Assembly: GCA_043754515.1 (NCBI GenBank)
Contig: JAYUUO010000191.1
Coordinates: forward strand, 1-31,943
Direction of reading: 5' to 3'
DNA length: 31,943 nt
Source: Armatimonadota bacterium
GTDB lineage: Bacteria; Armatimonadota; Armatimonadia; Armatimonadales; Armatimonadaceae
A model generated the notes under the pieces. That model was not told where the DNA came from, made no database searches, and saw only the letters and a program-made list of their open reading frames with translations. The stretch's first letter is position 1. Each line of letters opens with the position of its first letter. This document shows positions 1 through 31,943 of the stretch, piece after piece. A program made the position numbers and the translations under genes.

Positions 1-2
1 GC

Positions 3-965
3 GCGGGCGATGGGCAACCATTACGGGGGCTGATCCGCTACGCTACGCTCGCCCCCAGCGGCCACAACACGCAGCCCTGGAAGTTCACCGCGCGGGGGAA
101 GTCGGTGCGTATCTCCCCGGATTACGCCCGGCGTCTGATTGCGGTGGACCCACACGACCGTGAACTATGGATCAGCCTGGGTTGCGCCCTGGAGAATTTG
201 GTCATCGCCGCGACCGCGACCGGATGCGTGGCGGTCGTTACTTACCCGGTGCCGGACGCCGATTACATTACCGTTGACCTGTCGGAACGCTCTGCCCACG
301 CTACAGACGCACTTTTCGCGGCGATCCCCTACCGGCAGAACACCCGGTCATTGTATGATGGGCGCGCCCTCCCCCTGTCGGAGCGGGAGCGGATCGAGTC
401 CGTCACGGTCGGCGAGGGACTTTCCCGCCTGATCTTCACCGACCCCACTTCCAAAGAGGCGATCCTAGAGTATGTTCGGGCGGGTGACCGGCACCAGTTC
501 GCCGACCCCTCTTTCGTGAACGAACTGGTCTCGTGGGTCCGTTTCAACAAGCCGGAAGCGTTTCATACTCTGGACGGGCTGTATTCGCGCTGTTCCGGAA
601 ACCCGGAGGTTCCACGCTGGCTGGGCAGGCGGTTCCTGACGTCCGCGAGCGCGGGCGCGGAGAGTGACAAGGACACAGGGAAAATTCGGAGCGCGTCGGG
701 CTTGATAGTGATCGCCGCCGCGCGAGATGATAAACGCCACTGGATAGAGTCGGGCCGGTTGTATGAGCGTCTTGCTCTGACGTTGACGGCATCCGGCGTC
801 AAAACATCGTTCCTAAACCAGCCGGTGGAAGTCGCCGAAATACGCGCCCAATTGCAGAGCCACCTCGGCCTCGGCGCGGCTCTGCCACAACTGCTGATGC
901 GGTTCGGGTACGCCGACCCCATGCCGCGCTCCCTGCGTCGCCCCTTAAGCGAAGTGCTGGCATGA
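3..965 (+). CDS. Acg-family FMN-binding nitroreductase-like oxidoreductase (5' end lies outside the window)
   Basis: The frame is open from nt 3 and reads LIRYATLAPSGHNTQPWKF, the APSxHNxQPW motif. It also has SLGCALENL, RQNTRSLY and the C-terminal PQLLMRFGY...RSLRRP typical of Acg proteins. Confidence 0.85.
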   Translation, partial: AGDGQPLRGLIRYATLAPSGHNTQPWKFTARGKSVRISPDYARRLIAVDPHDRELWISLGCALENLVIAATATGCVAVVTYPVPDADYITVDLSERSAHATDALFAAIPYRQNTRSLYDGRALPLSERERIESVTVGEGLSRLIFTDPTSKEAILEYVRAGDRHQFADPSFVNELVSWVRFNKPEAFHTLDGLYSRCSGNPEVPRWLGRRFLTSASAGAESDKDTGKIRSASGLIVIAAARDDKRHWIESGRLYERLALTLTASGVKTSFLNQPVEVAEIRAQLQSHLGLGAALPQLLMRFGYADPMPRSLRRPLSEVLA

Positions 966-1037
966 GCATGGGAGAGGCAATCCATGTCGGGGGCGTAATG
1001 GCACTGGAGAAAAAGTGCCGGATCGGCTTTTCAACCT

Positions 1038-1802
1038 ATGCTAATTAAAAGCAGTACGGGTTCGTACCCGTTGGACGCACTGTGGTTAGACAGCGTGCCG
1101 TCAGCAGGATTGGCATTCGACCCGGAGCAATCGGTGGGGTTACCCGGTGCCGCGCGGCGATACCTACGCCATGCTATCGCGCCCGGCACCCCGCTCGCTT
1201 CGGCGGTACGTCTGCGAATGCATGGCGAGATCCTATTGAAGGGCTGGTGCCGCTTCACGGCGGAGCAGGTTATCACGTCGGATCGCGGCATGATCTGGGA
1301 GGCAACGGTCACCATGTACGGGATTCCGATCCGTGGCTCCGACCGGCTGATTGAGCATGCGGGCGCGATGCGCTGGAAAATACTGGGTCTGATCCCGCTT
1401 ATGGAAGCGACGGGAGCCGACACGACGCGCTCGACGGTGGGGCGGATGCTCGCGGAAAGCGTGTGGCTACCGTCAGTGTTCTGTCGGGATGATGCGGTAT
1501 GGCGGGAAGCGGGTTCGTCATGCGTTGCCGTCCGCGTCGTCGCGGAGGGGGAACACCCGGAGCTAACGCTCGCCGTGGACGACGCCGGACGAGTCGCGAG
1601 CGTCGCCCTGAAGCGGTGGGGGAATCCCGACGGGGCAGCGTACGGCTACGTCCCGTTCGGCGGCATCGCCGACCGGGAGGAGACGTTCGGCGGTTACACG
1701 ATCCCTACCCGGCTGCGCGTGGGCTGGTACTTCGGCGCGCCGCGATTCGACGCCGGGGGCGAGTTTTTCCGTTGCACGATTGACCACGCGGAGTTCCGGT
1801 GA
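1038..1802 (+). CDS. DUF6544/DUF6920-like hypothetical protein
   Basis: LPGAARRYLRHAI, WCRFTAEQ, RMLAESVWLP and FGGYTIPT...VGW match my recollection of this family. Confidence 0.7.
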   Translation: MLIKSSTGSYPLDALWLDSVPSAGLAFDPEQSVGLPGAARRYLRHAIAPGTPLASAVRLRMHGEILLKGWCRFTAEQVITSDRGMIWEATVTMYGIPIRGSDRLIEHAGAMRWKILGLIPLMEATGADTTRSTVGRMLAESVWLPSVFCRDDAVWREAGSSCVAVRVVAEGEHPELTLAVDDAGRVASVALKRWGNPDGAAYGYVPFGGIADREETFGGYTIPTRLRVGWYFGAPRFDAGGEFFRCTIDHAEFR

Positions 1803-1893
1803 AAGAAGCAATTGTCGCCCTGGCGCGAGACGCGGTCGGGAAGACATTGATCGGGGTTCGCGCCGTTCCTGACGCGAGAAAGTTGGACCAAAA

Positions 1894-3870
1894 ATGACGG
1901 ACACGGGTGCGAAAGACAGCAGTATCGGGGCGACGAATCGCTGGCAGATAAGGATCGCCGCGCTCGCCCTCTGCGGGATCGGGCTGTACCTGATCCTGCG
2001 CTACGGACTGCGACTTACCGGAACGGTGGGGGCGGGAGTGGCGTCCGCAGACATTCCGTTGCTGGTGGTGCTCGTGGTCGGCGGTCTGCCGCTGGTATGG
2101 GGGCTGTTAGTCAAAATCGCGCGGCGCGAGTTCGGCTCCGATCTGCTGGCGGGTATATCCATCGTCACCTCGGTGCTCCTCCACGAGTATCTCGCCGGGG
2201 CGGTCGTGGTGCTGATGCTGTCCGGGGGACAGGCCCTCGAAGAGTACGCGACGCTCCGGGCGTCCTCCGTGCTTCAGGCGCTGGCGAAGCGTATGCCGAC
2301 GCGGGCACAACGCAAGACCGGCGACACGCTAACGGAGATTCCGCTCGAAAGCGTTGCCGTCGGGGATGTCCTGGTCGTGTTCCCCTATGCCCTCTGTCCG
2401 GTAGACGGGGTCGTCGTGGAGGGGCGCGGCTCGATGGACGAATCTTATCTGACCGGCGAGCCGTACCGCGTCTCCAAAGCACCCGGCGTCGCCGTTCTTT
2501 CCGGGGCGATCAACGGCGACGCCGCCCTGACGATCCGTTGCGACAAGCCCGCGAGTGATTCCCGTTATGCCAAGATCATGCGGGTCATGCAGGATTCGGA
2601 GCAACACCGCCCCCACTTGCGGCGCCTGGGAGACCAACTCGGCGCGTGGTACACCCCACTCGCCGTGTTCATCGCCCTGGTCGCCTGGGTCGCCACCGCT
2701 GACCCGCTCCGCTTCCTCGCCGTGATGGTCGTCGCCACGCCGTGCCCGCTCCTAATCGCCATCCCCGTCGCCATCATCGGCTCCATCTCGCTCGCGGCGC
2801 GGATGGGGATCATCATCAAGGACCCGTCGGTTCTCGAGAACATCAGCGAATGCCGGGTCGCCATTTTCGACAAAACCGGTACGCTCACCTATGGAAAGCC
2901 TCAACTAACCGAGATACTGACGGTGGCGGGCGCGGAGGTCACTCAGGACACGGTTCTCGGTCTCGTCGCTAGTCTGGAACGCTACTCGAAGCACCCGCTT
3001 TCCGGGGCGATTTTAGAGGCCGCGCGGCAGAAGAAGATAGTCTTGCAGGACGCGCAGGAGGCGCGGGAACTCCCCGGCGCGGGACTCCAGGCTCTTATCG
3101 CCGGGCAACGCGTTCAGGTAACCGGGCGCGGCAAACTCGCCGCGCTCTTTCCCGATCAGGTTCCGTTCCTGCCGCCCGCCGCGCCGGGCATGGAGTGCGT
3201 GATTGTCATAGACGGCAGGTACGCCGCCACGTTCCGCTTTCGCGACGAGCCGCGCCCGGAAGGCGCGCTCTTTATCGGGCATCTGAAACCCAAGCACCAT
3301 ATCCAGCGCGTGATGATCGTTTCGGGAGACCGGGAGGCGGAAGTCGCGTATCTCGCGAAGCGGGTCGGCATCACGGAGGTGTACGCGAGTCAGAGTCCCG
3401 AGGAGAAACTGGCACTGGTACGCGCGGAGACCGCGAAGGCGCAAACCATCTTCCTCGGCGACGGGATTAATGACGCGCCCGCTTTGATCGCGGCGACGGT
3501 CGGGGTTGCGTTCGGCAACAACAGCGAGATAACGGGTGAGGCGGCGGATGTGGTGATTCTCGACAGCTCGCTCGGAAAGGTGGACGTCCTGTTTCACATC
3601 GGGCGGCGGATGCGGATCATTGCGCTACAGAGCGCGGTCGGCGGGATGGTGCTGAGCCTCATCGGCATGTTGCTCGCGGCGGCGGGCTACCTGACACCGG
3701 TGGTAGGCGCGGTCAGTCAGGAGGTCATTGACGTGCTCGCGGTGCTGAACGCGTTGCGCGCGGCGATCCCGCCGAAAGAACTGACGGACTACCAGGCGGA
3801 GCGGGGGGCGAACCCGCTACCGGCGAACAAAGATGAGGAGACCGGCGTGTTATCAGCCGCGCCGCGCTAG
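1894..3870 (+). CDS. Heavy-metal translocating P-type ATPase, P1B-5 subtype
   Basis: [21 protein letters not shown] and GDGIND are present. Late TM helices carry Q-x4-G-x3-S-x3-M ([14 protein letters not shown]) and GAVSQEVID, the P1B-5 signatures. Confidence 0.85.
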
Positions 3871-5058
3871 TAAAACGCACACGTCATCCTCCAGTTTATC
3901 TTGAGTGAACGCTCTCGCCGTGGCCACGATCCGCTCGCCCATCGCCTCCACCGTCAGCGCGTCCGCCGCCGCCGCCGCCGCCACGTTTTGGAACCGGTCG
4001 TAGCCGAACATATCCCGATCCGGGCGGGGGCTGTGCGCCTCCGTGATGCCGTCCGTTATCATGACGAGCGTGTCACCCGATCCGAGCGTCACGGTTTCGT
4101 GTTCGTATTTCGCCGCCGGGTCGAGACCCAGAATCAGTCCCCGTACTTGAGTGGGTTCCGTCGCCCCGCTACGCCGGACAATGAGAGGCGGTTCCATGCC
4201 GGAGGAGGCGACATATGCCGTGCCCGTCAGGGTATCTACGACGGCGACCGCGACGCACACGAACGCGTCCGCCGCGCGCCCGTCGAGTCGTTGGGAATCT
4301 ATGAGATAGCGGTTCAGGCGACACAGGACGAGCGATGGGCACTTGTGTTCGCGGAGCAGGGCGCGCAGAGCGTACTTGACCTCGGCGGTATACTGGGCGG
4401 CTTTCAGACCTTTGCCCGTGCAGTCGCCGACGACGAGCGCGACTCTGTTCTCGGAAAGCGAAAGGGTGTCGAAGAAGTCGCCCCCGATCAGTGCCTCGTC
4501 CCATGCGGGGAGGTACTGCGTGCTGACTTCCAGCCCGTTCAGTGTCGCGGGCGGCGGCGTCAGGAGCAGTGCCCGTTGCAGGGTCTCGCTGACGTGTCGT
4601 TGTTGCTCCAGAAGGGCGTCACGTTCTAGCTCTATCTCGACGCGGCGCGTCACGTCGTTCTGTACGCCGACGAAATTCGTCACCACCCCGGATTCGTCGC
4701 GCATGGGCGACATCTCTAATTCGTTCCAGAAAGTGGTACCGTCCTTTCGGTAGTTGAGCAGAACGACCCGGCAGGGGTACTCCCCGGCGATGGCGGCGCG
4801 TATCGTGGCGACAGCGGCGGGGTCGGTGTCCGGGCCTTGCAGGAGGCGCATGTTGTGCCCGTCTATCTCGCCCTCCGTGTACCCGCACACGCGCTCGAAG
4901 GCGGGGTTGTGATAGATAATGGGGTTCCCCGCGAGGCGCGGGTCGGTGACCACAATGCTAGCGACGGCGGTGCGAACGACCCGCTGTAGTAGCAGTAGCG
5001 TAGCATCTAGCGACCCCGCCTTATGCGCGCCAGTCGGCGTGTTGTTCGTACCGTCCAT
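3853..5058 (-). CDS. LOV-like PAS domain + SpoIIE/PP2C (RsbU-type) phosphatase
   Basis: PAS/LOV segment [24 protein letters not shown]...NYRKDG..FWNEL...[11 protein letters not shown]2C motifs [21 protein letters not shown] and DDVC are intact. ATG 5058 is preferred over the ORF-track start at 5151. The 3' end overlaps the ATPase gene convergently by 18 bp. Confidence 0.85.
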
Positions 5059-5525
5059 CCGTATGGGCCTCGTCGGCGGCGCGAATTCGCGACACCAACG
5101 TTCTACTCGCATCGCGATCGAGGCGCGACGCCAGTGGATATAATATATCACGCAAGGGAGGAATCTTTACCCGGTTCTTCGCCTTTACTGCATTGCATTT
5201 TCGTTTCAGTATCGTGAAAAACGGGCATAAGCGAGTATGCTAATAACGGCACGATGACCTTCCCACTCTATGCGGGAATAAACCCTGTGACACCCCATCG
5301 CGCGCCGACGGGTAGCACGCTCGCTCAGCCTCCCATCGGCGGTAACCGGTACGCCCGCCCCATACGCTGTCGCCGGTCGCGCCGCTGACGCGACCCGCTA
5401 GAAAAGCCAGGACGCCACCGTGGACGTAACGGAAAATCGCAGCGGGAACTCGGGGACGGCGCGCCAAACCTGCCACTTGTTCGCGTCGCCTTACGGCAGG
5501 CGACACGAACAGAAAGACAAGACAA

Positions 5526-6425
5526 ATGTTCAATAAAATCATGGTCTGCTCGGACGGTTCTGATGACGCGCTACTCGCGGCCCGGCTCGCGGCCCGGCTC
5601 GCGCGAAAGTTCCACTCGGAGGTGTTGCTCGTGCATTCGTATGACCTGTCCGGCGCGTACCGGGCTTTCGCGAAGGGTTCCTCAACCGTCGGCCCCGCCG
5701 GGGATGGGGCGGTCACCTATGCGAATGAGGCGCGGGCTGATCTGAAGCAGTCCACGGGCACGGTTTTCGAGGGGTCGGGCGTGAAGTACAACACACTCAT
5801 TTCGGAGGGTCATCCCGTCGAGGTGATCACACGCCTCGCGCGGGAGCATGAAGTGGATCTGATCGTACTCGGTCACCGGGGGATAGACAATTCACCGCCC
5901 GTTTTCATGGGTAGCGTTTCCGAGGGGGTGCTACATCACGCCCTCTGCAACGTGCTGATCGCGCGCGGCGAACCGCTCGACCAGGAGACACCGAAACTGG
6001 GGCATATCCTGCTGGCGTCCGACGGCTCCGATGGGGCGCGCGACGCGACCGTGGTTGCCACGCGACTCGCTCGGGACTTCTCCGCTTCGCTCAGCGTCCT
6101 CAACGTGCTGAGTACACATCCGATCCTCGGCGGGTTGCCGCCTTACTTCGTCGGTAACCTGCCATCCGATGGCCAGGCCGAACGGGACCTCGCGAGCATC
6201 ACCGACGACGTGGAACTTGAGACGATGGATACGGATGTACCCATCACCTTTCATCAACAGGCGGGAAGCCCGGCGGAGGCGATCGTCGCCTTCGCCGACC
6301 ATCACGAGACCGACCTGATCGTGATCGGCAGCCGGGGGCTTGGGACGTTCAAGTCGCTACTGCTCGGGAGTGTCTCCAACCGCGTCGCGCATCTGTCGCG
6401 TCACTCGGTGCTGGTAACCCGCTGA
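5526..6425 (+). CDS. Universal stress protein with tandem USP domains
   Basis: Two repeats: IMVCSDGS...DLIVLGHRG...MGSVSEGVLH and ILLASDGS...DLIVIGSRGLG..LLGSVSNRV. Confidence 0.92.
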   Translation: MFNKIMVCSDGSDDALLAARLAARLARKFHSEVLLVHSYDLSGAYRAFAKGSSTVGPAGDGAVTYANEARADLKQSTGTVFEGSGVKYNTLISEGHPVEVITRLAREHEVDLIVLGHRGIDNSPPVFMGSVSEGVLHHALCNVLIARGEPLDQETPKLGHILLASDGSDGARDATVVATRLARDFSASLSVLNVLSTHPILGGLPPYFVGNLPSDGQAERDLASITDDVELETMDTDVPITFHQQAGSPAEAIVAFADHHETDLIVIGSRGLGTFKSLLLGSVSNRVAHLSRHSVLVTR

Positions 6426-6469
6426 TCGGCATGGATGGCACCGACTAACTACACAAAGGATTAAGAACT

Positions 6470-6850
6470 ATGCACAAAAATATGAAGGAGATGGAACAGT
6501 ATAACGACGAGCGGTTCGTCGTCAAGAGCGTGTACAAGGGCGAGCAGAGCGAGGCGATTCTGCTGTTCCTAACCCCCGGTCAGGAGATGCCGTCGCACCC
6601 ACACGAGCGGTTCGAGGTAGTGCTGGTGCCGCGCAACGGTACCGGCTTGCTCGTCGTGGACGGCGGAAAGGTGGGGGCGCGGAACGTCGCCCTGATACCA
6701 GGGACGCTGTACTATGAGCCGTCTGGGAAGACGTTCTCGATCAAGAATGTCGGCCTGGAGCCGTTCCAGACATTGATCACGCTGATCCGCGTCGAAGCGG
6801 CGGCACATCCCGCGCAACCCGCGCCGGAACCGGAAGGAAATCCTCTATGA
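6470..6850 (+). CDS. Cupin-domain protein
   Basis: PGQEMPSHPHERFEVVLV...GTG is cupin motif 1. Shine-Dalgarno AAAGGA upstream. Confidence 0.75.
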   Translation: MHKNMKEMEQYNDERFVVKSVYKGEQSEAILLFLTPGQEMPSHPHERFEVVLVPRNGTGLLVVDGGKVGARNVALIPGTLYYEPSGKTFSIKNVGLEPFQTLITLIRVEAAAHPAQPAPEPEGNPL

Positions 6851-7413
6851 CACTCCCTCTCATGACGGAGCACGCGGCGGTCGGCATTTACGCCGACCAC
6901 GAGCAGGCCGAGAACGCGCTTCGGATGCTCGCGGAGGCGGGCATCACGCTGGATAACATCTCCGTGATCGGTGGCGCGGAACGGGGGCGCGAGGCGGCGT
7001 CGGGCAAGTACCGCCCCCCGACGTTCGTGAAGCAGGAGTTACAGAAGGAGGGGATTCGCGACGGCATCTGGATCGGCGGTATGTTCGGCTCGCTGGTCGG
7101 TTTCGGCGCGCTTCTGGTGCCGGGCGTAGGCCCTCTCATGGTGCTCGGGCCGCTCGCGGCACTGCTGATCGGCGTCGGCGCGGGCGCGCTGGTGGGTGAC
7201 ATCACCGGCGCGGTGACGTTCACCGAAATCGCGAAGGTGTACCGGGATTGGCTTGTGGCGGGGAACTTCCTGGTCATCGTCCACTGCGCCACCAGCGAGG
7301 AGCCGCTCGTCCGGGGCATATTGGAGTCGGCGCACGCGCTAGGGGTACACGGCCACCCCACGCCCGCGCCCCGCACCCCGCCGAGGACCCCGCCACATGC
7401 CCCCGCCCACTGA
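6847..7413 (+). CDS. General stress protein (YflT/17M-like) membrane protein
   Basis: AVGIYADHEQAENALRMLAEAG..ISVIG, a Gly-rich hairpin with PGVGPLMVLGPL, and GNFLVIVH. ATGA overlap with the cupin gene. Confidence 0.75.
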   Translation: MTLPLMTEHAAVGIYADHEQAENALRMLAEAGITLDNISVIGGAERGREAASGKYRPPTFVKQELQKEGIRDGIWIGGMFGSLVGFGALLVPGVGPLMVLGPLAALLIGVGAGALVGDITGAVTFTEIAKVYRDWLVAGNFLVIVHCATSEEPLVRGILESAHALGVHGHPTPAPRTPPRTPPHAPAH

Positions 7414-9961
7414 GAAGTCACCCCCACTCCCCACGTTCTGGAGCCTCCCCGCGACAGACCTGCTGGCGAGTCTGCGTTCGACGCCGACGGGGCTGACCGG
7501 CACCGACGCGGCGAGCCGACTCGCGAAAAGCGGCGCGGCGGCGCGCCCCGATTCCGGCGCGGGCGGGACGCTGATGTTGCTAGCGTCGCAGTTCAGAAGC
7601 CCCATTATCCTGTTGCTACTTTCCGCCGTCGTGCTGTCATTCTTCCTCCACGACACGACCAACGCCTTCACGATCCTGCTGATCGTGCTGGCGAGCGGGC
7701 TACTCGGCTTCTGGCAGGAGCAGGGGGCGGCGGGCGCGGTGAAGAAGTTACTCGCGGTGATCCAGACCCGCTCCACGATCCTGCGCGACGGGAAGCCGAC
7801 CCCGGTGGAGTCCGCGCAAATCGTGCCGGGCGACGTCTCGCGGCTCGCGGCGGGCGACGTTATTCCGGGGGACAGCCTCCTACTCGAATCGAAGGATCTT
7901 TTCGTCAACGAGGCGACGCTGACCGGCGAGACGTTCCCAGTCGAGAAGACCGTCGGCGTGTTGGCTCCGGAAACGCCGCTCGGCGGGCGTTCAAACGCGC
8001 TGTTCGCGGGGACGTATGTGACCAGCGGCACCGCGACGGCACTGATCGTGCGGACGGGCAAAGACACTGAGTTTGGCAAAGTGTCGGAAACACTCAAAAG
8101 CCGCCCGCCCGAGACCGAGTTCGAGCGCGGCATCCGGCAGTTCGGCAACCTCCTGATGCAGGTGACGCTGGTACTGGTCGTCGCCATCTTCGCGGTGAAC
8201 GTTTACCTGCACCGCCCCGTGCTGGAATCCTTTCTATTCTCGCTCGCGCTGGCGGTCGGGCTGACGCCGCAACTGCTCCCGGCGATCATTAGCGTCAACC
8301 TGGCGCACGGGGCGCGGCGCATGGCGGCGGCGCGGGTGATCGTGAAGCGGCTCGCCGCCATCGAGAACTTCGGCAGCATGGACATTCTCTGCTCCGACAA
8401 GACCGGAACCCTGACCGAGGGTGAAGTCCGGCTCCAGTCCGCGCTGAATATCGCGGGCGAGGCGGGCGAGAAGACGCTACTCTACGCGCAACTCAACGCG
8501 TCCTTCCAGACCGGCTACGCGAACCCGCTTGATAAGGCCATACTCGCCTACCGCGCCGCCGAACTGTCCGCCTACGCGAAGCGGGACGAGGAGCCGTACG
8601 ACTTCGTCCGCAAACGACTCAGCGTGCTCGTCGAGCGGGACGGGGCGTGCCTGATGGTGACGAAAGGGGCGTTCGCCAATATTCTCGCGGTCTGCGCCAC
8701 GGCGGAGACGCCGACCGGTGCCGTGACCCCGCTCGCCGATTGCGCGGGGGCGATTCAGAAGCAGTTCGAGTCGTTCAGCGGGCAGGGTTTCCGCGCCGTC
8801 GGCGTCGCCTACCGCGATCTAGAGACGCAAACGGGGATCACGAAAGAGGACGAGAAGGGGATGACGTTCCTCGGCTTCTTGCTGTTTTATGACCCGGTGA
8901 AGGAGGGCATGACCGAGACGATACAGCGGCTACGCAGACTCGGCATCACGCTCAAACTCGTAACGGGCGATAACCGGCTGGTCGCGGCGCATGTCGGGCG
9001 GGCGGTCGGCCTGTCCACCGAGAACATTCTCGCGGGGCCAGATATGCGCGACATGAGCGAGGCGGTGCTACGCGAGCGGGTCGTCGGCGCGGAGATATTC
9101 GCGGAGATCGAGCCGAACCAGAAGGAGAGCGTCATCATCGCGCTCCAGAAGGCGGGGCACGTGGTAGGGCATATGGGCGACGGCATCAATGACGCGCCCG
9201 CGCTCCACGCGGCGGATGTCGGGATTTCGGTCGCGAACGCGGTGGATGTCGCGCGGGAGGCGGCGGACATCGTGCTACTGGATCAGGATCTGGCGGTGCT
9301 GGAGCAGGGGGTGCGCGAAGGGCGGATCACATTCGCGAACACGCTCAAGTATGTCTTCATGGCGACCAGTGCCAACTTCGGGAACATGTTCAGCATGGCG
9401 GGCGCGTCGCTCTTCCTACCTTTCCTGCCGCTACTCCCGACGCAGGTGCTACTAACGAACCTGTTCAGCGACCTGCCCGAGATGACCATCGCGACAGACA
9501 GCGTGGACGCCGAGCAGGTGGACAAGCCGCGCCGCTGGGACATCGGGTTCATCCGCCGCTTCATGCTGGTGTTCGGGCTGGCGAACTCGGCCTGCGATTA
9601 CCTGACGTTCGGCGTGCTACTGTTCTTCCTGCACGCGACCCCGACGCAGTTCCGCACGGGGTGGTTCATCGAGAACGTCGTCACCGCGGCACTAATCGTG
9701 CTCGTCGTGCGCACGCGCAAGCCGTTCTACAAAAGCCGTCCGGGGAAGTGGCTACTCGCGGCCACGCTCGGGACGGTGGCGGCAACGATCGCGTTGCCGT
9801 ACTCGCCGCTCGCCCACGTGTGGCACTTTTCCACGATCTCGCCACTGTTCCTGCTGGCACTTGCGGCGATAATGGTCTTCTACGTGGTGGTCGCGGAAGT
9901 AGCGAAGTTCTTCTTTTACCGCCACGAAGCGGTCACAGCAGCTACCCACCCGAAAATATGA
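7397..9961 (+). CDS. mgtA: Magnesium-translocating P-type ATPase (P3B)
   Basis: [61 protein letters not shown] and FRTGWFIE. Confidence 0.9.
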   Translation: MPPPTEKSPPLPTFWSLPATDLLASLRSTPTGLTGTDAASRLAKSGAAARPDSGAGGTLMLLASQFRSPIILLLLSAVVLSFFLHDTTNAFTILLIVLASGLLGFWQEQGAAGAVKKLLAVIQTRSTILRDGKPTPVESAQIVPGDVSRLAAGDVIPGDSLLLESKDLFVNEATLTGETFPVEKTVGVLAPETPLGGRSNALFAGTYVTSGTATALIVRTGKDTEFGKVSETLKSRPPETEFERGIRQFGNLLMQVTLVLVVAIFAVNVYLHRPVLESFLFSLALAVGLTPQLLPAIISVNLAHGARRMAAARVIVKRLAAIENFGSMDILCSDKTGTLTEGEVRLQSALNIAGEAGEKTLLYAQLNASFQTGYANPLDKAILAYRAAELSAYAKRDEEPYDFVRKRLSVLVERDGACLMVTKGAFANILAVCATAETPTGAVTPLADCAGAIQKQFESFSGQGFRAVGVAYRDLETQTGITKEDEKGMTFLGFLLFYDPVKEGMTETIQRLRRLGITLKLVTGDNRLVAAHVGRAVGLSTENILAGPDMRDMSEAVLRERVVGAEIFAEIEPNQKESVIIALQKAGHVVGHMGDGINDAPALHAADVGISVANAVDVAREAADIVLLDQDLAVLEQGVREGRITFANTLKYVFMATSANFGNMFSMAGASLFLPFLPLLPTQVLLTNLFSDLPEMTIATDSVDAEQVDKPRRWDIGFIRRFMLVFGLANSACDYLTFGVLLFFLHATPTQFRTGWFIENVVTAALIVLVVRTRKPFYKSRPGKWLLAATLGTVAATIALPYSPLAHVWHFSTISPLFLLALAAIMVFYVVVAEVAKFFFYRHEAVTAATHPKI

Positions 9962-9970
9962 CCGCGAAGT

Positions 9971-10007
9971 AATAAGAGGGGGAAGCCAATAGGCTCCCCC
10001 CTCGTTT
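9971..10007. terminator. Hairpin, probably a bidirectional intrinsic terminator
   Basis: GAGGGGGAAGCC-AATA-GGCTCCCCCCTC (9976-10003, one mismatch). Followed by GTTT on + and TTATT on -. Confidence 0.75.
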
Positions 10008-10240
10008 AAGGTTTGGATGGATCAGACTCTGCGTCCTATTTAGTTGTCACCCGCTATTTGGTTATCTGTATGAAGTTGGTAGTCGCTATGCAATTGTCTG
10101 TATTCTGTTTTAAGATTCTATTTGCCGTTCAATTATCGTTATTCAGTTGTTTGTGTATGTGGTTGTATTTCGCGCTATTCAGTTTTTCTTCGGCGTATCT
10201 GTCGCGGTATGTATACCGCTCTGTCCAAACTATCAAACCT
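9971..10240 (-). ncRNA. Candidate A-rich, AUA-repeat small RNA
   Basis: Bounded by an ECF-like promoter and the terminator. The 5' and 3' ends are complementary, and there are 16 AUA motifs (see findings). Confidence 0.5.
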
Positions 10241-10243
10241 AAT

Positions 10244-10269
10244 GACGCCGGTAAGGGCGGAAAAGTTTC
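10244..10269 (-). promoter_or_regulatory. ECF-sigma-type promoter (GAAAC-N17-CGTC)
   Basis: The minus strand reads gGAAAC ttttccgcccttaccgg CGTC att. GAAACTTTTC is repeated 22 bp upstream (10282-10291). Confidence 0.5.
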
Positions 10270-10314
10270 CCGAATCCCGGTGAAAAGTTTCTAACACCCT
10301 CGGTGGGACGCATC

Positions 10315-12030
10315 TCACTCCTGTGTGTTCGGTGTCGCCGTCACGACCTCGCGCATCTCGCGGGCGAACTCGTCGAGTAGCGACGTCGCCTCGCCGCCCG
10401 CGTTCGCGTCCCCCGTCTCCACCTGCGTGAGTAGCGACGCCACTCCTTGCAGGAGCAGACTCGCGGCGAAGACGCGCTTGTGATGCTTGCGCTTCGTCGG
10501 CTCGTCGGCGGTGGCGGGCGGATTGACCGCCTTCAGGAGCGACACCAGTCCGCTCACCTTCGCCGTCTGCGCGGACGTTGCCTTGTAAAAGACGTCCCGC
10601 GCGATCTGCTTCTTTTCATACGCGGCGCGGTTCTGCGTCACGCGATCCGCGATTCGCGTGATGCCCGCGTCGAATAGTTGCAACGCCGCGCGATAGCGCG
10701 CCCCCGCGTCGGCGCTGCCGGTCATCGCCGTCAGCTCGCGCAACGCCCCGTCGTAGTCGCCTTTGGTCGCCAGCAACCGCGCGTAGCCGAGCATCGCGTC
10801 GTGGTTGGCGGGCGCGTTCTTCCGCGCCGCCAGATAGAGCGTCGCCGCCGCGTCCGTGTCGCCTTCCGCGACCAGTGCCTCCGCAAGTCCGAGTTGCGCC
10901 CACACCGCGTCCGGTTGCGTCGCCAGAATTGCGGAATAGGTGTTCTTCGCCGCCACCGTGTCACCAGTCTGTGTCAGGACATCGGCGAGGAGGCGCGACG
11001 CGGCGGCGTGCCCCTTGATGTCGGTCGCGGGCACCACGCTCAGGGCGCGTTTCGCCTCGGAGAGCGCGTCGCCCTTGCGCCCAGCTTGCAGGTATGCGCT
11101 GGCGAGCGACGCGCGGAACGCCGTGTTGAGCGGCGACAGGCTGACGGCTTTGCGGTAGGAGAGGATCGCGCCGGGGATGTCACCGGCGCGCAGTTCATCG
11201 TCGCCCTGGTGCCGCTCCGCCTCCGCCGCGTTGTCGGTATCCGCCCCGGAGGACGGGAGCGGCTCTCGCGCCGTGACCGGCGCGACCGGGACGACGGGCG
11301 CGGTCATCGGCACGGGCGCGGCGACGTCCGGCTCGCCGTTCGCGAGGAGCGGGACCGCCGGGGGCGGGGTCGCGCGCACGGTCGGGATCGGTTGCGTCGC
11401 GGGCTGGCTCGGCGGCGTCACCCGCGATAATTCGCGTAGCGGCCCGTTCAGGAAACCCTCGACCAGCATATTCGCCGCGCTGAGCAGGGCGTTGCTCGGG
11501 CCACCTGGCAACCCGGACGTCCCGCTCGCGTTGCGCCGGTCCCGCCACACCTTGTGCCCCTCGATCTGCTCCGTTTGTAGCGAAACATCTACCGCGCCCT
11601 GCGCCGGGGACGCCGGGAGGCCCGAGACCACGAACGCCGAGTAGCCCGCGCCCGCCGCCTTCGCCAGCGCGTAGCACTCCGTCTCGGTCGGCTGATCCGG
11701 CTTGATCAGTTTGATCTTCGCCTCCATCATCGCCCGCGCGAAGAGCGGGCTGTCCGGCGCGTACAGCACCGCGTCCACGTACCCCGACTCATTAAAACGG
11801 TCGCGCACCGCCGCCGCCGCCTGCCGCGCCCGCGACACATTTTCGTCCCCGGTGGCACTGCCCCCGGAGTCACGCGCGCCTGTCGAGACCCCCGGAGTGA
11901 ACAGCACAATCAGCGGCTTGGCCGGAGCCGCGAACACGCCGCAGGCGGTTCCCGCGAGAGCCGCGAGCAGTCCCAGCACCTTCCGAACCCCGGATAATCC
12001 CGGCGTCAACCCGTTCTTTCTAGTTCCCAC
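10315..12030 (-). CDS. Exported TPR-repeat protein with an N-terminal alpha/beta (TolB-N/CsgG-like) domain
   Basis: Signal-peptide-like N-terminus, Pro-rich linker and multiple TPRs (AILSYRKAVSLSP, AQLGLAEAL, AMLGYARLL). Confidence 0.75.
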   Translation of the reverse strand: MGTRKNGLTPGLSGVRKVLGLLAALAGTACGVFAAPAKPLIVLFTPGVSTGARDSGGSATGDENVSRARQAAAAVRDRFNESGYVDAVLYAPDSPLFARAMMEAKIKLIKPDQPTETECYALAKAAGAGYSAFVVSGLPASPAQGAVDVSLQTEQIEGHKVWRDRRNASGTSGLPGGPSNALLSAANMLVEGFLNGPLRELSRVTPPSQPATQPIPTVRATPPPAVPLLANGEPDVAAPVPMTAPVVPVAPVTAREPLPSSGADTDNAAEAERHQGDDELRAGDIPGAILSYRKAVSLSPLNTAFRASLASAYLQAGRKGDALSEAKRALSVVPATDIKGHAAASRLLADVLTQTGDTVAAKNTYSAILATQPDAVWAQLGLAEALVAEGDTDAAATLYLAARKNAPANHDAMLGYARLLATKGDYDGALRELTAMTGSADAGARYRAALQLFDAGITRIADRVTQNRAAYEKKQIARDVFYKATSAQTAKVSGLVSLLKAVNPPATADEPTKRKHHKRVFAASLLLQGVASLLTQVETGDANAGGEATSLLDEFAREMREVVTATPNTQE

Positions 12031-13510
12031 CGAGCACCCCCAGTGCCGCTTCGCAGGTGTTCAAGCCGCGTTGCGCCGCGCCGGGGTTGCGACCGGTTGC
12101 TATCCGCGCTTTGTACGCCGCGATGGCTTGTATGTAGGCGACCTTCGCGCTCCCCGAGTCGCCGGCGCGCTGGTAGCACAGCGCGATCGCCTGTTGCGAA
12201 TCGGCCACGGACGCGCCCGCCGCGATGGCTTCGCGGTACGCTGTTACCGCGTCGGGGTAGCGGCCCAGACCTTGCAAGACGCGCGCCCGCTCTAGCGGCG
12301 CGCCGTCCATGTCGGGCGCGGGCGTCGGTACCGTTTTAGGAACCGGGCCGGACGTAGCAGAAGCCGCTACCCCGGACCTAGGGCCGCGCGGGCTGACCGT
12401 GATTCGCATGTAACCCGAGGGGCGCGATGACGGGGCGGTGACGGGGGGCACCGCGCCTGTCGCGCCCGTAGGCGGTACCGCCGCGACGCGCTCGCCGTCG
12501 CCGAACCCGCCCGACATGGTGCCGCTACCGGCACTCACGCCGCGATTGGTGCCGGGCGGGGCCGCGACGATAGGCGGTAGCGACGCGTCGCCACCAAGTG
12601 ATTCTTTGCTTACTTTGATTATTTCGGCGGGAACGAAGAGCGGCGCGGTTTTAACGCGACCGGCCCCGGGCAGTGCTTTCGCCTGGGGTAGGGGCGCGGC
12701 GGCTAAAGCCGCCGGCAACGCGGGGGCACGACCCGCCGTCGCGCCCGCGCCCGCCGCGCCTTGCGCCGCCTGCGCCTGTAGCTGTCTGCGCGTCGCGTCG
12801 AGCGGCACGAACGGGTCCATGCCCCGCGCGACGTCGGGAGCGGGCGGCGGCGCGGCGACCGCGTTGACGGGGACTGATGCGTCGGGAGACGGATCGGGCG
12901 TGGCTACTACCCCCGGCGCGGCACGCGGATGCCGGGGGATGAACGCGCCGCCCGGCGTCATGGCGACGAAGCCGACGAACAGCGCGAACCCGCCCGCGAC
13001 CATTCCGGCGGCGACCGGGAACCAGTTCGGCAGCGTGAACGGCGTGGTACCCGGCAGTCCCGCGCCGCGCAGGGTGGGCACGGTGCCCGCCGACACCGGC
13101 TTTCCCGGCGGCGAACTTGTGTGCTCACCGCGCTTCAGCCGCTCCAAACGCGTCGCTTCGGCGGGCGCGTTGGGCAGGAGCATGACTACCTTTTCCTGCG
13201 CGACGACCGCCTTATCGAACTGGTCGGTGTGCTCGTAGAGTGCGACGAGGAGACCGTAGGCCGACGGGCTGAACGGCAACGTCGCGACCGCCTCAAGGGC
13301 GATGGGTATCGCGCCGATATACTTGCCCTGATCGGCGAGCAGGTGCGCGTCGGCAAGTAGCACCGCGCCACGGGCGGCTCTGCGATCCGACTCGGCGCGG
13401 GCGGCTTCTTCGGCGGCGAGGCTGCCTTCAGGCGGGGCGGTCTTCGCGCCGCACTCGCGGCAGAACTTGTTGCCGACCGGGTTTCGACTGTTACATTCTT
13501 TGCACGTCAT
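12020..13510 (-). CDS. Zinc-ribbon + TPR single-pass membrane protein
   Basis: N-terminal CKEC...KFCRECG, TPRs, a TM helix (WFPVAAGMVAGGFALFVGFVAM), a Pro/Ala linker and a C-terminal TPR. Confidence 0.8.
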   Translation of the reverse strand: MTCKECNSRNPVGNKFCRECGAKTAPPEGSLAAEEAARAESDRRAARGAVLLADAHLLADQGKYIGAIPIALEAVATLPFSPSAYGLLVALYEHTDQFDKAVVAQEKVVMLLPNAPAEATRLERLKRGEHTSSPPGKPVSAGTVPTLRGAGLPGTTPFTLPNWFPVAAGMVAGGFALFVGFVAMTPGGAFIPRHPRAAPGVVATPDPSPDASVPVNAVAAPPPAPDVARGMDPFVPLDATRRQLQAQAAQGAAGAGATAGRAPALPAALAAAPLPQAKALPGAGRVKTAPLFVPAEIIKVSKESLGGDASLPPIVAAPPGTNRGVSAGSGTMSGGFGDGERVAAVPPTGATGAVPPVTAPSSRPSGYMRITVSPRGPRSGVAASATSGPVPKTVPTPAPDMDGAPLERARVLQGLGRYPDAVTAYREAIAAGASVADSQQAIALCYQRAGDSGSAKVAYIQAIAAYKARIATGRNPGAAQRGLNTCEAALGVLGGN

Positions 13511-14223
13511 AATCTATCCTTCAGGGAGGCGGATAATTTGTCCCACCCGAATCCGCCGTCATTGGTGACGTAGTTTCGGCAAACACCACTCGTATGTATG
13601 TTGACTACTTGCATGTATTCGTCCCGAAACATCGTGTTCAGGTTCGACAGTTTATGCCCGATGGGTTCAACCACCTGCGAGTACAGGTCGGGAATGTGCG
13701 AGATGAGAGACCAGAACGTATCGCCGCATAATCTGGAGTGACCCATCCGCTCTTTATTTTCACCAGTTCCGAAGCAACAACCTTCAACAAAAACGATGTC
13801 GAAACCACGGCTGCTCCTCGGGTGTGTCTTCCGTGACTGTTGAAAACGACGAAGCATCCGCGCCGATGTTTTCGGGTCTTGCGCCACTGCCGTGGACAAG
13901 ACGATCATGTATAGCGTATCGCCGAGTTGCAATTTAAAGTCTATCCTCTCCGTAGCAGAGTCATCGGCTGAACTTACACCGCGAATCAACTCCCTCAAAA
14001 AGTTGTCCGTCCGCTCCCCCTGTCGGGGCACCAGATGATTATCCAGCAGACGTTGCGCGACATCTTGCGGAGTAAGGAGAGTACGGCTCAGGGAGTAAAT
14101 ATTTTCGCGACTCGCCGACTGTAACAAATCGAACGACAAAAGGTCCGCCATCCACTGCTTGTATACCGCAGGTGGTCTACTCTCCGCGAAGTCGGTCGCC
14201 GTCTCGAGGTTAGATAGTTTCAT
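13507..14223 (-). CDS. Degenerate EcoO109I/PmeII-like type II restriction endonuclease homolog
   Basis: VEGCCFG, LCGDTFWSLIS..PDLY..VVEPIGHK and GFGWDKL resemble this family as I recall it. GC is visibly lower than in flanking genes. Confidence 0.6.
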   Translation of the reverse strand: MKLSNLETATDFAESRPPAVYKQWMADLLSFDLLQSASRENIYSLSRTLLTPQDVAQRLLDNHLVPRQGERTDNFLRELIRGVSSADDSATERIDFKLQLGDTLYMIVLSTAVAQDPKTSARMLRRFQQSRKTHPRSSRGFDIVFVEGCCFGTGENKERMGHSRLCGDTFWSLISHIPDLYSQVVEPIGHKLSNLNTMFRDEYMQVVNIHTSGVCRNYVTNDGGFGWDKLSASLKDRL

Positions 14224-14313
14224 GCTTTATCCGCTAGACTTTCAGTGCGATTTTAGACAGCATAACGTGCGAGTGGGCACGGTGCGGCTACTTGGGTGGG
14301 AGACTCAGGGTAG

Positions 14314-15408
14314 CTAGAACATGCTGCCCGTGTCGTCTATGTCGCTCGTTTTGCCGGAGCGGAGCGGGATCCCGAGGTGCCGGTACGCCCCGCGCAGTGC
14401 GACCCGCCCGCGCGGGGTGCGGTTCAAAAATCCCATCGCCATCAGGTACGGCTCGTGAACGTCTTCCAGTGTATCGCGTTCCTCGCGTAGCGTCGCCGCC
14501 AGCGTTTCCATCCCGACCGGCCCGCCGTCGAACACTTCGATGATCGTTCGGAGCAAACGCCGGTCGAAATCGTCCAGCCCGAGGTTGTCTACCCCCTGCA
14601 TCAGGAGCGACGCGTCCGCGACCGCGCTCGTAATAATCCCGTCCGCGCGTACCTGCGCGTAGTCGCGCACCCGCTTGAGCAGGCGGTTTGCGATGCGCGG
14701 CGTGCCCCGCGACCGCCGCGCGATTTCGCACGCGCCGCTCGTCTCGATCTCGACCTTTAGGATGTCCGCCGACCGCGTGATGATCCGGGCCAGGTCTTCC
14801 TCGGTATAAAACTCGAACGACTGCACGATGCCGAAGCGGTCGCGGAGCGGGTTCGTGAGCAGACCGGGGCGCGTGGTCGCGCCGATCAGCGTGAACGGTT
14901 GGAGCGGGACTTTCACCGTGCGCGCGGACGGCCCCTGCCCGATCACCATGTCCATCTCGCGGTCTTCCATCGCCGGGTACAGGAACTCCTCAGCGAGGCG
15001 GTTCAGGCGGTGGATCTCGTCAATGAACAGGATGGCGTTCGCTTCGAGGTTGGTCAGGATCGCGACCAGATCGCCGGGCCGCTCGATGGCCGGGCCGGAC
15101 GTCGAGCGAAAGCCCGCGCCCATCTCGTTCGCGATCACGTTCGCGAGTGACGTTTTGCCGAGTCCAGGCGGGCCGTGGAGCAGGATGTGATCCAGCGGCT
15201 CTTCGCGCAGTTTGGCGGCGGCGAGCGCGATGCCCAGATTTTCCTTGATCTTGTGCTGCCCGATATACTCCACGAGCCGCTTGGGGCGGAGCGAGCCTTC
15301 GTCGAGGTCCTCCTTTTTAGAGAAGCCGCCCCCGACCAGGCGGTTATTGTCGCCGCCGCCGTCGCCGTCGGAATCGTCGAAACGCAAAGGGGAAGATTGA
15401 ATCGGCAT
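14314..15408 (-). CDS. ruvB: Holliday junction branch migration helicase RuvB
   Basis: [64 protein letters not shown] and RTPRGR. Confidence 0.97.
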
Positions 15409-15458
15409 GTGACTGTTCAGGTTCTGCGAGATAATCGCACCAACGAATACTTCCCGCG

Positions 15459-15467
15459 ATTATACCA
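15459..15467 (-). promoter_or_regulatory. Extended -10 promoter for ruvB
   Basis: TGGTATAAT on the minus strand, about 50 nt upstream of the ruvB ATG. Confidence 0.55.
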
Positions 15468-15685
15468 CGTTGCGACCCGCCGTCCTCAAATCGGATCGGT
15501 GAATCGTTCCCACCCGCGAGCGGGTGCGCGGCGCGCTCCGCGCGGGCCGGTTGTTGCGCTTGGTGGGACAAGGGGGTAGGCGGGGGAGGGGCGGGGTGTG
15601 GTTAGGGTTGTCGGAGGCGTATCTGGTAGTCGTTACCCCTCTCCGCGATCTACCGCACGCAGAACAATAATCAAAAAGCAGAACC

Positions 15686-15713
15686 GTGACAACATAAACC
15701 GGGCTGGTATAAT
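15686..15713 (+). promoter_or_regulatory. Sigma70-like promoter, probably leaderless, for the CHASE2 cyclase
   Basis: GTGACA-N16-TATAAT with a TG extension. The -10 box ends 7 nt before ATG 15721. Confidence 0.6.
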
Positions 15714-15720
15714 ATACCTC

Positions 15721-17547
15721 ATGCGCGCAACGGCACCGTTCCGGGAGTCCCCCTTCAAACACTACCGGTTCAGCGCGGTCGCCGGGGTTTTGGTGGCGAT
15801 TCTGGTGGCACTCCTTCCGCTCACCGACTTCGGGGAGCGCGTCGAACTGCGCACCCACGACCTCCGCTTCGCGCTACGCGGGCCGCGCCCGAGTACGGCG
15901 CGCATCGTCGTGGTTGGCGCACGCCGCTCCACCCTCGCCGCGTGGCCCGAGCCGACCCTGTTTTGGGGCACCCGCTACGCCGCCGTGATCGCTAGTGCCC
16001 ACCGGAACGAGGCGCGCGCCATCGGGCTTGATTTCGTCCCGGCGGTGTCCGTGGATGACTACTTGCAGGCGGCGGGGGCGAGCACCGCCGTCCACCCGGA
16101 CGCCGATCTCGCGGGCGCGATTCAGGCGGCGGGCGGGCACGTGGTGCTGTCGGAAGTGCTCGACGTGTCGGGCGAGACGCCGGTCGCGCCGATCCCGCGT
16201 CTCGCGTTCCTGCCGGACGTCGGGAGGCGAATCGGCTTCATCAACTTCCCGGCGAGTGCCGACAACATCGCGCGCATGTATGACGTTTCGGTGCGCGGGC
16301 GTAGCGTCGGCGGCCCGGACGACGGCGCGGTCGGGGGCGATACACGCTGGTCGCTGGGGGCACTGCTCGCGGCCCGCCCGTCCCCCGGCGGCGCGCCGCC
16401 GCGCCTCCCCGGCGGGCGCAATTCGTTCTATATCAACTACACCGGCGGGACTTTCCCAATGATCCCCGCCGAGCGGATGGCGTCGAACGACCTATCGGCG
16501 GCGGAGCGCGAGCAGGCTCGGGGCGCGGTGGTGCTGGTCGGCGAGAATTACCCCGGCGCGACCGACAATCACATCGGGCCGAACGGGCGCGTATATGACG
16601 GCGTGGTCATCCACGCCGAGGCGATAGCGAGTCTTTTGGACGGGCGGATGCTCGGTCGCGGCACCCCCGCGCGGGAGTCGCTGATCACGCTCGCGGCGGG
16701 CCTTTCTGTCGCCGCGCTGACCTGGTTCCTCTCGGGGCGGCGGGGGCTGATCGCCGTAGTGACACTCGCGGCCGCGATTTGCGGCGGCGTCTGGCTCGCC
16801 TTCGTCCGCGCCGATTTTCTGCTCCCGCTCGCCGCGCCGGGGATCGCAGCCGCTGTCGTCTGGCTCACGGTGCGCAGTGTTCGCTCGGTCGAAGAAGGAT
16901 TCCGACGCCTCCGCATCGAAGCAACGTTCGGGCGTCATGTCGCGCCCGCCGTGCGCGACCATCTGCTCGCGGTGGCGGCGAACGATGAGCTTGGGGGGGC
17001 GCGGTGTGAGGTCACGGTGCTGTTTTTCGACCTGCGCGGCTCCACGAAGTACGCGGCGGAGCGCGGGCCGGCAGAGATGGTATCGGAACTGAACGAACTG
17101 TTCGCGGGGGTCGTACCGGTGATCGAGGCGAACAACGGGCTGGTGAATCGCTTCCTGGGAGACGGGTTCCTGGCGATCTTCGGCTGGCCCGAATCGCCGC
17201 CCGAAGGGCACGCGCAGGCGGCGATGAACGCCGCGGTCGGGATGCTCGCGGCGATGCCGGTGGTAAACGCGAGCCGCGCTGCGCGGCAGTTGACCCCCTG
17301 GCGCATCGGGTGCGCGATCCACACCGGCGAGGTACTTTGCGGTAATGTCGGGGTGCGCTCGCGCACCGAGTTCACGTTCATGGGTAGCACGATCAACCGC
17401 GCCGCGCATATGGAACGGTTGAACAAGGAGATGGGGACGCAGGTCGTGTTCAGCGAGGCCACGCTCAGTGGCTTGACCGCCGTGCCCCCCGGACTCAATG
17501 ACACGCGGAGCGACGAGTTCGGCATGCGCGTATACGGAATGGGTTGA
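15721..17547 (+). CDS. CHASE2-domain class III nucleotide cyclase
   Basis: N-terminal TM, CHASE2 motifs (IVVVG, AIGLDF, VVLVG, GVVIHAEAIASLLD), 3 TM helices, and a cyclase domain (VTVLFFDLRGST, FLGDG, IHTGEV..GNVG). ATG 15721 is preferred over GTG 15598. Confidence 0.88.
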   Translation: MRATAPFRESPFKHYRFSAVAGVLVAILVALLPLTDFGERVELRTHDLRFALRGPRPSTARIVVVGARRSTLAAWPEPTLFWGTRYAAVIASAHRNEARAIGLDFVPAVSVDDYLQAAGASTAVHPDADLAGAIQAAGGHVVLSEVLDVSGETPVAPIPRLAFLPDVGRRIGFINFPASADNIARMYDVSVRGRSVGGPDDGAVGGDTRWSLGALLAARPSPGGAPPRLPGGRNSFYINYTGGTFPMIPAERMASNDLSAAEREQARGAVVLVGENYPGATDNHIGPNGRVYDGVVIHAEAIASLLDGRMLGRGTPARESLITLAAGLSVAALTWFLSGRRGLIAVVTLAAAICGGVWLAFVRADFLLPLAAPGIAAAVVWLTVRSVRSVEEGFRRLRIEATFGRHVAPAVRDHLLAVAANDELGGARCEVTVLFFDLRGSTKYAAERGPAEMVSELNELFAGVVPVIEANNGLVNRFLGDGFLAIFGWPESPPEGHAQAAMNAAVGMLAAMPVVNASRAARQLTPWRIGCAIHTGEVLCGNVGVRSRTEFTFMGSTINRAAHMERLNKEMGTQVVFSEATLSGLTAVPPGLNDTRSDEFGMRVYGMG

Positions 17548-17580
17548 ACTTTGGTACGATAGAGATGAAGGAACGCTATT

Positions 17581-18675
17581 ATGAAAAGATTGATCGTCGC
17601 GATCCCGGTCGTGGCTATGTTCTTTGTGCTCCCCGCCCTGGCCATACCGCCCGTTCCGGCGGCGGCACGCCCCGCCGTGCCCAAGCCCGTCGTCGCGCAC
17701 GCCCCGGCGGGGATGTTCGTCAGCGTGTCCGGCAAGGTCACGGTCGCGTCACCGGGGGATGCGATGCACAGACCGTCGCTCCGGCCAGCCGTATCCCTCG
17801 GACAGTTCTATGTCGGCGACCGCATCCAGGTCCCCGGCGCGACCGCACCCGCCGAAATCGTTTTCTTCGCCACGGGCCGACGGTGGCGGCTCCCCGGCGG
17901 CGGGACCACCCGCATCGTCTCCGCGAAGCAACTCACCGCGGTCGGCGCGGTCAAGCCGGTCGCCATGCGCTCCATCACCGGCCCGCTCCTCGGCGCGTTC
18001 CTGCTCGCGCCGGGCCAGGCGCGGTTCGCCCCGAACCAGGGCGGGACCAACAAGCGGATGTTCGCGCGCTCCAGCTACTCCTCCATCTCCTGCGTCCCGA
18101 TCGGTGCCGTCCGCTCGCCCGACACGGCACTCGTGCTCCGCTGGAAGGACGCCGCGACCGGCGTGACTAGCCCAGGCACCCTGGCTCCCGCCATGAAAGT
18201 CTGGGAGGGGGGCACGGGCACGCCGCCTGAGACGCCCCCGGACATTCCCGCCGGGAACGCGCTCGTCTCCGCGTCCGTTACGCCGATACCCCCCTCCACC
18301 GGGTCCGAGTACGCCGTGAAGTCCGTGCCGCTAGAACCGGGCAAGTGGTACGCCTGGAGCGTCGCCATCGGGGATCGGACCGCTACCAGCACGTTCCGCC
18401 TGCTCTCGGGCCTGGAACGGTCTATGGTCACCGACGTGGAGAAGCACTTCCGCGACGTCGAGGCGACCTCGAAGCCGGACGAAATGACGGGGCTTTGGCT
18501 CCTACTCGGGGACTTCTATACGCGCCACGACCTGTACCCCGACGCACTCACGGCGTACAATGCCGCGCACGCTCTGTCACCCGACGACGCGACGGCGGCG
18601 GAATGCGCCGCGAAACTGCGGGAGATGCTGATGGAACCCGCCGCTACGACACCGCCCCCCGCGCCGGTGCCGTAG
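17581..18675 (+). CDS. Secreted FecR-like / DUF928-like / TPR protein
   Basis: Signal peptide, then SVSGKVTV...YVGDRIQV (FecR-like), LEPGKWYAWSV and LGDFYTRHDLYPDAL (DUF928/TPR-like). Shine-Dalgarno AAGGA. Confidence 0.6.
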   Translation: MKRLIVAIPVVAMFFVLPALAIPPVPAAARPAVPKPVVAHAPAGMFVSVSGKVTVASPGDAMHRPSLRPAVSLGQFYVGDRIQVPGATAPAEIVFFATGRRWRLPGGGTTRIVSAKQLTAVGAVKPVAMRSITGPLLGAFLLAPGQARFAPNQGGTNKRMFARSSYSSISCVPIGAVRSPDTALVLRWKDAATGVTSPGTLAPAMKVWEGGTGTPPETPPDIPAGNALVSASVTPIPPSTGSEYAVKSVPLEPGKWYAWSVAIGDRTATSTFRLLSGLERSMVTDVEKHFRDVEATSKPDEMTGLWLLLGDFYTRHDLYPDALTAYNAAHALSPDDATAAECAAKLREMLMEPAATTPPPAPVP

Positions 18676-18687
18676 TGACTTCCCGCG

Positions 18688-18721
18688 CCCGGTCAAGCGA
18701 AACTAACTTCGCCTGACCGGG
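18688..18721. terminator. Hairpin between convergent genes
   Basis: CCCGGTCAAGCGAA-actaac-TTCGCCTGACCGGG (one mismatch). Confidence 0.6.
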
Positions 18722-18731
18722 AAGGATACGC

Positions 18732-19757
18732 TTACCGACGGTTCTCGTAGACCCCGAGACAAGCGACGAGGTTGCGCAGGGCGTCTTCCGCGCCGAACGG
18801 TGGTGTCTCGCCGCTCTCGAGAAGCGCGGCGAGTTTCCCCATCGCGAAGAACGCGCCCGGTTCGATCTCGCGCCGCGTCATCCCGTCCTTATTTTGTACA
18901 ATCCAGGCGGAGTAGCCGTCCGCCGTGATAGTGCCCCGGGTGCCAATAAAACGGTACTCGTTGTAGCCCGCGCCCGGCTCCGCGCACCACGTGTCGGTGA
19001 TGAACAAGGTGACGTCTGGCACCAATGACGCCGCCTCCGGGGAGAGCGGTGCCGCCTCCGGGGAGAGCGTCAGAATCGCCGCGCCGTAATCCTCGACGGG
19101 TAGGTGCTTGTGGACGCGGTTGCCCAGCGTACCGTACCCCGCCGTAATTTCGCCGCGTAGCGCGAACCGGGCCAGGTCCACCGCATAGATCGCGTGATCA
19201 ATCCACGCGCCGCCGGGGACCTGTTCGGCGTCCAGCCACCAGGACGGCCCGCCGCTTGCCGCGCCGCGCCAGGGAGCCGGGAGCGGCCCGTGCCCCACCT
19301 GATGGAGGGCGATCACGTCCCCGATCACGCGCGACGCGATTAGTTCGCGCAGCAGTTCCGCGCGCGGGTGTAGCCGTTGCATGCCCTCGAACGAGCCAAA
19401 GAAGCGGCCCGACCGTCTGGCGACTCCTGATAGCGCGTCCGCCTCGTTCTTCGAGCGAGCGAACGGCTTTACGGAGATGACGTGCTTCCCGGCCTGCAAG
19501 GCACGCCCCGACAGGCCGACCGCGTCGCCCGTCTTCGCGCAGACCGCCGCCAGTTCGACACCTGGCACGCCAAGAGCGGCGTCTACGTCGTCCGTGACCA
19601 GCACACCGGGATAGGCCGCGGTTACCTCCGCGCGCCGCCCCGCATCCGGCTCGTAGACCGAAGTAAGTGGCGTTTGCTCCGAGGCATTGCACGTGTTCAG
19701 CACGCCGAACGCCGTGTACCAGTGATCCAGACCCAACACACAAATGCCGAACGCCAT
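18732..19757 (-). CDS. Gfo/Idh/MocA-family oxidoreductase
   Basis: N-terminal Rossmann-like fold, ALQAGKHVISVKP, GGAWIDHAIYAVD and VED. Confidence 0.88.
   Translation of the reverse strand: MAFGICVLGLDHWYTAFGVLNTCNASEQTPLTSVYEPDAGRRAEVTAAYPGVLVTDDVDAALGVPGVELAAVCAKTGDAVGLSGRALQAGKHVISVKPFARSKNEADALSGVARRSGRFFGSFEGMQRLHPRAELLRELIASRVIGDVIALHQVGHGPLPAPWRGAASGGPSWWLDAEQVPGGAWIDHAIYAVDLARFALRGEITAGYGTLGNRVHKHLPVEDYGAAILTLSPEAAPLSPEAASLVPDVTLFITDTWCAEPGAGYNEYRFIGTRGTITADGYSAWIVQNKDGMTRREIEPGAFFAMGKLAALLESGETPPFGAEDALRNLVACLGVYENRR
19030..19069. repeat. In-frame tandem duplication, 21-bp period
   Basis: GCCGCCTCCGGGGAGAGCG at 19030 and 19051, encoding LSPEAAP-LSPEAAS. Confidence 0.85.
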
Positions 19758-20137
19758 TAGTCAACCCCTCCGCTATCCATCGCGCCGCCGCTCAGAGTGC
19801 TCTCGTCCGCGCCCGCCCCGGACGTCTCCTCCTCGATAGCCTCTTCCATCATCGCCTCGAAATCGTCCTCGCCCCCCTCGCCCATGCTGCCCGCCATCTC
19901 CTTGACCAAGCGACGGATCGCCTTCGGGTCGTCGGGGTTTATCGTGTCCGCCATGTCGGTCAGGCTATCGAGCGCGTCGTCCTCGGAGCGCAAACGCCGG
20001 AACCGGGAAACGAGCTTCGACAGTTCGCCGCTCCCGCACCGGGGGCAGACCGGCGCGGTGGCGTGCATCGAAACGCCGACGAGCGCGGAGAACTTGGGCA
20101 GGTGGCAACTGATACAGGAATATTCAAAGATAGGCAT
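19757..20137 (-). CDS. FmdB-family zinc-ribbon regulatory protein
   Basis: MPIFEYSCISC...F..LV...CPRCGS.ELSKLVS. The start is ATG 20137, not 20392. Confidence 0.88.
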   Translation of the reverse strand: MPIFEYSCISCHLPKFSALVGVSMHATAPVCPRCGSGELSKLVSRFRRLRSEDDALDSLTDMADTINPDDPKAIRRLVKEMAGSMGEGGEDDFEAMMEEAIEEETSGAGADESTLSGGAMDSGGVD

Positions 20138-20150
20138 GGCTTGTAACGTA

Positions 20151-21566
20151 TCATACCGGCTCGCACAGCACGGCGAGGAACCGCTTGGCCGCGTCCCGCG
20201 CCAGCACCAGCGTGACCTCGCGCCCCGCGCCGCGCACGGAAACGCCCAGTTCGCGGGCGACCGCGTCCGGCTCGCTCGGGTAGTGCCGCTTTTTGAGCAC
20301 GATCCGCCCGTAATTATTCGCCCGCAACCACGCGCTAACCTTCTTCGGTGCGTAAGGCATTGTCGCCAGCACGCGGTACGCGGACGCGGCACGCGCCAAC
20401 TGCCCGGTCGGGAGCGTGTCGGTCAGGAGATAAGCGTCGTCCGGCGCGGCGAGCACGGCGTTCGTTAGCAGACAGAGTTTATCCATCTCCCCGGCACGGA
20501 TGATCGCCGGGTCGGGGTCGAGGAGGTAAGAGTTCGTGCCCTTGGCGTGCGTGCCCTCTCTCCCCCCGCCCCCCTCTCCCTCCGAAGGGAGAAGGGGGAG
20601 CCGATTCGCGGGGGCGTGACGCACCTCAAGGAGAGTCGCGACACCGGCTCTGGACGCCCCCCTCTCCCTTCGGAGGGAGAGGGGAGCGGGGGGGGAGAGG
20701 GCACGCACTCCGAGGCTCCACGGCGCAAGCCCGTCGCCTAGCAACACCGCCGCGAACTCGTCCCCCGCGCCGCTCGCGCCGACCGCCTCGCCGAACCAGA
20801 CACAGGCTTCTTTGCACTCGCGGTTCTCGGACAAGAACTCGACACGGGACGGTGCCAATTCGCGCAACACGTCGTCGGGCAGGGCGGGGGAAAGCTTGGC
20901 ACATCCGCCGCGCACGTGTTCGCGCACGGTCTGGAGGAAATCGAGCGGCGGGGCGTACCGGTCGCCGTGGCGGGAAACGCGCCGTATGTCCCCCCCGCCC
21001 TCCGAAGTCAACCGGCGCGCGGGATCGAAAAAGGCGGACTGGGCAGTCGTGGCCCAGCCGAGTGCCTCGACTGGCTCGTTCAGAAACAGAATGCGGTCCG
21101 CCACGCCGCGTATTTCGGCGTTGGCGCGGGCGAAGATTAGCCGCACCGGGTCAATGTCAACGGCGATCACGTCCGCCCCGGCCTCGGCGAGCGCGATGGC
21201 GTCAACACCCGCCCCGCAACACAGGTCGGCGACGGTATGAAAGCGGGCGAGGCAACTCGCGCGGTACGCGGCGAGGGTCGGGGAGGTCGCCTGCGCCAGG
21301 GCATCCTCGGTAAAAAAAAGCCGGTCGGCGTCGGCGAACCCGCGCCGCTTCGCCCGTTCCCGCGCCACGACGATCTCCACGGCGAGCCGCGCGATTTCGG
21401 GGAGCTCCTTGCCGTGCAACGCCAGAAGCCGCGTCGCCACATCGCCTTTCAGGGACGCCGCGCGCTGTAGCACCGCCCGCCCGGAGTCGCCGGTCAGGAA
21501 GTGAGCGGCGTCTTGCTCAACGGTCGGTTCCCCAAAGGCGGTGCTACTGGAAGTGTCACTTCGCAT
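20151..21566 (-). CDS. Class I SAM methyltransferase with THUMP-like C-terminal domain
   Basis: LFFTEDALAQAT, ADLCCGAGVD, FFDPARR, AKLSP, YLLDPDPAIIRAG and IVLKKR. Start is ATG 21566, because the ORF-track extension runs into the tRNA. Confidence 0.85.
   Translation of the reverse strand: MRSDTSSSTAFGEPTVEQDAAHFLTGDSGRAVLQRAASLKGDVATRLLALHGKELPEIARLAVEIVVARERAKRRGFADADRLFFTEDALAQATSPTLAAYRASCLARFHTVADLCCGAGVDAIALAEAGADVIAVDIDPVRLIFARANAEIRGVADRILFLNEPVEALGWATTAQSAFFDPARRLTSEGGGDIRRVSRHGDRYAPPLDFLQTVREHVRGGCAKLSPALPDDVLRELAPSRVEFLSENRECKEACVWFGEAVGASGAGDEFAAVLLGDGLAPWSLGVRALSPPAPLSLRRERGASRAGVATLLEVRHAPANRLPLLPSEGEGGGGREGTHAKGTNSYLLDPDPAIIRAGEMDKLCLLTNAVLAAPDDAYLLTDTLPTGQLARAASAYRVLATMPYAPKKVSAWLRANNYGRIVLKKRHYPSEPDAVARELGVSVRGAGREVTLVLARDAAKRFLAVLCEPV
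20547..20708. repeat. REP-like inverted pair inserted in-frame in the methyltransferase gene
   Basis: GTGCGTGCCCTCTC..CTCTCCCTCCGAAGGGAGA and its near-perfect reverse complement. Total length 162 bp. Confidence 0.9.
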
Positions 21567-21571
21567 GGCGG

Positions 21572-21615
21572 CAAAAAAGCAAAAAACGCCGCCGGTAGTT
21601 GCTACCAACGACGTT
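21572..21615 (-). terminator. Intrinsic terminator after tRNA-Leu
   Basis: Minus strand AACGTCGTTGGTAG-CAA-CTACCGGCGGCGTT followed by TTTTGCTTTTTT. Confidence 0.8.
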
Positions 21616-21625
21616 CCGGGGGGTA

Positions 21626-21706
21626 TGCCGAGAATGGGACTTGAACCCATATGCCTTGCGGCACAACGACCTCAACGTTGCGCGTCTGCCATTTCGCCAC
21701 CTCGGC
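21626..21706 (-). tRNA. tRNA-Leu(GAG), CCA not encoded
   Basis: Acceptor stem GCCGAGG/TCTCGGC, anticodon arm CAACG-TTGAGGT-CGTTG, long variable arm TGCCGCAAGGCA, and T-arm ATGGG-TTCAAGT-CCCAT. Confidence 0.96.
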
Positions 21707-21717
21707 GCACGGGAGAA

Positions 21718-21746
21718 AGTATATCGCGCGGTGGGGGCGGTGTCAA
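21718..21746 (-). promoter_or_regulatory. Sigma70 promoter of tRNA-Leu
   Basis: TTGACA-N17-TATACT. Confidence 0.85.
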
Positions 21747-21763
21747 GGCACGATGGGGCGATT

Positions 21764-21846
21764 GTAGGGCGGGCGCATCTAGATCGTCGGCCACCCCGAC
21801 CGCCCGACCAAACGTGGGTGGCCGACGATTTAGATGCGCCCGCCCT
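21764..21846. repeat. GTAG-type REP-like inverted repeat
   Basis: 31-bp arms at 21766-21796 and 21816-21846 (one mismatch). The left arm begins GTAGGGCGGGCGCATC. Confidence 0.8.
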
Positions 21847-21870
21847 CATTCACCTCTAGCACGGATGAAC

Positions 21871-22683
21871 CTACACTTCTAGCACGATAGTGGTGCCGCC
21901 CGCGCCGGTGAGTAGGTGTGCGCGACGGCTGGTAGAGATAATCAGGGCAAACCCCTGGCCTAGAGTGCCTTTCGAGGAGAATCCCGCCTCTAGAGTCGCC
22001 CGGTGGAGCATCGCGTCGTCAATGCCGGGACCCTTGTCGCGTATCCACAGTTGCATCCGCCCCCGAGAAGCGTCGGAGCGTATTTCGGCGGTCCCGCACC
22101 GGGCGTGTACCACCGCGTTCAATGCCGCCTCAGACCCCGCCATCACTAGCTCGCCGATAGCCGCGGTGTTCAATCCCGCGCCCTGTGCCGTTTTTCGGAT
22201 TCGGGCGCGCAGTTCGTACAGTTTCGCCGGAGACAGAGCGATAGCGGTCTCGCCTGGCGCAAGCGGAAGCGGGTTGGGCAGATCGGAGGCCGACTCGCAT
22301 AGATGCAGACGGCGATCCGTGGCGGTAGCGAGTACTTCGCGCAAAAAGGTGCGCCGCTTCTTCTCTACCATGCCAATAACCCCGACCCATGTTTCGCGTT
22401 CATGCTTGTACCGTTTCAGTCGCTCCTCAACGTGTCGGAGCCAGCAACCGCTCCCGACCGCGAACGAGCCGAATGTCATCGCTTCCATCAAATACTCCTG
22501 GCTCTGCTCCGAGCCGATAACGCCGAATCTTCCCGTGGCGTATATTCAGGACAGTAACAGGATGCTGGCAGTGCCCGCCAGCAATCCTCCGAACGAACGG
22601 GCCGCGAAAAAGATGGCCGGTACAACGATCAATAGGGACGGCGGCAACTCTATAGAACCTTTCTGTGATTTATCGGATAACAC
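21871..22683 (-). pseudogene. Membrane sensor (DUF4118-like) + RsbW/RsbT-like HATPase kinase, interrupted by an in-frame TGA
   Basis: SEAALNAVVH, IRDKGPGI, GTLGQGF and GTTIVL. The frame continues upstream of 22491 through a TGA at 22546-22548 into a hydrophobic segment (LLIVVPAIFFAARSFGGLLAGTASILLLS*IY). The 21871-22491 portion may still be expressed. Confidence 0.6.
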
Positions 22684-22811
22684 ATGCGATTAGTTGGCTA
22701 ACGTTGAGCCAACCCCAAGACGCCGATCCCGGTTATTCGTTGCCTCGTTCCTACCCGAGGTTTCAAACGTCCCCCGATTCTCAAAGCTTCCTTTCCGAAG
22801 GCGGGATGCCG

Positions 22812-23204
22812 CTAAGACTTGCCGTACAGTTCGTCGGGCGGTGTCACAACGGGCGCGATCTCGGCCCACTCCCCCGCGCCGTCCGCCTCGCGGTAGTAAC
22901 AGGACTCGTGTCCCGTGTGGCAGGTAGGTCCGACCGGCGCGGCGAGAATCAAGAGCGAGTTGTTTTCGCAGTTGACCCGCACCGCTTTAACGTGAAGAAA
23001 CATGCCGCTGGTCTCGCCTTTGAGCCAGAACTTCTGCCGCGACCGACTCCAGAAACAGACCCTGCCTTCGGACACCGTGCGCATCAGCGCGTCGCGGTTC
23101 ATGAAGCCCAGCATCAGGACATCCTTTGTCTCGAAGTGCTGGATGATCGCAGGGATCAACCCGTTCTCATCAAACTTAAGCGATTGTACCGGAAAACTAT
23201 TCAT
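22812..23204 (-). CDS. hisI: Phosphoribosyl-AMP cyclohydrolase
   Basis: LKFDENGLIPAIIQ, VLMLGFMN, FWSRSRQKFWLKGETSG and CHTGHESC. Start is ATG 23204. Confidence 0.93.
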   Translation of the reverse strand: MNSFPVQSLKFDENGLIPAIIQHFETKDVLMLGFMNRDALMRTVSEGRVCFWSRSRQKFWLKGETSGMFLHVKAVRVNCENNSLLILAAPVGPTCHTGHESCYYREADGAGEWAEIAPVVTPPDELYGKS

Positions 23205-23217
23205 ACTGTCTACTTCT

Positions 23218-23814
23218 CTACCCTTCGGATAGGCGGTATTTTCTAACACCCCCGCCGTCCGTTTGCGCAACCCGCCACAGAGCAGCTTCGTACCGCCCGC
23301 CGAAGTCCACCCGCGTAATGTCTTTGAAGCGGTATTGCGCGGGAGCTTCGTCCCATTCCGCTTTCGGGCTGATCTCCCGGAGCAGAAGTGCCCTTCTTTT
23401 CAAGCCAGCGATGCGTCCGATGAACAACCGATCCGGCACCTTCCGAGCGACTTCCACGGCGATCAGCGGGAAGTGGACGTCGGCGGAAGAAAGCAGTGAA
23501 GGGAAGTCGTCCAGGCTGATGCCGTTGGGAGGAGACGGTGCATCCCCATAGAGTGTCAGGGCACGCGCTAAAAATGCATCACTTGCCGCTTCTACGCCCC
23601 TGACTTCCGAAATCGGAAATACGGAGTAGCCATCAAGAAAGACGTCCTTGTTGACGACTTGCAACAACGCGAAATCGTCCGTCAATCCAAAAACATAGCC
23701 ATAGTTCCAGTAATCCCATTCCACTCGCGTGTAGAAGCGTATCATTTCGCCGCTCGCCCGCGCCGCCGCGAGCGCGTCGTGCCGCTCCAGCCGCTTTTGT
23801 TTCTTCGCTTTCAT
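23218..23814 (-). CDS. Hypothetical protein with two Sm/beta-barrel-like repeats
   Basis: 198-aa ORF with an ATGA overlap with hisF. Internal repeat: [22 protein letters not shown] and [23 protein letters not shown]. Confidence 0.65.
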
Positions 23815-24596
23815 GAGACCTGTATCGCCGCAATGCCGCGCATCGGTAAACCCCGCCCGGCAAGGTACGACTTTATCTCGCCGATGGTGAACTCACCGTA
23901 GTGCAGGATTGAGGAGAGCAACACCGCCGACGCGCCGCCGTCCGTCAGCGCGTCGTACAGATGGGCCGGAGTGCCCGCGCCCCCGGAGGCGATCACGGGG
24001 ATTGGGACGAGATCGGCGACGGCGCGGGTGAGCGGCAGGTCATACCCGGCTTTCGTACCGTCCGCATCCATTGAGGTGAGCAGTATCTCGCCCGCGCCGA
24101 GCGCGTGAACCCGTTCCGCCCACTCGAGCGCGTCAATACCGGTGGGAGTCCGCCCACCATGCACGTGGACCTCGTACCCGCTCGGCGTGTTGCCGGTGCG
24201 CTTGGGGTCAATGGCGATCACCACGCACTGCGAGCCGAATCGCTCTGCCGCTTCGCGGATCAGATCAGGGGTTTTGATGGCAGCACTGTTGATCGAAACT
24301 TTGTCCGCGCCCGCCGCTAGAATACGCCGGAAGTCTTCCACGCACGCGATCCCGCCGCCGACCGTGAACGGGATGAATACCTGTTCGGCGACGCGGGCGG
24401 CGAGGTCGAAGATCAAACCGCGCCCGTCGGAACTCGCGGTGATATCAAGAAAAACCAGCTCGTCCGCCCCACTCTCGCCGTACGCGCGGGCGAGGGATAC
24501 CGGGTCACCGGCGTCCTTGAGAGCGAGGAAGTTGACGCCTTTCACGACGCGCCCGTTCTGGACATCGAGACAGGGGATGATTCGGCGGGAGAGCAT
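23811..24596 (-). CDS. hisF: Imidazole glycerol phosphate synthase cyclase subunit
   Basis: [45 protein letters not shown] and PVIASGGAG. Confidence 0.97.
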
Positions 24597-24633
24597 AGGC
24601 TGGTATTGTACCGCACGGCGGGCAGGGAGTGAG

Positions 24634-24704
24634 AGCCGCGCCCGGTACCTCCCCCCCCTCTCCGGGACTGAGAGGGGGGGTGGGGTGAGGTACCGGGGCG
24701 GGCT
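24634..24704. repeat. Single REP-like palindromic element
   Basis: Minus strand CCTCACCCCACCCCCCCTCTC-agtcccg-GAGAGGGGGGG, enclosed by the inverted repeat CCGGTACCTC/GAGGTACCGG. Confidence 0.8.
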
Positions 24705-24713
24705 TACGCGGCC

Positions 24714-25715
24714 CTAATCTTTCGCCCAGAACATCGGCCCCGGTTGCTCGGAGATGTTGACCCGTTTCAGGACGTCAAGTGCCTTATCTAGCCCCTCCTT
24801 CGTGGAGAGCATCCCGTCCTCGTGCTCGATGGATAGGACATAATCGTAGCCTATGATGCGCAGGTTGGTGACGAAATCCTTCCACCACGCTTCGTCGTGC
24901 CCGTAGCCCACCGAGCGAAATACCCAGGAACGCGCCGCGACATCGCCGTACGATTTCGTGTCCAAGTTGCCGTTGATGGCCGAATTGATGGGGTCAATGC
25001 GCGTATCCTTGGCATGGGCGTGGAACACCGCGCCCGCCTTGCCCAGCTCGCGAACAGCCACCAGCGGGTCAATTCCCTGCCACCAGAAGTGGGACGGGTC
25101 GAAGTTGCACCCGATGTTATCGCCCGCCGCCTTGCGCAGTCGGAGCAGGGTGTCTGGGTTGTAGACCAGAAATCCAGGGTGCGCCTCGATAGCGAACTTG
25201 ACCCCGTGCTGTTTCAGGAATCGGTTCTGCGAACGCCAGTATCGCCCGGCGACCTTCCACTGGTAGTCGAGCACTTCGCGGTACTCGTCGGGCCAGGCGC
25301 ATGTCACCCAGTTCGGGTTTTTGGCGCGGGGCGAGTCGCCGGGACAGCCGCTGAAACCGTTCACGATCGCCTGCGGCATGATCCCATCACCAGCCAATTT
25401 TTCGGCGAGTAGCACCGCGTTGTGGAATGCGTCTTCGTGTTCGTGCTGGATGGCGCGGTTCGGGTGGAGGGGGTTCCCATGTACGGACACGGCGGAGATG
25501 ATCAGCCCGCGCGACTTCACCGCGTTCACCAGTTTCGCCCGCTTCGCGTCGTCCTGCGCCAGCGCGACGATGCCGCCGAAGTCGTCCAAATGGCGCGAGC
25601 CGGGGTAGGCACCGCCGCCTAGCTCCACCGATTCGATGCCCGCGGCCGCGATATAGTCTAGTGCTTCCTCCAGGGGGCGGTCATGGAAAAGCGCGGTAAA
25701 AATGCCGATCTTCAT
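24714..25715 (-). CDS. Sugar phosphate isomerase/epimerase (AP endonuclease 2 TIM barrel)
   Basis: HGNPLHP, FSGCPG, IEAHPG, NFDPSH, FHAHAKD, W.FRSVGYGH and LSIEHED. Confidence 0.9.
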   Translation of the reverse strand: MKIGIFTALFHDRPLEEALDYIAAAGIESVELGGGAYPGSRHLDDFGGIVALAQDDAKRAKLVNAVKSRGLIISAVSVHGNPLHPNRAIQHEHEDAFHNAVLLAEKLAGDGIMPQAIVNGFSGCPGDSPRAKNPNWVTCAWPDEYREVLDYQWKVAGRYWRSQNRFLKQHGVKFAIEAHPGFLVYNPDTLLRLRKAAGDNIGCNFDPSHFWWQGIDPLVAVRELGKAGAVFHAHAKDTRIDPINSAINGNLDTKSYGDVAARSWVFRSVGYGHDEAWWKDFVTNLRIIGYDYVLSIEHEDGMLSTKEGLDKALDVLKRVNISEQPGPMFWAKD

Positions 25716-25876
25716 GCGATTTGTATGTCCTTGAAGCGCGTTACGGTCTGATTGACACGCCGCGCCGTAGTTTGCGCCGATTGTAACACGTTGGGCGGAA
25801 TTGTGTCTATTAGAGGGTTCGTGCCTTGTTCGAGACGGAGAAGTGCTGCGTTCGGTTGGACGTTGTGTTTGTGGCC

Positions 25877-26160
25877 GCGGATGAGGCGGGCTAGTGGTTG
25901 TCGGGTGCCCCCACCCCTTATTCTTACCCTGTCACTCCAGGACAGTCGCTTATCGGGCTGGTGGTTGTCGGGTGCCCCCACCCCCCCGGCCCCCCTCCCC
26001 CGCTACGCAGGAGAGGGGGGAGGAAATACGAGAAGACTCTGAGTTGTCAGGGATCTTCCTCACCAGGCAAATCCGCATCTACTCCCCCCTCTCCTGCGTA
26101 GCGGGAGAGGGGGGCCGGGGGGGTGGGGGCACCCGACAACCACTAGCCCGCCTCGTCCAC
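25877..26160. repeat. Composite REP-like element: one truncated direct copy plus an inverted pair
   Basis: GGGCT(A/G)GTGGTTGTCGGGTGCCCCCACCCC occurs at about 25888 and 25955, and inverted at about 26120-26149. The ~69-bp arms at 25954-26022 and 26082-26150 each contain a CCCTC(T/C)CC...GGAGAGGG hairpin. Confidence 0.9.
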
Positions 26161-27003
26161 CCCGAGCGCGGCGGGCGCGACATTCTTGCTGTTCATAAAC
26201 GCCAGTGCGAGCAGGGTGAGGATGTAGGGCAAAAGCGTCAGGAAGTCGGGCGGGATGTGCAAACGCCCGTCGGTCTGGAGTGCCTGTTGCAGGGCATCCC
26301 CGAGCGCGAAGACGAGCGCGGCGAGCGCGGCACCGAGCGGGTTCCACCGCCCGAAGATCACCGCCGCTAGCGCGACATAGCCGCGCCCCGCCGTCATATT
26401 CGGGCGGAACGCGCCCAGCCCCGCGAGCGCGAGCGCGACCCCGGCAAGCCCCGCCAGCGCGCCCGACGCGATCACCGCGCCGTAGCGGAGCGCGGAAACG
26501 TCCACGCCCGCCGCCCGCGCCGCCGCCGGGTTCTCGCCGCTCGCCCGCAAACGTAGCCCGAGCGCGGTCCGGCTCAACACGAAGAATAACGCGCCGACAG
26601 CGGCAAAGGCTAACGTGGTGGTCACCCAGTCAGGCACCGTCGCCTTTGTGTCCATCGTCCCACTCGGGTCGGAGCGCGTCGCGAATGTCGCGGCGTACGT
26701 GGTGAACCCGAGCAGTCCCAGATTCAGCGCGACCCCGCTCAGGATGTGCGCGACCCGCAGTTTTTGGGTGAACAGCGCGTGGAGCAGACCCACGAAAGCC
26801 CCGGCGGCGATCCCGGCGAGCACGCCGACAAATGCCGAGCCGGTCGCCCGCGCCGCCGCGACGGACGCGAAACAGCCCGCGAGCATCATCGCTTCTAGCG
26901 CGATATTGACCACCCCCGCGCGCTCCGACAGCACCCCGCCCATCGCGGCGAGCGCGAGCGGCGTCCACAAACGCAGGGTCGCCGTTAAAAGCGAGAGAAA
27001 CAC
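26143..27003 (-). CDS. ABC transporter permease (nucleoside/sugar, YufQ/RnsD-like)
   Basis: SERAGVVNIALEAMML, GLRLRASGENP.AA..AGV, MTAGRGYVALAAVIFGRWNP and LPYILT. Confidence 0.9.
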   Translation of the reverse strand: MFLSLLTATLRLWTPLALAAMGGVLSERAGVVNIALEAMMLAGCFASVAAARATGSAFVGVLAGIAAGAFVGLLHALFTQKLRVAHILSGVALNLGLLGFTTYAATFATRSDPSGTMDTKATVPDWVTTTLAFAAVGALFFVLSRTALGLRLRASGENPAAARAAGVDVSALRYGAVIASGALAGLAGVALALAGLGAFRPNMTAGRGYVALAAVIFGRWNPLGAALAALVFALGDALQQALQTDGRLHIPPDFLTLLPYILTLLALAFMNSKNVAPAALGVDEAG

Positions 27004-27024
27004 GGGGCGGGATCGGCTCCCGCC

Positions 27025-27318
27025 CTAGGTCCCGCGCCCGAGGTAGGCGGGGCGCGGCTCGGCGTCGTTCTCGTCGTTGATCGTGTCGGGGAGCGGGCCG
27101 GTAATAGACACGCCGGTGGTGGACAGGTCCGCGATGGCGCGCCCGACCTCCTCCGCCGAACCCGTCAGACGTAGCTCCATCCAGCCGCCGGCCTCGCTGA
27201 CAATAGCGCGGCGGATGACCACGTCCAGTCGGAACTTTTTCGCCAGGGGGGTGACGAGCGGCGTGTCGTACATCGCCTGAGAGAAAGAGAGGTTATAGAT
27301 TTCGCTGATAGTTCGCAT
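27025..27318 (-). CDS. Stand-alone NIL-domain protein
   Basis: PLV..LAKKFRLDVVIRRA.V....GWMELRLTG..EEV.RAI..L...GV. Confidence 0.75.
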   Translation of the reverse strand: MRTISEIYNLSFSQAMYDTPLVTPLAKKFRLDVVIRRAIVSEAGGWMELRLTGSAEEVGRAIADLSTTGVSITGPLPDTINDENDAEPRPAYLGRGT

Positions 27319-27351
27319 GTTTTAACTTAACTCGGCGTCGCCCGGTCGCCG

Positions 27352-27627
27352 TTACCTAACTGCCGTCGCCCGGTCACCGAGGAATGGTACTGTTTTCGCC
27401 TCGCGGACGTCCGATACCTTCCGCGCCCCGCCGTCCGGCGCGATAACCGTCACGCCGCAGCCGCACGCGCCCCGGCACAGGGTCGGCACGACGGCGATCC
27501 CGCGCCGCGTCGCCTCCCGCTCGACCGCCGCAAAGATCAGGCGGTGCCCCGGCTCCGCGCCGCAACGCGGGCCGCAACAAACCCGCGTCGGCTTGACCGT
27601 ATCAACCGCGCCGAACTCACCCACCAA
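27352..27627 (-). CDS. Thioredoxin-like [2Fe-2S] ferredoxin
   Basis: VCCGPRC ... TLCRGACGCG.TV. Overlaps the upstream gene. Confidence 0.65.
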   Translation of the reverse strand: MVGEFGAVDTVKPTRVCCGPRCGAEPGHRLIFAAVEREATRRGIAVVPTLCRGACGCGVTVIAPDGGARKVSDVREAKTVPFLGDRATAVR

Positions 27628-28336
27628 GCGTGTCCAGCACGGCGCGGATGTTCTCGCCGCGCAGACAGGTGAAGATCGGCGTGTCGCGCACGGTGTAGCG
27701 GCTCGACTCGGTATTTCTGAGTTCCATCACGAGGTCCACGAAGTCGGAGGGGCGGTTCGACTCGAACGCGACCACCCATTCCTGGTCGTCGAGGCCGAAC
27801 GAGTAGATGGTGTTAAGCTTGATCGAGGGGTACTCGTGCCCGACGCGGATGTGCTCACGCATGACGCGTTGCCGCTCCTCGGGGGCGAGTAGAAACCACT
27901 CGCGGCTTTTCACGAAGGGGTACACGAACATATACTTGAACTCGCCGGGGCGGACGCGGCTCCGCTTCTCTTCCTGCGACGGGTGAATGAACTCGTCCTC
28001 GTAGACCGAGGTTTTCGCCTGGCCGAGGTACGAATACGGGCGCGTCAGGTACTTGCCGAGGCCGGTCGCGAGGAGCCGCGCGGTCATCTCCTGGAACAGT
28101 TCGAGGTCGTACGCGATACGCCAGAGGCAGAAGTCGCAGTCGGGGCGGGTGGCGACTGTTGAGAACGGCACGATCACGGCACGCCCCCGGTAGTCCTCGA
28201 CCACGGCGGCGAATTCGGCCTTGCCCTGGGCGCGTTCGGACTCGGGAAGGCGTCGCCACGCCGGATCAACGGCGAAGAAGGCGTACTGGACAAACTGGCG
28301 GGGCAGATTCGCGATTTCAGAGTTGGGCGTAGACAT
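27617..28336 (-). CDS. chdC: Coproheme decarboxylase (chlorite dismutase-like family)
   Basis: VYPFVKSREWFLL..EERQRVMREH..G and YSFGLDDQEWVVAFE...LR.TE. The catalytic Tyr and proximal His are present. The distal position appears to be Leu rather than the Arg of true Cld. Start is 28336 (alternative 28357). Confidence 0.75.
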   Translation of the reverse strand: MSTPNSEIANLPRQFVQYAFFAVDPAWRRLPESERAQGKAEFAAVVEDYRGRAVIVPFSTVATRPDCDFCLWRIAYDLELFQEMTARLLATGLGKYLTRPYSYLGQAKTSVYEDEFIHPSQEEKRSRVRPGEFKYMFVYPFVKSREWFLLAPEERQRVMREHIRVGHEYPSIKLNTIYSFGLDDQEWVVAFESNRPSDFVDLVMELRNTESSRYTVRDTPIFTCLRGENIRAVLDTLGG

Positions 28337-28509
28337 GGCGGTTTTATTGTACCGCATGCGGATGGGGTGGGGTATCGCGCGTCTGCCCGTTTTCTGGGGC
28401 GATTGCAGGGCGAGCGCATCCGGGGTGTCTCCCCTATAAATAGCGGGTATAATGACCCGCCCGATGCCATCCCCAATCGTCGTATCGGCGCGCCACTCCA
28501 GGAGATCTT

Positions 28510-29238
28510 ATGTCAGAACTATCCTTACGCACGTCCGATTCCGCCCTGATCGCCCGCCTCGGCGGCGCGGAGTATGCGCGGTGCGTCGCGCTCGCCCTAA
28601 CCCCGGTGGACATGGCGAACCTCGCCGACCTCGGCGAGATGTACGAGCAGTCGCCCGGCGCACTGATCCCGCTGATCGAGAGTGGGCTGTCCCTCAACCG
28701 GGTCAATCAGGCACTCGAAGCGCAACAGAACCACTTCCCCGAAGAGAGCACGAAAACCGTGGCGCAACTGCTGATCCTGCTCGGGCTGAACCGCGCCGTG
28801 CAACTGAGCGACACCAACTCGGGCGGCGAGGACGGCGAAGGGGCGCGCATCGCGGAGCCGATGGGCACCGAGGAAGCGCGCGAGCGCGACCTGCTCCGCT
28901 CCCTCGGGCTTGAACCCGAAGAGGCGCCGACGACGCGGGCACGGGCGCACCGTTACCAGACCGACACCACGACCGCCGCGCAAAGCGATATGATGGACAC
29001 GTTCGCCGACGCGTTGAGCGACGCGGGCGGCATCGGGCTACCGCGACTGATCAAACTGATTCGGAGCGACCTGGACGGCGACTCCCTGCGCGGCTACCAT
29101 ATCGCGCTGGATCGCCCGGACGCGTTCCGGCGGTTCCTGCGCGGCGAGATCAGCGTGGACGCCCTGCTCCGGCTCGACTCGGATAACTCGCAGTACCTGG
29201 CGAACCGTAGCCCCGCCGACGTTTTCACCGGGTTCTGA
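28510..29238 (+). CDS. Hypothetical protein
   Basis: 242 aa with host-like codon usage, Shine-Dalgarno AGGAG, and GGTATAAT at 28446-28453. Confidence 0.8.
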   Translation: MSELSLRTSDSALIARLGGAEYARCVALALTPVDMANLADLGEMYEQSPGALIPLIESGLSLNRVNQALEAQQNHFPEESTKTVAQLLILLGLNRAVQLSDTNSGGEDGEGARIAEPMGTEEARERDLLRSLGLEPEEAPTTRARAHRYQTDTTTAAQSDMMDTFADALSDAGGIGLPRLIKLIRSDLDGDSLRGYHIALDRPDAFRRFLRGEISVDALLRLDSDNSQYLANRSPADVFTGF

Positions 29239-29268
29239 ACACCGGACTTTTGACACCGGGCTCTGAAC
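29226..29268. repeat. Three imperfect 14-bp tandem repeats
   Basis: CACCGGGTTCTGAA / CACCGGACTTTTGA / CACCGGGCTCTGAA. Confidence 0.7.
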
Positions 29269-29295
29269 TTTAGAGAGCGGATTTTAACCTATTCA

Positions 29296-30426
29296 ATGAG
29301 CAACCTTCCCCAGACACTCCAGGAGCGCACGCAGTTCGTGCTCGGCGCACTACTCGCCACGGGGATTACCGCCCCGTGGATGTCGGCGTTCGCCGCGTCA
29401 CCCGAGCGGTTCCGCGAGTTCCTGCGGGCGCACCGCCGCATGTCAAGTCTGCACATCCACCCCGATGTGCTGGAGGGCGACGCGCCCGACACAGTGGGCT
29501 TGAAGACGCTTGCGACGCCCTACTTCGCCGCCGTGGACGCCCTGCTGGTGATGGACGACGACGAGTTGCCGAACGCGCTTCGCCTGTTCGCCGACCGCTA
29601 CGGCACCCCGCGCGCCGAACTGCTCGACAAGTTACAGGAGCTAATATCGGAGCGTTCGCTCTTCAAAGACAAGGCGGAGCGCGACGCGCGGGAACTCGAA
29701 CGCGCGTTCGCGGAGAAAAGCAAAGGCGTCGCCCAAACGCTCGAAGCGTTCGGGGGCTTTTACGCGGGGCACCTGAACGACTTCGCGCCGTACGCCCTGC
29801 CCGAAGGCGGCAAGACCATCACGCTCGCCGCGTTGAGCGGGCAGTTCGTCGCGTCGCCGGTGGAAACCGATCTCGAACAGGAGCCGGGGAGCGAGGCGGC
29901 CACCGGTCGCAACGTCGGGTATGTTTCCCCCGACGGCGTGCTGTACGCGGAGTGGCTTCCCGACGCGCCGCGTTCCGCGCCCGATCTGGCGGACGCCGCC
30001 CGCGCCGCGCTACTGACGAAAAGCGGCAAGCCGTCCGAGTCGATGAACCGGGGCAGACTCGTCGCGCTCACCAACTCCGAGGCACTGGAAGATCCCGAGG
30101 TACGCGACGGCCTGTTCCCGCGCGGTATGTCACCCAGCGAGGTGACGTTCCCCAGTCTGCCCCTGCAAAAACTAGTGAACGGCCTGACCGGGCGACTGCG
30201 CCAGACCGAGAAGCACAACGACCGGGCGCGGGAGACCGCGCCCGCCATCGAGGATTACGGCGTTCGACGCGTGATACTCGTCGCCGTCCAGCCCGATATA
30301 CTCAAGAGGGACGGGCGGTTCGCGCCGGATGCGTTCACCCTCACCGTGTTCCCGCTCGCCCTTGTTTTGCCTGCCATCGTTCCGCCCGCCGCTGTTTCGC
30401 CCACTTTGGGGAAACCGAAAGATTAA
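29296..30426 (+). CDS. Hypothetical protein
   Basis: 376 aa with host-like codon usage and a coiled-coil-like middle section. Confidence 0.8.
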   Translation: MSNLPQTLQERTQFVLGALLATGITAPWMSAFAASPERFREFLRAHRRMSSLHIHPDVLEGDAPDTVGLKTLATPYFAAVDALLVMDDDELPNALRLFADRYGTPRAELLDKLQELISERSLFKDKAERDARELERAFAEKSKGVAQTLEAFGGFYAGHLNDFAPYALPEGGKTITLAALSGQFVASPVETDLEQEPGSEAATGRNVGYVSPDGVLYAEWLPDAPRSAPDLADAARAALLTKSGKPSESMNRGRLVALTNSEALEDPEVRDGLFPRGMSPSEVTFPSLPLQKLVNGLTGRLRQTEKHNDRARETAPAIEDYGVRRVILVAVQPDILKRDGRFAPDAFTLTVFPLALVLPAIVPPAAVSPTLGKPKD

Positions 30427-30432
30427 CCCGCC

Positions 30433-31026
30433 ATGTCCGCCGATATCACCGCCATCCGCGCTATTCGCAACCGCTACGACGAAACCCTGCAAAAAATGCG
30501 CGGCAAGTCGGTGCTGGGGTTTCACATCGAGAACCACCCGCTCCTCTGGAACCTGACCGCGCTCGCCGCGCACCGCGCCGCCACCGCGAGCGGCGTCGCC
30601 GACATCGTGCTCGGTAACCTGTCCGCGCCGCACGCCCTGCGAATCAATAACAAGGTGTTCGTCGGCATGGCGGATTACCCCGACGAGTATAACCCGAACG
30701 AGTTCGAACTCTGGATGACGTGCCAGAACACGCCGACCGCGAGCGACCCGATCCCCTTGACGGATTATCTCGACCTGCGCATCGGTACCCCGGCGACGTA
30801 TGCGATCGTCACAGCGTTCGTGTTGCGCTGTGTCGGCGCGGTCGGCGCGGTGCAACTGCAATATGTCGAAGACGATCTGAACGCCGACGCCGGGGAGCGC
30901 AAAGTCGCGCAGGCGTGGGTTCGCGTGACGGATACGGGCGAGGTGCTCGACCTGTTCGCGCGCGCGACGGGCCGGTCGTCAGAGAGCGGGAACCCGAACG
31001 CTATCGTGCGTAGCCTGAACTTCTGA
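30433..31026 (+). CDS. Hypothetical protein with a transglutaminase-like fold and non-canonical triad
   Basis: PLTDYLDLRIGTPATYAIVTAFVLR.VG ... AQAWVRV ... VLDLF parallels the G-x-C..A / HAWxxV / D pattern. Confidence 0.55.
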   Translation: MSADITAIRAIRNRYDETLQKMRGKSVLGFHIENHPLLWNLTALAAHRAATASGVADIVLGNLSAPHALRINNKVFVGMADYPDEYNPNEFELWMTCQNTPTASDPIPLTDYLDLRIGTPATYAIVTAFVLRCVGAVGAVQLQYVEDDLNADAGERKVAQAWVRVTDTGEVLDLFARATGRSSESGNPNAIVRSLNF

Positions 31027-31088
31027 ATTCAGGCTAGGCGTTCCGCGTCAGGTGTTCGCTTCAGTTCAAAAGGTAGCTCAACGCGACT

Positions 31089-31796
31089 GTGTATGAAATA
31101 AACCGGTGTCTGGCGTTCCACCAATGGGCGGTCCGGGACGCGACTCAAGAAGTCTTGGACGGGTTTCCCAGGCTATTGGCTCTGAAAAGCCCCGCTATAG
31201 CCAATTACCTGCATCTGATGGGCATGTTGACGCCCGGAGAGCAGATCGAGTACGCCCGTGTTATCGTCAACGCGGCTCACCCCGTGGCTTGTAACCATTT
31301 GGGACTGGTGAATAGCCAGATCGATGTCGCGCGCTTAGCGAAATGGCAGGAGAATCGGGGCCGTTTTCTAGAGTCGAATGGAGCCATGTATACGAAGCCA
31401 GCGGAGAAAATTGGCTATGACACGCAAGACTTATCCAAGGCCCTAGCTAGCGAATTACGCGCAAGATTTGGTCGCGTGCTTACCGCGACCAAACCAAAAG
31501 GTTGGGAGTTCGTGGAGGAAGTGTCGCAAGGAAGATTCGTGAGGACATCGTTTCGTGTGCGCGCCCAGCCTTCCCCTTTCGTCGTACTTCTTCACTCCTT
31601 CCTGACGAGCCGCGACGAACGCGTCGGTCTAATAGATGCGACGAAACACCGAATCACGTCTCTGCCGTTGTGGCTCGGCATCGGTCTCCCAGAGTTATTC
31701 GTCCCGTACCGATCCGAAGTGGATGCGTCTGCTTACCTCATAGGCTCCATCGTCTCGTCATTTCATTCGGAGATGCGGCAGATGCTGGGGGAATGA
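31089..31796 (+). CDS. Hypothetical protein, lower GC
   Basis: 235-aa ORF with a GTG start and atypical codon usage. Confidence 0.65.
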   Translation: MYEINRCLAFHQWAVRDATQEVLDGFPRLLALKSPAIANYLHLMGMLTPGEQIEYARVIVNAAHPVACNHLGLVNSQIDVARLAKWQENRGRFLESNGAMYTKPAEKIGYDTQDLSKALASELRARFGRVLTATKPKGWEFVEEVSQGRFVRTSFRVRAQPSPFVVLLHSFLTSRDERVGLIDATKHRITSLPLWLGIGLPELFVPYRSEVDASAYLIGSIVSSFHSEMRQMLGE

Positions 31797-31827
31797 CTAT
31801 TGCCCTGACAGAACGAGGAACCCCTCG

Positions 31828-31943
31828 CCTCGCTCGTCGGACTCCGGCCCGCCTGGCCTCGGCACCGGAGGAGGGGGGCCCTCGCTCGTCGGACTCCCAC
31901 CCCCCTAACCCCCCTCCCTCAATCCTTGAGAGAGGGGGGGACA
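31828..31943. repeat. REP-like element, probably continuing beyond the window
   Basis: CCTCGCTCGTCGGACTCC at 31828 and 31880. The second copy is followed by CACCCCCCTAACCCCCCTCCCTC-aatcctt-GAGAGAGGGGGG. Confidence 0.8.

What the first reader, a model, noticed from the sequence alone, without database searches (positions are those of the whole stretch)
9971..10291. Candidate ECF-driven, AUA-repeat 'sponge' ncRNA
Seen: 10031-10200 is 38% GC in an otherwise very GC-rich window and strongly strand-skewed (hand count on +: 79 T, 27 A). The minus strand carries 16 AUA trinucleotides between 10037 and 10233, mostly (A/C/G)AUA(C/G) such as AAAUAG, GAAUAC and CAUAC, against one on the opposite strand. 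It starts just after GAAAC-N17-CGTC and ends in a hairpin plus UUAUU. The 5' end (AGGUUUG..UGGA.CAGA) can pair with the 3' end (UCUG.UCCA..CAAACCU), enclosing a largely unstructured interior. Known: CsrB (GGA repeats) and CrcZ (A-rich repeats) titrate RNA-binding proteins with this architecture. Inference: this is an undescribed protein-sequestering sRNA with an AUA motif.
Basis: partly seen in the sequence, partly recalled or inferred. Interest (0 to 1): 0.8.

Follow-up and report, generated by a model that had tools for sequence, protein, structure and literature searches.

The report
Small RNA of repeated NusA-type sites
This is a conserved, apparently undescribed small non-coding RNA gene of Armatimonadota bacteria whose repeated 11-letter motif looks like the RNA site bound by the universal transcription factor NusA, so it probably soaks up NusA when a stress promoter fires; the binding itself is untested.

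Summary
In detail: 16 AUA on the minus strand against 1, an ECF-type promoter, a closing stem and a terminator. The repeat is longer than AUA: an 11-nt unit, A(C/A)AAYYN(A/C)AUA, present 8 times here. Two-unit arrays occur in 57 of 401 genomes of the phylum (control 3), mostly as free-standing promoter-array-terminator units with no conserved ORF. RNA-library contigs from two studies hold 155-210 nt of it. No Rfam match.

The likely partner is NusA. The unit directly follows boxA in rRNA leaders or spacers (strict in 6 of 13 relatives). It sits just before the ribosome-binding site of nusA or rimP in three other phyla (62 of 88 leaders, against 0 of 60 control leaders). It also matches published NusA determinants (AUA; spacer UU). 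No unit carries the NusB/E half of boxA (0 of 194).

Against: 0 of 50 Armatimonadota nusA leaders have the strict site, and binding is untested. Verdict: a new sponge-type RNA family, NusA target about 55%.

The parts
10265..10270 (-). ECF-type -35 element GGAAAC
   Evidence: Sequence. Kept at the same distance in the three genus homologues and in several family members. Function inferred.
10244..10247 (-). ECF-type -10 element CGTC, 17 nt after the -35; predicted start about 10240-10238
   Evidence: One RNA-library contig reaches 10221, upstream of the inner promoter's start (weak hint).
10213..10238 (-). Possible second, SigB-like promoter (GTTTGA-N14-CGGTAT); it overlaps two stems, so it may be coincidental here
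   Evidence: The same pattern sits about 40 nt before the array in 10 of 10 loci of the sister family. SigB/F/G-family sigma factors above cut-off in this genome. Consensus recalled.
9971..10240 (-). Predicted non-coding RNA, about 270 nt
   Evidence: The ends are inferred from promoter and terminator.
10224..10230 (-). 5' arm of the closing stem (GUUUGGA)
   Evidence: MFE. Pairs kept in 3 of 4 genus homologues, with no compensatory change.
10204..10219 (-). Small 5' hairpin
   Evidence: kept in 3 of 4 genus homologues.
10176..10186 (-). Unit 1 of the 11-nt repeat (perfect)
10156..10166 (-). Unit 2 (perfect)
10140..10150 (-). Unit 3 (perfect)
10116..10127 (-). Family-conserved non-unit element (GGCAAAUAGAA); its YGGC can pair with GCCG at 10194-10191; unexplained
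   Evidence: Invariant in 4 of 4 genus homologues; similar in other family members.
10101..10111 (-). Unit 4 (one mismatch)
10087..10097 (-). Unit 5 (perfect; identical in pattern to the site after the ITS boxA of the sister family)
10069..10079 (-). Unit 6 (one mismatch)
10055..10065 (-). Unit 7 (one mismatch)
10037..10047 (-). Unit 8 (perfect)
10011..10017 (-). 3' arm of the closing stem (UCCAAAC)
9971..10003 (-). Intrinsic terminator: 12-pair hairpin 10003-9976 plus UUAUU tail
   Evidence: Three of its 11 pairs show two-sided changes among 4 homologues.
7397..9961 (+). Convergent downstream gene, P-type ATPase (context only)
   Evidence: Pfam; not conserved beside homologues.
10315..12030 (-). 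Upstream co-directional TPR gene (context only)
   Evidence: Pfam; upstream of the RNA in 3 of 4 genus members only.

Best explanation
A trans-acting, multivalent NusA-binding RNA. An ECF-type promoter (SigB-like in many relatives) makes a 120-290 nt RNA that presents 3-8 mostly unpaired copies of the site that follows boxA in rRNA leaders, without the NusB/NusE half of boxA, and ends at its own terminator. Each unit binds the S1-KH1-KH2 surface of one NusA. When induced, the RNA draws NusA away from rRNA antitermination complexes and from NusA-dependent pausing and termination. This would damp rRNA synthesis and shift termination under stress. Shown: sequence, conservation, free-standing layout, no conserved ORF, the motif's presence at rrn boxA and at nusA/rimP leaders. 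Inferred: strand and ends of the transcript, the sigma factor, NusA binding, titration and its physiological effect.
For: (1) The strict unit lies directly after a boxA-like sequence in both the 16S leader and the ITS in 4 of 4 sister-family genomes, and in 6 of 13 relatives with usable rRNA loci; 4 more have variants. (2) A scan of all held prokaryote genomes for three units (121 loci, truncated) gave 4 arrays directly upstream of rimP or nusA, in four different phyla (Pfam). In each of those four genomes these are the only tandem pairs. (3) The strict unit lies within 200 nt upstream of the nusA/rimP match, usually just before the ribosome-binding site, in 22 of 29, 21 of 29 and 19 of 30 relatives in three of those groups. 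Control leaders gave 0 of 30 for rpsB and 0 of 30 for rplM. One of those genomes has only 4 strict sites in 4.1 Mb, one of them at nusA. (4) PMC2724277: AUA is critical for M. tuberculosis NusA KH binding; E. coli NusA binds the rrn spacer acaauuua and the nutL spacer aaaauuaa; changing the UU to GG abolishes binding. These match unit positions 1-8 and 9-11. (5) 0 of 194 units are preceded by TTG, the boxA core end. (6) The S1-KH region of this genome's NusA best matches PDB 2asb (E 4e-60). At 387 aa it appears to lack the AR2 domain that blocks RNA binding in gammaproteobacterial NusA. (7) The downstream gene is convergent in 28 of 49 loci, so most arrays have no gene to act on in cis. (8) Contigs of three RNA runs from two studies hold 155-210 nt within 10012-10221 at 98.6-100% identity.
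Against: No binding was tested. The strict unit is in 0 of 50 Armatimonadota nusA leaders and absent from this genome's own. It is in only 1 of 28 further rimP leaders of the Bdellovibrio locus's family. 3 of 13 rRNA loci show no such site, and this genome's rRNA is unassembled. In rRNA leaders the site is also part of a leader-trailer helix (-37 to -46 kcal/mol), which alone could conserve it. E. coli NusA binds such spacers weakly (24-137 uM), and NusA is abundant (recalled), so titration needs a very abundant RNA. The array was not found in large families searched (0 of 47, 0 of 18). The interior is hardly more open than its shuffles (0.67 vs 0.65). Contigs cannot show strand or level, and the probably-DNA run covers nearly the same stretch. 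Kin are not independent.
Confidence: 0.55

Rival explanations
1. A sponge for a different single-stranded-RNA binder, for example another product of the nusA operon (RbfA, YlxR/RnpM, IF2), KhpA/B, ribosomal protein S1 or Hfq.
For: The sponge layout does not name the partner. Leader sites upstream of nusA/rimP could be read by any protein of that operon. Hfq is present in this genome. Armatimonadota nusA leaders lack the site.
Against: Only NusA links the boxA-adjacent rrn site, the operon leaders and the published AUA and UU determinants. The RNA has only 1 AANAANAA and 1 triple ARN run. CsrA was not found in this 92.7%-complete genome and the RNA has 3 GGA. Single sites elsewhere in the genome are at background (40 vs 29-43 in scrambled controls), so there is no mRNA regulon of the CsrA kind.
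Confidence: 0.2
2. The units bind NusA, but not to titrate it: the RNA stores or protects NusA during dormancy, or the units load NusA in cis on the nascent RNA to tune pausing and termination.
For: In two families, 3-unit arrays form the 5' end of c-di-AMP riboswitch leaders, a cis setting. 18 of 49 arrays have a co-directional gene downstream. Alternative-sigma promoters fit a dormancy role.
Against: At this locus and in 28 of 49 loci the next gene is convergent; 8 units are more than cis loading needs (inference).
Confidence: 0.13
3. A base-pairing RNA that competes with the rRNA leader for the trailer strand of the 16S processing stalk.
For: The best unit pairs with relatives' 16S trailer at about -20 to -22 kcal/mol (no shuffled control).
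Against: The native leader pairs about twice as strongly. Unit positions 5-8 vary within one RNA, and the same degenerate unit sits in nusA leaders, where no trailer is involved.
Confidence: 0.05
4. Not an RNA gene: a DNA binding-site array, a chance AT-rich spacer, or a small ORF (35 codons on the minus strand, 93 on the plus strand).
For: The ORFs exist. Similar letters form simple tandem repeats in unrelated genomes.
Against: No frame is conserved in the 4 genus homologues. Units are always on the transcribed strand between promoter and terminator, with irregular spacing often of 14 nt, off helical phase. The terminator covaries. RNA-library contigs lie inside it.
Confidence: 0.05

Closest known systems
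CsrB/CsrC and RsmY/RsmZ (CsrA/RsmA sponges; properties recalled)
   Same: Stand-alone sRNA with many short single-stranded protein sites and its own terminator.
   Different: Sites are 11-nt AUA-ending units, not GGA in hairpin loops (3 GGA only). CsrA was not found in this genome. The proposed target is a transcription factor, not a translational repressor.
CrcZ/CrcY (Hfq-Crc sponges; recalled)
   Same: A-rich, weakly folded interior; alternative-sigma promoter.
   Different: 1 AANAANAA only; ECF or SigB-like promoter instead of sigma-54; no Rfam match.
rrn antitermination site (boxA plus spacer, boxC) bound by NusA (PMC2724277, parts 1-3 of 4 read; PMC6614797, 12 of 39 passages read)
   Same: The unit equals the sequence directly after boxA in relatives' rRNA leader and ITS and fits the published AUA and UU determinants.
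   Different: Repeated 3-8 times on a separate RNA, never with the NusB/NusE boxA core (0 of 194), and with no rRNA downstream.
rimP-leader attenuator (PMC2965389, section 7 and passages read)
   Same: A leader element of the nusA operon proposed to be read by NusA.
   Different: That paper describes a terminator hairpin and reports no larger conserved element. The linear unit found here lies between that terminator and the ribosome-binding site, and it is absent from Armatimonadota leaders.
6S RNA (recalled)
   Same: An RNA that mimics a nucleic-acid substrate to hold part of the transcription machinery under stress.
   Different: No rod with a central bubble and no Rfam 6S match here; multivalent; would act on elongation and termination rather than initiation.

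Membership tests
CsrB/Rsm sponges | Many GGA motifs in hairpin loops | tested here: not met
   3 GGA in the RNA; no Rfam match.
CsrB/Rsm sponges | CsrA encoded in the genome | tested here: not met
   Not found in G000 (92.7% complete) or G010; found in 3 of 3 sister-family genomes.
CrcZ-type Hfq sponges | Repeated AANAANAA motifs and a sigma-54 promoter | tested here: not met
   1 such motif; the promoter is ECF-like; Hfq is present.
Protein-sequestering sRNA (functional class) | Free-standing unit with promoter, repeated sites, terminator, no conserved ORF | tested here: met
Protein-sequestering sRNA (functional class) | Sites single-stranded | tested here: inconclusive
   Mean unpaired probability of units 0.75 over 40 loci, but interiors 0.67 vs 0.65 in shuffles, higher in 25 of 40.
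Protein-sequestering sRNA (functional class) | Discrete, abundant transcript | tested here: inconclusive
   Contigs of 3 RNA runs from 2 studies lie within it; strand, ends and level cannot be read from contigs.
Protein-sequestering sRNA (functional class) | Binds and titrates a protein | not testable with these tools
   No protein-RNA test is offered.
rrn/nut antitermination element | boxA core for NusB/NusE | tested here: not met
   0 of 194 units preceded by TTG, 1 by TTT.
rrn/nut antitermination element | NusA spacer/AUA site | tested here: met
   By sequence only.
Type III toxin-antitoxin RNA (recalled) | Repeats followed by a terminator and a co-directional toxin gene | tested here: not met
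   The downstream gene is convergent here and differs among homologues.
tRNA/tmRNA/6S or any Rfam family | Covariance model or ARAGORN match | tested here: not met

The most novel reading that the evidence does not exclude
This is a regulatory RNA that sequesters the core elongation factor NusA, giving stress sigma factors a way to turn down rRNA antitermination and retune termination genome-wide. The same 11-nt site is an unrecognised NusA autoregulatory element at nusA/rimP ribosome-binding sites in several phyla, which Armatimonadota moved from cis (0 of 50 leaders) to a trans-acting sponge.
Probability: 0.45. Interest if true: 0.88.

Novelty: new variant of a known kind. Interest (0 to 1): 0.78.

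Why it matters
Known sponge RNAs act on translational regulators, and 6S RNA acts on initiation (recalled). An RNA that titrates NusA would be a new control point on transcription elongation, termination and ribosome synthesis. The work also gives a precise, testable consensus for sequence-specific NusA binding. It points to a simple site at nusA/rimP ribosome-binding sites in Planctomycetota, Vampirovibrionia and Actinomycetota that could explain the long-noted autoregulation of the nusA operon (PMC2965389, section 7). Both claims can be tested with purified NusA and short RNAs.

Tried and rejected
Rfam at gathering score (window; 16 related loci) and at E<=10 (9900-10400): no match to the RNA. 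ARAGORN: nothing here. blastn against phage and plasmid collections: no match.

Viral scan: 38 loci. Those visible in the cut output were mostly perfect tandem repeats in AT-rich or coding DNA, so I do not claim a phage version. Most of the 121 pan-genome hits were also simple tandem repeats; of their 104 downstream ORFs I gave 56 to Pfam.

RimP was found in 0 of 61 genomes of the order, so rimP leaders could not be tested there. Armatimonadota nusA leaders: 0 of 30 and 0 of 20 strict, 4 and 2 loose. An mRNA regulon of single sites was rejected: counts are at background. Genome-wide regulons for the two promoter patterns were not resolved (10 vs 5 and 12 vs 7 of 3952 upstream regions).

Closing-stem covariation: none among 4 sequences, and many more distant homologues have no closing stem.

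The M. tuberculosis NusA-RNA structure paper is not held, so its oligo was not checked. Supplements of PMC2965389 (lists of rimP leaders) were not read and may show the leader site. No covariance model was built and no structure or complex job was run.

Full report
1. Observation. The composition, strand skew and AUA count are as reported: 37.6% GC, 79 T and 27 A, 16 AUA on the minus strand and 1 on the plus, p=0.0002 against both kinds of shuffle. The ECF-type promoter, a closing stem (z=-5.0) and a terminator at 10003-9971 are present. The gap lies between a convergent P-type ATPase gene and a TPR gene. Rfam and ARAGORN find nothing here.

2. It is a conserved family. blastn found clear homologues in the three other genomes of the genus and weaker ones across the order. 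Collecting AUA contexts from 12 arrays showed that the unit is an 11-mer, A(C/A)AAYYN(A/C)AUA, often at 14-nt period. The window has 5 perfect and 3 one-mismatch units. A two-unit pattern occurs in 57 of 401 genomes of the phylum, this one included; the reversed control occurs in 3. Some of the 57 are not this RNA. By family, examples are 9 of 23, 12 of 29, 15 of 32, and 0 of 47. Named records carrying the same kind of array are titled Capsulimonadales, Capsulimonadaceae, Armatimonadales, Chthonomonadaceae or Armatimonadota, which places the window in Armatimonadota. This genome has a second, weaker array on contig C229.

3. Layout. I analysed 49 array loci, after dropping five (L037, L048, L049, L084 without RNA-like context; L064 at a contig end). 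An ECF-like pattern lies upstream in 14 and a SigB-like pattern in 15 (either: 26), against 38 and 6 of 815 control windows. A terminator-like hairpin follows in 44, with a lax detector and no control. The patterns were written after looking at the sequences, and kin are not independent. SigB/F/G-family sigma factors are encoded in 5 of 5 genomes tested. By crude ORF calling the next gene is convergent in 28, co-directional in 18 and not seen in 3. Neighbours change between clades: TPR, glycosyltransferase, mnmE, deacetylase, PilZ. The 35-codon and plus-strand ORFs are broken in the genus homologues. Among 4 genus sequences the terminator covaries at 3 of 11 pairs; the closing stem is kept in 3 of 4 without compensatory change.

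4. Expression. Eleven public runs hold part of 9700-10600, 7 on record as RNA. Of 4 laid, three RNA runs from two studies (labelled ice metagenome, one size-fractionated) give contigs at 10020-10211, 10041-10195 and 10012-10221 with 1, 0 and 3 differences. The probably-DNA run extends to 10266, into the promoter. This is a weak hint of a discrete RNA; strand and level cannot be read.

5. The partner. A three-unit scan of the held prokaryote genomes returned 121 loci (truncated). Most are unrelated perfect tandem repeats. Four lie directly upstream of rimP (a Bdellovibrio, a Planktophila) or nusA (an Obscuribacterales, a Tepidisphaerales member). In each of these genomes they are the only tandem pairs. 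In relatives, seeds excluded, the strict unit lies within 200 nt upstream, usually next to the ribosome-binding site, in 22 of 29, 21 of 29 and 19 of 30 leaders, but in only 1 of 28 in the Bdellovibrio locus's family. rpsB and rplM leaders of the first two groups gave 0 of 30 each; no control gene was run for the other two groups.

Independently, of 15 Armatimonadota genomes searched for 16S, 14 had it and 13 had usable flanks. The strict unit directly follows a boxA-like sequence in 6 (both leader and ITS in 4 of 4 sister-family genomes), a variant does in 4, and none was seen in 3. PMC2724277 (parts 1-3 of 4 read) states that AUA is critical for binding by the M. tuberculosis NusA KH domains. 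It also shows E. coli NusA binding the rrn spacer acaauuua (71 uM) and the nutL spacer aaaauuaa (24 uM), with UU to GG abolishing binding. From recall, the oligo in the M. tuberculosis structure fits the consensus at 10 of 11 positions; that paper is not held. PMC2965389 (section 7) names NusA as the best candidate for feedback on the operon and reports no conserved element beyond the terminator. In the sponge arrays 0 of 194 units carry the boxA core end, so they would bind NusA without NusB/NusE. This genome's NusA is 387 aa, its S1-KH region best matches PDB 2asb, and it appears to lack the autoinhibitory AR2 described for gammaproteobacteria (PMC6614797, passages).

6. Against. The strict unit is in 0 of 50 Armatimonadota nusA leaders and not in this genome's. 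The rrn site is also part of a processing helix. Reported E. coli affinities are weak. The interior is scarcely more open than its shuffles. Another product of the nusA operon, or Hfq (present), cannot be excluded. CsrA was not found here. In two families short arrays head c-di-AMP riboswitch leaders, a cis use.

7. Mechanism and odds. Real non-coding RNA gene: about 0.9. Units are protein sites: about 0.85. Partner NusA: about 0.7. Acts in trans as a NusA sponge under an alternative sigma factor: 0.55. Binding, titration and physiology are inferred.

8. Novelty. Ten literature searches showed no description of this RNA, of a NusA-titrating RNA, or of this leader site. For three of them only part of the hits was listed (20 of 6377, 40 of 56, 30 of 76), I saw listings and abstract starts only, and subscription journals are largely absent. 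The RNA works like CsrB or CrcZ but is a member of neither. I rate it a new variant of a known kind, with a target class that would be new if confirmed.

Noticed in passing
L356-L445 (leaders of nusA or rimP in relatives of G410, G411, G412): The 11-nt unit sits just before the ribosome-binding site of nusA or rimP in 62 of 88 leaders of three phyla (0 of 60 control leaders): a candidate NusA autoregulatory site not found in my literature searches.
   Followed up: yes
G000:C229:22315-22381 (L067, about 2016-2082, + strand): Second array in the same genome (3 perfect units, weak terminator). It may belong to a shorter subfamily also seen in L085, L082 and L083.
   Followed up: partly
L078:1041-1084 and L081:1072-1108 (- strand); L079 similar by eye: Three-unit arrays at the 5' end of c-di-AMP riboswitch leaders; possible NusA loading in cis.
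   Followed up: partly
window 10116-10127 (-): GGCAAAUAGAA element, invariant in the genus and kept across the family, that does not fit the unit; unexplained.
   Followed up: no
61 genomes of the order: RimP_N was not found in any genome searched; nusA leads the operon with the known rimP-leader terminator directly upstream.
   Followed up: partly
L080:1088-1111 (+): Two units and a hairpin between mnmG/gidA and rsmG/gidB.
   Followed up: no
L092, L174, L182, L136, L175, L187, L314, L317: Intergenic arrays of the same or similar units in Actinomycetota, Chloroflexota, Acidobacteriota and metagenome contigs, often right before a gene; may be cis NusA sites or plain tandem repeats.
   Followed up: no
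L279:1001-1053 and L280:1001-1037 (viral contigs): Three-unit arrays in apparently intergenic DNA of two viral contigs.
   Followed up: no
window 13507-14223 (-): EcoO109I-like type II restriction endonuclease gene directly after ruvB, with no DNA methyltransferase among the neighbouring ORFs scanned.
   Followed up: no
window 1894-9961: Two P-type ATPase genes, a universal stress protein and a PAS-SpoIIE phosphatase cluster next to the RNA; this neighbourhood is not conserved in homologues.
   Followed up: no
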